Below, piece after piece: positions 1 to 64,000 of a stretch of DNA of 64,000 nucleotides; positions within the stretch are counted from its first letter, which is position 1, and each line of letters starts with the position of its first letter. The translations under genes were made by a program, and so were the position numbers. The notes under the pieces are model-generated. The model was given only the letters and a program-made list of their open reading frames with translations, ran no database searches and had not been told where the DNA came from. This stretch comes from Coraliomargaritaceae bacterium (lineage in GTDB: Bacteria > Verrucomicrobiota > Verrucomicrobiia > Opitutales > Coraliomargaritaceae): NCBI GenBank assembly GCA_965656495.1, contig CBFHKU010000004.1, positions 32,001-96,000 of the forward strand, written 5' to 3'.

Positions 1-18
1 CCGACTCCCGCTTAAGCC

Positions 19-1614
19 CTAAGACTTGGCAGCCTCAATGAAGCGCTGAAAGGCCGCTCGCATCACCTCTATATCCCGTTGATAAGCGGGGTTCATAATC
101 TCGTTATGCCACTCATGTGGATCACTGCGATGATCATAAAATTCCTCCTCGCCGTTGCGGCAACGGATATAACGGAAATGCTCGGAGCGCAGACTGAAAT
201 GCTGGTCCTCCACGCGGGCGGGCTGATCCACTTCAAAAGGAATTTTTGAACCGGACGCCGCCACCGAGATGTAAGGGCCATCCCATTCATTCGCGGCCGG
301 ATCCTCCAGGAGGGAGCGCAGACTGAAGCCATCCAAGTCATAAGCGGAATCCATTCCGGCATAATCGATGCAGGTTGGGTAAAGATCCAGCAAGGCGACG
401 GGACGGGCACATTCTACGCCTTGCGCCACTCCCGGCCCCGCAATGACGAGCGGAATACGCACACTTTCTTCCCAGGGGGTAAATTTGAAGAGGTACTCCT
501 TTTCGCCCATGTGGTAGCCGTGGTCGCTGGTAAAAATGATCAAAGTATTGGCGGCATCTTCGCGTGACTCGATTGCCTCGAGGACTTTGCCGACCTGATC
601 ATCGACAAAGGCGACACAGGCAAGATAGGCCTGCGTCCATTTCCGCAACTGCTCCGCGCCGCCATTCTTCATGATCTTCTGGTATTTGTGCCAGCCCCAG
701 GGCTCGGAGAGATCTTGCTGGCGCGTTAAAATCTTCGCGCAATCGGCGGCATCATTTTCCAGAATGGGGGTCAGTTCAACGGTCTCCAGAGGAAAGCGAT
801 CAAAATATTCCTGCGGCGCATACCAGGGGGAATGCGGGCGGGAGAAACCGACTGTCAGGAGAAAAGGAGTAGGATGTTCCCGCCGGAGGAACTCAACCGC
901 CTCGCGGGCGTGCACCTCATCGGGCATGGGATCGCGGTTGTGCCCTTCGCGATATTGCCAGGGGTGGCCGGTATAAAACATCGACCAACCGTAGCCGGAA
1001 CCATACTCGCTCAAATCCTGAATCGGGCCGAAGCCGTCGCCCCACCCTCCGCTCTCGCGGTGCGCTTCCGGCCACCAGGGCGGCAGGACCCCCTGTCGTT
1101 TGTTCTCGGGTTTACCATCGTTGGGCAGCGGACCGAAATTCGGATGCGAACCGAAGCCGCGAAACCCGTCGGGGTTTTCAAAGATTTCCTTACGCTCATG
1201 CCCGTTGTGATGAATTTTACCGGTGGCAAAATTGCGGTAGCCGTTGCGCGTAAAGGTTTCAAAGAGCGTCGGCTTACCCTCTAGGATGGGATTATTATAC
1301 CAACGGTTTTGATGCTGCTTGCCGCCATAGAGACCGGTCGTCACCGGATGCAGCCCGCTCCATAGGCTAGCCCGGGAAGGCCCGCAGATCGGACTATTGG
1401 AGGCAGCGTTCAGAAAACGCACCCCGCGCGCGGTGAGGCGATCGATATTCGGAGTGTAGGCCTGCGGATGGCCTCCCATCCCGGCGATGGAATCATTGAG
1501 GTCGTCACAAATAATGATGACGATATTCGGTCTTGCAGCAGTTTCCGCGATGAGGGGTATCGCAGAGCAAAGGGCGCTGATACAAAAAATAAAGGTCCGG
1601 TATGATGCGCTCAT
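19..1614 (-). CDS. Sulfatase (S1 family, iduronate-2-sulfatase-like), signal peptide
   Basis: RPNIVIIICDDL, CGPSRASLWSG formylglycine motif, GKIHH, TSDHGYHMGEK; hydrophobic N-terminus. Confidence 0.93.
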   Translation of the reverse strand: MSASYRTFIFCISALCSAIPLIAETAARPNIVIIICDDLNDSIAGMGGHPQAYTPNIDRLTARGVRFLNAASNSPICGPSRASLWSGLHPVTTGLYGGKQHQNRWYNNPILEGKPTLFETFTRNGYRNFATGKIHHNGHERKEIFENPDGFRGFGSHPNFGPLPNDGKPENKRQGVLPPWWPEAHRESGGWGDGFGPIQDLSEYGSGYGWSMFYTGHPWQYREGHNRDPMPDEVHAREAVEFLRREHPTPFLLTVGFSRPHSPWYAPQEYFDRFPLETVELTPILENDAADCAKILTRQQDLSEPWGWHKYQKIMKNGGAEQLRKWTQAYLACVAFVDDQVGKVLEAIESREDAANTLIIFTSDHGYHMGEKEYLFKFTPWEESVRIPLVIAGPGVAQGVECARPVALLDLYPTCIDYAGMDSAYDLDGFSLRSLLEDPAANEWDGPYISVAASGSKIPFEVDQPARVEDQHFSLRSEHFRYIRCRNGEEEFYDHRSDPHEWHNEIMNPAYQRDIEVMRAAFQRFIEAAKS

Positions 1615-2792
1615 TATTGCTTCATTTCACGCAAGGCGTGGTAGGCAGGTTTTGCCTCGTAGTCTCTTCCAAAGAGCAAGGGTGCCGCGGTGCGTCCCTT
1701 CACGGGCCAATCATTGATCCATGAATACTGATCGAGCGTCCCCCAAAAGCTCACCCGTTCAATAACATCGCGGTTGCGTAGGAAAAGCTCAAAGATCTCG
1801 CGGTAGCGACGGGCCTGCTGTTTCAAGACGCGCTCCGGCACCCCATCGACATAGGGATTCAAGGCGGGATCCAACTCGCTCTTTTTATCGACGTCCGCGC
1901 CCTGGTAATCATCCAGCAGCGGCAGGATGCCCACATCCAATTCACTGATGCTAACCTTTACGCCGATCCCCGCCATTAGGTCGATTGAGCGCTGCACCTC
2001 CCTTAAATTTGGATATTTCAAATGCCAGTGTCCCTGGAAGCCCACTCCATGCATGGGGATTCCCTTCGATTTCAAATGCAGTACCAGTCCTGCCGCAAAG
2101 CGTGCCTTGGGTTCATCAAACATACTGTAGTCATTATAGAGCAACAAGGCATCGGGATCCGCCTCGTGCGTAAAACGATAAGCCAGTTCAATATAGTCTT
2201 TCCCAATTATCCTCAACCAGGGCGAGTCCCGCAAAAATGCCACCTGTTTTTTTTCACCGGTTTCGGGATCGGTCATCCACTTGGTGTCAATCGCTTCATT
2301 CACCACGTCCCAGTATTGGATCCGTCCCTTATAGCGTCCCACTACCGTGTTGATATGCGTGCGCATCCGCTCGATGAGCACTTCACGGCTCACCTCCGAG
2401 CCGTCCTTGTTTTTAAAGATCCAGTCCGGAACCATCGCGTGCCAGACCAGCGCGTGACCGACGTAATCCATCCCGTGCGCCTCTGCGAAATCGACCGCCG
2501 CGTCCGGACCCTTGAAATCGAAGACCCCTTCCTGCGGCTGCACGAACATCATTTTCATGTTGTTCTCGGAAGTCAGGCAGTTGAATTCACGTGCCAGGAT
2601 TTCCAATTCGCGATCGTCCTGACGATAAGGCGGGTCCTGGGGGTGGAGCCCACCCGCCATGATGTTTCCAATCAGGAAATCATCCTTATAAAGCTCGTGC
2701 AGTGGTGGATTGATGGCGCCTGCCTCAGTCATGGCATTTGCATTGGAGGCAACCAGCAAAGTTGCGAGTGCGGCAGTGATAAGCGTTTTCAT
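1614..2792 (-). CDS. Endo-1,4-beta-xylanase, GH10, secreted
   Basis: TSENNMK, GHALVWH, WDVVNE (acid/base), YNDY, GFQGH, ISELDV (nucleophile); signal peptide ending ANA. Confidence 0.93.
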   Translation of the reverse strand: MKTLITAALATLLVASNANAMTEAGAINPPLHELYKDDFLIGNIMAGGLHPQDPPYRQDDRELEILAREFNCLTSENNMKMMFVQPQEGVFDFKGPDAAVDFAEAHGMDYVGHALVWHAMVPDWIFKNKDGSEVSREVLIERMRTHINTVVGRYKGRIQYWDVVNEAIDTKWMTDPETGEKKQVAFLRDSPWLRIIGKDYIELAYRFTHEADPDALLLYNDYSMFDEPKARFAAGLVLHLKSKGIPMHGVGFQGHWHLKYPNLREVQRSIDLMAGIGVKVSISELDVGILPLLDDYQGADVDKKSELDPALNPYVDGVPERVLKQQARRYREIFELFLRNRDVIERVSFWGTLDQYSWINDWPVKGRTAAPLLFGRDYEAKPAYHALREMKQ

Positions 2793-2797
2793 AGGGA

Positions 2798-4177
2798 TTA
2801 AAGGGATGCACGGTGTTGCTTCAGGATTTGCTGCAGCTTCGCAACGACTTCCCGGTATTTTGGCTGATTGACCACGTTGACATTTTCATCGGGATCGGAG
2901 CGCTGATCGTAAAGCATCTGTGCTCCACTCGTCCATTCGGTATATTGATAACGGTCTGAGCGAACACTCTCGCCGCCGTGGTAACGCCCGAAGATTGCCT
3001 CCTTAAAGGGAGCCTCCGGGTCGCGCATCAAAGGCACGAGGCTTTTGCCCTGCAAGTGATCCGGCGCCTCGACACCCGCCAGTTCACAAAGGGTTGGATA
3101 GATATCGACAAATTCGACCAGCGCTGCGGTGCGCTGCCCCGCCTGCATGCCGGGGGCGCTGATAATGAGTGGAGCATGGAGCGAAGTTTCAAATAGAGCG
3201 TGCTTACACCAGAGGGAATGTTCGCCGAGTTGCCAACCGTGGTCACCCCACAAAATCACAATGGTATTATCGCGCATCTCCAAACGCTCCAATTCATCGA
3301 GCAAGCGCCCGATCATCGCATCGGTATAGGAGACACAGGCGTAATAACCGTGCATAAGGGTGCGGGCAAGTTCATCGGAGAGCGGACCCTCCTTGGGGAT
3401 GCCCCCATACATTCCGCGCAATTCGTGCCATTGATGTATCGCCTCGGCGGGCGCACCCGCCGGAACGTAGGGATTATCGACCAGTTCGATGGCCTCGCGA
3501 TCATAAAGATCCCAATATTTCTTGGGCGCATTAAAGGGCAGGTGCGGCTTGGCGTAACCCGCTGTTATAAAAAACGGAGTGCCCTCGGCTTTGGCGCGGC
3601 GTAAGTCCTCGATGACTTTATTAGTCATCTCACCACCGGAATAGAGATCGTCTGAAACATCCGCAGCTTCGTAGGCGGGCTCCTCGTTTTTCGGCAGATT
3701 TTTATTCTCCGGCAGGAGGTAAATCTTGAAATCACTCGGACGAAAAAATTCACTCCACGAAGCAGTGCTATCATTCCAATCATGATAGATTTTTCCATTA
3801 CCGAGAGCGGTATATCCGGAACGCCGCAACCAGGTCGGGATGTCCGGAATCCCGGCGGCATCCTTGTCGGCACGGGTGTAGTAGGTCACGAAACGATCGG
3901 CAGTGGGATACATTCCGGTCATCAAGCTCGCACGGGAAGCCCCACAGACCGGCACTTGGCAATAGGCACGCTCAAAAACCGTGCCCGATTCCGCGAGGCG
4001 ATCGATGTTCGGCGAGAGCGCTACTTCGCTGCCGTAACACCCAAGCTCGGGCCGCAGATCATCCACCGCAATGAACAAAATATTGGGCTGCTCCCCTCCA
4101 AACAAACCCAGGGGTGCGCATATCGCGAGTGAAGTGAGAATCAGAAAGAAGCGTTTGCGTAGGGTATTTATAATCAT
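2798..4177 (-). CDS. Sulfatase (S1, iduronate-2-sulfatase-like)
   Basis: PNILFIAVDDLRPELGCYG, CGASRASLMTG, KPHLPF, WGDHGWQLGEH. Confidence 0.93.
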   Translation of the reverse strand: MIINTLRKRFFLILTSLAICAPLGLFGGEQPNILFIAVDDLRPELGCYGSEVALSPNIDRLAESGTVFERAYCQVPVCGASRASLMTGMYPTADRFVTYYTRADKDAAGIPDIPTWLRRSGYTALGNGKIYHDWNDSTASWSEFFRPSDFKIYLLPENKNLPKNEEPAYEAADVSDDLYSGGEMTNKVIEDLRRAKAEGTPFFITAGYAKPHLPFNAPKKYWDLYDREAIELVDNPYVPAGAPAEAIHQWHELRGMYGGIPKEGPLSDELARTLMHGYYACVSYTDAMIGRLLDELERLEMRDNTIVILWGDHGWQLGEHSLWCKHALFETSLHAPLIISAPGMQAGQRTAALVEFVDIYPTLCELAGVEAPDHLQGKSLVPLMRDPEAPFKEAIFGRYHGGESVRSDRYQYTEWTSGAQMLYDQRSDPDENVNVVNQPKYREVVAKLQQILKQHRASL

Positions 4178-4283
4178 TGGTGACAGCAGTATTAATCCTT
4201 CAATTTAGAGAAAATCAAAAGGTTCGTAAATGGTAAGCTTTGATGCTGTAATACAAATCACCGAAACTCAATGCCCGCCTCCA

Positions 4284-5987
4284 TTAAGGGGCGCCCTCCA
4301 CTACCACTTTCATTGTCGCTTCAACCGGTTCGTTGACCCCATCGGAGACTGTTACCTTTAAAATATTCTCTCCGACATCCCCGGCGCCCGGCGTGCCCTG
4401 AAATCGCCCATAACCGGTGTTGGTCAACTCAATCCATTCGGGCCCCGAAACCTTCGCATAGACGAGTCCATCCTCCTCGGGATCACTGGCGCGGAAATTG
4501 ACATAGGTACTGTAGGCTTCGCCGACCTTGGCAGGTTTCTGTGAGAAGGTACCCGGTCGCCAGGTGGGCGGCTTGTTGTTATTGATCATTTCACTGCCAA
4601 AGACCGAGGCGGCGTAGGCGTCATCCGCCTCGCGAACCTTTTGACGGTGGGTTTTCAAGAGCGCGGAAATCTTGCTCAGGACCGCTGCATATTTGGGGTC
4701 GTCGACCCGGTTGATATTCTCATCGATGTCAATGCGGTGATTGTAAAGCATGCGTCCCCCACTCCGCCATTCGGCGTAGCTCAAGTTACGGGTTTTGACG
4801 GCCTCCCCGCTGTGGTAACGACTGTACACTGCCATCTTGAAGGGCGCCTCCGGATTTTCGAGAAGGGGCCTCAGGCTTCTGCCCTGCAGGTGTGCGGGCG
4901 CTTCGATGCCCGCGAGATCGCAGAGGGTTGGGTAAATATCGACAAACTCGACCAGGGAATTTGATTTTTGCCCGCCCTTATAACCCGGAGCGCTGACGAT
5001 CAGGGGCGCGTTCAGGGAAGTCCTGAAGAGCGCATGCTTGCACCAGAGGGTATGCTCGCCCAATTGCCAGCCATGATCGCCCCACAAGATGACGATGGTG
5101 TTGTCTGCCATCTCAAGACGTTCCAACGCATCGAGCACTTTTCCAATCATGGCATCGGCATAGGAAACGGTGGCATAGTAACCGTGAATGAGATGGAGGG
5201 CGAGCGCATCGGAAACAGGCCCCTCCTGCGGCACGCCACCGTATTGACCCCGCAATTCATTCCACTGGTGCATCGCCTCGCGCGGCGCACCCTCCGGAAC
5301 GAAGTAATTATCCGGCAGGGAAAAATCCTCCCGTTGATAAAGATCCCAATATTTAGAGGGGGCATTAAAGGGCAGGTGCGGCTTGGTGAAACCTGCCGTG
5401 ATAAAGAAAGGGGTACCCGCAGCCTTGGCGCGCTCGAGGTCGCGAATCACCTTGTCCGCGATTTCACCGTCGGGATAGGCATTGTCGGGAACATCCGCTT
5501 TTTCGAAGGGCGGTTGTTGGTTATTGGGCAGCTTGATATTTTCCGCCAATACATAGCGTCGAAAGGTTCCGGGGTGTTCGATCTCGCTCCAGGAGCGCTT
5601 GAAGTCGTCTTTTTGATGATAGATTTTCCCGTTTGAAATCGTGGTATATCCTTGTTCCTTGAGCCAACCGGGGAGGTCATAAATGCCACGCACTTCCGCA
5701 TCGGCCTTCGTGTGGTAACTCAGGAAACGTTGCGGGGTTGGATAGAGCCCGGTCATCAGACTGGCACGCGAGGCACCGCAAACCGGCACCTGACAATAAG
5801 CTTCCTTAAAAACCGTGCCACTCGCTGCGAGGCGGTCGATGTGGGGCGAAACGATCTTGGTGTTGCCATAGCAACCCAACTCGGGCCGCAGGTCATCCAC
5901 CGCGATAAAAAGAATATGCGGTTTTTCGGCAAGGCTTAGACTAGTGATCAGTAAACTGACCCATGCGATGAGAAGCGTGGATTTCAT
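4284..5987 (-). CDS. Sulfatase (S1) with C-terminal Ig/cadherin-like domain
   Basis: Same motifs as the 2798-4177 paralogue plus ~100-aa tail (ASDPEEDGLVY...GPEWI...GTP...VTVSDG) typical of cadherin/He_PIG Ig repeats. Confidence 0.9.
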   Translation of the reverse strand: MKSTLLIAWVSLLITSLSLAEKPHILFIAVDDLRPELGCYGNTKIVSPHIDRLAASGTVFKEAYCQVPVCGASRASLMTGLYPTPQRFLSYHTKADAEVRGIYDLPGWLKEQGYTTISNGKIYHQKDDFKRSWSEIEHPGTFRRYVLAENIKLPNNQQPPFEKADVPDNAYPDGEIADKVIRDLERAKAAGTPFFITAGFTKPHLPFNAPSKYWDLYQREDFSLPDNYFVPEGAPREAMHQWNELRGQYGGVPQEGPVSDALALHLIHGYYATVSYADAMIGKVLDALERLEMADNTIVILWGDHGWQLGEHTLWCKHALFRTSLNAPLIVSAPGYKGGQKSNSLVEFVDIYPTLCDLAGIEAPAHLQGRSLRPLLENPEAPFKMAVYSRYHSGEAVKTRNLSYAEWRSGGRMLYNHRIDIDENINRVDDPKYAAVLSKISALLKTHRQKVREADDAYAASVFGSEMINNNKPPTWRPGTFSQKPAKVGEAYSTYVNFRASDPEEDGLVYAKVSGPEWIELTNTGYGRFQGTPGAGDVGENILKVTVSDGVNEPVEATMKVVVEGAP

Positions 5988-6014
5988 TATTTGTTTCAGG
6001 GATTCGTATTTTAA

Positions 6015-7463
6015 TCAATCGGCGTAAATCTTTTGGACGAGTTTTCCGGTATCGAGGAAATGCTTGTAGGGCATGCGGTCATAACTGCGGATTTCCGCCG
6101 CCACTTTGGGGTCGGCGCGATCGGGCCAGGGATTCTTTTTGAGGATTGCCATGATTTCGGCATGCGCAGCGCGTTCCTCTTCGGTTTTCGCATCGCCCAC
6201 CAAAGTGTAGCGCGAGCGGCGGTAATCCCCGTTGGTGCGATAGAGACGTCCCTCGCCTGAACCGTAAACCGGATCGACTGCCTCCAACATCCAGTCCTTG
6301 GTACGCGCCATGCGGGCAGTTGCGATGTAACTCATAATCCATTCACGGTGTGTCGCTTTCGCCCCGCTCAAAAAAGGACGGAGGCTTTTACCGTCAAGGG
6401 CGTGACCACTTGGTAATCGCACACCGGCGTAATCAATTAGAGTTGGGAAAATATCGGAGAACTCAACCAGCTCGCCACTGGAACCACGGGGCTTCACCAG
6501 CCCCGGCCCATCGATAATGAGCGGAACCCGCGGTCCGTCCTCGGTGGCGTGCATCTTCATCCCGTCTTTTGAATCACCGTTGTCCGCCGTAAAAATAACG
6601 ATGGTGTTGTCCCGCACCCCCGCGTCTTCGAGGGCGTCTACAAGGCGCCCCATTGTCGCATCAATATATCGAAACATATCCCCTAAACTGCCGCCTTTAT
6701 TTGTGCCGGGGCGACCGCGAAACGGCATGGTCGGCAATCCGCCACCCGCAATGTCGTGCACGAGGTTCAGCGGATAATACGCCAGGAAAGGCTGATCCCG
6801 TTCGCGCTTGATAAAATCGACGAGGTAATCGGTGAAAATGTCCGGCCCGAAATCTTCGGGACCGGTTTCCTTTAAGCGCCCGTTTTCAATGACACAGGGA
6901 TGCCAGTAGCGCGAGGGAATGCGCGGGGCGTTGGGAAAATTATACCGGCCCTCGTAAAGACCGCTAAAGACTTCGCCGGCGGGGATCGCGCTCGGATGAT
7001 CGGCGCGATGACAAAATTCATCGAAACCGACTGTGCCATCGACCTGCCCGCCCAGCGCCATATTGTTCCCAACCAAAACGGTACGGTAGCCGTTGTCGCG
7101 CAAGGCCTGGGCAAAGGTCAGGTGACGGGTGGTCCAGTTGTAGCGGTCGCTGCTTTTTTCATTGATGCGCAAGTCATTGTGCCAAACCCCGGTTCGGGAG
7201 GCATAGCGCCCGGTCGTCAGGAGGGCGCGCGAGGAGGAACACATCGGGGTTGCCCAGGCAGTCCGAAACATGACCCCGCTTTCCGCGAGCGCATCGATGT
7301 GTGGGGTCTCCGCCGCGCTGGCATCATAACAACTGAAATTGCGGGGACTGAGATCATCGACCACCACGATTAAAAAATTGGGGCGGCTTTCCGTGGCACC
7401 GACCGGCGCGAGACACCACAAAACCGCAACGATAAGGGCATGGAATACGAGATTTGATTTCAT
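6015..7463 (-). CDS. Sulfatase (arylsulfatase A-like)
   Basis: RPNFLIVVVDDL, CSSSRALLTTG, FTADNG; ATG at 7463 chosen over TTG 7475. Confidence 0.88.
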   Translation of the reverse strand: MKSNLVFHALIVAVLWCLAPVGATESRPNFLIVVVDDLSPRNFSCYDASAAETPHIDALAESGVMFRTAWATPMCSSSRALLTTGRYASRTGVWHNDLRINEKSSDRYNWTTRHLTFAQALRDNGYRTVLVGNNMALGGQVDGTVGFDEFCHRADHPSAIPAGEVFSGLYEGRYNFPNAPRIPSRYWHPCVIENGRLKETGPEDFGPDIFTDYLVDFIKRERDQPFLAYYPLNLVHDIAGGGLPTMPFRGRPGTNKGGSLGDMFRYIDATMGRLVDALEDAGVRDNTIVIFTADNGDSKDGMKMHATEDGPRVPLIIDGPGLVKPRGSSGELVEFSDIFPTLIDYAGVRLPSGHALDGKSLRPFLSGAKATHREWIMSYIATARMARTKDWMLEAVDPVYGSGEGRLYRTNGDYRRSRYTLVGDAKTEEERAAHAEIMAILKKNPWPDRADPKVAAEIRSYDRMPYKHFLDTGKLVQKIYAD

Positions 7464-7478
7464 GATTGGGAACAAGGG

Positions 7479-8663
7479 TTAGTGCTGTGTTTGGCTTGAG
7501 AAATAATCCAAGGCGGCGCGGTTCGCCTCCATGACGGCTTCCTGCAGAACGGGATATGCCGAGCCGTCCTCGCGCAGCATCCCCTGCTTCAAAACACCCT
7601 GGTGTTCATTGAAGCGGTCGATATACTGACAGCGATGATAGCCGATGATGTAGGGCCTGGCACTCGCCTCCGCCAAATAATTGCGATACATCGTCGCGAC
7701 TGCTTGCTCGCTCTCTAGTTGCTTCCACATCGTCTTGTCATACTGCGGCGTCGCGAAACTGCATTGATGATCACAAATGAGGATCGGTTTTCCGTATTTC
7801 GCATAGAGCGCATCAAAATATTCTGCCTCAAAACGATCACTGCCGGGCTGAATCGAAAGCACGTCAATATACGGCAAGGCCGCCTCGACCACCACCTCGG
7901 GGTGATCACCCAAAAGATAACGCTCACCAAAAATCAAAACGCCGGGATGCAGACTGCGGGTCGCCTCCCCGATCAATTTATAATGTGCCTGCGCAATGAG
8001 CGCGAGGAATCCCTCGTCCGTGGCAGCTTTGCCCTCGCTCGCACAGTCATCGAGATATTGCTCGTAGCGGATGCGACCCGGTGCATTGGCGGGCAGTTCG
8101 CGAATCGCAATTACCCAATTCGTGCCCCGGGTTCGCAGGGAACGCTCCAAGTCCCACTGCGGGGTGTCCGTCCAATAATACCCGATCAGATTGGGATTGC
8201 CGGGATTGCGGCACATCCAGCGCAGTTGCTTCAACTTCTCCGCCTGCACCTTTGGATCAAAGACATCGGGGTAAAAGAATTCCGCATCGGGAAGGAAATT
8301 GGAATTCCGCTCAAGAAAGGAATCCTCCATGTAGGGCATGCGGGGGTAAATTTCCTGCGGCGAACCATAACCGGCGGTGTTGTAATGCCAGCCTTCCAAG
8401 TCTTCAGCCGCGGCTTCTGAATAACGCGACCAGTCACCCCCGTATGCTTCCGCGAAAATATCGGGCTCGGCAGCTTCCTGCACCGCATTGATGTGATTGA
8501 TCCCCAGCGTGAAAAAGGGCTCGCCCTCCGGATCCAGCAAAACGTGGCGCGCGCCTATTTTGTCCAATCGAAAACGGCCCTCCGCGGCAGAATCGGCCGG
8601 GGCGGATGCATTCGCGGATATGATAGCAGCAGTCATGATGGTATTGAATGATTTGGTTTTCAT
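7479..8663 (-). CDS. Agarase-like (GH50-related, clan GH-A barrel) glycoside hydrolase
   Basis: GRFRLDK...LLDPEGEPFFTLGINH, YPDVFDP, PNLIGYY, KPILI, PYIIGYH patterns resemble GH50-like proteins; catalytic positions atypical. Confidence 0.6.
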   Translation of the reverse strand: MKTKSFNTIMTAAIISANASAPADSAAEGRFRLDKIGARHVLLDPEGEPFFTLGINHINAVQEAAEPDIFAEAYGGDWSRYSEAAAEDLEGWHYNTAGYGSPQEIYPRMPYMEDSFLERNSNFLPDAEFFYPDVFDPKVQAEKLKQLRWMCRNPGNPNLIGYYWTDTPQWDLERSLRTRGTNWVIAIRELPANAPGRIRYEQYLDDCASEGKAATDEGFLALIAQAHYKLIGEATRSLHPGVLIFGERYLLGDHPEVVVEAALPYIDVLSIQPGSDRFEAEYFDALYAKYGKPILICDHQCSFATPQYDKTMWKQLESEQAVATMYRNYLAEASARPYIIGYHRCQYIDRFNEHQGVLKQGMLREDGSAYPVLQEAVMEANRAALDYFSSQTQH

Positions 8664-9997
8664 TTAAGACGCGCGGTATCGTGTTGCCGAAGTAGCGTTT
8701 CCATTTTCAGGCGCACTGCCGCAAGCTCGGCTCCGCATTCGGTCGCAGCGAGCGGCTTTTCTTCCAGCTCATCCTGAGCGAGGTCGTAAAAATCGCCATT
8801 CCGGTAAAGTTTGTAGCGCTCATTACGCGCAAAGGATACATCCACAACCCCGGGATATCGCCGCTTCATAAAGTTGGGAATTTCATACCAACAATAGATA
8901 AACTCGCGGGGCGCGCCCGCCTTGCCCTCCAACTGCGGCAAGAAGCTCTGTCCGTTGAATCGTTCCATCCCAACAGGTTTAACCCCCGCAAGCTCGCAGA
9001 AGGTCGGAAGGAAATCGCTGAAATCCACAAGGTCGGCGCTCACCGCGCCCTGCACCACCCCAGGACCGGCAACCACTAGTGGTACGTGCGTGCCGGCATT
9101 GGTGGTCTCGCCCTTCCCGCCGCGCACCTTGCGTCCCTTGATTTCCGAGACGGTATTGCCCAGGCTACCGTTGTCGGATGTGAAGAAAATATAAGTCTGC
9201 TCACTCAAACCCGCCGCCGCGACCTGCGCCATCACGCGACCCACCATTTTGTCCGTATATCGCACCATATCGTCAAAATACTCGGGATCCATGCTCCCGC
9301 GTTTCGCGCCGGGGCTCTCGGGGTTCCAGTCCTCCGAGTCCGGATTCGGGACAAAAGGCGAGTGCGGCAAGAGCATGGGATAGTAAACCAGGAAGGGTTC
9401 GTCCTTGTGCGCCTCGATGAATTCCCCGATGAAATCGACGATCAAGTCCGGCCCAAATTCACCGTTGCGATAATCCAGCTCCACTCCGTTCCGTTCCAGT
9501 TGAGGATTCTCATACCGCGTATCGGTCCCGGTCGCATTGCTGAAGTTACTGCGCGTGTGCTGCCAAAGCAGGGACGACTCAAAACCAAAATGTTGCGGCG
9601 CATCACGCGTTTGCCCCAATTGCCATTTGCCCGCGATACAGGTGGCGTAGCCAGCATCCCGCAAAAGATGCGCAAAGGTGGTCTCCCCGCGTTTCAGCTG
9701 CGCAAATCGCGTGTAATTATAAACATTATAACGACCCGTCATGATCTGCACCCGCGAGGGCGTGCACGCCGGATTCGAATAACAATGCTCAAAACACAGC
9801 CCCCGCTCCGCCAAGCGGTCAATATTCGGAGTGGAATAGGATGTCCCCCCGTTGGCGCCAATACATTCATACCCCATATCATCCGCCATTATGAGGATGA
9901 TATTCGGAGGACGCTCAGCGCCAGCCGCGCCAGCCGCGATCAAAACGGCTCCTATGAAAAGAACCATCCGCATCAAAAATATCCAAATCTGTTTCAT
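8660..9997 (-). CDS. Sulfatase (arylsulfatase A-like)
   Basis: PPNIILIMADDMGY, CTPSRVQIMTG, AGKWQLG, TSDNG; start ATG 9997 overlaps the upstream stop (ATGA). Confidence 0.92.
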   Translation of the reverse strand: MKQIWIFLMRMVLFIGAVLIAAGAAGAERPPNIILIMADDMGYECIGANGGTSYSTPNIDRLAERGLCFEHCYSNPACTPSRVQIMTGRYNVYNYTRFAQLKRGETTFAHLLRDAGYATCIAGKWQLGQTRDAPQHFGFESSLLWQHTRSNFSNATGTDTRYENPQLERNGVELDYRNGEFGPDLIVDFIGEFIEAHKDEPFLVYYPMLLPHSPFVPNPDSEDWNPESPGAKRGSMDPEYFDDMVRYTDKMVGRVMAQVAAAGLSEQTYIFFTSDNGSLGNTVSEIKGRKVRGGKGETTNAGTHVPLVVAGPGVVQGAVSADLVDFSDFLPTFCELAGVKPVGMERFNGQSFLPQLEGKAGAPREFIYCWYEIPNFMKRRYPGVVDVSFARNERYKLYRNGDFYDLAQDELEEKPLAATECGAELAAVRLKMETLLRQHDTARLK

Positions 9998-12000
9998 TCG
10001 TAGTGTAGCGCGACCGCGCAGTGACAGGAAAATTGAGGAATCACAACCGAACCGCAGTCCCCCTCCCACGTAATCGGGAGATCAATTCCGTCCGGAACGA
10101 GCCTCGCGTGCGTGATCTTTTCGGGCAAATCAAACCGCAGCGGCACCTCGTGGAGCGGCGGCATGTCTTCAATGATTTCACAATTCCCACGCCGCATCGG
10201 CGGAGCGTAAAGCAAATGCGCGACATAACGCCCCTCCCCCGCTTGATGCAGAAAGGTTAGACGCCCCGCGCTCGGGAGCTTTGCTGCTACCATTGGACGC
10301 CTTCGCAAGCGCTGCAAAACATTGTAGAACAAGTCGCGGTGCAGTCGCGCTCCGTGCTTGAGATACATCCAGTCCAATTCCGGAACAATCGTGATTATAT
10401 TTCCCTTGCGAATGATCGCGGGATGCTCGGCCGGTTCCAACCGATGCGGAGTGTTCTGATGCGAGCAATAATGCTCTGCAGTACGGCTGAAAAAAGGCTC
10501 GTGAAGCTGCGCCAAAACTTCTGCATCTGCATGCGCTTTAAAACGCCGCGCCGGTTTATAATTCAAGAACGGGCTAGCCACCAGACCCTCCGCCAAAGTA
10601 CCCTCCACTGAGAGGTAATCCCGGTCGTAGTTCGCCTCACCTAAATAATCCGCACCGATATCGAGCAAGACCTTGCCTTCCGCATCCAGCGCCCCGCTCC
10701 CCAATACCAGCAAATTGCCCCCCGCCTTCGCAAAGGCGTTCAGGCGGTCGGCCGTCGCCGCATCGAGGCAAGCCGCGCCGGGAATCAGAATGCATTCGTA
10801 TGCACGCAGGTCTTTCGAAAAATTCGCGACCTCGAAGTTGATCTGTTTATCGAGCAGCATTTTGGCAAGGCCCTCGTCATGCGCGGCGCTGAAGCTGCGC
10901 CAAAAACCCAATCGCGCGACCGGTTGCCCACCGATCCCGTAAGCCTCGATTTCCTTAACATAGGCATAGGCTTCCCCGATGTTACGATACGTCGCTGAAT
11001 CCATTTTCCCACTTGGATGCAACTGGTCGCCAAAATTACAAGCGGCACCCCAGGCGATCATCGAGGCGGCCTCATAACGCAAGGCCTCGGGGTGCTTGAA
11101 GCCGCCAAACTCCCCCCACGCGGTGTGGAATTTGCCACTCATCGCGGTTATGCCATAGCCAGCCTGCAGGAAGTATTTCGATTGCAGCGGCAATTTATCA
11201 TACCCGCCCCAAACCGTGGGCAAGTCTTCCAAATCCTGCACGGTGTTGCTTCCAAACATCCGGTGCCGAAAATTCGCGCCGCTCTCAATCGCTGTGGTTC
11301 CGTTAAAGAAAACCTGCGCGGTGGGATGATACCGCGAAATCAATTCCCGCAGTGCCTTGCAATGCCCTTGCATCGTATCGGCAGTGAACCCTTCAACCGC
11401 AGACGCATCCTCGAAATCAATGCCTGCCGCTATCATATCGCGGCGACAGGATTCGCAAAAACAATGCCGCTCCACCTGATAAATATCGAACCAGAAGCCA
11501 TCGCTGACATAGCGTTCACAGAGTTCCTCAACCTGCGCCATAATGTGCTCGTGATAAGCGGTGTTGGCGCAGAGAAACTTCCAGTAAAAATCCGGCAGCG
11601 GATCCTCCGCCTTGGCGTCCCCGGAACGGCTTCCGCTCGTGACATACTGGCCCTCCCGGTCGCGCACGCACCATTCGGGGTGCGCCTCCGCGTCATTCGC
11701 AGACCATCCAAAGGTGTAATAGATCTGGGTCCTGACCCCGATCTCACGACAGGCTTCCAGTTGCGCACCCAGCAAATCAAAATCGAGGTTCGGGTGCATC
11801 CGCCCCACTTTGGTTGGATAGTAGCTCCAACTGTGATGACATTTCGCAAATAGATTGATCGAATCAATATGCCCCACGCGCAGGGCCGCTTGAAAATCCT
11901 CTTTCTTAAATCCCCTCCCAATCTCCATCAAATGCTCGGAGGTGTGAAAATCCAAATGCACTTGGCGGCGACCGGGAGGATATTTTGAAGGGGTTTGCAT
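9994..12000 (-). CDS. GH151-like alpha-L-fucosidase with beta-galactosidase trimerisation domain
   Basis: RQVHLDFHTSE, FAKCHHSWSYYPT, DGFWFDI, LEDLPTVWGGY, MSGKFHTAWGEFGG, GDQLHP; no signal peptide; start ATG 12000. Confidence 0.75.
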   Translation of the reverse strand: MQTPSKYPPGRRQVHLDFHTSEHLMEIGRGFKKEDFQAALRVGHIDSINLFAKCHHSWSYYPTKVGRMHPNLDFDLLGAQLEACREIGVRTQIYYTFGWSANDAEAHPEWCVRDREGQYVTSGSRSGDAKAEDPLPDFYWKFLCANTAYHEHIMAQVEELCERYVSDGFWFDIYQVERHCFCESCRRDMIAAGIDFEDASAVEGFTADTMQGHCKALRELISRYHPTAQVFFNGTTAIESGANFRHRMFGSNTVQDLEDLPTVWGGYDKLPLQSKYFLQAGYGITAMSGKFHTAWGEFGGFKHPEALRYEAASMIAWGAACNFGDQLHPSGKMDSATYRNIGEAYAYVKEIEAYGIGGQPVARLGFWRSFSAAHDEGLAKMLLDKQINFEVANFSKDLRAYECILIPGAACLDAATADRLNAFAKAGGNLLVLGSGALDAEGKVLLDIGADYLGEANYDRDYLSVEGTLAEGLVASPFLNYKPARRFKAHADAEVLAQLHEPFFSRTAEHYCSHQNTPHRLEPAEHPAIIRKGNIITIVPELDWMYLKHGARLHRDLFYNVLQRLRRRPMVAAKLPSAGRLTFLHQAGEGRYVAHLLYAPPMRRGNCEIIEDMPPLHEVPLRFDLPEKITHARLVPDGIDLPITWEGDCGSVVIPQFSCHCAVALHYE

Positions 12001-12070
12001 CAATAATGAATATCGCTGAAGCAGATGTAACTCTAAAATATAAGCCAATCAATCTGCCAAAACAAGCGAC

Positions 12071-12103
12071 ACAAATGAAGCCATCATCCTAAAGGATGAA
12101 ACC
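12071..12103 (-). promoter_or_regulatory. Candidate XylR/AraC operator (ATGAAGCC-N13-ATGAAACC) upstream of the sulfatase/GH operon
   Basis: Direct repeat with 21-bp period; same motif at 18907-18939. Confidence 0.6.
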
Positions 12104-12173
12104 GACTCTACCAAGGGTATAAGTTCCTACCTCGAGGGCTAACAGCAAGCCCGTAGAATCAGAAAGGATGCAC

Positions 12174-12908
12174 CTAAAGCGTTATCTCTGCGGAGGGTGT
12201 TACAGGCGGTAATTGCATGAACCCCATCTCCTTGATCGTCACCGTGCTTTGTGTTGACCATTTGCTGTCGGTAAAGAACTTGATTTGCGCGATGCTGCTG
12301 GCGTTGAAATCGGAGATGGTCTTAATCGCGGTGCCGTTGACAAAATAAGTGACGGTGTCGTTATCGAGGTCGAAGTCGATGGTGAAACGCATGGGACGGC
12401 TCTCCTTTAGATCCGCCAAATGCCCGGCATAGTCGAAGCCCTTGCCCTGCCAACCGGTCGCGGAGGTCGCGGAAAAGCGGATCTTCGCATCGGTGCCTTT
12501 CTCGGCGTAGAGGTTCAAACCCGTGATACGGCGATTATTGGCACCGGAGACCTCAAAAGCAATCGAGCCGTCATTACTTGGATCGAGACTCCAGGAAGCA
12601 AATTCTATCACGAGGCGATAACGTCCGCTATTGTAACGAGTCGGGGCATAGTCCTGCGCGGGCACCCGCCGATAAGAACTCCCGGTATTTGACACCACAA
12701 AATGCCCGAGACCATCGGCTTCCATTCCCTTCACTTTGCCAAAATTCCAATTATTGGCATTGGTACCGCTATTTAGAATACCACCCTTTCCATCGTCAAA
12801 TGAGACACCGGCAGTGTCGGTCTCAAAATTCCAGTATTCGAGTTTGGTTTCCCCAAATGAAAGACCAAACGAAGTGCTCAAAGTTAAAAGAAGTAGTTTC
12901 GCTTTCAT
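12174..12908 (-). CDS. Secreted hypothetical protein, probably beta-sandwich/lectin-like
   Basis: 244-aa ORF, signal peptide MKAKLLLLTLSTSFGLSFG, alternating beta-strand pattern. Confidence 0.65.
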   Translation of the reverse strand: MKAKLLLLTLSTSFGLSFGETKLEYWNFETDTAGVSFDDGKGGILNSGTNANNWNFGKVKGMEADGLGHFVVSNTGSSYRRVPAQDYAPTRYNSGRYRLVIEFASWSLDPSNDGSIAFEVSGANNRRITGLNLYAEKGTDAKIRFSATSATGWQGKGFDYAGHLADLKESRPMRFTIDFDLDNDTVTYFVNGTAIKTISDFNASSIAQIKFFTDSKWSTQSTVTIKEMGFMQLPPVTPSAEITL

Positions 12909-12947
12909 GAAATCAAAAGAATGAAATTTGTGGTATAATGAGATCTG

Positions 12948-12974
12948 AAAAAAAAAGCGCAGCCTAAGCCGCGC
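12948..12974 (-). terminator. Rho-independent terminator after the PEP-CTERM gene
   Basis: Minus strand GCGCGGC-TTAG-GCTGCGC followed by T9. Confidence 0.8.
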
Positions 12975-12998
12975 CGTGATTTAGTGATTTCCAATAGA

Positions 12999-13934
12999 TT
13001 ACTTGCGGCGACGTATCATCACATAACCTAATGCGAGCAAACCAGCAATTATTGAGATAGTTTGCGGCTCGGGAACAATTGCATTTGCCGTAAGCGTAAG
13101 GGAATCAATATTAAAATAATCACCACTTGTTGTTGGATCAGTAGTCCAAGGACCACCCGCTACACCACCCCAAGAACCAAGTGATGGCGATTTTGCTGCA
13201 ATGCGAATACTAGCGATGTCGGACAAACCGGTACCGCTTTGAATTTCGCTGTAACCATGATTCGTATCACCCGCGTATGCAGTCCAGCTACCGTCGGTGA
13301 GATCACCCGTTATCTTCAGGCTGATTCCAGGATTATTACTTCCACCAAAACGACTGGGTGTTTTGGTATTATCGTCATTATCGGTGTCAAAAGCGCCACC
13401 ATTAAGACCTCCAAAAGAACCGCCTTCTGAATTATTGAACGCCTGAACACCACCGTTGTTGGTCGTTTGGTAACCCACAACCACTTCCTCGCTTTGAGCG
13501 GTGTTTCGCAATGAAAACTGAATTCCCTTGCTGGCATCTGATGTGTTGCTGGAATCCCAATTTTGTCGAATATCAAAGGTTGGGATGACGATTTCAAAGG
13601 TGTAAGTACTATAGCCCGTATTTGTGAGGCCACTTGTCAAAGTATATTCACGATGGCCACGTGTGCCCGCTCCTTGGTCAACATACAAAGTAGTGCCTGT
13701 TGATCCGCGCCAGTTTGCAGTATAACCATAATTTAATTTGCCGTTTTGTACTCGCGCTTGAACACCACTGTTCCAGCTGCCTTTAATTGTACCAGCGTCT
13801 TGTATTTGCGAGCCGTTTGACCCGCCAAGGTAAGCACCATTCGTATCATTAAATTGGTAGTCTACAATCGCAGTTTGCGCCAGCGCCGTTGTTGCAGATG
13901 CCAACAATGCAAGAGATAAAGTTCTTAATTTCAT
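12999..13934 (-). CDS. PEP-CTERM surface protein
   Basis: Signal peptide; C-terminal VPEPQT + hydrophobic helix + RRRK; visibly AT-richer than neighbours. Confidence 0.9.
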   Translation of the reverse strand: MKLRTLSLALLASATTALAQTAIVDYQFNDTNGAYLGGSNGSQIQDAGTIKGSWNSGVQARVQNGKLNYGYTANWRGSTGTTLYVDQGAGTRGHREYTLTSGLTNTGYSTYTFEIVIPTFDIRQNWDSSNTSDASKGIQFSLRNTAQSEEVVVGYQTTNNGGVQAFNNSEGGSFGGLNGGAFDTDNDDNTKTPSRFGGSNNPGISLKITGDLTDGSWTAYAGDTNHGYSEIQSGTGLSDIASIRIAAKSPSLGSWGGVAGGPWTTDPTTSGDYFNIDSLTLTANAIVPEPQTISIIAGLLALGYVMIRRRK

Positions 13935-14106
13935 AATAGGGTATGGGGTTGATGAATTGCTTCTATTTCTAATAAGTTACATCATAACCGTTTATTTAAC
14001 AATTGTGTTTTTTGAGTAAAAAATCATAAAATATGAAAATAAGAGTATTGCATAACCCCCTTAAGACCCTTTTATTGGCACCTAATTAGCCCAAACCTCT
14101 ATATAA

Positions 14107-15291
14107 ATGCTCAAAAGAAAACACATCATGCTCCTCTTGGAGTGGTATGACTACCGCATTCACCGCGGGGTTGCGAAAGTGGCACGCCAAAACGGCTGGC
14201 AATTGAATTGCCCCAAGGATCTCGCCGCCAATGAAGGCATCCTTAAGGACTGGAAGGGAGACGGTTGCATTGCCCTTCTCGAAAATGATGGAACCCTCGA
14301 GCATTTTCGGAAACTTAAAATCCCGCTCGTGGACCTCGGCCTGCGCAATCACAAGCTCAAGGTACCTCGCGTTATTACTGACAATGCCGCAATCGGTCGA
14401 CTGGCCGCTGAGCATTTCAGGGATTTTGGGCACCGGGAAGTCTTCGCCATCGATCCGGGCGACAAGGCGATGTATCGGGAACGCTTGGAGGGTTTGCGCA
14501 CGCACCTTGAATCCGATGGCGGTCGAGTGCATGTTTTAAAAAGCTCGGTGGCGATCCAACACGACATCATTCATGAAATGAAGGCACTTGCGGCAGAGCG
14601 CGGCCATGCCCTTCATGAACTTTCACTCGGATTCTTTGCCTATCAGGACACGATGGCCTCCGAGATGATCTCGCTCTGCCTGCGGCATGATTTGAAGGTT
14701 CCCGAAAATGTTGCGGTTTTGGGCGTTGATAACGATGACTTGATCAACAGCGGTCTCATGATGGGGCTGAGCAGTGTGGACAGCGATCAGGAAGGCCTGG
14801 GGGCGGAAGCTGCCCACCTCCTGCAAACCATGCTCGACGACCCCAACAAATCCATTTCAACCAAAATCCACCGCCACAAACCCATTGGGGTAGTGGCGCG
14901 GCGCAGTACCGATTGCTTCGCGGTTCGCAATCCCCTCGTCGCCAGTGCCCTCCACTGGATCCAGAAAAATTATTACAAAGGCATTCAGGCGACCGACGTC
15001 GCGGAAGCGATGGGTGTCACGCAACAGGGTCTCCAAAAAGCCTTTGCCAGTTCCTACAGCCGTTCTCCGGGTCAGGAGATTCGCCATCAACGGGTGCAGG
15101 CGGTGGCACACCTCCTGAGCACTACCAACGCGAAACTGGAGGATATCGCCGCCAATTGCGGCTATTATTCCGTCAACTCCCTCATCAATAGCTTTCGTAG
15201 CACTCACAAGACCACTCCGGGCAAATTCCGCCAACAGAAACGCTCGGAACACGGCATTGGCAACCGCAACCAAACCAAGACCGCGCGATAA
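14107..15291 (+). CDS. XylR-type transcriptional regulator (periplasmic-binding-like domain + AraC HTH)
   Basis: VPENVAVLGVDND, LSSVD, VVARRST; C-terminal AraC domain (LEDIAANCGY...F......TPGKFR). Confidence 0.9.
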   Translation: MLKRKHIMLLLEWYDYRIHRGVAKVARQNGWQLNCPKDLAANEGILKDWKGDGCIALLENDGTLEHFRKLKIPLVDLGLRNHKLKVPRVITDNAAIGRLAAEHFRDFGHREVFAIDPGDKAMYRERLEGLRTHLESDGGRVHVLKSSVAIQHDIIHEMKALAAERGHALHELSLGFFAYQDTMASEMISLCLRHDLKVPENVAVLGVDNDDLINSGLMMGLSSVDSDQEGLGAEAAHLLQTMLDDPNKSISTKIHRHKPIGVVARRSTDCFAVRNPLVASALHWIQKNYYKGIQATDVAEAMGVTQQGLQKAFASSYSRSPGQEIRHQRVQAVAHLLSTTNAKLEDIAANCGYYSVNSLINSFRSTHKTTPGKFRQQKRSEHGIGNRNQTKTAR

Positions 15292-15325
15292 GCAAAGGTT
15301 CGTCCCTGTAATCCTACCGGTTGCC

Positions 15326-16681
15326 CTAGGCTCCCGTGGAGGGCCGGGCATCTGACTCACGCGCCTCAAGGTCGGCGAGCACCTGCGAGAATTTCTCCCC
15401 GTCCAAACGGTAGAACAACAGTGCCACCATACAGGCGAGCGAGAAACCCGCTGGTACGATGTTGAAAAGCCACACGATTGCGGTCTGCGCTGATTCGGTC
15501 AATTCGGTGTTGGCGACATAACCGGAAAAGGAAAGCACGATCGCCGCAAAACTACCGCCGAGCGCCATGCCCGCCTTAAAGGTAAACGAGAAAAAGGCGA
15601 AGGGGATGCCCTCCGAGCGAATCCCGCTTTTCCATTGTCCGTATTCCACCGTGTCGGGGACCATCCCCCATTGGCAAATTGAGCAGAACATCATGGTGGT
15701 GGAAGCCACCATCGAAATACCCGTGAAGAGCATGAAGGAATCGCCCGCCACAAAATGCCGGGTCAGATTTGCAATTACCACCACCGCGCTTCCAAAAATA
15801 AAGATATTCCGTTTCCCGTATTTGCCGGTCAAAAGCGGAGTCAGGACGACTCCTAAAACATTCGCAGGTAACATCCATTGAAAGAAGACCGATTGCAGGT
15901 CGGCATTCCCAAGGATGTATTTAAAGTAATACAAACTCACCGAATTCGCGATGACCCAGATGCAGGTGTTCAGGAACATTGCCAGCGAGAGAATTAACAG
16001 CGACTCGTTCTTCAGGATGATGGGTATGATATCCTTGAGGTGATACTTTTCGGTGGGCGGAGCGAGGCGTTCCTTCGATTTTAAACCCGCGTAGATCAGT
16101 AGCGCGCTGGAGGCAATGGCATAACAGACTGCCAGGGCAAAGAAACCCTCGGCCTCGGTCTCGAAATTCTTTAGGAAGGGACGCGTCCCGATACTGACGA
16201 CGCTCATCGCGATAATGACCGCGAAGAACATGCGCAGGGTGGAAATCCAGGCGCGCTCCTGCTGGTCCTGCGTCATCACCGCAGAGATGGAGGAATAAGG
16301 CAGACCCACCGCGGTAAAGACCATCCCGTGCAGGATATAAGTGACATAGGCATACACCACCTTCATGGAGGGTGAGATGTCCGGAACAAAGAAGCAGGCC
16401 AATAAAAGCAGATTCAGAGGAATCGCACCAAAGAAGACATAGGGACGAAAGCGACCCCAGCGGGTGCGGGTGTGGTCCGCGATATAACCCATAATGGGAT
16501 CATTGACCGCATCCCAAATACGGGCCGCCAAGAAAAGCCCCGCCACGTGCGCCGGAGAAATCCCGAAAACATCCGTATAAAAATAAGCGAGAAAGAACCC
16601 AATGAGTTGGAAGTTCAGATTGATTCCGAGATCTCCAATACTATAATTGAAGAGCTCTGTCTTTTTCAGAGGGCGTAGCAT
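15326..16681 (-). CDS. Glycoside-pentoside-hexuronide (GPH) cation symporter, probable xyloside importer
   Basis: YFYTDVFGI, RIWDAVNDPIMG, TRWGRFRPY, PDTVEYGQWKSG.RSEG. Confidence 0.92.
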   Translation of the reverse strand: MLRPLKKTELFNYSIGDLGINLNFQLIGFFLAYFYTDVFGISPAHVAGLFLAARIWDAVNDPIMGYIADHTRTRWGRFRPYVFFGAIPLNLLLLACFFVPDISPSMKVVYAYVTYILHGMVFTAVGLPYSSISAVMTQDQQERAWISTLRMFFAVIIAMSVVSIGTRPFLKNFETEAEGFFALAVCYAIASSALLIYAGLKSKERLAPPTEKYHLKDIIPIILKNESLLILSLAMFLNTCIWVIANSVSLYYFKYILGNADLQSVFFQWMLPANVLGVVLTPLLTGKYGKRNIFIFGSAVVVIANLTRHFVAGDSFMLFTGISMVASTTMMFCSICQWGMVPDTVEYGQWKSGIRSEGIPFAFFSFTFKAGMALGGSFAAIVLSFSGYVANTELTESAQTAIVWLFNIVPAGFSLACMVALLFYRLDGEKFSQVLADLEARESDARPSTGA

Positions 16682-16711
16682 AAATGATGGGGTTGGGATT
16701 GGGGTTGGGTG

Positions 16712-18850
16712 CTAAGCGCTGCAACTCGCGACCGTCTCCTCGGCAGCTGCCGGAGCGCCGGATTTCATCGCTGCCGAATCCATCCATAGAATATTGGTCA
16801 CGATGCGCGGATAGTAAAGACTGCCGATCGGTTTGCCCGATGCAAATTGATCGGAACAGGCCTGAAACTTGGATCCATTGATCTCCCAATAGACGTGCGC
16901 CGCATCTGCCCGCGCTTCCTCTCCGTATTGAATGCCGAGGATTTCGCGAACTACATATTGATTCAGGCATATCTTACTCATCCAGGAATTGTCGGCGCTA
17001 CTGGAAAGTTTCCAGCCGCCATCCTCATACAAACAAACTCCCGGCTTCAATACGTAGCCGATGTGCTCCTTCAGCATTTGGATGTACGAGCCGAATTCGC
17101 CCTCCTCCGTAAGCAGATCCCCCAAACCCATCTTCCAGGGATAGATCAAGGCCTCCACCGCCGGAATGATGGCACTCTTGTTCTTTCCGTCCAAAACCGC
17201 CGGTATGAAACCATGCTGCGTGTCAAATGATGCTGTGAGGGTCGAAGCACAACGAACCGCCGCCGCGTGCGCTTCCTTCGCGAGGCCCCTGTCTCCCAAT
17301 TCCGCAAACATCATTTCCAATGCCAGATAGGAAGCCCAGCATTTGCCACCGAGGTACACATTCCGGCGTGCCTGCCCCAGCGAATGATCCAAAGAATCGT
17401 AGGTCGTGATCTCACCCCCACCCTTAGTCCGCGAGCTTTCGAAACTCATCAAGCCGTCCCGTTGCGCCGGATCAGGGTGATCGCGGTTCAACAGACTTTG
17501 CAAACAACGTCCGAGCAAATCCTTGTGCTGCCGGAGGAAATCCGCATCCCCGGTCTGGTTGACATACAGGCCCGCGCATAAAACCCAGTTGGTTAACTGC
17601 TCGCAGGTCATATAAGAGAAACACTTGCGGTCGATCCCCACACACTCATAACAGGAATACTGCGCCGGACTAAAGTGATTCCCCACGCCCATGTCGTGCG
17701 TGAATGAAACCCCGCCCTCGAGCAAGCTCGCGGGATCTTCCGGCGCGAAGACCTGATCTTCGTATTGATAGCGATTGACGAATTGCTCCAGGACATTCCG
17801 CACCGTCCATGGATTCAGCTTCAACTCGAAAAAGATCATATCCACCGTCAAATCGAGGGTGTTCATCATTAAGTATTCGCCCTCGTTGATCACCCACAAA
17901 GGCTTCCCCGATTCGTCGATCAACCACTCGCTGGAGCCGTAGTAACTGCGGGTGGCATGCGCAATCAGGAATTGCTGCGATTCGCTCAAACCACTTGCCA
18001 GTAATTCCGCGTCGCGGTCTGCCGCCAGTTTCAAATACTTCGCCTCGTGCTCAAAGGCATAATCAAACACCTCGTGAATATTGGAAAAGTGGCGTGTGTA
18101 CCAATAACGGGCTTTCAAATTAAAAGTAGCCTGCCCCTCGATGAAGTAGCCCAGGACGATGCGTACTGTTTTCGAAGCACCGGGCTCGACCACAAAGGAA
18201 ATACCCGCCACTGGCCCCAGTGCGAAATTCGGGGTGCGCTGCTCACGCTCAAGGGCCTGCTCTACCCCAAACTCCACAAATTCCGAAACGCCCGCTGTAT
18301 CACTCGCAAAGCCCATGCGTTCACGCGTCACTGCTCCTTTGTACGACCCGTGCTGCGAAAGCGGCGACCAGGGAGTCGATCCCTCCAACGCGAAAAACCC
18401 TTCCCAGGATTCCTCGCTCTCATTGCGAAGCTCCAGTTCCAAAAAAGTGGCGGGCAAACTCGCAAATTTGAGTTCCTCCGCCTCGGAATGAGCCGGGTCC
18501 GGAATTTCGAAAAACGGCGTGCTCACTTTAAAACGTATCCCTTTCGCTTTAAACTGATCCGTCGCCCAATCGTAGCGGCGCTCAATCAAGGATTCATCCA
18601 GAATCGTCAGCCCTTTGTCGGCGGCTTCATCCGGTTTGCTATAGCGCTCCGCCTCGTTCGAAATCCCCTTGTAAAATGGCAGCGTCACCATTTGCCCCGA
18701 AGCGGTCCGATACCCGACAAAAACCGCACTGTCGGCGGGGCTGCCCCGCTCGAGTGCCATGCCACCCTCGGCGCCATGCATTCCAACGGTAAAGGAAGCG
18801 TGCGCTCCCATTGGTGAGTGCTGTGCGTGAAAGGAACTTGAGGGTAACAT
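16712..18850 (-). CDS. Beta-xylosidase, GH52 (cytoplasmic)
   Basis: FHAQHSPMGAHASFT, NEGEYLMMNTLDLTVD, EITTYDSLD, NSWMSKI, SLYYPR. Confidence 0.92.
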   Translation of the reverse strand: MLPSSSFHAQHSPMGAHASFTVGMHGAEGGMALERGSPADSAVFVGYRTASGQMVTLPFYKGISNEAERYSKPDEAADKGLTILDESLIERRYDWATDQFKAKGIRFKVSTPFFEIPDPAHSEAEELKFASLPATFLELELRNESEESWEGFFALEGSTPWSPLSQHGSYKGAVTRERMGFASDTAGVSEFVEFGVEQALEREQRTPNFALGPVAGISFVVEPGASKTVRIVLGYFIEGQATFNLKARYWYTRHFSNIHEVFDYAFEHEAKYLKLAADRDAELLASGLSESQQFLIAHATRSYYGSSEWLIDESGKPLWVINEGEYLMMNTLDLTVDMIFFELKLNPWTVRNVLEQFVNRYQYEDQVFAPEDPASLLEGGVSFTHDMGVGNHFSPAQYSCYECVGIDRKCFSYMTCEQLTNWVLCAGLYVNQTGDADFLRQHKDLLGRCLQSLLNRDHPDPAQRDGLMSFESSRTKGGGEITTYDSLDHSLGQARRNVYLGGKCWASYLALEMMFAELGDRGLAKEAHAAAVRCASTLTASFDTQHGFIPAVLDGKNKSAIIPAVEALIYPWKMGLGDLLTEEGEFGSYIQMLKEHIGYVLKPGVCLYEDGGWKLSSSADNSWMSKICLNQYVVREILGIQYGEEARADAAHVYWEINGSKFQACSDQFASGKPIGSLYYPRIVTNILWMDSAAMKSGAPAAAEETVASCSA

Positions 18851-18906
18851 AAGCTATTAAAATAAGCTCAACAAATTATCAAAATACAGCCCTTGAGCCA
18901 AGCACG

Positions 18907-18939
18907 ACAAATGAAGCCTATATTAAAACTAATGAAACC
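18907..18939 (-). promoter_or_regulatory. Candidate XylR/AraC operator upstream of the GH52-GPH operon
   Basis: ACAAATGAAGCC...ATGAAACC, 21-bp period, same architecture as 12071-12103. Confidence 0.6.
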
Positions 18940-19090
18940 ACCACATCCGCAGAAACCTTAAAAATGCACGCTTCCTGAGCACTCCCTACTCGCATAAGTT
19001 CAGGATTTTGAACTTACACAACCATATTCAGTTCATCTCCAATAACAAAAAATCATTGCTCAAAAACATTCTCTCACCTACATAAATCAT

Positions 19091-19303
19091 ATGCCATATT
19101 TCTTGACCATCATCGCTCTCATTTTCACGACCAGCCTCGCTCAGGCGCATTCCACTGGCGGGCATCACGAAGGCACTGCAGCCAACACCGTTCATTTCCT
19201 GACCGAGTTCAGCCATTTCGGCCCGGTATTATTAATTGCTGCCCTGCTTGTTATTGCCGGATTCGCCAGTCTGCGCTTCCGGAAATCGGAACGGTCCAAT
19301 TAA
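19091..19303 (+). CDS. Small His-containing membrane protein, HupE/UreJ N-terminus-like
   Basis: Signal peptide ending AQA-H, GGHHEG, H-x6-H (HFLTEFSH) before a TM helix, basic tail. Confidence 0.55.
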   Translation: MPYFLTIIALIFTTSLAQAHSTGGHHEGTAANTVHFLTEFSHFGPVLLIAALLVIAGFASLRFRKSERSN

Positions 19304-19360
19304 ACGCAATCCACGGATGGCGCGTATACTCATGGCCACCGTGATATTAGCGACACCCTC

Positions 19361-20212
19361 ATGAATCCTCTACTGATTCTGGGAGCGGCGGGGGCGGCAT
19401 GCCTCTATGCCACCGGTTCACTGCAAATCAAACGCGGCCTCAACAATGGTGCCAGCCTGCGGCGCACCGTTGCCACCACCAATGTTTTCATGGCGCTTTG
19501 GTCCCTGCCGCTTTTCTTTGTCGCGCGTGGCGATTTTGAGCTCGTCTCCTGGCTCACTGCCATGCTCGCCGGGGTCGCCCTTTTTCTGGGACGCATCCTC
19601 TCCGTCAAAGCCCTTGAAGTAGGTGACCTCTCGATCGTGGGCCCCCTCCTCGGTCTCAAAACCCTCCTCGTCGCGATTTTCTCCTTCGCCACCGGTCAGG
19701 CCGAACTCAACACCTGGCTCTGGACCGCCGCCATAACCGCCACCCTCGGCGTCATTCTCATTCAACGCGGTCCCCGCAAGCTCTCCACGAATCGACGCCA
19801 GGCCGCCGCCTACGCCGCCGGGGCAAGCATCCTTTTCGCAGGCTGTGATATCCTCGTCGTTGAAGCGCGTTCCCAACTCGGTATCGGCTGGCTCTCTCCG
19901 ACCCTTTTTATTACCCTTGCGCTCCTTGTTCCCTGCCTCGGTAAACTCACCCCGCCTGCCCCGGAGGCGCGCAAACCGATGTATCTCGGTTCCGTCATCA
20001 TGGGATTCCAAACGACCTTCGTTATCTTCCTCATCGGCCTCACCGGACAGGCCGTCATGATTAATATTATCTACGCTTCCCGCGCTATCTGGACCGTTGT
20101 TATTGACCGTTTCTATGGACGCGGCGAAGACGTTGCGGCCTTCTTCGTCTGGCGACTCCTCGGTGCCGCCCTGCTGGTCTTCTCGATTATACTGGTTATT
20201 TTTCTCCGCTAG
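19361..20212 (+). CDS. DMT/EamA-family membrane transporter
   Basis: ~10 hydrophobic helices in 283 aa; ALEVGDLSIVGPL EamA-type motif. Confidence 0.7.
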   Translation: MNPLLILGAAGAACLYATGSLQIKRGLNNGASLRRTVATTNVFMALWSLPLFFVARGDFELVSWLTAMLAGVALFLGRILSVKALEVGDLSIVGPLLGLKTLLVAIFSFATGQAELNTWLWTAAITATLGVILIQRGPRKLSTNRRQAAAYAAGASILFAGCDILVVEARSQLGIGWLSPTLFITLALLVPCLGKLTPPAPEARKPMYLGSVIMGFQTTFVIFLIGLTGQAVMINIIYASRAIWTVVIDRFYGRGEDVAAFFVWRLLGAALLVFSIILVIFLR

Positions 20213-21005
20213 ATAAAATTGCGCGGTTCAGCTTCCCTGAAACAAATCCCTCCGCATCGAATTCAACCTCGCGGAAACCCAAGCCCTGAATCGCCGCCGT
20301 CAATTTTTCCCGCTGCGTCTCTAATTGATCCAAGGCATCTGCCTCCACTTCCACCCGCGCGGTCTCGCCATAATGGCGCACGCGGTTGATGCGAAAACCC
20401 GCTTCAGTCAACAGCGCCTCCGCCGCCTCAATCTGACGCAATTTCTCAATCGTTATACGTTCACCATAGGGCACCCGTGAGGATAAACATGGACTCGCGG
20501 GCTTATCCCAGCAAACCAAATTAAAGTGTTCCGCCAGTGCCCGCACCCCCGCTTTGTCCACCCCGCAATCCACCAAAGGCGAGCGCACCTTAAATTCCTC
20601 CGCCGCCGCCAAGCCGGGCCGGTAATCCCCCGTATCATCCGTGTTGGTTCCGTTCAAAACCCACCAGTCCGGATAATCCCCCGCCAACCCAAGCATTTCA
20701 TCGTAAAGGGTGTGCTTGCAAAAATAACAACGGTTGGTCGGATTCTCGAAATAATTGGGGTTCTCCATTTCGGCAGTCGCAATCACCCGGAGCGGCAAAT
20801 CCATCCCGCCCGCAAAATTTTTTGCGGCTTCCAGATCCGACAATTTTAAACTCGGAGACGCCGAGATCACCGCAAGGACGCGCTCCTTTCCCAAAAAATG
20901 CCGCGCCAAATACGCTACCAGCGAACTGTCCACCCCACCGGAAAAAGCCACCAAGGCACCGGGACATTGCCCATACCAAGCCTTGAGTGCTTCCAGCGCT
21001 TTCAT
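20196..21005 (-). CDS. larE: Nickel-pincer cofactor sulfurtransferase LarE
   Basis: PP-loop AFSGGVDSS, NRCYFCK, GTNTDD.GDYRPG, WDKPASPCLSSRVPYG, SGKLN. Confidence 0.93.
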   Translation of the reverse strand: MKALEALKAWYGQCPGALVAFSGGVDSSLVAYLARHFLGKERVLAVISASPSLKLSDLEAAKNFAGGMDLPLRVIATAEMENPNYFENPTNRCYFCKHTLYDEMLGLAGDYPDWWVLNGTNTDDTGDYRPGLAAAEEFKVRSPLVDCGVDKAGVRALAEHFNLVCWDKPASPCLSSRVPYGERITIEKLRQIEAAEALLTEAGFRINRVRHYGETARVEVEADALDQLETQREKLTAAIQGLGFREVEFDAEGFVSGKLNRAILSSGEK

Positions 21006-21077
21006 GTTGTTTTGCTAAGACCCATTAACCAATCTGTCAACTTGCCCTCACCACCCTTTTAATTAAAAAGAACCCCT

Positions 21078-22301
21078 ATGCGTATTTTGCACTACCATTG
21101 CCCCGCCGGAATCAGCGGCGATATGAATCTCGCTGCAATGGTGGCGCTCGGCGTAGACCCCGCCGCCCTCGAAGCCGAACTGCGCAAACTCCCCTATACC
21201 GGTTGGTCGCTCCAATTCGAAACCACTCAACGCGGCGGCATCAGCGGCCTCAGCTGCAAGGTCATCCTCGATCACGATCACGACCACCAGCACAGTCACG
21301 ACTACGAATCCGGGCACTCCCATCACCGTACCTATCGCGAAATTCGCGAGGCCATCGAATCCAGCGCCCTCGCGGCGCCCATCCAAAAGGATGCCCTCGC
21401 CTGCTTTGGCGCCCTCGCGGAAGCGGAGGCGGCCGTGCATGGCATTGAACCGGAAGCGGTGCACTTCCATGAAGTCGGGGCCCTCGATTCCATTATCGAT
21501 ATCGTAGGTGCCGCCATCGCCTGGCATTTGCTCGGCATCGACCGCATTGCCTGCTCCACCCTCGAGGTCGGGGGAGGCACCGTAAAATGCGCCCACGGCG
21601 TCATGCCGGTCCCCGCGCCCGCCACCGCTCGACTCCTCGAAGGCGTCCCCTTCACATCCGGAGCCACCGACCAGGAATGCACCACCCCGACCGGTGCCAC
21701 CCTCCTCATCGGCAAAGCCTGCGCCTTCGGAACCCGCCTGCAAGGCACCCAAGTCAAAACCGCCATCGCGACCGGACACCGCGACGACCCCAATCTCCCC
21801 AACGCCCTCTACCTCTCCCTCTTTGAAACAGCCGGGGAAAGCCCCGCCCTCGAATCCACTGAAACGATCTGGGAACTCGCCGCCAACATCGATGACATGA
21901 CCGCAGAGGCCATCGCATTTCTCTGCGAGACGATCCTGGAGGCGGGCGCAGTGGATTGTTGGCAAAGCCCCGCCACCTTCAAAAAGGGCCGCCTCGGTTC
22001 CATTGTCCACGCCCTTGTCGCCGCCGAACAAATCCAATCGGTCGAAGCCTGCTTCTTTAAACATAGCCGGACCCTTGGCGTGCGCCGCAAACCCTGGGAA
22101 CGTTCCATCCTTCAACGCGAAATCCAATCCCTCGAAACCCCCTTCGGTTCGGTCCGCGTTAAAACCGCACAAGGTCCCGATGGTTCGACCCACCGGAAAA
22201 TCGAATACGAGGACTGCGCCCGTATCGCCCGCGAGCAAAAAGAATCCCTCGAATGGGTCCACGCCCAAATCGATCCCCTCCTTGACGAACCTCAATCCTA
22301 A
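21078..22301 (+). CDS. larC: Nickel insertase LarC
   Basis: GISGDM, His-rich DHDHDHQHSH..GHSHH, VHFHEVGALDSIIDIVG, CAHGVMPVPAPAT, TPTGA, NIDD, KKGR, EYEDC. Confidence 0.95.
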   Translation: MRILHYHCPAGISGDMNLAAMVALGVDPAALEAELRKLPYTGWSLQFETTQRGGISGLSCKVILDHDHDHQHSHDYESGHSHHRTYREIREAIESSALAAPIQKDALACFGALAEAEAAVHGIEPEAVHFHEVGALDSIIDIVGAAIAWHLLGIDRIACSTLEVGGGTVKCAHGVMPVPAPATARLLEGVPFTSGATDQECTTPTGATLLIGKACAFGTRLQGTQVKTAIATGHRDDPNLPNALYLSLFETAGESPALESTETIWELAANIDDMTAEAIAFLCETILEAGAVDCWQSPATFKKGRLGSIVHALVAAEQIQSVEACFFKHSRTLGVRRKPWERSILQREIQSLETPFGSVRVKTAQGPDGSTHRKIEYEDCARIAREQKESLEWVHAQIDPLLDEPQS

Positions 22302-22304
22302 GCC

Positions 22305-23036
22305 ATGAAAGCACGCGAAATCCTCGAACAAGTCCAACGCGGCGAACTCGACCTCGACGCCGCCCTCGCCGAATTGCAGGGCTTTGAAGATCTCGGCCAC
22401 AGCCGCGTCGACCTCGCCCGCGAGCAACGCAACGGGGCCCCCGAGGTGATCTACGGTGAAGGAAAAACCGCCGACCAAATCCGTGAAATCATGCAAAGCA
22501 TGGCAAAGCGGGAACAGAATACCCTCGTGACCCGCCTCGATCCCGCCAGCGCTGAGGCGCTGCGCCAAACCTTTCCGGATGCCAACTATTGCCCGCAGGC
22601 ACGAATCCTCACGCGCCTCCATTCCGCCCCGGCGCCCGCCGCTACAAAAATCGCCCTCGTCTGCGCCGGTACCTCCGACCTGCCCGTTGCCGAGGAAGCA
22701 CGCCTCACCGCCGAATTTTACGGCAACCCCGTTGAAACAATCTACGACGCCGGAGTCGCTGGTCTCCATCGCCTCCTTGCCAGCGTTGATACGATCCGGG
22801 CCTGCCGCGTCGTCATCGTGGTGGCGGGCATGGAAGGCGCCCTCCCCAGCGTGGTGGGCGGACTCGTGGATGCCCCCGTTATCGCAGTCCCCACCAGCGT
22901 CGGTTACGGCTCCAGTTTTGAAGGCCTCTCCGCCCTCCTCGGGATGCTCAATTCCTGCGCGAGCGGACTGAGCGTTGTCAATATCGACAACGGATTCGGC
23001 GCGGGCTTCCTCGCCAACCGTATCAATCGGCTTTAG
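22305..23036 (+). CDS. larB: NaAD carboxylase/hydrolase LarB
   Basis: PEVIYGEGKT, AGTSDLPVAEEA, DAGVAGLHRL, AGMEGALPSVVGGL, PTSVGYG, MLNSCASG, VVNIDNGFGA. Confidence 0.95.
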   Translation: MKAREILEQVQRGELDLDAALAELQGFEDLGHSRVDLAREQRNGAPEVIYGEGKTADQIREIMQSMAKREQNTLVTRLDPASAEALRQTFPDANYCPQARILTRLHSAPAPAATKIALVCAGTSDLPVAEEARLTAEFYGNPVETIYDAGVAGLHRLLASVDTIRACRVVIVVAGMEGALPSVVGGLVDAPVIAVPTSVGYGSSFEGLSALLGMLNSCASGLSVVNIDNGFGAGFLANRINRL

Positions 23037-24037
23037 GCATTGTGCTGCCTGCGGTGACAGCAGTCCGCCTCGTAGTGTTTCGCGCCGTGCTGCAGCGCAG
23101 CGTAGTCCGGTGAATCCGGCGCATCATTCACCGCAAAGCGCGCGCGTTCCTCGGCCTTGAAGGGTTGCGCCGCACAACCGGCTACCGCCTGATCGACGTA
23201 TTCTACCTTGTCTGCTCCGACCACGTGACAGCAGACCTGCGGATAACTCAAAGAATACTGCAAGACTTCCTGGGCATTGGTCGTTTCGTGCAGATGGGTG
23301 CGACGGCTCCCGCCAAATCCCTTCATGCCCAAGACCGCGATTTCATGCTTTTCACACAAGGGCATGATTTCGTTTTCAAAAGCGCGGGATTGCAAAGCAC
23401 CCACCACCGAGACCGGCATCAGCGTCGCGTCCCATTGATAACCCCCCTCAATAATATCGCGATGAACCTTGGGATCGGTGTGACCCGTAAACCCGGTGTA
23501 GCGAATCTTGCCCTGCTGCTTCGCCAACTCCAGCGCTTCGATCGCGCCCTCTTTGCGATAAGCATCATGGGCATCGTCCTTGCTCACATGATGCAGCATC
23601 CATAGATCCAAGTGATCCGTCTTCAGGCGGCGCAGGGAATCCTCCAGCATCCGCATTGCACCCGCCACATCCGGGGTGTAATGATCACTGTGGTAATTGC
23701 AAAATTTCGTCATCAGGAAGATCTCGTCCCGCCTCCCCTTCAACGCTTCACCCATGTATTCCTCAGCTTTCCCGCCATGGTAATCCCAGGCATTCTCAAA
23801 GAAATTCACCCCCAGATCCAGCGCGCGGTGCGCGATCGCATTGGCCTCTTTTTGCGAGCCCGCCATATACAGCGTGTGCCCTCCGAAACCCACCACCGTC
23901 AACATGTCGGCGTGGCGGCCAAATTTCCGCTTCGGAATCACCACCTTAGCGGCGGCTTCCGCCCAGGCCGTGCTGCTCTTTAAAGCCGCAGCCGATCCAA
24001 GTGAAAATTTGAGGAAGTTGCGACGTGAAAGACTCAT
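23033..24037 (-). CDS. Tat-exported aldo-keto reductase family protein
   Basis: SRRNFLK twin-arginine signal; GFGG, FFENAWDY, FLMTK, SLRRLKTDHLDLWMLH, GKIRYTGFTGH; stop overlaps the larB stop. Confidence 0.9.
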   Translation of the reverse strand: MSLSRRNFLKFSLGSAAALKSSTAWAEAAAKVVIPKRKFGRHADMLTVVGFGGHTLYMAGSQKEANAIAHRALDLGVNFFENAWDYHGGKAEEYMGEALKGRRDEIFLMTKFCNYHSDHYTPDVAGAMRMLEDSLRRLKTDHLDLWMLHHVSKDDAHDAYRKEGAIEALELAKQQGKIRYTGFTGHTDPKVHRDIIEGGYQWDATLMPVSVVGALQSRAFENEIMPLCEKHEIAVLGMKGFGGSRRTHLHETTNAQEVLQYSLSYPQVCCHVVGADKVEYVDQAVAGCAAQPFKAEERARFAVNDAPDSPDYAALQHGAKHYEADCCHRRQHNA

Positions 24038-24203
24038 GACTTTTGGGGTGTTGACTGAAATGCTGCGTGTTGCCGATATTAACAACTTGAGAATGTCCAA
24101 AACATAGCTTGGAACCATCCGATTTCAAGCATGGATGCTCCAAATACCCCATGTCTGGAATCCAAACCGACCGCGACCCCGGAAGCGCATCCGAGCCAAG
24201 CCT

Positions 24204-24875
24204 TTAAGGTTGCACGAAGACAAACAAAGTCTTTTCCCCGACTACCATACCCGAGGAATTCAACGCCCTGACCACCACTTTTTCCCGCATTCCCGCACCG
24301 TAAGCGACCGGTTCCACCATCAACACATACTGCCCCGACTTTTGTGAATCGGGCGCGGCCTTTACCTGCAAAACCTCCCCATTGAAGCCCAGCGCACCCA
24401 GCTTCACCGCATGATCGGGATGCAACTGTACCCGCACCTCCCGTGGCCCCACCGCCCCGCGCTTCCAATAAAGGATTTCCGGCTGCAACTGCATCGCCTC
24501 CACAATATTCACCGCTAATTTCAAATACGCCACCGGTTCCGGCATCCCCTCGAGAAAAACCCGCAGCACACTCTCATTCCGCCCCTGCCGTTTACCCTTC
24601 TCGAAAACCGCCGCCACAACCGTCGATTCCCCCGCAGCCAGCACCCGCTTCGCCGGCAAAGCAGCCGTGCAACCACAACTGCTCTCCACCCGATTAAACC
24701 GCAACTCCGCAGCGCCCGTGTTCCTGACGCGGTATTCCACCCGCACCTCCGCATCCCCCGGCCCCATTTCCACTTCCGTCTCAGTCCGTTCCCATTCCAA
24801 TTCCACTTCTGGCGCAGCCGATGCCAGACCCGCAAGAACTAGGACCATCAAAAGCATCCATCCATACCGCTTCAA
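24204..24875 (-). CDS. DUF1573 Ig-like domain protein
   Basis: RNTG..ELRFNRVESSCGCT signature; signal peptide. Confidence 0.8.
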   Translation of the reverse strand: MKRYGWMLLMVLVLAGLASAAPEVELEWERTETEVEMGPGDAEVRVEYRVRNTGAAELRFNRVESSCGCTAALPAKRVLAAGESTVVAAVFEKGKRQGRNESVLRVFLEGMPEPVAYLKLAVNIVEAMQLQPEILYWKRGAVGPREVRVQLHPDHAVKLGALGFNGEVLQVKAAPDSQKSGQYVLMVEPVAYGAGMREKVVVRALNSSGMVVGEKTLFVFVQP

Positions 24876-25312
24876 CGCTCCACCTCGCCTTCAATCCCCC
24901 GCTCACCATCCCAACAAATCAAAATCACCGCCCCCAGGAGCAACAGACCGTTCCGTACCAACAAAACCGCATAAGGCGCCATCAAACCCATCGATCCAAA
25001 ACATCCACAGTCAACCTCCAGACCCCGTAGCCACGCGCTCAGGTGCAGACCCATAAAGCACAACAAAAGCAGACCGATCACCCAGGCACTCCCCCGCCGC
25101 ACACCCGGAAACAAGAGACCCAGCCCCGCCCACAATTCCAGCCAGGGCAAACCCAACGCCACCCAGCGCGCCCAGTCCGCTCCCACCACCTGATAGGATT
25201 CCACCGCCGTTGCAAACGCCAGCGGATCGCGCAACTTCGATGCCGCCGCCCACACAAACGCCACCCCCAGCACCACCCGCAAAAGCAAGCCTATCCAAAA
25301 CCTCGGCTTCAT
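24872..25312 (-). CDS. MauE/DoxX-family membrane protein
   Basis: LRVVLGVAFVWAAASKL.DP..F, LPWLEL, DCGCFG; ATG overlaps the rhodanese stop. Confidence 0.85.
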   Translation of the reverse strand: MKPRFWIGLLLRVVLGVAFVWAAASKLRDPLAFATAVESYQVVGADWARWVALGLPWLELWAGLGLLFPGVRRGSAWVIGLLLLCFMGLHLSAWLRGLEVDCGCFGSMGLMAPYAVLLVRNGLLLLGAVILICWDGERGIEGEVER

Positions 25313-25740
25313 TCCTGCAAGGCCTCCCAGCCACCCTTCAACCAATAAACCTCCGCTCCCGTCACCGCTTCCCGCAAACGCATTGCCAATCGCTTACTCG
25401 ACCCACAGCCCGCCTCCGCGCAATACACCACCATCACCCTCGGTTCCTCCAGCCAAACCATCATCAATTCCATCACCCCCGTTCCCCAATTCGTTTCATT
25501 CAAATGAATCGCACCCGGTTCATGCCCCTCCGCATACTCAGCCGCAGTCCGCGCATCCACCCACAGCACCGCCTGCCCCCGCGCCGCCGACACTGAAATC
25601 TCCTCCTTGTCCACCCATTCACCCGCCGCCCACGGCACCGGTGACCAGCCCACTAAAACCGACAACACACTGCCCCCCAAAGTCAGTAGCAACAAGATCC
25701 AGCATTGGCGCACAATCAACATCCACCCAGCCTGAACCAT
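25309..25740 (-). CDS. Rhodanese-like domain protein, membrane anchored
   Basis: WVDAR..EY.EGH.PGA, VVYC....C..S, LKGGWE. Confidence 0.82.
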   Translation of the reverse strand: MVQAGWMLIVRQCWILLLLTLGGSVLSVLVGWSPVPWAAGEWVDKEEISVSAARGQAVLWVDARTAAEYAEGHEPGAIHLNETNWGTGVMELMMVWLEEPRVMVVYCAEAGCGSSKRLAMRLREAVTGAEVYWLKGGWEALQE

Positions 25741-25844
25741 TTAGCGCAAAAAACAAACCACGAATGAAACAAAAGAGGCGCACGTTGCAAGTTGTGGGTT
25801 GTTGGATCGGCACCGTGAAGGCTCAATGGACATCTTCTACTTTT

Positions 25845-26425
25845 CCGGCAGAGCCGGGAACCGCTTATCTTCGCTTATAAACACTAATATTTTTATCGTA
25901 TTGTTTTTAGCATTAGTGGATATAAGCGCCCATTAGCGGTCGCCAGCTAAGCTGGCCTCAGGGCAGATTGTAGGAAACTACGAATCACGCCGATCACGCG
26001 AATAAAGCATTGCCCGCGAAGGTACGCGAAGGGGAGCTGAAAGGTTAGGAAATGAAACCACGAACGACACGAAAAACACGAACCCGACTGAGCCGGGAAC
26101 CACTGATCTTCGCTTATAAACACCAATATTTTTATCGTATTGTTTTTAGCATTAGTGGATATAAGCACCCATTAGTGGTCGCCAGCTAAGCTGGCCTAAG
26201 GGCAGATTATAGGAAACTACGAATCACGCCGATCACGCGAATAAAGCATTGCCCGCGAAGAGGAGCAGGAAGGTTGGGAAATGGAACCACGAACGACACA
26301 AAAACCACGAACCCGGCAGAGCCGGGAACCGCTTATCTTTGCTTATAAACACTAATATTTTTGCTTTAAGGATAAGCGAAAATTAGCGCCCATTAGCGGT
26401 CGCCAGCTAAGCTGGCCTCAGTGCA
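25845..26425. repeat. Tandem array of ~230-240-bp hairpin-rich units (2 full + 1 partial)
   Basis: Units start near 25845, 26084 and 26313 (ccgRcWgagccgggaaccRct...); each has a long imperfect palindrome and a gccagc-taa-gctggc hairpin. Confidence 0.9.
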
Positions 26426-26438
26426 GCGCACCGGAAAA

Positions 26439-26701
26439 CGTCCGACATCGAACCCCGAACGCTGAAGCGATTTAGTGGTGGGAAGGTATGAAGGTGGAAA
26501 AGTGGGAATGTTTGAAATATGCTGCATCACCACTCCGTGTACTCGCTGCCTCTGTGGTGAGTTCGATGTTCAGCGTTCGATGCTCAATGTTCAAAGTTCC
26601 CTAACCTTCCAACCACTAAATCCCTTCAACGTTCAATGTTCGATGTTCAATGTTCAAAGTTCCCTAACCTTCCCACTTTCCCACCTTCCCACTTTCCCAC
26701 C
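26439..26701. repeat. Nested inverted repeats built from 7-mer (gttcRat) and 8-mer (ttcccacY) units
   Basis: 31-bp IR 26457-26487 / 26604-26634 (3 mismatches); ~36-bp direct repeat at 26575 and 26638; ttcccacY tandem at 26670-26700. Confidence 0.8.
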
Positions 26702-26869
26702 CCTAAAACGGCATCACTGGTACACATGCTATTGCTTGGCGCGTGGGTTACTTTGATGCTGTGCCCACGGGGTGAGTTGATTTTTTGAAAAAAGGACTGA
26801 GCGTTTTCTTGAGGAGTGTGAAAGCCTTGGATTGACGCGGGGGTGTTTTGGGCGTTTAACACCCTTTTA

Positions 26870-27613
26870 ATGAGTGCCAGTGATTCCGAAAAACCCAAAC
26901 CGAAATATAAACGTATCGTTCTGAAGCTGAGCGGTGAAGTCCTGCGAAATACGGAGGACGGCGAACCGATCAGTCCGGCGATTTTGACGGAAATATGCAC
27001 GGAGGTTAAAAAGGTTTACGATATCGGGGTGCAGGTCGGTCTGGTGATCGGCGGTGGAAATATTTTCCGGGGCCTGAGTGGTTCGGAGTTGAAGGGGGTG
27101 GATCGCACCACCGGTGATTATATGGGGATGCTGGCGACCGTGATCAACGGCCTGGCGATCATGGATTGCCTCGAGAAAATGGGGGTGACGGTGCGTCTGC
27201 AGAGTGCGATCCCGATGGATAAACTGGCGGAACCTTTCATTGTGCGTCGTGCCACGCGGCATTTGGAACGCGGACGGGTCGTGATTTTCGCGGGGGGCAC
27301 CGGGAATCCGTATTTTTCAACCGACACCTGCGCGGCCTTGCGGGCGAGTGAAATCGGGGCGAATATGCTGATGAAAGCCACGAAGGTGGACGGCATATAC
27401 GACAAGGATCCGGCGAAGCACAAGGACGCGGTGAAATACGAAAGCCTGCGCTACATCGACGCGCTGCGCGAGCAGTTGAACGTAATGGATTCGACGGCCT
27501 TCTCGCTCTGCATGGAAAACAAGATGCCGGTCTTGGTCTTCAGTATGCGCGAACCCGGCTCGATTTACCGCGCCGTGATGGGCGAGTCGATCGGCACGCG
27601 GGTCGACGATTAG
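26870..27613 (+). CDS. pyrH: UMP kinase
   Basis: [45 protein letters not shown]. Confidence 0.97.
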
Positions 27614-27660
27614 GAATTTCCCAAACCCTACCCTTTTTAAATATTAACCGATAAGTAATC

Positions 27661-28218
27661 ATGGAACCCAAAGAAATCCTCGCCGCACTCAAAGCCGATC
27701 TGGAAAAGGCCATCGAGTATACCTTAAGTCAATTTGGCAGCCTCCACACCGGCAAGGCCAGTCCGGCGATGCTGGACAGTGTGAAGGTGGACGCCTACGG
27801 GAGCACGGTCTCGCTGAAGGAAGTGGCGGCCGTCACGACCCCCGACGCCCGCACTATCATGGTGCAACCCTGGGACAAGAGCGTGGTGCGCGAGGTCGAA
27901 AAAGGGATCATCGATGCGAACCTCGGATTCAATCCGCTGGTGGACGGCGGCATCCTGCGGGTACCGGTACCGGAATTGACCGGTGAGCGCCGCGCAAACC
28001 TCGCCAAGCAGGCGGGCGGGATGGCGGAAGACGGCCGCGTGCGGGTCCGGCAGGCGCGTCGCGACGCCCTCGACCTCCTGAAAGCCGCCAAAGAGGACGG
28101 TCTCTCGGAGGATGATGTGAAACGCCACGAGAAGGACATCCAAAACGAGCACGACGCGTTCATTGCCAAAATCAATGAACAATTGGCGAAGAAGGAGGCG
28201 GATTTAAAATCGGTCTAA
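27661..28218 (+). CDS. frr: Ribosome recycling factor
   Basis: TGKASPAMLD.V.VDAYG, QPWD, P.LTGERR; follows pyrH. Confidence 0.97.
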   Translation: MEPKEILAALKADLEKAIEYTLSQFGSLHTGKASPAMLDSVKVDAYGSTVSLKEVAAVTTPDARTIMVQPWDKSVVREVEKGIIDANLGFNPLVDGGILRVPVPELTGERRANLAKQAGGMAEDGRVRVRQARRDALDLLKAAKEDGLSEDDVKRHEKDIQNEHDAFIAKINEQLAKKEADLKSV

Positions 28219-28252
28219 GGCGGGTCACGCCATTGGCATTGGCATAGTTATT

Positions 28253-29335
28253 TTGAACGCTTTCTCACAGTCAAAACGGGTCGTCATCAAACTGGGCACC
28301 GGCGTGCTCACCTCCGGGATTGGGCAACTCGACACGACGCGCATTGCGACCCTGTGCCGGCAAGTGGGGCAACTGCGGGAGCAGGGCATGGAAGTGGTGC
28401 TGGTGAGTTCCGGCTCGATTGGATTGGGCATGGGGAAACTCGGTCTGGAGACCCGTCCCAAGGATTTGGCGACCTTGCAGGCCTGCGCTTCGATCGGGCA
28501 AACCATTCTGATCAATACCTGGCAGCAGGGCTTTGACCCGCAGGGCCTGACGGTGGCGCAAATACTTTTGACGCGGGAGGACTTGCGGACCCGTCACCGC
28601 CACAATGCCATTTGCAACACCCTCGAGCAATTGCTGCAGCGCGGGATCGTTCCGGTGGTGAACGAAAACGACACCGTCAGCGCGAGCGAAATCCAATTTG
28701 GCGACAACGACACCCTCTCGGCGCTGGTGGCAAGCGTGATGCATGCCGACCGGCTCTGCATCCTTTCCAACATTCCCGGACTGATGGATCTGGAGCATGG
28801 CGGTGCGGTGATTCCGGAAGTGCCCACGATCACGCCTGAAATCGAGGCGATGGCGAAGGGCACCCAACAAACGACCTCGGTGGGTGGAATGGTCAGCAAA
28901 CTCTCCGCCGCCAAGATCGCACAACGCGCGGGCTGTGGTGTTATTATCACGAGTGGCGAGAACGACCGCCTGGTCGATCAACTCCTGGCGGGCGAAGCGG
29001 TGGGGACATTCTTTCCGCCCAGCGAAAAACCGGTTCAGGCTCACAAACGCTGGATTGCGATTCTGGATCAGGTAAATGGCACCCTCTGCATTGATGCCGG
29101 TGCCGCTGAGGCAGTCCAAAACGGGGGCAAAAGCCTGCTCGCAGTTGGCATTGTTGAATGCGAGGGCGAGTTTGAAGCCGGGGATCTGGTACATGTCGAG
29201 GATGCGGACGGCAAGGGAATCGCTCAGGGCCTCAGCCGAATCGGTCGCCCGAGTCTGCAAACGATGCTGGACGAGGGAAAGACCAGCGCCGAAGTGGTGA
29301 TTCACCGCGACGAGTTGGTCCTGCTGGGCCAATAA
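28253..29335 (+). CDS. proB: Glutamate 5-kinase with PUA domain
   Basis: VIKLGT, VSSG, NENDTV, FGDNDTLSA, GGMVSK, C-terminal SLLAVGI...HRDEL. Confidence 0.95.
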   Translation: MNAFSQSKRVVIKLGTGVLTSGIGQLDTTRIATLCRQVGQLREQGMEVVLVSSGSIGLGMGKLGLETRPKDLATLQACASIGQTILINTWQQGFDPQGLTVAQILLTREDLRTRHRHNAICNTLEQLLQRGIVPVVNENDTVSASEIQFGDNDTLSALVASVMHADRLCILSNIPGLMDLEHGGAVIPEVPTITPEIEAMAKGTQQTTSVGGMVSKLSAAKIAQRAGCGVIITSGENDRLVDQLLAGEAVGTFFPPSEKPVQAHKRWIAILDQVNGTLCIDAGAAEAVQNGGKSLLAVGIVECEGEFEAGDLVHVEDADGKGIAQGLSRIGRPSLQTMLDEGKTSAEVVIHRDELVLLGQ

Positions 29336-29411
29336 GAACGCTTCCAGCCGATATGAACGGCTGAGAATCAGCGGCTGCCTACTGCGTGGTTTCAATTGCA
29401 ACAAACTGGCA

Positions 29412-29848
29412 CATTCGTGCTTATTCGTTTCTATTCGTGGTTACCTTCAGTGTTCGGTGTTTAATGTTCGAGGTTCAATGTTCGAGATTCAGCGTTCGGC
29501 TATCGCGCTACTGCTTTTCAAGCCACGAAAAGCGACAGGATTGTCGCTTCCACGTTTAATCTTATTCGTTTCTATTCGTAGTTAACCTTCGGCGTTCGAC
29601 CTCCCCGACTGCTTTCCGACCGCACGAAAAGCGACAGGATTGTCGCTTCCACGTTTAATCTTATTCGTTTCTATTCGTGGTAAACCTTCAACGTTCGGTG
29701 TTCAATGTTCGAGGTTCAGCGTTCGGCTATCGCGCTACTGCTTTCCGATACCACGAAAAGCGACAGGATTGTCGCTTCCACGTTTAATCCCATTCGTGCT
29801 TATTCGTTTCTATTCGTGGTTAAGCTTCAGCGTTCGGCTATCGCGCTA
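29412..29848. repeat. Composite tandem array of ATTCG 10-mer arms, gttcRa heptamers and three REP-like palindromes
   Basis: Four ttattcgtttctattcgt arms; aagcgacaggattgtcgcttccac at 29530, 29629 and 29758; ttcagcgttcggctatcgcgcta three times, the last ending on the uvrB stop. Confidence 0.9.
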
Positions 29849-31906
29849 GCGTTTCCGTTTTTTTGGAAGACCGGCGGCGTTGTATATCCCGGAGCGTTTG
29901 CGGCCTTTTTTGGATTTCCCGGCAGGAGACGGCGCTTGATCGGCGCCACCTTGTAGTTGTTCGATCTGGTCGCGGATGATGGCGGCTTTTTCGAAGGCGA
30001 GGTTGCGGGCGGCCTCCAGCATTTCCTCCTCCAGTTCCGCAATCACGGCGGCGCGATCGCGTCCATCGCCCTCCTCCACCAAATCGTTGGCATCGGTTTC
30101 CTCGTCGTATTTTTTACCGGGGGCTTGCAGACTTTCGTCGAGCCCGCGCTCCACACTGCGGGGGATGATCTTGTGTTCGGTATTATAGGCCAACTGTTTC
30201 TCGCGGCGGTAGGCGGTGGTGTCGAGGGTTTGACGAATCGAATCGGTAATAACATCGGCGTAGAGCAGGACGCGGCCCTTGACATGCCGCGCGGCACGGC
30301 CCGCGGTCTGAATCAAACTGGTGGCACTGCGGAGGAAGCCCTCCTTGTCGGCATCGAGGATCGCCACAAGGGCCACTTCCGGGAGGTCGAGCCCCTCGCG
30401 GAGCAAATTCACCCCCACCAATACATCGAAATCGCCCTTGCGGAGCCGACGCAGAATTTCAACCCGTTCAATCGCATCGATATCACTGTGGAGGTATTCA
30501 ACCTTGAGGCCCGCTTCGCGCAGGTATTCCGAGAGGTCCTCGGACATGCGCTTGGTGAGGGTCGTGATGAGGGTTCGCTCGCCGGCGGCAGTGGCATCGC
30601 GCACCGCCCCCATCACATCCTCGACCTGACCCTTGATGGGGCGGATCTCGAGTTCCGGATCCAGGAGTCCGGTGGGACGAATGACCTGCTCCGCGACGGT
30701 TTTGGAGACTTCCATTTCATGCTTCGCGGGGGTCGCGGAAACATAGATCGTCTGCCCCGTGATGGATTCAAATTCCTCAAAGGTTTGGGGGCGGTTATCG
30801 AGGGCGGAGGGCAAGCGGAAGCCGTAATCGACGAGGCGTTCCTTGCGGGCGCGGTCGCCATTATACATGGCGCGCACCTGCGGGAGCGTGGCGTGGCTTT
30901 CATCGACAAAAAGGAGGAAATCATCCGGGAAGAAATCCACGAGGCAAAAGGGTCGCTCGCCGGGTTTGCGGTCGGCGAGGTAACGGGAATAATTCTCGAT
31001 GCCGGTGCAGAAGCCCATCTCCTGAAGCAATTCGATATCATACTCGGTTCGCATTTTGATGCGCTGCGCTTCGAGGAGGCGGTTTTCCGACTCGAACCAC
31101 GCGACCCGTTGGTCGAGTTCGGCACGGATCCCCTGAATCGCTTTTTTGATTTTATCCTTGGGGGTGACATACTGCGTGGCGGGGTATAGATGGAATTGCT
31201 CAAGGGCGGCACCGGTCTCCCCGGTGAGGGGATCCAGTTCGCGAATGGATTCGATCTCATCGCCCCAGAAGTCGATTCGGATGGCGGTCTCGAGATAGGC
31301 GGGGAAGACATCCACGACATCGCCCCGCGCCCGGAAGGTGCAGCGTTTGAAATCGATGTCGTTGCGGTTGTAGAGGATTTCAACGAGGCGTTCGAGGAGG
31401 TCGTCGCGGGAGATTTCCATTCCGGGGGTGAGCGGGAGCATCATGTCCTTAAAATCCTCGGGCGAACCGAGGCCATAGATGCAGGAGACCGATGCCACCA
31501 CGATAACGTCGCGACGGCTTATGAGGGAGGAGGAGGCCGCGATGCGCAGGCGTTCAATCTCCTCATTGATGGAGGAGTCCTTCTCGATATAGGTATCGGT
31601 TTGCGGGATGTATGCCTCGGGTTGGTAGTAGTCGTAATAACTGACGAAATACTCGACGGCGTTGTCGGGAAAGAAGGCTTTGAATTCAGAGTAGAGTTGG
31701 GCGGCGAGGGTTTTGTTATGGGAGATAATGAGGGCGGGTCGCTGGAGTTCCTGAATGACGTTTGCCATCGTAAAGGTTTTGCCGGATCCGGTCACCCCCA
31801 GGAGGGTTTGGCGCGCCTGCCCTGCCCTTGCGCCCTGCACAAGGGTTTGGATCGCCTCGGGTTGATCCCCCTGCGGTGAGTATGCACTTTGTAATTTAAA
31901 CTCCAC
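29846..31906 (-). CDS. uvrB: Excinuclease ABC subunit B
   Basis: [47 protein letters not shown]-terminal UVR; GTG start 31906. Confidence 0.98.
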
Positions 31907-32003
31907 CCAACTGAGGGTGTCGAGCAAACGGGGTTCTGCAAGCGGAAGCCGTGAAAATAACGGCGGGGTTGGACAATTCAAGGCGATGCCCTATCTTTGC
32001 GGG

Positions 32004-32369
32004 ATGGGAGGGACCTTTTTTTATGATGGCGAATGCGGCTTGTGCGCCGGTGCAGTCGATTTTTTGCGGCGCCGCGACAAGCAGGGACGCCTGAAATTTT
32101 GCGCCCTGCAAAGCCCCGAGGCCGCCGCGCGCTTACCGGTCGATTTGACAACGGATTTGAAGACCGCGGTTTATCTGAGCGAAGCCGACCCCCCGGAATT
32201 GCTGGTGCGTTCGGATGCGGTGCTGCGCGCCTTGAGCGAGGTCGGCGTATTCTGGCGCTGCTTGGCGCGTGTCATTCGGCTTATACCGCAGGCGTTGCGC
32301 GACGCGGTTTATGAGCGCGTCGCCGCCAACCGCCACCATTGCCAGTGGAACAAATCGGACGCGGCCTGA
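32004..32369 (+). CDS. DCC1-like thiol-disulfide oxidoreductase (DUF393)
   Basis: FYDGECGLC, F.ALQS, RSDA, LRDAVYERVAANR. Confidence 0.88.
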   Translation: MGGTFFYDGECGLCAGAVDFLRRRDKQGRLKFCALQSPEAAARLPVDLTTDLKTAVYLSEADPPELLVRSDAVLRALSEVGVFWRCLARVIRLIPQALRDAVYERVAANRHHCQWNKSDAA

Positions 32370-32388
32370 GCAATGGCGCGTTCTGCGC

Positions 32389-33969
32389 TTAATGAGGCAG
32401 CACCATGAACATCACCGCCATCACGAGGGTCGGAAAGAGCGCTCCCAGCAAAAGCTTCAAGGGTGAGACCCCTCCGGAGAAATATTTGCTGAGGATGCTT
32501 TGACCGGCGGGATTCGGCGCATTCGCGATCACCGTTAAACCGCCCCCGCTTACTGCTCCCGCGACGACCGCATATTGCAGCGCGGTTGCGCCATCCACTC
32601 CATTTGCGAAAGCGGGTACCTGCGCCGCGAGGAAGGTAATGGCGGCATTGTCATTAAAGGCCGTCAATACGGTGGCACCGATAAAGAGTGGAATTTCCCC
32701 AAGGGAGGATAGGACCGGCGCGATCCACCAACCCTGCATCCCGCCATGCGTAACGAGTCCCGCGAGGAAGAAGCCCACTAAGATGGGGCCTTTGAGACTA
32801 ATGGCGTATTGGTGATGTACCGTCGCGATATTGAAGGCGACAAAGATGAGGAAGCCGCCGATGAAAAGCGCGGGGTGATGGAGCGTGAAAACCGTCCAAG
32901 CCAAAAATGCGAGGTGGATGCCCACGATCCACGCAGGCACCGGCTCCACCGGTTCCTGAGTTCGGTTGGCTTTCTCGGCCTCCGCTTTCTCCTTCAAATG
33001 CACGAAGTTTTTGCGGAAGATCAGGAAATAGATCGCGGTTACCACCAGAATACCCAGAACCGCGCGCCAGCCGAAGTGCGTAAACATGAAGGGCATATTC
33101 CAGTCCCATTTCCCCGCGACCATGAGCACCGGCGGAGCGGCGAAGTGCGTGAGGGTTCCACCGACCGAGATATTAACAAAGAGCAAGCCGAGGGTGGCGT
33201 ATTTAAAGGTATTGGAGGGGTTGTAATGATAAAATTGTTGGCCCAGCAAGAGCGCGGCAATCGTCATTGCGGCGGGTTCCGTGATAAAGGAACCCAAGAG
33301 CGGCGCGATGATGAGAATGGAGAGCCACCATGCGGCGGGGGATTGTTTCCCGATTGATGCCACCGAGCGGAGGGCGCCCTCCGCAAACACCACCACCGGG
33401 CGTGATGCGGCGATCGCCATAATCACCACCACGAAGAGCGGTTCTGTGAAATTGCGGGTGTCGATATAGGCAGCGGCATCATGCCAACCATAAGTCAGCG
33501 TCATCGCCAATAGCAATGGGATCACCCAGATTCCAAAAATAGCCTCCACTTCACCCAGGAAATGCAGGGCGGTGGCTTTGAAACTAACCGGGGCTTTACC
33601 GCCGTGATAGCGACGAGGGTCTGCCTCGATCATTTGTTGGTGGCGATGTTCTACCTTGTGGGCGAGATTCATGAGCGGGCCCGCCGCGAAGGTGTGGATG
33701 ATCGCGAGGAAGAAAATAAGGGTCGCGATCCAATTCATGGGGTCATCAACGGCGCGCGCACTCAAGCGCTGCATGAGGCTCAGTTCGTCCGTGGCGATCC
33801 CGATTTCAGCGGCATAGCCAGCTTCGACCTCTGAATATTGGTCGAGCGGTTTGGGCAGTGCCGACTCGACGGCACCGGCGGGTTTACCACCCGCGCAGAG
33901 AACCGACGAGGCGAGCAAAGATAATATGAGAAACAATACTAGAGGGCGTAAGTGCTGCATAGGGCGCAT
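32389..33969 (-). CDS. Putative Na+/H+ antiporter (DUF1504-like, IT superfamily)
   Basis: HFLGEVEAIFG, GSFITEPAAMT, NISVGGTLTHFAAPP, TAFNDNAA, GGGLTVIANAPNPAG. Confidence 0.8.
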   Translation of the reverse strand: MRPMQHLRPLVLFLILSLLASSVLCAGGKPAGAVESALPKPLDQYSEVEAGYAAEIGIATDELSLMQRLSARAVDDPMNWIATLIFFLAIIHTFAAGPLMNLAHKVEHRHQQMIEADPRRYHGGKAPVSFKATALHFLGEVEAIFGIWVIPLLLAMTLTYGWHDAAAYIDTRNFTEPLFVVVIMAIAASRPVVVFAEGALRSVASIGKQSPAAWWLSILIIAPLLGSFITEPAAMTIAALLLGQQFYHYNPSNTFKYATLGLLFVNISVGGTLTHFAAPPVLMVAGKWDWNMPFMFTHFGWRAVLGILVVTAIYFLIFRKNFVHLKEKAEAEKANRTQEPVEPVPAWIVGIHLAFLAWTVFTLHHPALFIGGFLIFVAFNIATVHHQYAISLKGPILVGFFLAGLVTHGGMQGWWIAPVLSSLGEIPLFIGATVLTAFNDNAAITFLAAQVPAFANGVDGATALQYAVVAGAVSGGGLTVIANAPNPAGQSILSKYFSGGVSPLKLLLGALFPTLVMAVMFMVLPH

Positions 33970-34022
33970 TTATTACGAGCTTTCTCGCCGCTTCAAAGAA
34001 AAAAACGACGCCCAAGGGCAGT

Positions 34023-34565
34023 TTAACGCTCCCCGCTGCCCGCCTGCTTGACCGGCACCGCCGCATCACTGCGATTGCGGCGAAATTGAAAACGGTTTAA
34101 ATCACGCAAACTCAATTGTTTACCCATCTCCTCCTCGAAGGCTTTTCCCTGAAGCATCATGGCATAAACCTGGTGGTCCCGCAAAAGCAGCGGTGTATCT
34201 TTTTTTCCGATGCGCGCCTCGCCTTCAATGTCGGCCATCTGCTGATCCATGCGGGACATTTCACGGCTGCGGATCGGGAATGTTTTGCGTTCGGTCTGAA
34301 CGGTGCGGCGCTCCCCCGACTTCATCTCAATCGGGGCACGCTTGCTGCCCACCGAACTGAAATGCTTGGACCATTGATCCATTGAGATGCGTTTATCCGT
34401 CAGGGGAAGTGCTGCTCCGGAACTCCACTGCTTCACCGGGGCGCGTTTTTCCTGAATCGCTCCCGCCTGGCGGCCCACCGTCTCAAGCGGGCTCTTGACG
34501 GTTTCCTCCGCCTGCAGGACTACCATCCCCCAAACGCACAGACCGGCGACCCAAGTTGTTTTCAT
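34023..34565 (-). CDS. Hypothetical secreted protein
   Basis: C-terminal 180 codons of the long ORF; signal-like [33 protein letters not shown] tail. Confidence 0.6.
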
Positions 34566-34694
34566 AAAGCGCATCGTTTTATGAATAAACCCATGATCGG
34601 AGCGGGTTTCAAACGAAAAGCGCTCCGGGCAAGCGGTAATTTTGAGGCGTTGACGCCTTGGCAGGGATCGCTCTTTATTGCGGATTCTCTGATT

Positions 34695-37268
<2,574 letters not shown>

Positions 37269-37288
37269 TATTCCATCCCTCAATCATC

Positions 37289-38089
37289 ATGCCGCGCTTC
37301 ACGCTATACCTCCTTCTCGCATTGACCGCCACAAGCGTACTTAGCGCGCTGGAGATGCAACCCGGATTCGGCTTCGTCACCAGCATGCGTGGTTCCGTGG
37401 AAGTCCGCAACGAGGAGGGCAAAAAACTGACCTTGGGATTACACGAAAGTCACTCGGTCGATGGATTGACTCTTAAGACCAAAAAAGACAGCACCCTCTT
37501 TCTCGTCCTCAGCAATGGCGTCGCAATCGCCCTTAGCGAAAACACCCATATCGATATCCAAAACTTCCGACAAATCCCCTTTGGTCCGGAAAGTCATAGC
37601 TTCGAACATGAACCCACGATTTCAAATCTGCAAATCCACTTGATTGAAGGCACGATGGGCCTGAGTTGCGACCACATCTCGCCCTTGTCCAACTTGAAAA
37701 TAGCAATGAATAGTGGTCACCTGCGCGTCCATTCCACGACCTCGGTGCTATCCATCAACCCCCTCGGCATGAACATTTCCGCCTATGAGGGAACCCTGAC
37801 CTTTTATTATCCGGACGGGGAAGAGCGCGAATTTATCGCCCATCCGCAAAGCGTCCGCATCAGTGAACAAAGCGCGGCGCGCGGCATCGTCACCGAAAGC
37901 GGCACCGTCGATAAAAAGGAAGTGCTCGCCCGCCGCCTCGCCGATGCCGTCAGTTTTGCGCGCAAACGCGTCATCTACCGCAGCGTCAATGGGCAGGCCG
38001 AGCCCCAAGCGCTCTTGCTGGTCTCGGATGACTACCACGAACAAGAGCCCGCGCGGCCTTTCTCATTCAAATCTTCCCAACTACCCTGA
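37289..38089 (+). CDS. FecR-like domain secreted protein
   Basis: Signal peptide; T.KDS...L.LSNG....L.ENT and L.EG patterns of FecR domains. Confidence 0.55.
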   Translation: MPRFTLYLLLALTATSVLSALEMQPGFGFVTSMRGSVEVRNEEGKKLTLGLHESHSVDGLTLKTKKDSTLFLVLSNGVAIALSENTHIDIQNFRQIPFGPESHSFEHEPTISNLQIHLIEGTMGLSCDHISPLSNLKIAMNSGHLRVHSTTSVLSINPLGMNISAYEGTLTFYYPDGEEREFIAHPQSVRISEQSAARGIVTESGTVDKKEVLARRLADAVSFARKRVIYRSVNGQAEPQALLLVSDDYHEQEPARPFSFKSSQLP

Positions 38090-38094
38090 GCCGT

Positions 38095-38931
38095 ATGTCT
38101 TCCCAATTCCTGCCACCTGACTTCGATGGTCAACCCCTTGGATTGATTGCGGGCAAGGGCGACTACCCCATCATCGTAGCGGAGCGTTTTCGGTCGATGG
38201 GCCTCCCGATTCGTCTCATCGCATTTGAGGGCGAAACCGAATCCAGCCTCATCGATTCCTTTGATGCCCATGAACGCGCCACCGTTAAAGTCGGTCAGCT
38301 CGGCAAACTGCTCAAAGCCCTCGGCAAACTCGAATGCCGCTACGCCATGATGGCGGGACAAGTGACCCCCAGACGGCTCTTTCACGGTCTGCATCCCGAC
38401 CTCAAGGCCCTTGCGATTTTAAACAGCCTCAAGGTGCGCAATGCCGAAACCATCTTCGGCGCGATCGCTGCAGAAATTCAAAAAATCGGCATTGAGATGC
38501 TCGACGCCCGCGCGGGTCTCGATGACCAACTCGCCAGCCCCGGACTCATGACGCCCGGTAAATTGAAGGCACCCCTTGAATACCTCGAACACGGCATTCG
38601 CATTGCCGAGGGCGCAGCCGACCTCGACATCGGTCAAGGCTGCGTGGTGCGCAAAGGCACCGTGCTCGCGGTCGAGGCCTATGAGGGCACCGACCCCATG
38701 CTGCAACGCGCCGGTGCTTTTAAAACTGAAGGCCTGATCTTCGTAAAAACCGTCAAACGCGAACAGGACTATCGTTTCGACGTGCCGGTCTTTGGATCCC
38801 GTACCCTCGAAGTCATGCACGCCAGCGGCATCCTTACCGCCGCCCTTAAAGCCGGGAGCGTTATCCTCCTCAACAAGGAACAACTCTGCGCCGATGCTGC
38901 CCGACTCGGAATTGAACTCTACGGTTTTTAA
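38095..38931 (+). CDS. lpxI: UDP-2,3-diacylglucosamine diphosphatase LpxI
   Basis: LGLIAGKGDYP, DIGQGCVV, AVEAYEGTD, QDYRFDVPVFG. Confidence 0.9.
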   Translation: MSSQFLPPDFDGQPLGLIAGKGDYPIIVAERFRSMGLPIRLIAFEGETESSLIDSFDAHERATVKVGQLGKLLKALGKLECRYAMMAGQVTPRRLFHGLHPDLKALAILNSLKVRNAETIFGAIAAEIQKIGIEMLDARAGLDDQLASPGLMTPGKLKAPLEYLEHGIRIAEGAADLDIGQGCVVRKGTVLAVEAYEGTDPMLQRAGAFKTEGLIFVKTVKREQDYRFDVPVFGSRTLEVMHASGILTAALKAGSVILLNKEQLCADAARLGIELYGF

Positions 38932-38995
38932 AAACCCGCACAAAGTGGACTTTTAGCTTTACGCATCAAGATATCATTATATGTTGATACGTAAT

Positions 38996-39883
38996 ATGGC
39001 CCATACGCATCCAATCGACTCCCGCGCCTCCACGCCGCGCATTTCGGTGGAGTTTTTTCCGCCCAAATCGGAAAAAGCGGCGGAACAACTCCTGCAAGCC
39101 GCCTCGGAACTGCGCTCCATCCAGCCTGATTTTGCTTCGATCACTTACGGGGCGGGCGGCAGCACCCGCAGTCGTACCCTTGAATACGCCCGCCGCCTCA
39201 AGGACGATCTGGGGTATACCATCATGCCCCACCTCACCTGCGTCGGTCACTCCCGCGGTGAATTGAAGCAGATCATCGCCGAATTCAAAGACGCCGGACT
39301 CAGTCAAATCATGGCGCTCCGTGGCGACCCGCCTCAGGATGCCGAAGACTTCACCCCCCACCCCGACGGACTCGCCTACGCCAACGAACTCGTCAGCCTC
39401 ATCAGCGAACACTACCCGGACTGTGAGGTCGCGGTTGCCGGTTACCCGGAAAAACATCCCCAGGCACCCGATTTGGAGACCGATCTGCAAAACCTCAAAC
39501 GCAAGGTCGACGCCGGCGCGGACTTCATCACAACCCAGCTTTTCTTCGATAATCAGGTCTATTACAACTTCGTGGATCGCTGCCGCGCCATCGGCATCGA
39601 AGTTCCGATTCTCCCCGGTCTCCTGACCATCACCTCCCGCCAACAAGCCCAGCGCTTTTGCGCGATGTGCGAGGCGGTCCTCCCCGAGGCACTGGATCAA
39701 GCCCTCGCCGCCGCCGGAGACGACCCCGACGCGGTGGAAGCGGCCGGACTCGATTGGATCCACCAGCAAGCCCGGGAATTGCTGCAGCACGGCGCCCCCG
39801 GTCTCCACCTTTACCTGCTCAACCGCGCCGGCATCGCCCTGCAATTGATCGAACGCCTCAAAGCCGACGGATTGCTAACATAG
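38996..39883 (+). CDS. metF: Methylenetetrahydrofolate reductase
   Basis: SVEFFPPK, TYGAGGS, HLTC, ALRGDPP, AGYPEKHP, TQLFFDN, HLYLLN. Confidence 0.96.
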   Translation: MAHTHPIDSRASTPRISVEFFPPKSEKAAEQLLQAASELRSIQPDFASITYGAGGSTRSRTLEYARRLKDDLGYTIMPHLTCVGHSRGELKQIIAEFKDAGLSQIMALRGDPPQDAEDFTPHPDGLAYANELVSLISEHYPDCEVAVAGYPEKHPQAPDLETDLQNLKRKVDAGADFITTQLFFDNQVYYNFVDRCRAIGIEVPILPGLLTITSRQQAQRFCAMCEAVLPEALDQALAAAGDDPDAVEAAGLDWIHQQARELLQHGAPGLHLYLLNRAGIALQLIERLKADGLLT

Positions 39884-39913
39884 CAAGATTCAACCCAGAC
39901 TTGCCGCCGACTT

Positions 39914-40191
<278 letters not shown>

Positions 40192-40244
40192 TTTTTAAGT
40201 ACGTTTTTAATAGCCTTTATGGGGCTTCGGCCTAAACTAATACT

Positions 40245-40598
40245 ATGATTATCAAGGTAGATGCCGTCATACCGGAAGTAGCTGAAAACGTGCGCGAGGG
40301 GGTCGGCACGGTAACGGCCCACAAACTCCTCGATTTATTCCCCGGGAGCGCCATCAAGAGCGTCGGTCTGGTGCGCCTCGAACCGGGCGCGAGTGTGGGG
40401 TCGCATTCCCACCACGGCGAGGAGGATTTCTATTACTGCCTCTCCGGCGAGGGCGTGGTGGTCGATAATGGCGCGGAACATGCCTTCACTCCCGGCACCC
40501 TCCAGATTACCCGCGACGGGGAAACCCAGGCGATCCGCAACACCGGCGAGACCGAACTCGTCTTTCTCGGTGCGCTGGTGGCAACGATTCAGGGCTAG
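40245..40598 (+). CDS. Cupin domain protein
   Basis: LEPGASVGSHSH..EEDFYYCLSGEG, IRNTG.TEL. Confidence 0.85.
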   Translation: MIIKVDAVIPEVAENVREGVGTVTAHKLLDLFPGSAIKSVGLVRLEPGASVGSHSHHGEEDFYYCLSGEGVVVDNGAEHAFTPGTLQITRDGETQAIRNTGETELVFLGALVATIQG

Positions 40599-40760
40599 CC
40601 CGAATATCGTACACGCTTCAGAACTGTCTCCAGCGAGGCGCGAGCGGTGTTCGCCAAAAGAGTGCGCCCTCAGGTGGGTGACTGAAAAGCTTACGCACCC
40701 GGAACAGGGCCAGAGCCACTGGTGCACTCGATCTAGTTCGGTGTCTCAAAAGGGACACTA

Positions 40761-40939
40761 CCGCTTTTTCTCTCCTGCCACGCAAAGCGACAAGAATGTC
40801 GCTTCCACTAAAGCATCATATGTGGAAGCAGCATACGTGGAAGCGGCAATCCTGCCGCTTTTTCTCTCCTGCCACGCAAAGCGACAAGAGTGTCGCTTCC
40901 ACTAAAGCGCCATACGTGGAAGCGGCAATCCTGCCGCTT
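40761..40939. repeat. Cluster of four REP-like palindromes in alternating orientation (BIME/REPIN-like)
   Basis: GTGG+AAGCG(A/G)CA-N4-TG(T/C)CGCTT at 40785-40808(-), 40837-40860(+), 40879-40902(-), 40916-40939(+); ~94-bp repeat unit. Confidence 0.85.
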
Positions 40940-41027
40940 TTCCACGAAAACCCGGAAACAATTCGCATGTGATGACTTACCAATCGACCCCAACAAACAA
41001 GTGCAACATTAGGGTTTGCGAGGCTTG

Positions 41028-41393
41028 CTAGAGGCGATAGGGTTCGCGAATGTCGGGCCACTCCGCCTTGAAATCTTTGACATTGCGCGTGAGCAGGGCG
41101 CAACCCAATTGCCGCGCAGAGGCATAGACGATGGCATCGGGTAGCTTGAGTTTTTTCTCGCGGCGCAGGTGAACGGCGCGCTCGGAAACCGCCGTATTCA
41201 ACTCCATCGTTTTAAAAGCCGCGAGGAATCTACGCACAATGACCGCTTCTTCGGGCGACTCAACTCCTGCCAGCACCTCCATGAAAGTTATCACGCTGAT
41301 CCATTTTTCCTCGTAACGCTCCACCTCCGCAGCGGCCTGCGGAATGCCCTTCAGATAGTCGATGAGGATGTTCGTGTCGAAGACCGCCCTCAT
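41028..41393 (-). CDS. vapC: VapC-family PIN-domain toxin
   Basis: VFDTNILID, SVITFMEV, LKLPDAIVYASA, LLTRN.KDF. Confidence 0.9.
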   Translation of the reverse strand: MRAVFDTNILIDYLKGIPQAAAEVERYEEKWISVITFMEVLAGVESPEEAVIVRRFLAAFKTMELNTAVSERAVHLRREKKLKLPDAIVYASARQLGCALLTRNVKDFKAEWPDIREPYRL

Positions 41394-41614
41394 TCCTGTT
41401 TCCATTCATTCCTCAAGCGTGCCTGATAATTTAAAGCATCAGTTTTTTTGTCTTTCCAAATTCCGTATGCGGCCTGCGAGTCCTGCACCGCCAGTGCCCC
41501 GGTGTAAGCTTCCAATGCTTCACGAATGAGCGCCGCACGCGAACAACCGCGCTCCTCACGTTCTGAATCCAAAACTGCGAGCACCGACTCCGGTATATCG
41601 ACTATCGTTCGCAT
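41390..41614 (-). CDS. CopG/RHH antitoxin (VapB-like)
   Basis: MRTIVDIP...LD......SRAALIREAL; ATGA overlap with vapC. Confidence 0.85.
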   Translation of the reverse strand: MRTIVDIPESVLAVLDSEREERGCSRAALIREALEAYTGALAVQDSQAAYGIWKDKKTDALNYQARLRNEWKQE

Positions 41615-41617
41615 CGT

Positions 41618-41637
41618 GTTATCATGCCACGTTATCA
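41618..41637 (-). promoter_or_regulatory. Possible antitoxin autoregulatory site (TGATAAC direct repeat)
   Basis: gttatca at 41618 and 41631, immediately upstream of the antitoxin ATG. Confidence 0.35.
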
Positions 41638-41738
41638 CTTTTCGTCAAGCTTGCATCCGGCAAATCCCGACAAAGCGACTCCCGAAAAGGCTTGAAGCAA
41701 ACGGTGGGAAATCCAGTCTCCTTAATTTCCCATCTTAT

Positions 41739-42839
41739 ATGAAAACTTTGAAATTTGCAGTTCTACCAGGCGATGGCATCGGCCCGGAAGTCATGGATGT
41801 CGCGCTTGATGTCCTCAAAGCGACAGGCGATACCTTCGGCTTTGCGCTCGAATACGAGCACGCTGACATCGGTGGCATCGCCATCGACAACCACGGAGAA
41901 GCTTTCCCAGAGGTCACCAAGAACATCTGTGATGCCAGTGAAGCCATTCTTTTTGGTTCAGTTGGAGGCCCAAAATGGGAAACCCTACCTCCGAAGGATC
42001 AACCCGAGCGCGCCGCCCTCCTCCCAATCCGGCAAGCCTACAAACTCTACGCCAATGTGCGCCCCGGCCTCCTCTATTCCGAATTGACCGACGCCTCCCC
42101 ACTCAAGGCGGAGCGCATCCCCAACGGCATCGACATCGTCTGCATCCGTGAACTCACCGGCGGAATCTATTTCGGGCAACCCAAAGCCACCACCACCCTT
42201 GAGAACGGCGAACAACAAGCAATCGACACGATGGTCTATCAAACCAGCGAAATCGAGCGCATCGCCCAAGTCGCAATCGATACCGCCAAGGCCCGCGGCG
42301 GCAAAGTCTGCTCCGTTGATAAAGCCAATGTTCTCGAAACTTCCGTCCTCTGGCGGCAGGTCGTCACGGAATACTTCGCGAAGCACGCCCCTGAGATTGA
42401 ACTCAGCCACATGTATGTCGACAACGCCGCCATGCAACTCGCGCGTGACCCCAACCAATTCGACGTCCTCTTCACCGAGAATATGTTCGGCGATATTCTC
42501 TCTGATGAAATGGGTGTGATCTGCGGCTCCCTCGGGATGCTCGCCTCCGCCAGTCTCGGCGCGCAAAACAATTCCCTCGGCTTGCCCTTCGGGCTCTACG
42601 AACCCTCCGGCGGTACCGCCCCCGACATCGCCGGACAAGGCATCGCCAACCCCTGCGCCCAAATCCTCTCCGCCGCCATGATGCTCCGTTACAGCTTCGG
42701 CGAAAACGAAGCCGCCGACGCTATTGAAGCCGCCGTTAAAAACGCCGTCACCTCCGGCGTCCGCACCGGAGACATCGCCTTCGGCCTCAAGGCAGTCGGC
42801 ACCCAAGAAATGGGCGCCGCGGTACTCAAAAATCTGTAA
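41739..42839 (+). CDS. leuB: 3-isopropylmalate dehydrogenase
   Basis: LPGDGIGPEV, GSVGGPKW, RELTGGIYFG, VDKANVL, NMFGDILSDE, GTAPDIAGQGIANP. Confidence 0.97.
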   Translation: MKTLKFAVLPGDGIGPEVMDVALDVLKATGDTFGFALEYEHADIGGIAIDNHGEAFPEVTKNICDASEAILFGSVGGPKWETLPPKDQPERAALLPIRQAYKLYANVRPGLLYSELTDASPLKAERIPNGIDIVCIRELTGGIYFGQPKATTTLENGEQQAIDTMVYQTSEIERIAQVAIDTAKARGGKVCSVDKANVLETSVLWRQVVTEYFAKHAPEIELSHMYVDNAAMQLARDPNQFDVLFTENMFGDILSDEMGVICGSLGMLASASLGAQNNSLGLPFGLYEPSGGTAPDIAGQGIANPCAQILSAAMMLRYSFGENEAADAIEAAVKNAVTSGVRTGDIAFGLKAVGTQEMGAAVLKNL

Positions 42840-42844
42840 TCATT

Positions 42845-43034
42845 TTAACCACGAATGGACACGAATAATCACGAATTTGAAGGCCCTATTGTACAAGAGG
42901 CGTTTTCGAGATGAATTATCTAAAAATCACTGGCCTCAAAGTTGGCCTTATTTTAAACTTCAAGCACCCAAAACTTGAGTGGGAACGTCTTATCATTTGA
43001 ACATTCGAGTCTATTCGTGTCCATTCGTGGTTAA
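42845..43034 (+). mobile_element. Internally deleted copy 1 of the GxxExxY cassette (MITE-like, 190 bp)
   Basis: Perfect 23-bp IRs ttaaccacgaatggacacgaata / tattcgtgtccattcgtggttaa enclosing the 5' and 3' ends of the GxxExxY ORF. Confidence 0.75.
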
Positions 43035-43140
43035 CTCAATAATCCTTGCCCATGACCTCCGCTGAGATCCGCCAGTCCTTCCTTGATTCCATTTTCACCA
43101 AAAAAATGGGCGTTGCGGTACTCAAAAATCTGTAATCATT

Positions 43141-43574
43141 TTAACCACGAATGGACACGAATAATCACGAATTTGAAGGCCCTCTCGCAAAAGAAGTGTT
43201 TTCGATCGTGGGCGCTGCCTTCGAAGTTTCCAACCAATTGGGCTGTGGTCTTTTGGAAAAACCCTACGAGAACGCTTTAACAGTTGAATTCAAATTGCGT
43301 GAGATTCCCTTTTCCCAACAACCGCGTTTTAAAGTTCATTATAAATCTGTCCCAGTGGGTGAATATATCCCTGACCTCGTTGCCTTTAAAGAAGTTGTGG
43401 TCGACATAAAAACAATAAACCAGATAGGCAATAATGAGCGGGCTCAGATGCTAAATTATCTAAAAATCACCGGCCTCAAAGTTGGCCTTATTTTAAACTT
43501 CAAGCACTCAAAACTTGAGTGGGAACGTCTTATCATTTGAACATTCGAGTCTATTCGTGTCCATTCGTGGTTAA
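43141..43574 (+). mobile_element. Inverted-repeat-bounded GxxExxY cassette (434 bp)
   Basis: 23-bp perfect IRs at 43141-43163 and 43552-43574 (32 bp imperfect); AT-richer than flanks. Confidence 0.75.
43151..43540 (+). CDS. GxxExxY protein (PD-(D/E)xK nuclease-like)
   Basis: GLLEKPY, IPDLV...VVDIK, QMLNYLK, GLILNF; ATG lies inside the left IR. Confidence 0.92.
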   Translation: MDTNNHEFEGPLAKEVFSIVGAAFEVSNQLGCGLLEKPYENALTVEFKLREIPFSQQPRFKVHYKSVPVGEYIPDLVAFKEVVVDIKTINQIGNNERAQMLNYLKITGLKVGLILNFKHSKLEWERLII

Positions 43575-43680
43575 CTCAATAATCCTTGCCCATGACCTCC
43601 GCTGAGATCCGCCAGTCCTTCCTTGATTCCATTTTCACCAAAAAAATGGGCGCCGCGGTACTCAAAAATCTGTAATCATT

Positions 43681-43870
43681 TTAACCACGAATGGACACGA
43701 ATAATCACGAATTTGAAGGCCCTATTGTACAAGAGGCGTTTTCGAGATGAATTATCTAAAAATCACCGGCCTCAAAGTTGGCCTTATTTTAAACTTCAAG
43801 CACCCAAAACTTGAGTGGGAACGTCTTATCATTTGAACATTCGAGTCTATTCGTGTCCATTCGTGGTTAA
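43681..43870 (+). mobile_element. Internally deleted copy 2 of the GxxExxY cassette (190 bp)
   Basis: Same IRs and same deletion junction (ttttcgagatgaattatc) as 42845-43034. Confidence 0.75.
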
Positions 43871-43887
43871 CTCAATAATCCTTGCCC

Positions 43888-46623
43888 ATGACCTCCGCTG
43901 AGATCCGCCAGTCCTTTCTCGATTTTTTTGAATCCAAAGCGCACACCTCCGTGCCTTCGGCGTCCCTTATGCCGACTTCCCCGAATCTGCTTTTCACGAA
44001 CGCGGGGATGAATCAGTTTGTGCCTTTCTTCCTCGGTACCGAGAAGGCACCCTACTCGCCGCCGCGCGCCGCTGATACCCAGAAATGCATTCGCGCGGGC
44101 GGTAAACATAACGACCTTGAAGACGTGGGTTATGATACCTACCACCATACCTTCTTCGAAATGCTCGGGAATTGGTCCTTCGGCGATTACTTCAAGGCGG
44201 AGGCGATTGAATGGGGTTGGGAATTGTTAACTCAAGTTTGGGGATTTCCACCCGCCCGTCTTTACGCCACGGTTTACGCGCCCGGCGATGGCGATCCCGC
44301 CGAGTTCGATCAGGAAGCCTACGACCTTTGGAAGGTCTTGTTTGAGAAAGCAGGGCTCGACCCCGAGGTCCATATCATCAACGGCAACAAAAAGGACAAC
44401 TTCTGGATGATGGGTGAAACCGGCCCCTGCGGTCCCTGCTCCGAACTGCATGTTGACCTCACTCCCGAGGGCGACAGCAAGGGCGCCCTTGTGAACATGG
44501 ATTCCGACCTCTGTATCGAGATTTGGAACCTCGTCTTCATTCAATTCAACGCGAATGCCGACGGCACCTTCTCCGATCTTCCCGCCAAGCATGTCGATAC
44601 CGGCATGGGCTTTGAACGCGCCTGCTCCATCATCCAAAACACCAAAGGCCTCACCGATTTCTCGCAGAAACCCACCAACTACGCCACCGATGTTTTTCAG
44701 CCCCTCTTCCGCACCCTCGAATCCCTGAGCGGCAAAACCTATCAGGACATCTACCCCGCCGCCGATACCGAGCCGAGCCAAGCCCTCACCGAAGCGATCG
44801 CCTTCCGAGTGGTCGCCGACCATATCCGCACCCTCGCCTTCTCGATTGCCGACGGCATTCTCCCCGGCAACAACGGCCGCAACTACGTCCTCCGCCGCAT
44901 CCTTCGCCGCGCCGTCAAATACGGTCGCAACCTCGGCTTCGACGGTTCCGAACCCTTCCTCCCGAAATTGGTCGATACCCTCGTCGCGGAATTCAGCGCG
45001 GTCTTCCCGGAAATCAAGACCCGCGCCGCCGCGGTCAAAGAAACCCTCGCCGCCGAAGAAAGCAGCTTCAACAAGACCCTCGATCGCGGCCTCCAACTCT
45101 TTGAAAAGCAATGCCAGGACGGCGCGATCTCCGGCGAAGAAGCCTTCACCCTTTACGATACCTACGGTTTCCCGCTCGACCTCACCGAACTCCTCGCCCG
45201 CGAGCGGGGCCTTGAAGTCGATACCGCCGGTTTTGAAGCCTGCATGGAAACCCAACGCACCCGCGCCCGCGCCGCCCAAAAGAAGACCGTTGTCAAAGCG
45301 ATCGAGCTCGAGACCGACGCCCTCACGGAATTCCTCGGCTTCGATCACGACCACTGCGAGGCTCAAATCCTCGAAGTGCACACTCAGGACGGACAAGCAT
45401 GGATCATCCCCGACAAAACCGTTCTGTTTACCGAGATGGGCGGACAGGACGGCGACTGCGGCAGCCTCGAGATTGAGGGGGCACACTACCCGATTAGCGC
45501 GACCCAAAAAGCCGGTCACGCCGTGGCGCATATTTTGCAAGGCAAACTCCCCGAAGGAATCGCGGCGGGCGCAAAGGTTAAGCTCCACCTCGACCGCGAC
45601 CGCCGGGCGCCCATCGAAGCACACCACACCGCCACCCACCTCTTGCACTGGGCGCTCCATCAGCACGTCTCGCCCGACGCCACCCAGCAGGGCTCCAGCG
45701 TTTCTCCCGAACGCCTGCGCTTCGATTTCAATTCCAAAGCCCTCAATGCGGATCAGCTCGCAGCCCTCGAGACCGCCGTGAACACCTGCATCGAAAAAGC
45801 AGAAACCGTCTCCTGGAGCGAAGTCCCCCACGCTGAAGTCAAGGATCGCGCCGACGTGATGCAATTCTTTGGCGACAAATACGGCGAGCAGGTGCGGGTC
45901 GTTCAAATCGGCGGCACCGCCCATGCCCTCGACGGTTATTCCATGGAATTATGCGGCGGCACCCACGTGCGCAATACCAGCGAAATCGGCCCTTTTAAAA
46001 TAAAATCCGAAGGCGCAATTGCGGCGGGCATCCGTCGCATTGAAGCGCTCTGCGGTAAAGCCGCCGAAGACTACCTCAAGGAACAAGCGGCGCTGGAAGC
46101 AGACGCCAAAGCCCAACAACTTGAAAAAATCGAGCATCTGAACGCCGCGCTAGCGAAGCTCGGCCTCGACCCCCTTAAAATCCCGGCGGAAGCCAGCCCG
46201 GAAGCGCTTAAAGCACTGGCGGTCGAAGCCGACAAAGCGCTCAAGAAGGCACAGGCCTCCGCGGCTGCCGGTCAAGCGAACGCCCTCCTCGACGCTGCCC
46301 GCACCGGCGATAACGGCGTGAAGGTGCTGGTGGCGGTCGTCGAAGCACCCGACCCCAACGCCCTTAAGACCATGACCAGCCACCTCGCCGGACAACTGGG
46401 CGAATCCCTCGTGGTGCTCGGAGCGGCCTTCGATGGCAAAGTAAGCCTTTGCGCCCAGGCGAGTCCCGCCGCGATTGCCGCCGGACACGAAGCCGGCACC
46501 ATCATTCGCGAGCTCACCGGAAAACTCGGCGGCAAGGGCGGCGGCAAACCGAACTTCGCAATGGGCGGCGCCCCCGACAACCGCGCACTCGCGGAAGTCC
46601 TCGCGGCCTTTGAACCGTCCTAG
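43888..46623 (+). CDS. alaS: Alanine--tRNA ligase
   Basis: LLFTNAGMNQF, HHTFFEMLGNWSFGDYFK, GPCGPCSE, DTGMGFER, HHTATHLL, ELCGGTHV, GKGGGK. Confidence 0.98.
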   Translation: MTSAEIRQSFLDFFESKAHTSVPSASLMPTSPNLLFTNAGMNQFVPFFLGTEKAPYSPPRAADTQKCIRAGGKHNDLEDVGYDTYHHTFFEMLGNWSFGDYFKAEAIEWGWELLTQVWGFPPARLYATVYAPGDGDPAEFDQEAYDLWKVLFEKAGLDPEVHIINGNKKDNFWMMGETGPCGPCSELHVDLTPEGDSKGALVNMDSDLCIEIWNLVFIQFNANADGTFSDLPAKHVDTGMGFERACSIIQNTKGLTDFSQKPTNYATDVFQPLFRTLESLSGKTYQDIYPAADTEPSQALTEAIAFRVVADHIRTLAFSIADGILPGNNGRNYVLRRILRRAVKYGRNLGFDGSEPFLPKLVDTLVAEFSAVFPEIKTRAAAVKETLAAEESSFNKTLDRGLQLFEKQCQDGAISGEEAFTLYDTYGFPLDLTELLARERGLEVDTAGFEACMETQRTRARAAQKKTVVKAIELETDALTEFLGFDHDHCEAQILEVHTQDGQAWIIPDKTVLFTEMGGQDGDCGSLEIEGAHYPISATQKAGHAVAHILQGKLPEGIAAGAKVKLHLDRDRRAPIEAHHTATHLLHWALHQHVSPDATQQGSSVSPERLRFDFNSKALNADQLAALETAVNTCIEKAETVSWSEVPHAEVKDRADVMQFFGDKYGEQVRVVQIGGTAHALDGYSMELCGGTHVRNTSEIGPFKIKSEGAIAAGIRRIEALCGKAAEDYLKEQAALEADAKAQQLEKIEHLNAALAKLGLDPLKIPAEASPEALKALAVEADKALKKAQASAAAGQANALLDAARTGDNGVKVLVAVVEAPDPNALKTMTSHLAGQLGESLVVLGAAFDGKVSLCAQASPAAIAAGHEAGTIIRELTGKLGGKGGGKPNFAMGGAPDNRALAEVLAAFEPS

Positions 46624-47093
46624 CGCCCCCGCATATCGCGCTCCGCTTCGCGCATCGCGACCTTGCGTTTGAGGGTCTCGCGCTTGTCGTGGAGTTTCTT
46701 ACCGGTACAGAGCGCGATCTCGACCTTGATGAGGCCATGCTTCATAAATACCCGCAGGGGGACAAGGGTTTTGCCGCCCTGTTCAATCGCCCCGAGGAGT
46801 TTATCGATCTCGCGGCGGTGCAGGAGGAGTTTGCGTTTGCGGCGGGGTTCGTGGTTTTGAAGGTTCCCGAATTTGTATTCCCCGATGTGGCTGTTGTAGA
46901 GCCAGACCTGCCCTTTTTCGATTCGGCAAAAGGATTCCCCGATTTGGGCATTGCCCTCACGGATCGCCTTCACCTCCGTGCCGAGCAGGACAACCCCCGC
47001 CTCAAAGCGATCGCCCACGAAGTAATTGTGCGTGGCTTTGGCGTTGCGGACTTCCCGATAACGGGAATCGCTGGATTTTTTTTTGGCAGACAC
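46620..47093 (-). CDS. smpB: SsrA-binding protein
   Basis: EAGVVLLGTEVKAIR, RKRKLLLHRREI, GKKLHDKRE. Confidence 0.96.
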   Translation of the reverse strand: MSAKKKSSDSRYREVRNAKATHNYFVGDRFEAGVVLLGTEVKAIREGNAQIGESFCRIEKGQVWLYNSHIGEYKFGNLQNHEPRRKRKLLLHRREIDKLLGAIEQGGKTLVPLRVFMKHGLIKVEIALCTGKKLHDKRETLKRKVAMREAERDMRGR

Positions 47094-47202
47094 GGTGAAA
47101 GGAGTTGGGCGAAGCTAAGCAGGACAAACTCAGAATCGCAAGCACGCGCACTGCCGCACTTGAAATGCCCGCCAGTGAAAGGGTCGAGTGACCGCCGCGC
47201 GG

Positions 47203-47421
47203 CTAAACTGCCGCTTCGTCTTCGGTCTCGTCGAGCTGATAGGTGATCTTGCCCTCGATGATTTCACGCAGGGCCATATCCTCGGCGGACAGGCGCTCCA
47301 ATGACTCAATCAGGGGCTTGTAACCGCTTTTAAGCTGTTTGGCGCGGCGTGAAACAACATTGATCAGGATCATAGGATCGGTGATCACCTGCTGTGCTTG
47401 GTGTAGGTAGTCGTCTCTCAA
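47203..47421 (-). CDS. rpoZ: RNA polymerase omega subunit
   Basis: LINVVSRRAKQL, ALREIIEGKI; TTG start. Confidence 0.85.
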   Translation of the reverse strand: MRDDYLHQAQQVITDPMILINVVSRRAKQLKSGYKPLIESLERLSAEDMALREIIEGKITYQLDETEDEAAV

Positions 47422-47569
47422 AGGTATAGTCTCCGCTGTAGGTTGAAATTAAAGAATGTTTGAAAATGAAGCTGTAAACTCGTTTGGCAATAACAATTTG
47501 TGCACTTAATTAACGGTTGAAGATGAATCCGGCTCGACCCAGAGACCATAAAAAGCACACTTGGAAACC

Positions 47570-49114
47570 ATGAGTGAGGCTCCACTATATAATTGGCTCA
47601 ATGAACGCGCGGCGGGGGTCTTGCTGCACCCGACCTCCCTGCCCTCGCCCACCGGGATTGGTAATTTTGGGCAGAGCGCGTATCAGTTCGTCGATTTACT
47701 TGCGGATAGCGGCTTGAGCATTTGGCAGCTATGCCCGCTTGGGCCGACCGGATATGGCGATTCGCCCTATCAATGTTTTTCGGCCTTTGCGGGGAATCCC
47801 TATTTGATTGATTGCGTCCCATTGCTGGAGGCGGGCTTGGTGCAGTCTGAGGATTTGGAGGGCTTGCGCGGGCTTTCGGCACAACGTTGTGACTTTGGCG
47901 CGCTCTACGAGCGCTTCTGGCCGGTGCTGGAAACAGCGCATCGCCGTTTCGTGGCGAGTGCGGCGGGCAGCGTTCTGGATTACGGTTCCTTTGAGGCATT
48001 TTGCTCCGATGAGGCTGCCTGGCTTGAAAGCTACAGCGTGTTCATGGGCCTGAAGGCGCATTTCGGGGGCAAGTGCTGGCTCGAGTGGCCGGAGGAATTT
48101 CGCGATGCGAAGCAGAGCGCAAAAGGCACCCTACCCGCCGAAGCCGAAGCCGCGAAGGAACTGCATGCCTTCGCGCAATACCTCTTCAGCGCCCAGTATA
48201 AAAAGTTTCGTTCTTATGCCGCCAAAAAGGGCGTCCGGATCATGGGCGACCTTCCGATCTTCGTGGCGCTCGACAGCGCCGACGTCTGGGCAAACCGAGC
48301 GCTCTTTCAACTCAATAAGGACGGCCATCCCCGCTCGGTGGCAGGGGTACCGCCCGATTATTTCGCAGCGGACGGTCAGCTTTGGGGCAATCCGCTCTTC
48401 GAATGGTCGGTGCACAAAGCGGAGGGCTTCGCCTGGTGGCTGGAGCGCATCGAAGCAAACCTCGCACTCTACGACTTCCTCCGGATCGATCACTTCCGGG
48501 GCTTTGAATCCTACTGGGCGGTACCGGGGGATGCGGAAACAGCACGTAAGGGAAACTGGGAGCCCGCCCCCGGCTTGGCACTCTTTCAAGCAATCGCGAA
48601 AGCCTTCCCCGAAGCGCGCATCATCGCAGAAGACTTGGGCGTCATCACGCCCGAGGTCGAGGCCCTGCTGGCGGCGACCGGTCTGCCGGGCATGGCAGTG
48701 CTGCAATTTGCCTTTGGAGGGGAAGCGGACAATGCCTACCTGCCGCACAACCTCCGCCAGAACACGGTGCTCTATACCGGTACCCACGACAACGACACCA
48801 GCCTCGGCTGGTATGCGCAGACCGATTCAACAACGCGCGACCACGTGCGGCGTTATTATGGTATTTCCGGTGAAAACATTGGCTGGGATCTCATTCGCTC
48901 GGCACTGCGCTCCAGCGCGAAGCTCGCGATCCTCCCGCTGCAGGACCTCCTCAGTCTTGGCTCTGAGGCGCGTCTCAACACCCCCGGTCAAGCGCAGGGC
49001 AATTGGCAATGGCGGGTGCATCCTGAACAACTCCTGCAATTCCGTAATGAGAGTGGCGCCTACCTCAAGGAACTGAACGCGCTTTACGGGCGCTTGCCCC
49101 CATCAGGCCCATAG
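47570..49114 (+). CDS. malQ: 4-alpha-glucanotransferase (amylomaltase, GH77)
   Basis: GVLLHPTSLP, SPYQCFSAFAGNP, GDLPIFV, GVPPDYF, RIDHFRGF, AEDLG, YTGTHDNDT. Confidence 0.96.
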   Translation: MSEAPLYNWLNERAAGVLLHPTSLPSPTGIGNFGQSAYQFVDLLADSGLSIWQLCPLGPTGYGDSPYQCFSAFAGNPYLIDCVPLLEAGLVQSEDLEGLRGLSAQRCDFGALYERFWPVLETAHRRFVASAAGSVLDYGSFEAFCSDEAAWLESYSVFMGLKAHFGGKCWLEWPEEFRDAKQSAKGTLPAEAEAAKELHAFAQYLFSAQYKKFRSYAAKKGVRIMGDLPIFVALDSADVWANRALFQLNKDGHPRSVAGVPPDYFAADGQLWGNPLFEWSVHKAEGFAWWLERIEANLALYDFLRIDHFRGFESYWAVPGDAETARKGNWEPAPGLALFQAIAKAFPEARIIAEDLGVITPEVEALLAATGLPGMAVLQFAFGGEADNAYLPHNLRQNTVLYTGTHDNDTSLGWYAQTDSTTRDHVRRYYGISGENIGWDLIRSALRSSAKLAILPLQDLLSLGSEARLNTPGQAQGNWQWRVHPEQLLQFRNESGAYLKELNALYGRLPPSGP

Positions 49115-49525
49115 GCCGAGGAAAAAGACCCCGGTCCATGCCGCGGTGCGAATCCAATTGGTGAGGACCAGTCGTCGAATCATCGCTGCATCAAAACCGG
49201 ACTTCTGAAGGGCACGGTGCGCCGGCACGGAAAACACTGCGGTGGCGAGCCACGCCAGCGCCACGAGCGCCGCCGCCGTTACGTGGAATAGGTTCACCTC
49301 GAGCCACAACTGCAGCCCGATCAAGAACGGCTGGGTCAGCATCAGCGGCCCCACGATGAAGCCCATGCGGTTCATGTAGGATTCATGCCATTGCGGGAAG
49401 GCCTCGGGGCGCAGGTGTGCAAAGCCGGGATAAATCGTGAGCTGCACCAACCAGATCAGCACCAGCATGCCCAAATCCACGCAACGCCGGATCGCGTCGA
49501 GATCATTGAGCCAGTCGATTTCCAT
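49103..49525 (-). CDS. Hypothetical membrane protein
   Basis: LIWLVQLTIYP, VGPLM, SVPAH, LVLTNWIRT; four hydrophobic segments. Confidence 0.7.
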   Translation of the reverse strand: MEIDWLNDLDAIRRCVDLGMLVLIWLVQLTIYPGFAHLRPEAFPQWHESYMNRMGFIVGPLMLTQPFLIGLQLWLEVNLFHVTAAALVALAWLATAVFSVPAHRALQKSGFDAAMIRRLVLTNWIRTAAWTGVFFLGLWA

Positions 49526-49529
49526 TGGA

Positions 49530-50546
49530 TTAGTGCTTTACGAGGCCACGGTCGTGCAACAACTCCGCGATTTGAACAGCGTTGAGGGCGGCGCCCTTCC
49601 AGATTTGGTCACCGGTCACCCACAGCGCCAAACCGTTCTCAAAGACGCGGTCCCGCCGGATGCGCCCCACCCCGCAAGGTATCACCTCGGAATACTCAAG
49701 CGGCATGGGATAACGGCCCTGCTCGGGATCGTCCACCAATTCCGCGCCTTCAAAACCTACAATCGCTTCACGGGCTGCCTCGACCGAAACCGGGCGCTCG
49801 AATTCCGCGCTGATCGAGATGCTGTGTGCCCGGAAGACCGGCACCCGCACGCAGGTACAAGTGACTTCCAAGTCGCCCAAGCCGAGTATCTTGCGGCCCT
49901 CGTTGAGCATTTTCATCTCTTCACGCGTGTAGCCATCTTCCAGAAAAGCATCGACATGCGGAATGAGGTTAAAGGCGATTTGATGGGGATAGACTTCCTT
50001 CTGTAGGGTCTCGCCCTTCGCCCAGGCACGGGTCTGTTGCTCCAGCTCGATGAGCCCGCCCGCCCCGCTACCAGAGACGGCCTGATAGGTGGACGCAATG
50101 AAACGCTTCAGGCCAAAAGCCTGATGTAAGGGATAGAGTCCCATCAAGGCAATCGCAGTGGAGCAATTGGGGTTTGCAATGATGCCCTTGTGCGCCTCGA
50201 CCGCCTCGGGATTAATTTCCGGGACGACCAGCGGCACTTCCGGGTCATTGCGAAACGCGGAACTGTTATCGACCACAATGCACCCGCTCGCGACCGCTGC
50301 TTGCGCGAAGGCGTTCGACTGCGAACCGCCCGCGCTGAAAATACAAATATCGAGATCTTTGAAGCTCGCCTCGGTCGCTTCTTCGATGACCCAGCTGCGG
50401 CCCTCGTAACTAATGCTTTTGCCCGCCGAACGGGCGGACGCGAGCAGGCGCAAATCCGACATTGGAAAGTTGCGTTCATGCAACAACCTAATGAGTTCTT
50501 GACCGACCGCACCGGTCGCTCCGAGGATGCCTATAGAATATGCCAT
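49530..50546 (-). CDS. asd: Aspartate-semialdehyde dehydrogenase
   Basis: GATGAVG, VDNSSAFR, PLVVPEIN, IANPNCST, TYQAVSG, TCVRVPV, KGAALNAVQIAE. Confidence 0.97.
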   Translation of the reverse strand: MAYSIGILGATGAVGQELIRLLHERNFPMSDLRLLASARSAGKSISYEGRSWVIEEATEASFKDLDICIFSAGGSQSNAFAQAAVASGCIVVDNSSAFRNDPEVPLVVPEINPEAVEAHKGIIANPNCSTAIALMGLYPLHQAFGLKRFIASTYQAVSGSGAGGLIELEQQTRAWAKGETLQKEVYPHQIAFNLIPHVDAFLEDGYTREEMKMLNEGRKILGLGDLEVTCTCVRVPVFRAHSISISAEFERPVSVEAAREAIVGFEGAELVDDPEQGRYPMPLEYSEVIPCGVGRIRRDRVFENGLALWVTGDQIWKGAALNAVQIAELLHDRGLVKH

Positions 50547-51088
50547 TCGATTTAAATCAGGAGAAAGCTAACCTAGAGCAAAGCTGCACAGCCTTGTCAA
50601 TCATACCCACCCCGCGGGTTTTGATTGTCAGCATCGGTCAACAAAAGCTCTATTACCTTTCCGGCGAACAAGAGGCAGCGGTCCTGCCGATCTCGACCTC
50701 CAAAAACCCGCCGTCCTGCATAGCGGAATCGTATGGCACGCCCCTGGGTCTGCACGCGATTGCGGATCGCATCGGTGAGGGGGAAGCGGAAGGGACGGTT
50801 TTTAAAGGCCGCGTTCCGCAGGGGCATTACCGCGATTTACCCGAAGCGGAGCAGTCCCGAAATCTGATCACCTCCCGCATTCTGCGCCTGCGGGGTCTGC
50901 AAGCGGGAAAAAACTGCGGGCGGGGTTGCGATTCGTATGACCGCTACATCTATATACACGGCACGAATCACGAAGACCGGATCGGTGAACCCTTCAGCGG
51001 GGGTTGCATCGAACTGCGAAACAAGGCTATGATTCAGCTATTCAATGAAGTGGCGACTGGCGACCTCGTATGGATTACCTTAAACTAA
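50540..51088 (+). CDS. L,D-transpeptidase (YkuD) family protein
   Basis: ISTS, TPLG, ITSRILRL, IYIHGT...SGGCI; start uncertain. Confidence 0.85.
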   Translation: MPFDLNQEKANLEQSCTALSIIPTPRVLIVSIGQQKLYYLSGEQEAAVLPISTSKNPPSCIAESYGTPLGLHAIADRIGEGEAEGTVFKGRVPQGHYRDLPEAEQSRNLITSRILRLRGLQAGKNCGRGCDSYDRYIYIHGTNHEDRIGEPFSGGCIELRNKAMIQLFNEVATGDLVWITLN

Positions 51089-51098
51089 AATTTTAAAT

Positions 51099-51620
51099 AT
51101 GTCCGACGAATCCAATCATCCATCCTGGTTTTGCCTGAAAACCCAAACAAAGCGCGAACACATTGCCGCCGGGATGCTTGCGGGGCAATATGAAGTGGAG
51201 GTCTTCTGCCCGCGCATCAGTCAGATCAAAAAGACCCGCGCCGGGAAAAAACGGTTCACGGAAGCGCTCTTCCCGAGCTACATCTTCGCCCGCTTTCATT
51301 ACGAGACCCAGTTCCGAAAAATCATGCACGCGCAAGGCGTGCTCCAGATTGTCGCGACCGGGGATCGCCGCGTCATTCCCGAGCATATTATCGATTCCCT
51401 CAAAGCGAGCCTACCGGAGGACGTCATCGAAGCGCCCGACCTGAGCATTGAACCCGGCGCGGAAATCGAAATTCTAACGGGCTCCCTCAAGGGCTTGAAC
51501 GGCAAGGTCCTCGCAGCTATGCCCGCAAAAAAACGAGTGGAGGTACTCCTCGATTTTCTGGGCCGCGAGATCACGGTGGCGATTCATCCGGACGATGTAA
51601 TCCTGAAGGAAAAGGATTAG
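51099..51620 (+). CDS. NusG paralogue (RfaH/UpxY/LoaP-like antiterminator)
   Basis: WFCLKT, ALFPSYIFARF NGN domain; KOW PGAEIEILTGSLKGLNG; RVEVLLDFLGR. Confidence 0.85.
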   Translation: MSDESNHPSWFCLKTQTKREHIAAGMLAGQYEVEVFCPRISQIKKTRAGKKRFTEALFPSYIFARFHYETQFRKIMHAQGVLQIVATGDRRVIPEHIIDSLKASLPEDVIEAPDLSIEPGAEIEILTGSLKGLNGKVLAAMPAKKRVEVLLDFLGREITVAIHPDDVILKEKD

Positions 51621-51629
51621 AGCGCTGCC

Positions 51630-53099
51630 CTAGCCTTCGCTTTCAATCAATTTTCGCAGAATTTCGTCGAGGGTGGCGGGATTTGCCTGACCCTTGGTTG
51701 CTTTCATGACCGGTCCCTTCAAGGCGTTGAGGGCTTTGGCGTTGCCCTCCTTAAACTGCGCCACCGCCTTGGCATTACCCGCGATGGCCTCGCGGCAGAG
51801 CGCTTCGATTTCATCGGAGTTATCGCTTTGTTCCAGACCTTCCTTTTCGACGATTGCGGCGGGCATCTCACCACTGGCATACATCGCCGCAAAAACCTCC
51901 TTACCGATTTGCTTCGTGATCACACCCTCCTCAATGAGTTTCGCCAATTCCGCGATGTGCGCCGGAGTGAGCGGGCAATCCGTGATTGAAAGGGCACTTT
52001 CCCCGTGGGCGGCACTCGCGGAGAGTTCGCGCAGCAAATCGTTGGCGATGTAATTGGCGATCGCTTTGGGGGCGTCGTGAACCGCGAGCGCTGCCTCGAA
52101 GAAGGCAGACAATTCCGGATCCGGACAGAGCACCGAGGTGATCGTAAAGGGCAAACCCAGTGCTTCCTGAAAACGGCGTTGTTTATCGTAGGGCCGCTCG
52201 GGGAGTTCCGCCTCGATTGCTGCAACGCGGGCACGGTCGAGGCGCACCGGCATGAGGTCGGGGTCCGGGAAATAACGGTAGTCGTGCGCTTCCTCTTTAC
52301 TGCGAAGCGAGCTGCTGCTGCCTTTTTCGGCATTCCAGCGGCGGGTCTCCTGCGTGATGCTTTCCCCCGCATCGAGCAATTCCGCCTGCCGCGCGATTTC
52401 GTATTCAATCGCGGCCCGCACGTTTGAAATGGAATTGAGATTTTTCATCTCGGTGCGGGTTCCAAGTTGTTCGCTACCGGCGGGCTTGAGGGAAACATTG
52501 GCATCACAGCGCAATTGCCCCTTTTCCATGTCGCAATCCGAGACCCCGGTGTAATGGATCAATTGGATAAGGGCGTTGAGGAAGGCAACCGCTTCCTCCG
52601 AGGAATGGAGGTCGGGTTCGGTCACGATTTCCGCGAGGGGTACCCCGGCGCGATTGAAATCAATGACGGTATCGAAGGCCTCGTGGCTGAGTTTGCCGGG
52701 GTCTTCCTCCAAGTGAATCCGGTTGAGTTTTACGCTGCGGTGTTCGCCCTGCACATTCCGCGAGGGGCCGGGCAACTCGATCTCAACGAGCCCCCCCAGG
52801 CAAAGCGGTTCCTCGTTTTGCGTGAGCTGATAGTTCTTCGGGGAGTCGGGATAAAAGTAATTTTTGCGGTCCCATTTACAGACTTCTGCGATTTCACACC
52901 CGAGCATGAGGCCCAACTTCGCGCAGGCCTCAATCGCGGCGTGGTTGAGCACCGGCAAGGTTCCCGGCAGACCCAGCACCACTGCGTCGGTCAGGGTATT
53001 GGGTTCCGCGCCGTAGCTATAGGGCGCCGCGGTGAACATCTTCGTGCGCGTTTTGAGCTGCACGTGGATTTCAAGACCGATGACTACGTCGTATTCCAT
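51630..53099 (-). CDS. gatB: Asp/Glu-tRNA amidotransferase subunit B
   Basis: VIGLEIHVQL, DRKNYFYPD, RIHLEEDPGK, LRCDANVS, DYRYFPDPDL. Confidence 0.97.
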   Translation of the reverse strand: MEYDVVIGLEIHVQLKTRTKMFTAAPYSYGAEPNTLTDAVVLGLPGTLPVLNHAAIEACAKLGLMLGCEIAEVCKWDRKNYFYPDSPKNYQLTQNEEPLCLGGLVEIELPGPSRNVQGEHRSVKLNRIHLEEDPGKLSHEAFDTVIDFNRAGVPLAEIVTEPDLHSSEEAVAFLNALIQLIHYTGVSDCDMEKGQLRCDANVSLKPAGSEQLGTRTEMKNLNSISNVRAAIEYEIARQAELLDAGESITQETRRWNAEKGSSSSLRSKEEAHDYRYFPDPDLMPVRLDRARVAAIEAELPERPYDKQRRFQEALGLPFTITSVLCPDPELSAFFEAALAVHDAPKAIANYIANDLLRELSASAAHGESALSITDCPLTPAHIAELAKLIEEGVITKQIGKEVFAAMYASGEMPAAIVEKEGLEQSDNSDEIEALCREAIAGNAKAVAQFKEGNAKALNALKGPVMKATKGQANPATLDEILRKLIESEG

Positions 53100-53104
53100 G
53101 ATTC

Positions 53105-54571
53105 CTAAATTGCTGCTACCTGCCGGTGATAATCGTGTGCTTGTTCAAAGGCGTGCGCCACCGCAAAGAGATCCGCCTCGCCAAATGCTTTTCCGATGAC
53201 CTGCAACCCAATCGGCAGGCCCGCACTCGTCAGGCCGCTGGGAAGCGACAGCGCCGGCAAGCCCGCAAGATTCACCGCAATGGTGTAGATATCACTCAGA
53301 TACATCGCGAGGGGATCGTCGCTGCGCTCCCCGCGCTTAAAGGCGGGGGTCGGTGAGGTCGGTGAGAGGATTGCGTCCACCTGTTCAAAAGCGGTTTCAA
53401 AATCGCGGCGAATCAAGGTGCGCACTTTTTGCGCGCGCAGGTAATAGGCATCGTAGTAACCCGAACTGAGGACATAGGTTCCGAGAATGATGCGGCGCTT
53501 GACCTCATCGCCAAAGCCCTCGCCCCGACTCTTCGTGAAAAGACTGAGGGCATCATTTGCCTCCGCGCTGCGGTGACCATAGCGCACCCCGTCAAAGCGG
53601 GCGAGATTCGAGGAAGCCTCCGCCGTTGCGATGATATAATAAACCGGCACGGAGAGGTGGGCATGCGGAAGGGAAATATCCACGATTTCCGATCCCTGTT
53701 GGCGATACCAATCGATTGCGGCCTCGATATTGGCCTTCACCTCCGGGTCGATCCCCTCCGCAAGAAATTCGCGCGGCACGCCGAGTTTCCACGGCCCCTT
53801 GCGGGTTTTGAGCTCGGCGCGGAAATCCGGGACTTCCGGCATCGCAATGGAAGTTGAATCAAGGGGATCCTTGCCCAGCATTGCCTGAAACAGGATGGCG
53901 GCATCCTCCACGGTGCGCGACATCGGCCCCGCCTGATCCAGCGAGGAGGCAAATGCTACCAGCCCGCAACGGGAGACGAGCCCGTAAGTGGGTTTCATTC
54001 CGACGACCCCGCACAGCGCTGCCGGTTGGCGGATCGAGCCCCCGGTGTCGGTGCCGATCGTCGCGATGGCCTCCCCTGCCGCGAGGGCGGCGGCACTACC
54101 TCCGGAAGAACCACCGGGAATGCGTTCGAGATCCCAGGGGTTGGCGGTGGTGGCGTAAGCGGAATTTTCGGTGGAAGAACCCATTGCGAATTCGTCCATG
54201 TTGAGACGACCCCAGAGCACCGCGCCGGCTGCCTTGAGCTTCGCAATCACGGTCGCATCGTAAGGGGAAACAAAATTATCGAGGATTTTAGAGGCACAGC
54301 GCAGGGGTTGCCCTTCAACCGCGAGAATGTCCTTAATGCCAAGCGGGATGCCGTCCAGCGGACCCAGCGCTTTTCCGGCGGCACGGCGTTCGTCCGAGGC
54401 GCGCGCCTGCGCGAGGGCGTCCTCCGCATCATAATGAATAAAGGCCTGCACTTTGGCTTCGACCGCCTCGGTGCGGGCGATGACCGCTTCGGTCAGCACG
54501 ACGGAACTGAGGGAACCCGCCTCCAAGGCAGCGGATAGCTCAGCAATGGTTTGATGGTATAACTCGGGCAT
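53105..54571 (-). CDS. gatA: Asp/Glu-tRNA amidotransferase subunit A
   Basis: NMDEFAMGSSTE, PGGSSGGSAA, GTDTGGSIRQPA, EVKRRIILGTYVLSSGYY. Confidence 0.97.
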   Translation of the reverse strand: MPELYHQTIAELSAALEAGSLSSVVLTEAVIARTEAVEAKVQAFIHYDAEDALAQARASDERRAAGKALGPLDGIPLGIKDILAVEGQPLRCASKILDNFVSPYDATVIAKLKAAGAVLWGRLNMDEFAMGSSTENSAYATTANPWDLERIPGGSSGGSAAALAAGEAIATIGTDTGGSIRQPAALCGVVGMKPTYGLVSRCGLVAFASSLDQAGPMSRTVEDAAILFQAMLGKDPLDSTSIAMPEVPDFRAELKTRKGPWKLGVPREFLAEGIDPEVKANIEAAIDWYRQQGSEIVDISLPHAHLSVPVYYIIATAEASSNLARFDGVRYGHRSAEANDALSLFTKSRGEGFGDEVKRRIILGTYVLSSGYYDAYYLRAQKVRTLIRRDFETAFEQVDAILSPTSPTPAFKRGERSDDPLAMYLSDIYTIAVNLAGLPALSLPSGLTSAGLPIGLQVIGKAFGEADLFAVAHAFEQAHDYHRQVAAI

Positions 54572-54591
54572 CGCAGCTTTTTCCAATGTAG

Positions 54592-54885
54592 TTATTCCAC
54601 AACCTTTGGCACAACGACCTGCTGGTCGCGCGACTCGGGCGCCATCGCGGTGAGCGTCTCCGGCGCGTAAACCGGCCCGGCGTTGTCGCCTTCGCGCCAA
54701 ATATTTTCCACGGGATGCGCATGGGCGGTCGGTTCGACCCCGGACACGTCGACCCCCTTGAGGGCTTCAAAATGTTCAAGGATGGCGTCCAGTTGCCCGC
54801 CCAGTTTTTTCTTTTCGGCATCGTTGAGTTCGATGCGGGCAAGACGGGCGACGTAATCAATATCGAGATGGGCGTGATCGGTCAT
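54592..54885 (-). CDS. gatC: Asp/Glu-tRNA amidotransferase subunit C
   Basis: IDYVARLARIEL, VDVSGVEPT, VPKVVE; upstream of gatA. Confidence 0.93.
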   Translation of the reverse strand: MTDHAHLDIDYVARLARIELNDAEKKKLGGQLDAILEHFEALKGVDVSGVEPTAHAHPVENIWREGDNAGPVYAPETLTAMAPESRDQQVVVPKVVE

Positions 54886-54898
54886 GAGAATTAAAATG

Positions 54899-56131
54899 CT
54901 ATTCGGAAGGCCCCCAACGCTTGGTAAAGGGATAATAGATAAAGATGGCGCGTCCAATAACCGATTTCTGCGGGACGTAGCCCCAGTAGCGACTGTCCGC
55001 CGAGTTGGCGGAATTATCGCCCAAGGCCACAAACTCATTTTCGGGCACTTTCATAGTGGCACCCACTCCCAACAGGCCAACATTCTTATAGCCGACGTAT
55101 TCACCCTCCTGCGCGGCGTTGCGCTCAAAAGCCGCGACCTCATCGCGGGGCTGTCCGTCCACCAAGAGGGCGTGATCTTTTATCTCCAGAGTCTCGCCCT
55201 CTTTTCCGGCGAGCCGTTTGATGTAATATTTCGGCGTGTAGTCGTTGGTCGCCCTACCCACCGCGTCCAATATTTGATCCGTGCGAAACACAAAGGGATC
55301 GCCCACTTTCGGTTTGCGGAAATGATACGTAAGGCGGTCCACAAATAGCGCATCTCCCAAACGGATATCAAAGGAGAGAATCGATTCGCCCGCCTTAATT
55401 TGGCGTCCGGTAGCCCAGCGCTCGAGTCGGGGATCGATGCTGGCGATGCGCCGAGGGTTTTCCCCCGCACTTAGGCTATCGATCACCTGATCCATCTGAA
55501 ATTCCGCAGGCACGCGCAAACGATGCGGGGTATCGCCTACAAAAAGTGTGTATTCCTTGAATTGGGCGGGCAAAAGACCGAACCATTTGCGGCCCTTAAC
55601 CACTTGATAGAAAGCAATGCTGTCATTGCTTTGCGTGCGGGCCTTTTGGATCGATAGCTCGCCGGAAGCAGTCGCCACCAAATTATGATGGCGGGCGCCC
55701 TGCGTCAGGAAATTGAAAACTTTTTGCGGGGCAGAAGGTGCTTCCCCTGTACTGTAAATTCGCTCTTTCATTCCACTGTAGGTCGGATACATGGAATTGG
55801 TGGGAATGATGAACGGTTGAAAAAAGAAGGAACGGATCCCGATCACCACAATTGCCGCGACCAGGATGACTTCGATATTGTCACTGAGAAAGGTCTTCGG
55901 GTAAATCTTGCCACCGATTTTCTTCAAATGCGCGTGGAGCGGTTCCATCGCGGCGTGGCAAGCTTCATCCCCCGCGGCTTTATCGGCAAGGACCGCCTTC
56001 AAATCTTCCATGAGCGCATCCAACCGGGCGAGATCCTCTGAGGAGGTAAGATCGCGCCGGTAATGGTAAATCTTACCTGCAGCGTGCAAGAGCTCCCGAG
56101 CTTGTTTGTGAAGCTTTTTCATATCTTTCAT
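54899..56131 (-). CDS. lepB: Signal peptidase I
   Basis: FQPFIIPTNSMYPT (Ser), YIKRL (Lys), LGDNSANSADSRYWG; start uncertain. Confidence 0.9.
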   Translation of the reverse strand: MKDMKKLHKQARELLHAAGKIYHYRRDLTSSEDLARLDALMEDLKAVLADKAAGDEACHAAMEPLHAHLKKIGGKIYPKTFLSDNIEVILVAAIVVIGIRSFFFQPFIIPTNSMYPTYSGMKERIYSTGEAPSAPQKVFNFLTQGARHHNLVATASGELSIQKARTQSNDSIAFYQVVKGRKWFGLLPAQFKEYTLFVGDTPHRLRVPAEFQMDQVIDSLSAGENPRRIASIDPRLERWATGRQIKAGESILSFDIRLGDALFVDRLTYHFRKPKVGDPFVFRTDQILDAVGRATNDYTPKYYIKRLAGKEGETLEIKDHALLVDGQPRDEVAAFERNAAQEGEYVGYKNVGLLGVGATMKVPENEFVALGDNSANSADSRYWGYVPQKSVIGRAIFIYYPFTKRWGPSE

Positions 56132-56165
56132 TACATCAAGGGTGCAGATGCCGGCTTTGCAAACC

Positions 56166-57974
56166 CTAACCGCCGTCCGAGGTTTTAAGAATCTTAATAA
56201 AGGCATCCTGCGGAATCGAAACACTGCCGATATTCTTCATCCGTTTCTTACCCTCCTTTTGTTTTTCAAGGAGTTTGCGTTTGCGGGAAATATCGCCGCC
56301 ATAACACTTTGCGGTCACGTCCTTCCGGTAAGCACTGATGGTTTCACGCGCCACGACCTTGCCCCCAATCGCCGCCTGCACCGCGATCTTAAACATTTGC
56401 CGAGGAAGGATTTCCTTGAGGCGTTTACAAAGAGCACGCCCCCGACCCTCCGCTTTCTCGATGTGCACAATCGAAGAAAACGCGTCGACCTGTTCCTGAT
56501 TCACCAAAATGTCCAGACGGCACAGCTTCGCGCGTTCATATCCGTCCATCTCGTAATCCATCGAGCCGTAGCCGTGGGTGATGCTCTTGAGACGATCGTT
56601 GAAGTCCACGAGGATTTCATTCAGCGGGACACGACACACCAGCATGACGCGGGAATTGTCAATGGTCTCGGTGTGTTCACAGATGCCGCGCTTTTCGCTC
56701 ATCAAAGCCAGCACATCGCCAATCGAATCGCTCGGGATGTGGACCGAGGCCTTGATCATGGGTTCTTCAATAAAGTCGATCTCCGCCGGTTCCGGCAAAT
56801 GCACGGGATTGTGCACCTCGATCATGGTTCCATCCGTTTGGGTGACATGATACACAACACTGGGATAGGTTGAAATAACATCGAGGTCGTATTCCCGCCG
56901 GATGCGTTCCTGAATAATCTCCATGTGCAGGAGGCCGAGGAATCCACAGCGGAAGCCAAAACCCAGCGCTACCGAATTTTCCGACTGATACACAAAGGCG
57001 GCATCATTCAAGCGCAGCTTACCCATCGAGGCCTTGAGTTTGTTGTAATCATTCGTGTCGATCGGGTAAATTCCACTGAAGACCATCGGGCTCACCGCCT
57101 TGTAACCCGGCAACATCTCCTGCGCGAGGGCGTTGCTGTGGGTGATCGTGTCACCGAGCTTGATTTCCGCCACGTCACGGATGTTCGTAACGATATAGCC
57201 CACGTCTCCCGCTTGCAGGCTTTCCTGTTTCGTCATTGCCGGTGAAAATTTCCCCACCTCCTTGACCTGCGCCTTTCGGCCATCGCTCATCGTCACAATC
57301 GCATCGCTCGCTTTAACCTGCCCCGAGAAGACCCGCACATAACAAATCACGCCCTTAAAGGCATCATAGACGCAGTCAAAGATGAGCACCCGCAAACCCT
57401 CGACCTCCGCCCAGCGCGGCTTTGGCACCCGCGCCACCGCTGCCGCCATGAGATCCTCGACCCCGAGCCCGGACTTGCCGCTCGTCAGAATCGCCTCATC
57501 TGCCGGGATCGCCAGCACGTCCTCCAGTTGCGCCTGAATCGCCGGCACATCCGCACTCGGTAAATCCACCTTGTTGATGACCGGAATAATCTCCAAGCCC
57601 TGTTCCAGCGCCAAATGCGCATTGGCCACCGTCTGCGCCTCAATCCCCTGCGCGGCATCAATCAAAAGCATCGCGCCCTCACAGGCCGCCAAACTGCGCG
57701 AGACCTCATACGAGAAATCCACGTGCCCGGGGGTGTCGATCAAGTTGAAAGTATAATCCTGCCCATCCGCAGCCTTGTATACCATCGAAACCGGATGGCT
57801 CTTAATCGTGATCCCCCGTTCCCGCTCCAAATCCATTGAATCCAGCAACTGGTCCTTCATCTCCCGCAGTTCCACCGTCCGCGTCAATTCCAGGATGCGG
57901 TCCGACAAAGTGGTCTTACCGTGATCCACGTGGGCGATGATGCAAAAATTGCGGGTGTGTTCTAAATCGGGCAT
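56166..57974 (-). CDS. lepA: Elongation factor 4
   Basis: [72 protein letters not shown]. Confidence 0.98.
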   Translation of the reverse strand: MPDLEHTRNFCIIAHVDHGKTTLSDRILELTRTVELREMKDQLLDSMDLERERGITIKSHPVSMVYKAADGQDYTFNLIDTPGHVDFSYEVSRSLAACEGAMLLIDAAQGIEAQTVANAHLALEQGLEIIPVINKVDLPSADVPAIQAQLEDVLAIPADEAILTSGKSGLGVEDLMAAAVARVPKPRWAEVEGLRVLIFDCVYDAFKGVICYVRVFSGQVKASDAIVTMSDGRKAQVKEVGKFSPAMTKQESLQAGDVGYIVTNIRDVAEIKLGDTITHSNALAQEMLPGYKAVSPMVFSGIYPIDTNDYNKLKASMGKLRLNDAAFVYQSENSVALGFGFRCGFLGLLHMEIIQERIRREYDLDVISTYPSVVYHVTQTDGTMIEVHNPVHLPEPAEIDFIEEPMIKASVHIPSDSIGDVLALMSEKRGICEHTETIDNSRVMLVCRVPLNEILVDFNDRLKSITHGYGSMDYEMDGYERAKLCRLDILVNQEQVDAFSSIVHIEKAEGRGRALCKRLKEILPRQMFKIAVQAAIGGKVVARETISAYRKDVTAKCYGGDISRKRKLLEKQKEGKKRMKNIGSVSIPQDAFIKILKTSDGG

Positions 57975-58147
57975 GGCGCAGTCAAACCCTCTACCTTCGT
58001 TCTGGTAGCGGAAAACTCAATCTCTTTGTTCCTCAATATTTCTGGCTTGCTGAAATCGACAAAAAGTAATGCCCTGCAAATAATATGAACAAAATACATT
58101 TTACAGTGTATATTCGTATTTAAGCTATCCTTACACTAACAATTCGC

Positions 58148-58813
58148 ATGATCCGATTCCTACTCTTCCTCAACGCCCTGGTTTTCATTCAACTTCAGGC
58201 AGACAAAATTACGGAATTTACTTTCGATGGCCATCTCTATCAGGTGTATGACGATTTAGAAAGCTGGAACGACGCTCGAGTCGACGCGGCAAGCAAAATA
58301 TATAGCGGAGTATCCGGCTATCTAGCAGAAATCAACAGTGCTGCGGAAAACACTGCAATTTTCAATGCCCTTCAAGCCAACGACAGCAGCTTTACTCAAA
58401 CGGCTGGTGACGGCGGTGGCGCGCGCTACGTTTGGATCGGTGCCAACGATAGCCTGAACGAAGGCACCTGGGTCTGGGACAATAGCGGCACTAATTTTTG
58501 GACCGGAGACGGGCAAACCGGTTCCGCACAGGGTGGTAACTACGAGAACTGGGGCAGCAGGGATAACTGGTATGAGCCCGACGATTATCTAGGCAATCAG
58601 GACGCCGGCGCCATTGCATTGGATGATTGGCCTGTAGGTACAGCCGGAGAATGGAACGATATAGATGGCAATAATACGATGCCCTACATCGTCGAATTTG
58701 ACACCGTGCCCGAATACTCCCAGTTGGGTTTGGTACTAGGGCTGGGTAGCCTTGGCACCCTTCTCTTGCGCAGGCACCGCTCCCGCTCCAAATCCATCGA
58801 ATCCAGCAACTAG
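58148..58813 (+). CDS. C-type lectin domain protein with PEP-CTERM-like anchor
   Basis: [30 protein letters not shown]...EGTWVW, EPDD, WNDI; VPEY + TM + RRHR. Confidence 0.88.
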
Positions 58814-58935
58814 TCCTGCATCTCCCGCAGTACCACCGTCCGCGTCAATTCCAGGATGCGGTCCGACAAAGTGGTCTTACCGTGATCCACGTGGGCGATG
58901 ATGCAAAAATTGCGGGTGTGTTCTAAATCGGGCAT
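58810..58935 (-). pseudogene. lepA: Truncated lepA 5' fragment (41 codons)
   Basis: [41 protein letters not shown] then TAG. Confidence 0.85.
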
Positions 58936-59077
58936 GGCGCAGTCAAACCCTCTACCTTCGTTCAGGTAGCGGATAGCTTGAGCCCTGACGCTGGTAAATC
59001 AATCAACGCATCCTGATTCTCCTTTGAATTTGCGCTTTCCATGAATTTTAAAAGGTGTTATTCAATTTTATAAATTA

Positions 59078-59779
59078 ATGAAATTTTTGACTTATTTAAT
59101 AAAGATAAGCCGATGGTTCAGGATCATGGTATTTATCGTCCTCGCGTGGAACATGGGCGTTTCTGAACTGCACGCTCGCGAATGGGTAAACCATGAGGGC
59201 CAAAAATTAATCGCGGATCTCCTCGAAGTCGTTGATGCCAAAACGATCAAACTTCGCTCTGCAGTAAACGGACGCATCTATAACTATCCCATCGAAAAGC
59301 TTTGCGCTGATGATCAAAAGTTTGTGCGGGATTACATCCAGGCGAAATCACAAAAAGCGGCTACTTTACTAACTGAGAAATCCGGCCCGAAACCAAGCAA
59401 GCGCCGAGCGAAATGGACAGAGGATTATAAGGAAGCTCAAAATGAAGCAAAGGAGCACGATCTCCCCATTCTATTACTTTTCACCGGCTCGGATTGGTGT
59501 GGGTATTGTATAAGGCTGGAGGATGCAGTCTTCAGCGAGCGGGACTTCGAGAAATTTGCGGACCAGAATATTGTCTTGATGAAAGCTGATTTTCCCCGAG
59601 CTAAGCAAAAGTCCGCAATCAAAAAACAGAATGCTGAACTCAAAAAAGAATTCAAAGCATCAGGCTATCCCAGCGTTTTCATCCTCAGCCCTAGAGGAAA
59701 AACACTCGGGCGTATTCACGGCTATGGGGGATGGTCGGTAGATGAGTATATCGATAAAATCGAAAAAATTATTCGCTAA
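59078..59779 (+). CDS. SHD1 + thioredoxin-fold protein
   Basis: REWVNHEGQKLIADL...IEKLCADDQKFV (SHD1-like); FTGSDWCGYC and GYP thioredoxin motifs; start may be downstream. Confidence 0.8.
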   Translation: MKFLTYLIKISRWFRIMVFIVLAWNMGVSELHAREWVNHEGQKLIADLLEVVDAKTIKLRSAVNGRIYNYPIEKLCADDQKFVRDYIQAKSQKAATLLTEKSGPKPSKRRAKWTEDYKEAQNEAKEHDLPILLLFTGSDWCGYCIRLEDAVFSERDFEKFADQNIVLMKADFPRAKQKSAIKKQNAELKKEFKASGYPSVFILSPRGKTLGRIHGYGGWSVDEYIDKIEKIIR

Positions 59780-59844
59780 ATTAAAAGACGGCATTTCCGC
59801 AAATCTTAACCTTCAATACTTCAGCACCCCATAATCCTCCGCCC

Positions 59845-60585
59845 ATGAAAAACAAACCACTCCGCATCGCCTTTCTTTCGACTTTCATCAGCCTATTGCC
59901 GCTCCAAATAGCCAGTGCTCAAGCTGCCAACGAAACGCCCCACATCGAAGTAAGCGGTCAGGGGCTCATGGAGGCGGAACCGGAACTCCTGCGCTGGGAT
60001 ATTGAGGTCGAGAACCGGGGCCCCGATATTGCGCAGTTGGCGGAGGTGCACGCCAACGAGGTTGCCCGAATTTTAAAAGCCATTGAAAAACTGGGAGTCC
60101 CCAAAGACCGCATTCAGACCAGCCGGCCAAAACTAAGCGAGCACTATACCCGCAAGAACAACAGCAACGTAAAGGATGGCTACGAGGCCTCGACCCGTAT
60201 CGCCTTTGAACTAACCAACATCAATCAATACGATGCGGTTTGGCGCGACTTGTCCAAATTCGAAAGCCTCCGGATTCGCAATTCCACTTGGGGTCTCGAC
60301 CACGAGACCCTCGCACAGATTCAGGCAAAAGCCCGCCTCAAGGCGATCGAGGACGCCCGCCTCAAAGCGATCGAAATGGCGGGAGCCCTTGGAATGGAAG
60401 TCGGATCACCCCTGCGTATCAGCGAAAGCCGCGGAGCCCGCCCCTACCCGATGGCAGATGCCATGGTACTATCAGCAGCCCCGCGCAATGGCGGCTCGGG
60501 CCCTGCTCACGCTGCCGGAATGCTGGCGGTGCGCGCCGAGGTCACGATCGTCTTTGCCATTCACGCGGCAGAGCTTGAGCACTGA
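59845..60585 (+). CDS. SIMPL/DUF541 periplasmic protein
   Basis: IEVSGQG....EPE, IQTS, GYEAS, AIEDARLKA..MAGALG..VG....ISE. Confidence 0.85.
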   Translation: MKNKPLRIAFLSTFISLLPLQIASAQAANETPHIEVSGQGLMEAEPELLRWDIEVENRGPDIAQLAEVHANEVARILKAIEKLGVPKDRIQTSRPKLSEHYTRKNNSNVKDGYEASTRIAFELTNINQYDAVWRDLSKFESLRIRNSTWGLDHETLAQIQAKARLKAIEDARLKAIEMAGALGMEVGSPLRISESRGARPYPMADAMVLSAAPRNGGSGPAHAAGMLAVRAEVTIVFAIHAAELEH

Positions 60586-60810
60586 TACCCTCCCGCTTTT
60601 TTCGGGATTTTGCCTTCCCCCGCGTCATTGCGGCAAAGCCACAATGCATTTGCCCGGCCTCCCCTTCCGGTCCCGCCAATGCCCGAACAATGAACCGCGC
60701 CTGCTCGCATTCCCATTGAACGAGCTTCCCCGCCTTGGGTTTAGCCTGAATATCGGTCCGCTATCTTTTAAAATAACGTGAAAATAATTTAAAAAATAAT
60801 AATTTTTCAC

Positions 60811-60851
60811 TTGCTAATTTATTTAGTAGGCCATAAAAGCTAATTTAGCAA
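60811..60851 (+). promoter_or_regulatory. AT-rich glpFK promoter with repeated GCTAATTTA / TTGCTAA...TTAGCAA, possible operator
   Basis: gctaattta at 60813 and 60839; inverted ttgctaa/ttagcaa. Confidence 0.35.
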
Positions 60852-61597
60852 TGAACGTATATCTAGCTGAGGCAACGGGAACTGCCATTCTTATTCTACT
60901 GGGTAATGGGGTGGTCGCCAATGTGGTGCTCAATCAATCCAAGGGACAAAAGAGCGGATGGATCGTCATAACAGCCGGCTGGGGCATGGCGGTCGCGCTG
61001 GCGGTTTATACCGTGGGTCGAATTTCCGGCGCGCACATTAATCCAGCGGAGACGGTGGCACTCGCTTCAATTGACGCCTTTGAATGGGCCAAAGTACCGG
61101 GTTATATCGCGGCGCAGATGCTCGGAGCTTTTGTTGGCTCGGTGCTGGTCTATCTTGCTTACTTTGCCCACTGGGCGGTTACCGAAGATGAAAAAAGCAA
61201 ACTGGCGTGTCATTGCACCGCCCCTGCCATCCGTAAAAACGGCCCCGCTTTTATGACAGAGGTCATTGGGACCGCGATGCTGATTTTCGGTGTCCTTGCA
61301 CTCGGGAAGGTCGCCCTTGGCGCGCAAGACGGGCAAGAAGCCTGGACCCTCGCAGTGGGCACCTGGTTTGGCCCCCTCTTGGTGGGCCTCCTCGTCTTTG
61401 CGATTGGTCTCTCCCTCGGCGGTCCCACCGGATATGCCATCAATCCCGCCCGCGACCTCGGCCCCCGCCTCGCGCATTTCCTCCTGCCCATTCCCGGAAA
61501 AGGCGACTCTGATTGGTCCTATGCCTGGATTCCTGTCGTAGCTCCCCTTCTGGGTGGCATTCTGGGCGCTAACCTATTTATCATACTCCAACTTTAA
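60851..61597 (+). CDS. glpF: Glycerol uptake facilitator (MIP)
   Basis: SGAHINPA and GYAINPARDLGPR NPA boxes. Confidence 0.93.
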   Translation: MNVYLAEATGTAILILLGNGVVANVVLNQSKGQKSGWIVITAGWGMAVALAVYTVGRISGAHINPAETVALASIDAFEWAKVPGYIAAQMLGAFVGSVLVYLAYFAHWAVTEDEKSKLACHCTAPAIRKNGPAFMTEVIGTAMLIFGVLALGKVALGAQDGQEAWTLAVGTWFGPLLVGLLVFAIGLSLGGPTGYAINPARDLGPRLAHFLLPIPGKGDSDWSYAWIPVVAPLLGGILGANLFIILQL

Positions 61598-61629
61598 CCC
61601 AACCCCCCAGCCCACTTGCAAACTGAAAC

Positions 61630-63138
61630 ATGACTACTGAGCAAAAATATATCCTCGCAATCGATCAGGGTACCACCAGTTCACGCACCATTATCTTTAA
61701 CCATGACGCTGAAATCGTCGCAGTGGCCCAGCAGGAATTTCAACAACTCTACCCAAATCCCGGCTGGGTGGAGCACAACCCGGAGGAAATCTGGAGCAGC
61801 CAAAAAGCCACTATTGAGGAAGCGATGCAAAAAGCGAACCTCGATAAAAGCAGGGTCGCCGCAATTGGCATCACCAACCAACGCGAAACGACTGTCATCT
61901 GGGATCGCGACACCGGCAAACCGATCCACAACGCTATTGTCTGGCAGGACCGCCGCACCGCCGACTTCTGCAGCCAACTCAAACAAGATCAGCACGAGGA
62001 TAGGATCCGCGAAAAAACCGGCCTCTGTCTCGACCCCTATTTTTCCGGCACAAAACTCCGCTGGATTCTTGAAAACGTGGAAGGTGCGCGGCAACGAGCC
62101 AAGGATGGCAAACTTTGTTTTGGCACAATTGATAGCTGGCTCCTCTGGCAACTCACCGATGGCCGGGTTCATGCCACCGACCTCAGCAACGCCAGCCGAA
62201 CCCTCCTTTGTAATATCAAAACCGGCGATTGGGATCCGGATTTGCTGCAACTCCTCGATATACCCGAGGCCATTCTGCCTGAAATTCGCTCCTGCTCAGA
62301 AGTCTACGGCTGTGTAGACACGATCCCCGAACTGAGCGGAATTCCGGTTGCCGCGATGGCGGGCGACCAACAAGCCGCTCTCTTCGGGCAGGCCTGCTTC
62401 GAGCCCGGTATGGTTAAAAATACCTACGGTACCGGTTGTTTCATGCTCATGAATACCGGCGAAAAACCCATCCCTTCAGAAAACAATCTCCTTACTACCG
62501 TAGCCTGGCGTATTGGCAACCATACGGAGTACGCCTTAGAGGGATCCATCTTTATTGGTGGCGCGGTGGTGCAATGGCTGCGCGACGAACTCAAGCTGGT
62601 GCAGGATGCCAAAGAACTCAACAAACTCGCCGCCTCGGTCGATGACGCCGGAGGCACTTATATTGTCCCCGCCTTCACCGGACTCGGAGCACCGCATTGG
62701 GATCCCTACGCCCGAGGCACCATCATCGGCCTGACCCGTGGTACCAACCGTGCCCAGATCTGCCGCGCCGCCCTTGATTCAATCGCCTACCAAAGCGCGG
62801 ATCTCATTCAAATAATGGAAAAAGACAGCGGGCTTAAACTGCGTGAACTCCGCGTCGATGGCGGCGCCGCCCGCAGCAACCTCCTCCTGCAATTCCAAGC
62901 GGACCTCCTACAGACCCCGGTCATTCGTCCCCAATGTATCGAGACTACCGCCCTCGGAGCTGCCTACCTCGCCGGTCTTGCAGTCGACTTTTGGAATGAC
63001 CGCCAAAGTATCACCCAAAACTGGACCTCTGACCTAAGCTTCAAGCCCATGCGCTCAACCCAACAAATGTCAGGGTGGCACGCAGGCTGGAAGAAGGCCG
63101 TCAATCGGTCCCTCCACTGGGCTAAACCGGATGAATAA
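61630..63138 (+). CDS. glpK: Glycerol kinase
   Basis: [58 protein letters not shown]. Confidence 0.97.
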
Positions 63139-63193
63139 TCCAGCACCATAACCACGCGGGCCACCCCAATGCCCGCCAAACCAAGAGAGCTCC

Positions 63194-64000
63194 ATGAAAA
63201 TCAACTATCATTTTATATGGACCCTTATCCTGACACCACTATCTGCTCTCTTGTTTGCCAACGATTACACCGAGACTCTTCTCGGCGATTTCAACGGTAC
63301 ACGCACCTCCCTCGCTGACAGCGGCTTAGAAATTAAAGCCAAACATATTCTTGATGTATATGATGATATCAGCGGGGCGCCCAAAACCGGGGCCTCGTAT
63401 TTCGGTCGCCTACAGGTCGATGCCAGCCTTGATCTCGACAAATACTTCGGATTCTCCGGAGCCACCCTCGCAATTGGGGGCATCCATCAATATGGGCACC
63501 ATTTTTACAACCGGCGCACCTTTGATGTCTTGACGAATCCGAGCACCATCGAGAGCCGGCAATTCACACGCTTAACGAACCTCAGCCTTAATCAAGAATT
63601 AATGGATGGGATGCTTTCCTATAAGATCGGTAAAATTGACGGGGTGGCAGAATTTGGCCTGCAGGAATACAGCACGGTGTTCATGAATTTGGAGTTGGAC
63701 TACGTGTCACGCATCATTCTACAGCCACCAACTGGAACCAATCTCCCCTTTCATCCCGGAGAAAAATGGGGTGCTGTAGTTGAATACCGAACCGGTATTG
63801 ATCCGAACAACACCAGCTATCTGAAAATCGGCCTCTTTGATACCAACAACTACAATGTCTATGAAGATGATTCCAACGGTCTAAACTTCGACTATAGCGG
63901 CCCCTTGGCCTATGCACTTGAAATGGGGATTCGGCAACCCGGCCCTGCCACCAGTTACGTCAAGATCGGAGCCCATTTCAACGAAGGCAGTTTTCCTGAT
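63194..64000 (+). CDS. OprB-family carbohydrate-selective porin (runs off the window end)
   Basis: Translated by hand: MKINYHFIW...LLGDFNGTRTSLADSG...LDLDKYFG...SYKIGK; not in the ORF track because it has no stop in the window. Confidence 0.75.
   Translation, partial: MKINYHFIWTLILTPLSALLFANDYTETLLGDFNGTRTSLADSGLEIKAKHILDVYDDISGAPKTGASYFGRLQVDASLDLDKYFGFSGATLAIGGIHQYGHHFYNRRTFDVLTNPSTIESRQFTRLTNLSLNQELMDGMLSYKIGKIDGVAEFGLQEYSTVFMNLELDYVSRIILQPPTGTNLPFHPGEKWGAVVEYRTGIDPNNTSYLKIGLFDTNNYNVYEDDSNGLNFDYSGPLAYALEMGIRQPGPATSYVKIGAHFNEGSFPD

Follow-up and report, generated by a model that had tools for sequence, protein, structure and literature searches.

In lactate racemase, LarA, the nickel-pincer cofactor is tethered by a Lys and its nickel is bound by a His, as in aldo-keto reductases (AKRs) of the NphT type (PMC13524815). 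NphT (PDB 9YEB) is an AKR that binds the nickel-pincer mononucleotide covalently (Semersky et al., Nat Chem, June 2026; PMC13524815). Its His144 coordinates nickel and its Lys200 tethers the cofactor; the family shows a covalent +450 Da adduct, inactivity with NAD(P)(H) and disproportionation of sugars, and the same study recorded 427 AKR–lar co-occurrences and 798 motif-bearing homologues. The main text of that study contains no mention of Tat, periplasm, export or secretion, and no signal is described for NphT. Tat-exported, redox-neutral sugar conversions are themselves known: the part of PMC4628093 drawn on here describes them for the periplasmic glucose-fructose oxidoreductase (GFOR) of Zymomonas mobilis and the aldose-aldose oxidoreductase (AAOR) of Caulobacter crescentus.

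The window, a 64,000-nt stretch of a Coraliomargaritaceae bacterium genome, holds a complete larB/larC/larE set next to an AKR of the NphT kind. larE (20196–21005, minus strand; ATP-dependent sulfur insertase, TIGR00268 E 1.3e-85) encodes the PP-loop SGGVDS and a CXXC-C cysteine set; with the meaning given to these motifs in the part of PMC9283937 consulted, LarE is predicted to be of the [4Fe-4S], catalytic type and not of the sacrificial type. larC (21078–22301, plus strand; nickel-inserting cyclometallase, PF01969 E 1.3e-125) is a fusion of LarC1 and LarC2 that both models match; TIGR00299 scores E 7.7e-55 and NF052512 E 1.9e-37, and the protein has a His/Asp-rich stretch. larB (22305–23036, plus strand; NaAD carboxylase/hydrolase, NF033503 E 2e-91) scores as a standard equivalog, with 305 bits (cut-off 175). 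The AKR gene (23033–24037, minus strand; 334 aa, PF00248 E 2.9e-32) converges on larB, and the stop codons overlap (23033–23035 for the AKR, 23034–23036 for larB), as had been pointed out in the first-pass annotation. The first gene of the interval 19091–24037, left unnamed in that annotation, encodes an EamA/DMT-family membrane transporter (19361–20212, plus strand; 283 aa with no histidine, PF00892 E 4e-07) and overlaps larE at the 3′ ends of both genes. No ORF of at least 80 aa lies in 19091–19360.

The first-pass annotation had also remarked on the lack of larA and proposed a search of the whole genome for it. This search gave zero matches to PF09861 and zero to NF033504 in the host genome (2.06 Mb less 8000 bases, 99.36 % complete). 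Likewise, LarA was found in none of 12 AKR-holding Opitutales-type genomes (G001–G010, G012 and G028) and in none of three further genomes of this type, all 15 of which carry LarC. A PF09861 (Lar_N / LarA fold) domain is absent from the AKR itself. Among recognized nickel importers, NicO, CbiM and HupE/UreJ were not found in the host genome.

The AKR reading frame is open to 24118, and homologues are mostly 330–340 aa long; the most likely start is the ATG at 24037, for a protein of 334 aa. An AlphaFold2 model (mean pLDDT 80.6, pTM 0.81) has the TIM-barrel AKR fold, and its top Foldseek matches, in a fold library with entries up to 2026-04-08 and without 9YEB, are all AKRs. AKR11C1 of Bacillus halodurans is the best match both by Foldseek (E 4.9e-19, TM 0.66/0.73) and by single-sequence search of the PDB (E 1.1e-22), with 9yeb_A second in the sequence search (E 1.7e-21). 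For a diverse 27-sequence profile (A2), 9YEB is the best PDB match (E 1.2e-38, chain residues 5–278; the PDB chain numbering of 9yeb is the PMC13524815 numbering plus 3, as worked out from the printed alignment). The T184-G-H186 of the AKR aligns with T142-G-H144 of NphT (GFTGH and GITGH) in single-sequence and profile searches, the His186 codon being at 23480–23482 on the minus strand by HMMER alignment to 9yeb. M238-K239 aligns with I199-K200 (LGMK and MTIK) in two profile searches, which place the Lys239 codon, in the motif LGMKGFGG, at 23321–23323 on the minus strand; the single-sequence alignment to 9yeb ends before this position. Additionally, G274 aligns with G248, G52/G53 with A20/A21, and Tyr86, Lys111 and His149 with the catalytic Y52, K75 and H106. 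In NphT the cofactor is contacted by T142, I199, G248, the A20/A21 backbone, Asp47 (also a tetrad member), W218 and Y219; the last two belong to a stretch that NphT has inserted relative to the clade profile and that has no counterpart in the clade. Glu81 occupies the position of NphT Asp47, so that the carboxylate is retained on a longer side chain. This Glu, within FFENAWDY, had been noted at the tetrad Asp position by the first-pass annotation; it is there, but with Glu in 16 and Asp in 63 of the 79 clade members it is the less common state and no hallmark.

By sequence, the cofactor side of the barrel also differs from that of ordinary AKRs. The Pfam PF00248 match covers only profile positions 3–198 of 291, whereas the genome's own full-length AKR matches positions 2–290. 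In ordinary AKRs a Ser-Asn pair after strand 5 holds the nicotinamide carboxamide; where the full-length AKR of this genome has GISNY, the AKR beside larB has GFTGH. The linker that follows K239, counted from one aligned block to the next after strand 7, has 21 residues where AKR11C1 has 45; for the loop directly after K239 (residues 241–249) the model's pLDDT is below 50. Judged by these alignments, the stretch where ordinary AKRs bind the AMP half of NAD(P) is shortened in this protein. A divergent cofactor region had been suspected earlier in the segment VVGADKVEYVDQA, which turns out to be an ordinary β8-α8 element that aligns to AKR11C1 (domain 2); it is the linker that is really shortened. 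The translation ends in a C-terminal extension past the AKR core (residues ~300–334; 23036–23140, minus strand), with pLDDT below 50 at residues 319–334. Its tail, ...HYEADCCHRRQHNA, is His/Cys-rich as reported at first pass and contains a Cys-Cys pair; among the tails of 78 homologues, most of those from Verrucomicrobiota again have a Cys pair close to the C-terminal end.

The N-terminus of the AKR carries a twin-arginine signal peptide (residues 1–26; 23960–24037, minus strand), assigned from the sequence and Pfam TAT_signal, and the SRRNFLK picked out at first pass is followed by FSLGSAAAL and by A-W-A before the likely cleavage site. The consensus S/T-R-R-x-F-L-K is given in the part of PMC3383694 consulted. 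No lipobox cysteine occurs in the signal peptide. The TAT_signal match (E 1.1e-4, 22.4 bits) lies slightly below the 22.7 cut-off; an N-terminal RR-x-[FL]-[LIVM] motif is present in 71 of 78 AKR homologues, and the host genome encodes TatC (161 bits). The conservation of this signal implies that the AKR probably acts in the periplasm.

Conservation was assessed over a clade alignment of 79 sequences with 38–94 % identity from several phyla. All 79 aligned members have H186, K239, Y86, K111 and H149. Twelve of the 17 loci at ≥63 % identity preserve the order AKR-larB-larC-larE, and in two more of these 17 larB lies at a contig end; larBCE is also within 10 kb in two distant loci. Co-occurrence of the AKR with larBCE, which the first-pass annotation had suggested examining, was followed through LarC, which is present in 48 of 50 genomes holding the AKR clade, compared with 33 of 151 genomes of the order sample. 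Of the two clade genomes without LarC, one has LarB and the other (G014) lacks both. Within the order sample, LarC is found in all nine genomes with an AKR orthologue above 500 bits and in 15 of the 127 genomes without any AKR-clade match. Weaker Tat-AKR relatives (140–252 bits; 17 regions in 14 genomes of the order) keep the His and Lys columns in 17/17 regions. Six of these 14 genomes (91–97 % complete) have no LarC, and none of the six has LarB over the cut-off. Such proteins can thus exist without nickel-pincer synthesis, and the His/Lys pair by itself is insufficient evidence of nickel-pincer use.

The EamA/DMT transporter shares the distribution of the AKR. Of the 151 order genomes, the nine with a transporter orthologue above 280 bits are precisely the nine with the AKR orthologue, and in 26 of the 78 related loci a homologue adjoins the AKR or the lar genes; its protein Atlas matches are only to uncharacterized Verrucomicrobiota EamA clusters. 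The transporter is probably a fifth member of the module. A second AKR in the genome (G000 contig 2; 404 aa, signal-less) also has 9yeb as its best PDB match (E 3.3e-17). It keeps the NphT-equivalent His but has Ser at the Lys position, and it occurs in 20 of the 151 order genomes, 14 of which are LarC-bearing. GH52 adjoins the AKR/lar cluster in no more than 3 of the 78 related loci, and in more distant relatives the AKR is set among housekeeping genes. The substrates from a xylan/fucan locus proposed at first pass are thus weakly tied to the AKR.

The NphT-type His/Lys motif, the LarC co-occurrence and the absence of LarA suggest that the Tat-AKR is probably a nickel-pincer-nucleotide-dependent hydride transferase. 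It is considered likely that the locus is a five-gene nickel-pincer module, in which the cofactor made by LarB, LarC and LarE would load an AKR that is then Tat-exported as a periplasmic hydride carrier. In the cytoplasm, LarB, the [4Fe-4S]-type LarE and LarC would convert NaAD to the nickel-pincer mononucleotide. There Lys239 of the AKR would form a thioamide with the cofactor and His186 would bind its nickel, in the manner of NphT, and the folded, cofactor-loaded protein would leave via the Tat pathway. Since the periplasm lacks a pool of NAD(P)H, the enzyme would rely on its tethered cofactor as a built-in hydride carrier, shuttling redox-neutrally between carbonyl and alcohol substrates. 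The most likely reaction would be disproportionation or transhydrogenation of aldoses to lactone and alditol, with proton transfers by the conserved Tyr86, Lys111, His149 and Glu81. The EamA/DMT carrier probably serves to pass a substrate or a product through the inner membrane. Use of a bound nickel-pincer nucleotide by an exported AKR had been anticipated in the first-pass annotation and fits the present evidence, and the sugar disproportionation guessed there is the chemistry shown for NphT; the enzyme system it put forward as a candidate new one belongs to a family published in June 2026 (PMC13524815).

Were the Tat-AKR instead to carry tightly bound NAD(P)(H), like GFOR and AAOR, the lar genes would serve another client, such as the second AKR. 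This arrangement is in keeping with the Tat-exported, redox-neutral precedent in the part of PMC4628093 cited above, with the occurrence of same-His/Lys relatives in six genomes devoid of LarC and LarB, and with the presence in this genome of a signal-less, cytoplasmic NphT-like AKR that could be that client. However, the Tat-AKR tracks LarC more closely (9/9 in the order, 48/50 across phyla) than does the second AKR (14/20), and it is the Tat-AKR gene that is physically joined to larB. The apparent shortening of the AMP-half region and the replacement of a GISNY-type motif by GFTGH likewise argue against bound NAD(P), which is regarded as rather unlikely.

Two further possibilities keep a Lar-made cofactor on the AKR. 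The protein might use nickel-pincer chemistry while staying cytoplasmic or membrane-bound, the twin-arginine stretch being non-functional or a mere anchor. The sub-threshold TAT_signal score and the absence of a described signal in NphT (PMC13524815, main text) point this way; the perfect S-R-R-x-F-L-K with its hydrophobic stretch and A-x-A, the recurrence of the RR motif in 71/78 homologues across phyla and the encoded TatC make it very unlikely. Binding of another Lar product, either the adenine-dinucleotide form NPAD or the mononucleotide held non-covalently, is an option raised for AKR homologues in PMC13524815, but the tethering Lys is invariant (79/79) and LarB scores as the standard equivalog. 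The short linker on the cofactor side speaks against space for an AMP moiety, and this option is judged most improbable.

Beyond the nickel-pincer hydride carrier favoured here, it may be proposed, tentatively and at somewhat less than even likelihood, that LarA-less marine Opitutales keep the nickel-pincer pathway solely to arm the Tat-exported AKR, with the EamA/DMT transporter as an obligatory fifth component. Its cargo would then be substrate, product or, conceivably, the cofactor or a precursor. If true, redox chemistry outside the cytoplasm would provide a physiological rationale for the nickel-pincer cofactor, and the Tat-AKRs of Verrucomicrobiota, Planctomycetota and Acidobacteriota would constitute a widespread class of periplasmic enzymes.

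Among known systems, LarA and its superfamily (PF09861) are clients of the same LarB/LarE/LarC-made cofactor, but their fold is unrelated to that of AKRs and they racemize or epimerize 2-hydroxy acids within one substrate molecule. AKR11C1 (1ynp/1ynq) has the same barrel and tetrad as the AKR in the window; it is a canonical NADPH-dependent AKR that binds NADPH, has the longer linker, and has no export signal described. GFOR and AAOR, both Gfo/Idh/MocA family members, are the closest functional analogy to what is predicted for the Tat-AKR, in that they bring along their own hydride carrier to the periplasm and turn sugars into lactone and alditol. Unlike the Tat-AKR, they are Rossmann-fold proteins whose carrier is NADP, without nickel or lar genes. 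Their NADP is non-dissociable.

NphT shares with the AKR of the window the AKR TIM-barrel, the T-G-H motif, the His and Lys that in NphT bind nickel and tether the cofactor, the Tyr/Lys/His of the catalytic tetrad, a cofactor side that by sequence appears shortened, and a gene adjoining larB/larC/larE in a locus without larA. The two proteins are ~25–30 % identical, judged by eye from printed alignments, and come from different hosts, the thermophilic Firmicute Alicyclobacillus cellulosilyticus for NphT and Verrucomicrobiota for the present AKR. In contrast to NphT, the latter has Glu for Asp47 and is without the loop bearing W218/Y219. Relative to the published NphT, what differs is the conserved Tat signal, by which the enzyme is probably periplasmic, the C-terminal extension of ~35 residues with its Cys/His tail (Cys/His-rich in Verrucomicrobiota), and the co-distributed EamA/DMT transporter.

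Five closely spaced genes are recognized in the window by open reading frame translation and Pfam/NCBIfam profiles: an EamA/DMT transporter gene (DMT; 19361–20212, + strand), larE (20196–21005, − strand; TIGR00268, E 1.3e-85), larC (21078–22301, + strand; PF01969, E 1.3e-125, with the LarC1 and LarC2 models both matching), larB (22305–23036, + strand; NF033503, E 2e-91) and an aldo-keto reductase (AKR) gene (ORF 23033–24118, − strand; PF00248, E 2.9e-32). DMT and larE overlap by 17 bases at their convergent 3′ ends, and the stop codons of larB and the AKR gene overlap likewise. Because most homologues measure 330–340 aa, the ATG at 24037 is taken as the most likely start of the AKR, for a length of 334 aa. 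All features listed for the locus in the first-pass annotation were found in the window sequence. Translated larE contains SGGVDS and the CXXC-C cysteines; LarE proteins with this cysteine pattern, as in Thermotoga, are described in PMC9283937 as [4Fe-4S]-dependent, catalytic and non-sacrificial. The window LarE is accordingly classed by its translation as the [4Fe-4S], non-sacrificial type, although the NCBIfam model is named ‘sacrificial’. Screening 18500–26800 for RNA elements or riboswitches gave nothing credible, the sole match having E 0.54.

The larBCE set appears to lack its usual client. The host genome (G000; 2.06 Mb, 31 contigs, 99.36 % complete) gave zero matches to Pfam Lar_N or NCBIfam Ni_dep_LarA across all but 8000 of its bases, so that the absence of larA noted in the window extends to the genome. 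LarA was likewise absent from the 12 Opitutales-type genomes searched (G001–G010, G012 and G028) and from G084, G112 and G155; LarA-like matches occur in 30 of 50 genomes holding the clade formed by the window AKR and its homologues. Ornithine cyclodeaminase, the other published type of nickel-pincer client (using the adenine-dinucleotide form, NPAD), gave nothing above cut-off in G000. A second, signal-less AKR of 404 aa is encoded on contig 2 of G000 (L099:1423–2637, + strand), and its best PDB match is 9yeb (E 3.3e-17). The nickel-binding His is kept in this protein (GFSTH), with Ser in place of the tethering Lys; possibly it is another client of the nickel-pincer cofactor, binding it non-covalently. 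In an even sample of 151 genomes from the order of the window, 20 encode this second AKR and 14 of these 20 have LarC; in G155 it immediately adjoins the DMT-lar-AKR cluster.

A first answer to which enzymes use the nickel-pincer cofactor where LarA is absent came with NphT in 2026. Semersky et al. (Nat Chem, June 2026; PMC13524815) searched from LarC outward for clusters of larB/larE without larA and reported 427 instances of AKR neighbours. In NphT, from Alicyclobacillus cellulosilyticus, the nickel-pincer mononucleotide is attached covalently to Lys200 (+450 Da) and His144 coordinates the nickel; NAD(P)(H) gives no activity, aldoses are disproportionated to lactone and alditol, the structure is 9YEB, and the His/Lys motif was found in 798 homologues (PMC13524815). 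The first-pass annotation had proposed that the window AKR uses the nickel-pincer nucleotide in hydride transfer; the core of this mechanism is probably right, but it is not new, being in essence the finding of that paper. The main text of PMC13524815 nowhere uses the terms twin-arginine, periplasm, Tat, export, secret-, extracellular or Verrucomicrob-, and Verrucomicrobiota genus names have 0 occurrences in 6 of its 12 supplementary files, a set that does not include the list of 798 homologues. Within the collection of papers searched, none on exported nickel-pincer AKRs was found.

Likeness to NphT is evident at several levels. Against PDB sequences, the single window AKR sequence matches 9yeb second best (E 1.7e-21), after AKR11C1. 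A profile built from 20 close relatives carries the alignment to 9yeb as far as the lysine, and when 27 diverse members make up the profile the top match is 9yeb (E 1.2e-38; chain residues 5–278 aligned, the 9YEB chain numbering being that of the paper + 3). Window T184-G-H186 corresponds to NphT T142-G-H144, M238-K239 to I199-K200, G274 to G248, G52/G53 to A20/A21, Y86, K111 and H149 to Y52, K75 and H106, and E81 to D47; W218/Y219 of NphT lie within an insertion absent from the clade. When the window AKR is aligned by MAFFT with the homologues of 78 fetched loci (n=79; 38–94 % identity; Verrucomicrobiota, Planctomycetota, Acidobacteriota and others), H186, K239, Y86, K111 and H149 are each conserved in 79/79, T184 in 77/79 and G274 in 78/79; position 81 is occupied by Asp in 63 sequences and by Glu in 16.

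The C-terminal part departs from ordinary AKRs. The Pfam AKR model is matched only up to position 198 of 291, whereas the ordinary AKR of G000 covers positions 2–290 and has GISNY where the window AKR has GFTGH. AKR11C1 has 45 residues between two aligned blocks, compared with 21 after K239 in the window AKR. The C-terminal 120 residues alone gave no meaningful match among PDB sequences (best E 0.19). An AlphaFold2 model shows an AKR barrel (mean pLDDT 80.6), with low confidence in loop 241–249 and the last 16 residues. Foldseek searches with this model returned canonical AKRs only, because the PDB library (up to 2026-04-08, without 9YEB) predates that entry.

The association with lar genes is found again in several phyla. 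The order AKR-larB-larC-larE is kept in 12 of the 17 fetched loci of ≥63 % identity; in the other five, larB lies at a contig end (two loci), the contig ends inside the AKR gene (one), or no lar gene is present within 10 kb (L010 and L015). Two distant loci (L062 and L075) also have larBCE near the AKR gene. Co-occurrence across genomes, which the first-pass annotation had suggested examining, is borne out: LarC is present in 48 of the 50 genomes holding the clade, counting G030, where the match covers just 26 residues at the edge of a contig. LarC was missed in G018, which does have LarB, and in G014, where LarB is absent too. Within the 151-genome order sample, LarC occurs in 33 genomes overall, in 9/9 of those matching the AKR profile at >500 bits, in 9/15 of those at 140–252 bits and in 15 of the 127 without a match. 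As related genomes are not independent, these figures are given as counts and not as probabilities.

The N-terminus of the window AKR reads SRRNFLK followed by a hydrophobic stretch and A-W-A, and this fits the Tat consensus quoted in PMC3383694. Of the 78 homologues, 71 carry an N-terminal RR-x-[FL]-[LIVM]; the other seven include cut or mis-started ORFs. TatC is encoded in G000. Tat substrates are described in the literature as folded, cofactor-bearing proteins.

The surroundings give little indication of substrate. To the left of the cluster, the − strand between 19 and 12048 encodes five sulfatases in a row together with a GH10 xylanase and a GHL6/fucosidase-like hydrolase. Next, nearest the cluster, come a XylR-like regulator, a GPH symporter and a GH52 enzyme, and the whole looks like a sulfated-polysaccharide utilization locus. 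The first-pass annotation drew the AKR substrates from these xylan/fucan genes, a connection that is weak, as beyond the closest relatives such genes do not adjoin the cluster and just 3 of 78 loci have GH52 in the vicinity. A Pfam survey of 100 ORFs around the AKR gene in 10 distant loci found no conserved neighbours that would name a substrate, only unrelated housekeeping genes, the exceptions being the DMT carrier and, in two loci, a tandem second AKR. This second AKR, of about 330 aa, precedes the Tat-AKR in a member of the Pirellulales (L055:8932–9918) and of the Acidobacteriaceae (L065:8976–9971), and its Pfam match likewise ends near profile position 194. Just upstream of the window AKR, on the same strand after a gap of ~165 bases, genes for DUF1573, MauE/DoxX and a membrane-anchored rhodanese (24204–25740, − strand) are located. 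Among relatives, just the closest (L001 and L003) have the whole trio beside the AKR, and L016 has MauE and rhodanese there; any tie to the Cys-Cys tail is speculative.

An EamA/DMT homologue was seen next to the AKR or to lar genes at 26 of the 78 loci, 15 of them without a nearby lar gene, and DMT orthologues (>280 bits) occur in exactly the 9 order-sample genomes (n=151) that hold the AKR orthologue. On the complete chromosome of G194, DMT adjoins larC and the AKR gene is ~1 Mb distant. A role as nickel importer was considered and set aside, because the protein has zero histidines and matches uncharacterized EamA clusters only; it is read as a substrate or product carrier instead. G000 makes a nickel cofactor, yet no NicO/NiCoT, CbiM or HupE/UreJ importer was found in it, the search being confined to these families.

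The order genomes at 140–252 bits bear on how far the motif can be trusted. From 14 of these 15 genomes (the partial match of G125 being left out), 17 weaker Tat-AKR relatives were obtained; His and Lys stand at the motif columns in 17/17 and the RR motif in 14/17. Seven of them (L080–L085 and L094) belong to six LarC-less genomes (G182, G095, G101, G187, G147 and G120; 91–97 % complete), in which LarB also gave nothing above cut-off. A Tat signal with the His/Lys motif therefore does not prove that the nickel-pincer cofactor is used: either such use is not always implied by the motif, or these proteins use another molecule, and motif-based tallies of nickel-pincer AKRs may be overestimates. 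The main rival explanation is that the window AKR holds a tightly bound NAD(P) in place of the nickel-pincer cofactor. It is suggested by analogy with GFOR and aldose-aldose oxidoreductase, which according to PMC4628093 are Tat-exported, periplasmic enzymes converting sugars to lactone and alditol with a bound nicotinamide cofactor. For the orthologous group of the window, the nickel-pincer reading rests on co-occurrence, adjacency and motif jointly, and nickel-pincer use together with export is considered fairly likely for the window AKR.

The clade offers a testable reason for choosing a nickel-pincer cofactor over NAD(P)H, as its predicted destination has no nicotinamide pool; an AKR sent to such a compartment must therefore have its own hydride carrier travel along. 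One scan of species-representative genomes gave at least 576 related stretches, spanning several phyla that are common in marine, lake and soil habitats. A clade of this size and breadth would thus add nickel demand to many polysaccharide-degrading bacteria, and would also bring them a periplasmic sugar or aldehyde redox step. From its genes, the locus is probably a Tat-exported, probably periplasmic variant of the published NphT kind with a co-distributed transporter, and the GFOR/aldose-aldose oxidoreductase pair is the closest functional analogy to its AKR.

Follow-up and report, generated by a model that had tools for sequence, protein, structure and literature searches.

Results

The leuB-alaS junction holds a tandem array of inverted-repeat cassettes

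Exploring a 64,000-nucleotide stretch (the window) of a draft Coraliomargaritaceae assembly (G000; 31 contigs, 2.06 Mb), we found that the junction between leuB and alaS is occupied by a tandem array that comprises at least two units and appears as three in the assembly (order D-F-D unconfirmed), and that the unit, judged by its arms and open reading frame, is one member of a cassette family that crosses phyla. The features of the locus are:

41739..42839, plus strand: leuB, 3-isopropylmalate dehydrogenase, 3' flank gene (TIGR00169, 469 bits; ORF list), stop codon at 42837-42839
42845..43034, plus strand: D1, 190-bp internally deleted cassette, arms at 42845-42876 and 43003-43034
43035..43140, plus strand: spacer 1, 106 bp, alaS leader and 12 codons, CCATTTT (43089-43095), leuB end with stop; TT variant at 43113-43114
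43141..43574, plus strand: F, full cassette, 434 bp, arms at 43141-43172 and 43543-43574
43151..43540, plus strand: GxxExxY / PDDEXK_3 gene, 129 aa, ATG within the left arm (profile matches, AlphaFold2 model)
43575..43680, plus strand: spacer 2, 106 bp, chimera as in spacer 1 (sequence comparison with alaS and leuB); CC variant at 43653-43654
43681..43870, plus strand: D3, second 190-bp deleted cassette, one difference from D1 (42932 T / 43768 C)
43888..46623, plus strand: alaS, alanine-tRNA ligase, 5' flank gene (TIGR00344, 817 bits), ATG at 43888

Both the coordinates and the anatomy of the three elements of 190, 434 and 190 bp recognized in the initial annotation hold, and all the scattered SNPs it listed between copies are present. 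The repeat unit of the array (element plus spacer) spans 296-540 bp and is centred on the hairpin element, the GxxExxY gene is read in the same direction as leuB and alaS, and the last right arm lies just 17 nt from the alaS ATG. The inverted repeats are perfect over 23 nt and reach 91% complementarity over 32 nt; the TTAA with which they were said to end is a local feature, the terminus of the family being AACC...GGTT. In the assembly the three units are distinguished by TT/CC, by T/C at 42932 and by T/C at 43512.

Each spacer carries 17 nt of alaS leader, 12 alaS codons (not ~11 as originally proposed), ~7 nt of new sequence, and the leuB end with its stop codon plus 5 nt, confirming the proposed fusion of alaS start to leuB end through a small hairpin. 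The match to the alaS start is exact over 48 nt, and the last ~47 nt of leuB are duplicated in both spacers with an exact match of 28-39 nt to the leuB end. The new sequence at the join, CCATTTT, is the reverse complement of the adjoining AAAATGG; short templated insertions of this kind are common in end-joining products. Both spacers read as in-frame chimeric ORFs of 27 codons (43052-43135 and 43592-43675). With units placed head-to-tail and a new join that links unique sequence from downstream to unique sequence from upstream, the locus has the hallmarks of a tandem segmental duplication. Relative to the true flanks the spacers have two changed alaS and two changed leuB positions, yet between themselves they differ at TT/CC only, which fits one old join followed by a later homologous step.

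Independent metagenome contigs carry the junction and both unit types

As an independent check we analyzed Logan contigs of four runs (X1, X4, X6 and X7) from four marine metagenome studies; no RNA run was found to contain the stretch. The chimeric junction was recovered with 0 differences as a 133-nt unitig covering 43051-43183 in X6 and X7 and 43591-43723 in X1, and was present in shorter pieces in X4. Unitigs from the interior of F (43154-43483) and of D (43694-43779) were found in all four runs, again with 0 differences. The TT junction occurred alone in X6 and X7, the CC junction alone in X1, and apparently both in X4; variants occurring singly in different runs are as expected if homologous exchange changes copy number. 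The F : D : shared depths were ~1:1:2 in X6 and X7, ~1:0.7:1.6 in X1 and ~1:1.2:1.7 in X4, thus differing between runs as the junction variants do, contig depth not being a copy count. The D1-specific SNP (42932 T) was not seen in the contigs of any of the four runs. Contigs lose rare variants, and in mixed communities their depth reflects copy number poorly; as they stand, the depths agree with F and D in equal dose rather than at 1:2, indicating that the three-unit order may be an assembly merge.

The cassette encodes a GxxExxY protein under purifying selection

The protein encoded by the middle element matched TIGR04256 with 129.7 bits (cut-off 35) and PF13366 with 123.1 bits (cut-off 22); these were the only matches, and no transposase families were detected by the profile search. 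The PD...DxK motif and the ATG inside the left arm are as initially described, the motif residues G33xxE36xxY39, D75 and D85-x-K87 all being present. Among 58 sequences G33, E36, Y39, D75 and K87 are invariant, and residue 85, an aspartate here, is D or E across a 9-sequence alignment. The AlphaFold2 model (pLDDT 92.7) predicts a restriction-endonuclease-like fold, with Cas4 SSO0001, lambda exonuclease and Hjc as the best Foldseek matches (probability up to 1.0, TM 0.57 or lower). A dN/dS of 0.12 against G005 indicates that purifying selection acts on the protein; against G016 and L039 synonymous sites are saturated. The table of PMC3424549 that includes the GxxExxY family gives its function as unknown.

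The deleted form is seen at one locus and shared with a sister species

The D units keep 19 N-terminal codons, after which the frame is broken, plus the last 29 codons, and TIGR04256 positions 89-116 were matched in D1 at 42911-42994. The outer copies do share one internal deletion, a gap of 244 bp, but a deletion does not account for all their differences from F: in the block right before the gap 7 of 15 positions differ (hand count), indicating that D is not a recent deletion of the present F. The sister species G003 has a single D carrying the identical deletion, and the right-end 111 nt of D are identical in the two species despite ~8% difference in the flanking genes, which a simple vertical history does not predict. 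From these comparisons, the deleted form dates back at least to the divergence from the sister species, or else has been exchanged with it. A search of G000 for the 190-bp form gave no match outside the leuB-alaS locus. On both counts, D is not a dispersed non-autonomous element, and the term 'MITE-like' given to these copies is not supported.

The arms consist of phased boxes and are predicted to pair in RNA

The 30-nt inverted arms are composed of three phased ACACnAAT boxes, 10 nt apart, and the left arm includes the ATG. The arm motif occurs at 39 sites in the 2.06-Mb genome and at 0 for the reversed control, and hence is not due to chance. Elsewhere in this genome CACGAAT arms are single arms in composite repeat islands and do not surround a gene, so that it is other genomes that tie the arms to the nuclease. 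At the leuB-alaS gap, a CACGAAT-armed gene that is intact was found in G000 and G016 only, the genomes with the most arm sites (39 and 47), while the other 39 genomes have 15 or fewer; in G001, with 9 arm sites, no GxxExxY gene was found. The arms of G000 share 28 of 30 bases with those of G016, though synonymous sites are saturated.

Family arms were picked by a regular expression that left arm positions 10-29 unconstrained. Within these positions, the boxes hardly vary in either arm across the family, whereas agreement between the arms at linker positions was found in 0.27-0.34 of cassettes for positions 20-21 and in 0.43-0.68 for positions 10-11, indicating that the sequence of the boxes is conserved and not merely their pairing. 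The predicted RNA fold pairs the arms (D1, z -6.8; F, z -4.4), and the predicted stem encloses the GxxExxY start codon, in agreement with the initial annotation.

The gap is filled, empty or occupied by other cargo in relatives

Among 29 relatives, the leuB-alaS gap contains a GxxExxY cassette, whole or as a remnant, in 10, a cassette of the TIGR02436/PF05635 type (four-helix-bundle, 23S-IVS protein) with other arms in 4, and an unfamiliar cargo with CACAGAG arms in 1; in 5 there is a hairpin alone or what remains of an arm. Nothing recognizable was found at the gap in the remaining 9, in 5 of which it is just 4-11 nt. Cargo and arms vary between close relatives, and the tandem form with chimeric spacers at this gap is seen in G000 alone. 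The comparison suggested at the outset thus yielded empty, filled, solo-hairpin and other-cargo states. Nothing that the initial annotation named as evidence against itself was encountered, be it collapse of the region to one copy, or arms lacking GxxExxY or other cargo elsewhere together with one fixed arrangement shared by relatives.

Related cassettes occur in many phyla

Flanking inverted arms scored above shuffled controls in 67 of the 80 best relatives of the cassette, from many phyla, and 56 of the 80 have the termini AACC...GGTT, 29 of these 56 being 424-428 bp long; the same 30-nt arms are thus present in 56-67 of the 80. The cassette sits in unrelated operons, and an sbcD-sbcC-like junction is filled in 5 loci of distant hosts. 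The recurrence of arms plus ORF across phyla bears out the suggestion of a transposase-free, inverted-repeat-bounded cassette with marks of horizontal movement. Flank repeats of 10 nt or more were absent from 53 of 56 cassettes, the three exceptions being arrays, which argues that ordinary insertion does not copy flanks; inspection of the 56 listed flanks by eye showed no short direct repeats adjoining the ends. Gene-less hairpin forms also occur (L005 and L014).

Multi-unit loci make up 13 of the 80. At L059 an F and a deleted unit enclose a spacer in which the start of the downstream gene runs in frame into the upstream gene's end; at L061 the spacer holds a 164-nt copy of the upstream gene tail; L069 has a 63-nt repeated spacer and L084 spacers of 8-23 nt. 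The distances from breakpoint to arm are ~47 and 57 nt at leuB-alaS, ~30 and 19 nt at L059 and at least 164 nt at L061. Our literature search found no paper describing a hairpin-bounded GxxExxY cassette family. GxxExxY cassettes form a widespread and, it appears, so far undescribed selfish family.

Discussion

Comparison with known systems

In layout the cassette matches the ORF-bearing intervening sequences (IVS) of 23S rRNA in Leptospira, Coxiella and Xanthomonas (S23p, PF05635), which like this unit are ~430 nt long, with a terminal inverted-repeat stem around a small ORF and short repeats in tandem at the start codon or immediately ahead of it; for the Coxiella IVS, PMC4990558 gives three GACAGAT heptamers and a 28-bp stem. 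Four relatives hold PF05635/TIGR02436 cassettes in the very same leuB-alaS gap. The present unit, however, lies between protein genes and not in a 23S rRNA helix, its cargo is a PF13366 PD-(D/E)xK protein and not the S23p four-helix bundle, its arms are three phased 8-nt boxes, and its tandem array includes host flanks.

REPtrons (REP/REPIN plus RAYT) have a gene bracketed by inverted copies of a short repeat scattered intergenically, and the gene studied here is likewise flanked by inverted copies of a genome-dispersed repeat. Unlike REPtrons, it has a PD-(D/E)xK and not an HUH/Y1 (IS200-like) fold, an arm overlaps its start codon, the cassette itself crosses phyla, and G001 has arms with no gene found. 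Terminal inverted repeats, internally deleted derivatives and gene-less hairpins recall MITEs and IS elements, but no transposase family was detected, no target-site duplication was seen and the 190-bp form is not dispersed. A lone small nuclease gene between conserved genes, with the same junction filled in distant hosts, resembles a homing endonuclease gene, although the free-standing ones have no conserved inverted arms; and in contrast to integron gene cassettes, with their single attC at the 3' end, arms lie here on both sides of the ORF.

Bacterial tandem segmental duplications arise by formation of a join point followed by RecA-dependent unequal exchange (Roth and Lovett literature). 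The array shares with them head-to-tail units that take in unique DNA from the flanks, and a single novel join with a short inverted insertion. The junction variants and depth ratios that differ between runs would fit copy-number variation between populations, though contig depth is not a copy count. It departs from an ordinary tandem duplication in that the segment is so short and hairpin-centred, and in that this array type recurs with the cassette family.

Origin of the array

The array is probably the product of a resident, IVS-like selfish cassette that was amplified by one illegitimate join and then by homologous exchange. A selfish cassette of ~430 bp would have wedged into the tight leuB-alaS operon junction and would have long resided there in this Opitutales family, where its decay would have left solo hairpins, deletion forms and copies with frameshifts. 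A single illegitimate join, in this species, of alaS codon 12-13 to the leuB end, bearing a 7-nt templated insertion, would have duplicated the cassette with its flanks, and homologous exchange between units would then have changed copy number and mixed the old deleted D with an intact F. The inverted repeat itself may have provoked the duplication by fork stalling and template switching, the nuclease may bind the boxes and move the cassette, and the RNA stem may govern GxxExxY translation. A point against this history is that a single unequal exchange between sisters cannot turn a two-unit array into D-F-D, an order that calls for gene conversion, for a looped-out unit to integrate, or for D-F and F-D arrays to recombine.

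Alternatively, the assembly may have merged two kinds of two-unit genome into one path, some strains having D-spacer(TT)-F and other strains F-spacer(CC)-D, a possibility that we regard as less likely than not. The distribution of the junction variants (TT alone in X6 and X7, CC alone in X1, apparently both in X4), the depths near 1:1:2, the absence of 42932 T from the four runs and the draft state of the genome all point that way, whereas the three units are distinguishable in the assembly, and the losses of rare variants and poor copy counting noted above weaken the contig evidence. Even if a merge occurred, the duplication junction would stand, as would the presence of D alongside F. It is also conceivable, but unlikely, that the element drove its own duplication, its nuclease cutting or nicking the host flanks on both sides so that a second copy with flanks arose by fill-in and rejoining, by out-of-register repair, or by excision of a circle and re-integration by homology; this is a generalized version of the model in the initial annotation. 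Flank-carrying arrays do recur (leuB-alaS, L059, L061 and the repeated spacer of L069), 13 of the 80 loci are multi-unit, D-F-D is what one would expect if a looped-out D-plus-spacer circle integrated into the right part of F, and a short templated insertion is found at the junction, as in many end-joining products. Yet the breakpoint distances vary between loci, unlike a measured enzymatic cut, and nearly all single cassettes lack flank repeats. As to the circle carrying both host flanks invoked in the initial annotation, the same product would result from a tandem duplication with a single illegitimate join, and circle and tandem junctions look alike in contig data, so that the data do not discriminate between them.

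That the hairpins and mini-ORFs are instead a domesticated structure that processes or tunes the leuB-alaS transcript, through RNase III cleavage or coupling of alaS translation, with the nuclease gene as a passenger, appears very improbable. The 17 nt before the alaS ATG leave no room for an alaS promoter, so alaS has to be read through the stems, which are strong; two species have the right 111 nt of D in identical form, and both chimeric mini-ORFs are in frame. However, 9 of 29 relatives have no element, 5 of them with a gap of just 4-11 nt, which argues that the element is dispensable to the host; close relatives differ in cargo and arms, the same cassette occupies unrelated operons in many phyla, and promoter-like and terminator-like sites are not enriched.

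A further reading, in which we place low confidence, is that GxxExxY cassettes constitute an undescribed autonomous class of mobile DNA. Their PD-(D/E)xK protein would bind the three phased boxes of both arms and cut there, the flank-carrying tandem copies would be footprints of the mobility reaction (a looped-out or circular intermediate, or filled-in paired nicks), and the arms would supply stop codons to the upstream gene and hide the start codon in a stem. If so, arms that supply stops and hide starts would let the element live inside essential operons at little cost.

Anatomy of the array between leuB and alaS

As assembled, three elements lie in tandem between leuB and alaS, and coordinates and sequence matches bore out the anatomy proposed in the initial annotation, namely elements of 190, 434 and 190 bp with 106-bp chimeric alaS/leuB spacers. 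Copy number and order apart, that observation is confirmed.

Features of the leuB-alaS array (window coordinates; D1 and D3, internally deleted cassettes; F, full cassette)
leuB: end at 42839 (TIGR00169, 469 bits)
42845-43034: D1, 190-bp element
43035-43140: spacer 1, 106 bp
43141-43574: F, 434-bp element
43151-43540: GxxExxY ORF in F, 129 codons, with its ATG inside the left arm
43575-43680: spacer 2, 106 bp
43681-43870: D3, second 190-bp element
alaS: ATG start at 43888 (TIGR00344, 817 bits)

The inverted repeats bounding the cassettes (arms) are identical in kind in D1, F and D3, being perfect over 23 nt and 91% complementary over 32 nt. Compared with F, both D1 and D3 are missing 244 bp of the ORF, and 7 of the 15 positions directly before this gap differ (manual count). 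Each spacer runs from the 17-nt alaS leader and 12 alaS codons through the heptamer CCATTTT to the last leuB codons, the stop codon and 5 nt, with exact matches of 48 nt to the alaS start and 28-39 nt to the leuB end. The heptamer is the reverse complement of the AAAATGG adjoining it on the 3' side. The two spacers differ from each other solely by TT (43113-43114) versus CC (43653-43654), and against the true flanks each shows two synonymous differences in alaS and two differences in leuB. An Rfam search returned just two sub-threshold miRNA-hairpin look-alikes, and promoter-like and terminator-like sites showed no excess over shuffled expectation.

Each spacer also holds a 27-codon chimeric ORF, in frame. 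The frame is kept here and at L059 (a locus found with the GxxExxY protein as query), which could suggest selection for translational coupling; we rejected that reading, since two in-frame cases are compatible with chance (about 1 in 9) and the arms themselves stop two of the three frames.

The junction and both cassette forms in independent metagenomes

The genome carrying the window (G000) is a 31-contig draft of 2.06 Mb. We compared positions 42700-44000 with Logan contigs of four runs (X1, X4, X6 and X7) from four marine metagenome studies. The TT variant of the chimeric junction was present without a difference in a unitig spanning 43051-43183 in X6 and X7, and the CC variant, likewise without a difference, in a unitig spanning 43591-43723 in X1; in X4 the junction was recovered in shorter pieces ending just short of the TT/CC site. 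The interiors of F (43154-43483) and of the deleted form D (43694-43779) were found in all four runs. Because contigs of four studies contain them, the duplication junction and the coexisting full and deleted units are natural and not an artefact of the G000 assembly. Neither the chimeric junction nor the leuB end joined to an arm gave a match in exact-pattern scans of metagenome contigs.

The depths of F, D and the right part shared by both stood at about 1:1:2 in X6 and X7, 1:0.7:1.6 in X1 and 1:1.2:1.7 in X4, contig depth being no measure of copy number. Single runs showed one junction variant alone, and the D1-specific SNP was not seen in the contigs of the four runs. The three-unit order has two readings: either a three-unit array sheds units through homologous exchange, leaving D-F and F-D derivatives, or the assembler merged two haplotypes of two units each. 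Two further forms of the gap, both matching relatives, occurred in the same samples: a solo hairpin (loop GCGCAT) and a replacement of 594 nt.

The GxxExxY protein

The middle element had been said to encode a GxxExxY protein with a PD...DxK motif and a start codon inside the left repeat, and profiles and residues agree: the F ORF scored 129.7 bits against TIGR04256 (cut-off 35) and 123.1 bits against PF13366 (cut-off 22), and its product retains G33xxE36xxY39, D75 and D85-x-K87. A profile search of PDB sequences returned no match. The AlphaFold2 model (pLDDT 92.7; alignment of 58 sequences) was matched best by Foldseek to Cas4 SSO0001, lambda exonuclease and Hjc resolvase, all with TM ≤0.57; the predicted structure thus confirms a nuclease fold and nothing more specific than generic PD-(D/E)xK kinship. 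Purifying selection acts on the protein, with a dN/dS of 0.12 against its counterpart in the related genome G005. In comparisons with the related genome G016 and with locus L039 the synonymous sites were saturated; the arms of G016 are nonetheless the same at 28 of 30 bases.

The leuB-alaS gap in relatives

Synteny of leuB and alaS is kept throughout the family and order, and we took the gap sequence from 29 relatives. The empty and filled junctions envisaged in the initial annotation were both found, together with solo-hairpin and other-cargo gaps. A GxxExxY cassette or recognisable remnant occupies 10 of the 29 gaps.

State of the GxxExxY ORF in the ten gaps
Intact: L010, L012, L015, L024
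Frameshifted: L004, L011, L016
Deleted: L002, L008, L009

In four further gaps (L003, L007, L013, L018) very different arms, of the GAACGTCGAAC type, surround an ORF of the '23S rRNA-intervening sequence protein' family (TIGR02436 / PF05635), and one (L022) has CACAGAG-type arms around a 132-aa cargo with no family match. A solo hairpin or arm remnant stands alone in five (L005, L006, L014, L019, L030), and nothing is recognisable in the remaining nine, five of which are 4-11 nt long. The closest relative by alaS (G006, 98% aa) has a four-helix-bundle cassette in its gap, G003 (98%) has one D with the same deletion as in the window, and G005 has one F. The chimeric spacer was absent from all 29 gaps, and among these relatives the tandem form at this gap is specific to the G000 species.

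Either the deleted form goes back to the split from G003 or beyond, or it was exchanged with that species. Over its right 111 nt, comprising the C-terminal remnant and the right arm (43760-43870), D is identical in G000 and G003 (L002), whereas the flanking genes share 91-92% DNA identity; the left 80 nt diverge at many sites, making D a mosaic. The identical part suggests recent exchange or constraint.

Arms and related elements in the G000 genome

The genome-wide scan for the arms foreseen in the initial annotation yielded 39 sites, against none for a reversed control; outside the leuB-alaS locus the arm occurs as a single arm, one module within composite nested inverted-repeat islands. G000 has five full GxxExxY genes, three of which (the window's, C8:35175 and C1:149178) lie between period-10 inverted arms, each of its own sequence type. 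It also has four TIGR02436 genes (four-helix-bundle, IVS-protein family), two of them clearly within long inverted repeats of other repeat types (G000:C1:370463-370919 and G000:C3:104976-105552, with 33-nt and 54-nt arms). When exact 6-mers recurring at periods 6-15 were counted over the whole genome, coding periodicity dominated and period 10 did not stand out; in the per-word list it did.

Arm sites were counted in 41 genomes. They were most numerous in G000 (39) and G016 (47), the two genomes whose leuB-alaS gap has an intact CACGAAT-armed gene; the rest had at most 15, among them G001, a related genome with 9 sites in which no GxxExxY gene was found. That arm-site count tracks an intact gene is a lead only, as kin are not independent and the arms typed were those at leuB-alaS.

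Several other repeats were seen in G000. At window 29413-29812 (G000:C4:61413-61812), copies of a 26-nt palindromic unit (AAAGCGACAGGATTGTCGCTTCCACG) alternate with three right-type arms (ATTCGTTTCTATTCGTGGTTA); many intergenic islands across the genome have this unit as well. Outside the window, a two-gene segment (G000:C5:168085-169372) is flanked by composite inverted repeats of about five short-period modules in mirrored order, the CACGAAT arm among them, and looks like nested hairpin elements. At G000:C1:93978-94546 a composite repeat island with a TTAACC-type CACGAAT arm is duplicated in tandem over 541 bp, without coding flanks. At G000:C4:135458-136451, outside the window, the word TCCCCACGCGCGTGGGGA recurs every 61 nt, about 17 times, in a CRISPR array-like arrangement.

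A cassette family across phyla

Relatives of the protein were collected by scanning one genome per species with a 4-sequence alignment as query, and the best 80 loci (57-73% identity) were kept. Their labels include Verrucomicrobiota, Planctomycetota, Lentisphaerota, Bacteroidota, Chlorobiota, Spirochaetota, Acidobacteriota, Nitrospirota, Desulfobacterota and several proteobacterial classes, among others. An inverted repeat joining the start-codon region to the post-stop region (score ≥12 and above 20 shuffles of the right-hand region) was found at 67 of these 80 best loci, and at 56 of the 80 the ORF is bracketed by termini AACC[AG]C..A[TG] and their complement, with a cassette size of 424-428 bp in 29 of the 56 (manual count).

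Arm conservation in the 56 cassettes was measured at positions 10-29, which the search expression leaves free. ACAC-n-AAT boxes recur every 10 nt and are near-invariant in left and right arms, and the box variants (CACGAAT, CACAGAT, CGCGAAT and CACAAAT) are common to both arms within one cassette. The two arms agree at linker positions 20-21 in a fraction of 0.27-0.34 of cassettes, about chance, and at positions 10-11 in 0.43-0.68. Because the boxes are near-invariant while the linkers disagree, the conserved feature is box sequence in helical phase and not mere pairing ability. The phased boxes look like a candidate protein-binding site.

Among the 56 cassettes, 53 had no flank repeat of at least 10 nt, and no short target duplication was visible at the ends. 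TTAA was ruled out as a target site, as most family members end GG|AACC...GGTT|C. Together, the data show that the compact unit of arms and nuclease gene is conserved as a whole across phyla, that the family inserts at operon junctions without target duplication, and that it decays into deletion forms and solo hairpins.

Arrays at other loci

At least two left-type and at least two right-type arms within about 2 kb were present at 13 of the best 80 loci. L059, labelled Deltaproteobacteria, has F followed by a deleted unit, and its 49-nt spacer joins the start of the downstream gene, in frame, to the final codons of the upstream one, a design as in the window. At L061 two hairpin units are separated by a 164-nt spacer whose last 64 nt are an exact copy of the upstream gene tail, the remainder being, as judged by eye, further upstream coding sequence. 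In the part of the L069 array covered, F and deleted units are separated by a 63-nt spacer present four times, and L113 has F and a 187-bp deleted unit 9 nt apart. On a chromosome labelled Spirochaetaceae (L084, 1-2168) nine arm pairs were detected, with 8- or 23-nt spacers and units with varied internal deletions; sub-repeats of 122 nt meet there at a GGAACC word within the codons for the GxxExxY motif. Breakpoint distances among the arrays vary case by case. These loci show that local tandem amplification can carry host gene ends along.

Host neighbourhoods

By a crude longest-frame call the cassette is co-oriented with its operon: 47 of 54 upstream and 45 of 56 downstream frames share its strand. 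The left arm supplies the stop codon that ends the upstream host frame in 18 of 50 cases (loci L039-L118); these stops are TGA or TAA at +9/+10, +16 or +19 from the arm start, the one at +9 overlapping the cassette ATG as ATGA. In a Pfam survey of 105 flanking frames from 54 loci many neighbours belonged to defence operons: type I R-M or RhuM at 8 loci, an sbcD/sbcC-like pair at 5, DUF4391 or DNA methylase at 4, and BrxL, DUF499, SNF2/ResIII and Schlafen once each. Housekeeping junctions with a cassette comprise leuB-alaS (L039, L040), purA, GAPDH, lgt, maf and others.

The same sbcD-like/sbcC-like junction is filled at L050, L056, L057, L075 and L080, loci labelled with different classes or phyla and similar in flank sequence; the cassette may target this junction, or the operon may move as a whole. 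L040, on a contig labelled as a Yoonia MAG, has leuB, cassette and alaS as in Opitutales loci and may be mis-binned. Upstream of leuB in the window, two small overlapping ORFs on the minus strand (41028-41638) form, by eye, a putative PIN-toxin/antitoxin pair.

Proposed origin and mobility of the array

For the first duplication at leuB-alaS we lean slightly towards a replicative origin, in which the inverted repeat would have stalled the replication fork and the nascent strand would have changed template, with subsequent array changes arising through homologous steps. A template switch fits the 7-nt inverted insertion at the join. Cuts by the cassette's own nuclease could have produced the first duplication instead, which we consider unlikely. 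The initial annotation had proposed a circle that carries both host flanks and re-integrates in tandem; its product would be the same, and it would also explain D-F-D in one step from D-F. As a whole, that earlier interpretation is partly supported.

Apart from how the array arose, it is conceivable, at somewhat under even chances, that the phased boxes in its own arms serve the protein as recognition and DNA-cutting sites, making the unit mobile. In RNA folds the arms pair in both the minimum-energy and the centroid structure (z -4.4 and -6.8). That they pair in a read-through transcript and hide the AUG, such that expression would need processing or ribosomes arriving from the upstream gene, is a more doubtful proposal.

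Relation to known elements

By the standard criteria the cassette is neither an IS nor a MITE, as no transposase family and no target duplication accompany it. It resembles ORF-bearing 23S rRNA intervening sequences in its terminal-inverted-repeat stem, small ORF and heptamer repeats at the start, a layout given for the Coxiella 23S rRNA intervening sequence (PMC4990558), but it fails membership on location and cargo. With REPtrons it shares a gene between inverted copies of a dispersed repeat and differs in the enzyme fold. A great many genomes have annotated GxxExxY (PDDEXK_3) proteins. In a PD-(D/E)XK survey PDDEXK_3 is entered as a family with many transfers whose function is unknown (PMC3424549), and a work on a reverse-transcriptase classifier names GxxExxY in passing, in a passage that does not treat repeats (PMC8934634). 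No description of a GxxExxY hairpin cassette was found in the literature covered, which excludes subscription journals.

The cassette is a variant of known selfish hairpin elements, seen here as a tandem array with host flanks, an arrangement also present in other phyla. For annotation, this accounts for short chimeric ORFs and 'extra' gene starts or ends beside such cassettes. Built alike, GxxExxY cassettes and the long-puzzling ORF-bearing 23S rRNA intervening sequences can be placed in a common, testable frame as insertable hairpin cassettes. Amplification together with both neighbour gene ends, recurring in other phyla, leaves fewer possible mechanisms and gives a handle on the mechanism, for tests of which the junction and the full and deleted forms are a natural substrate.
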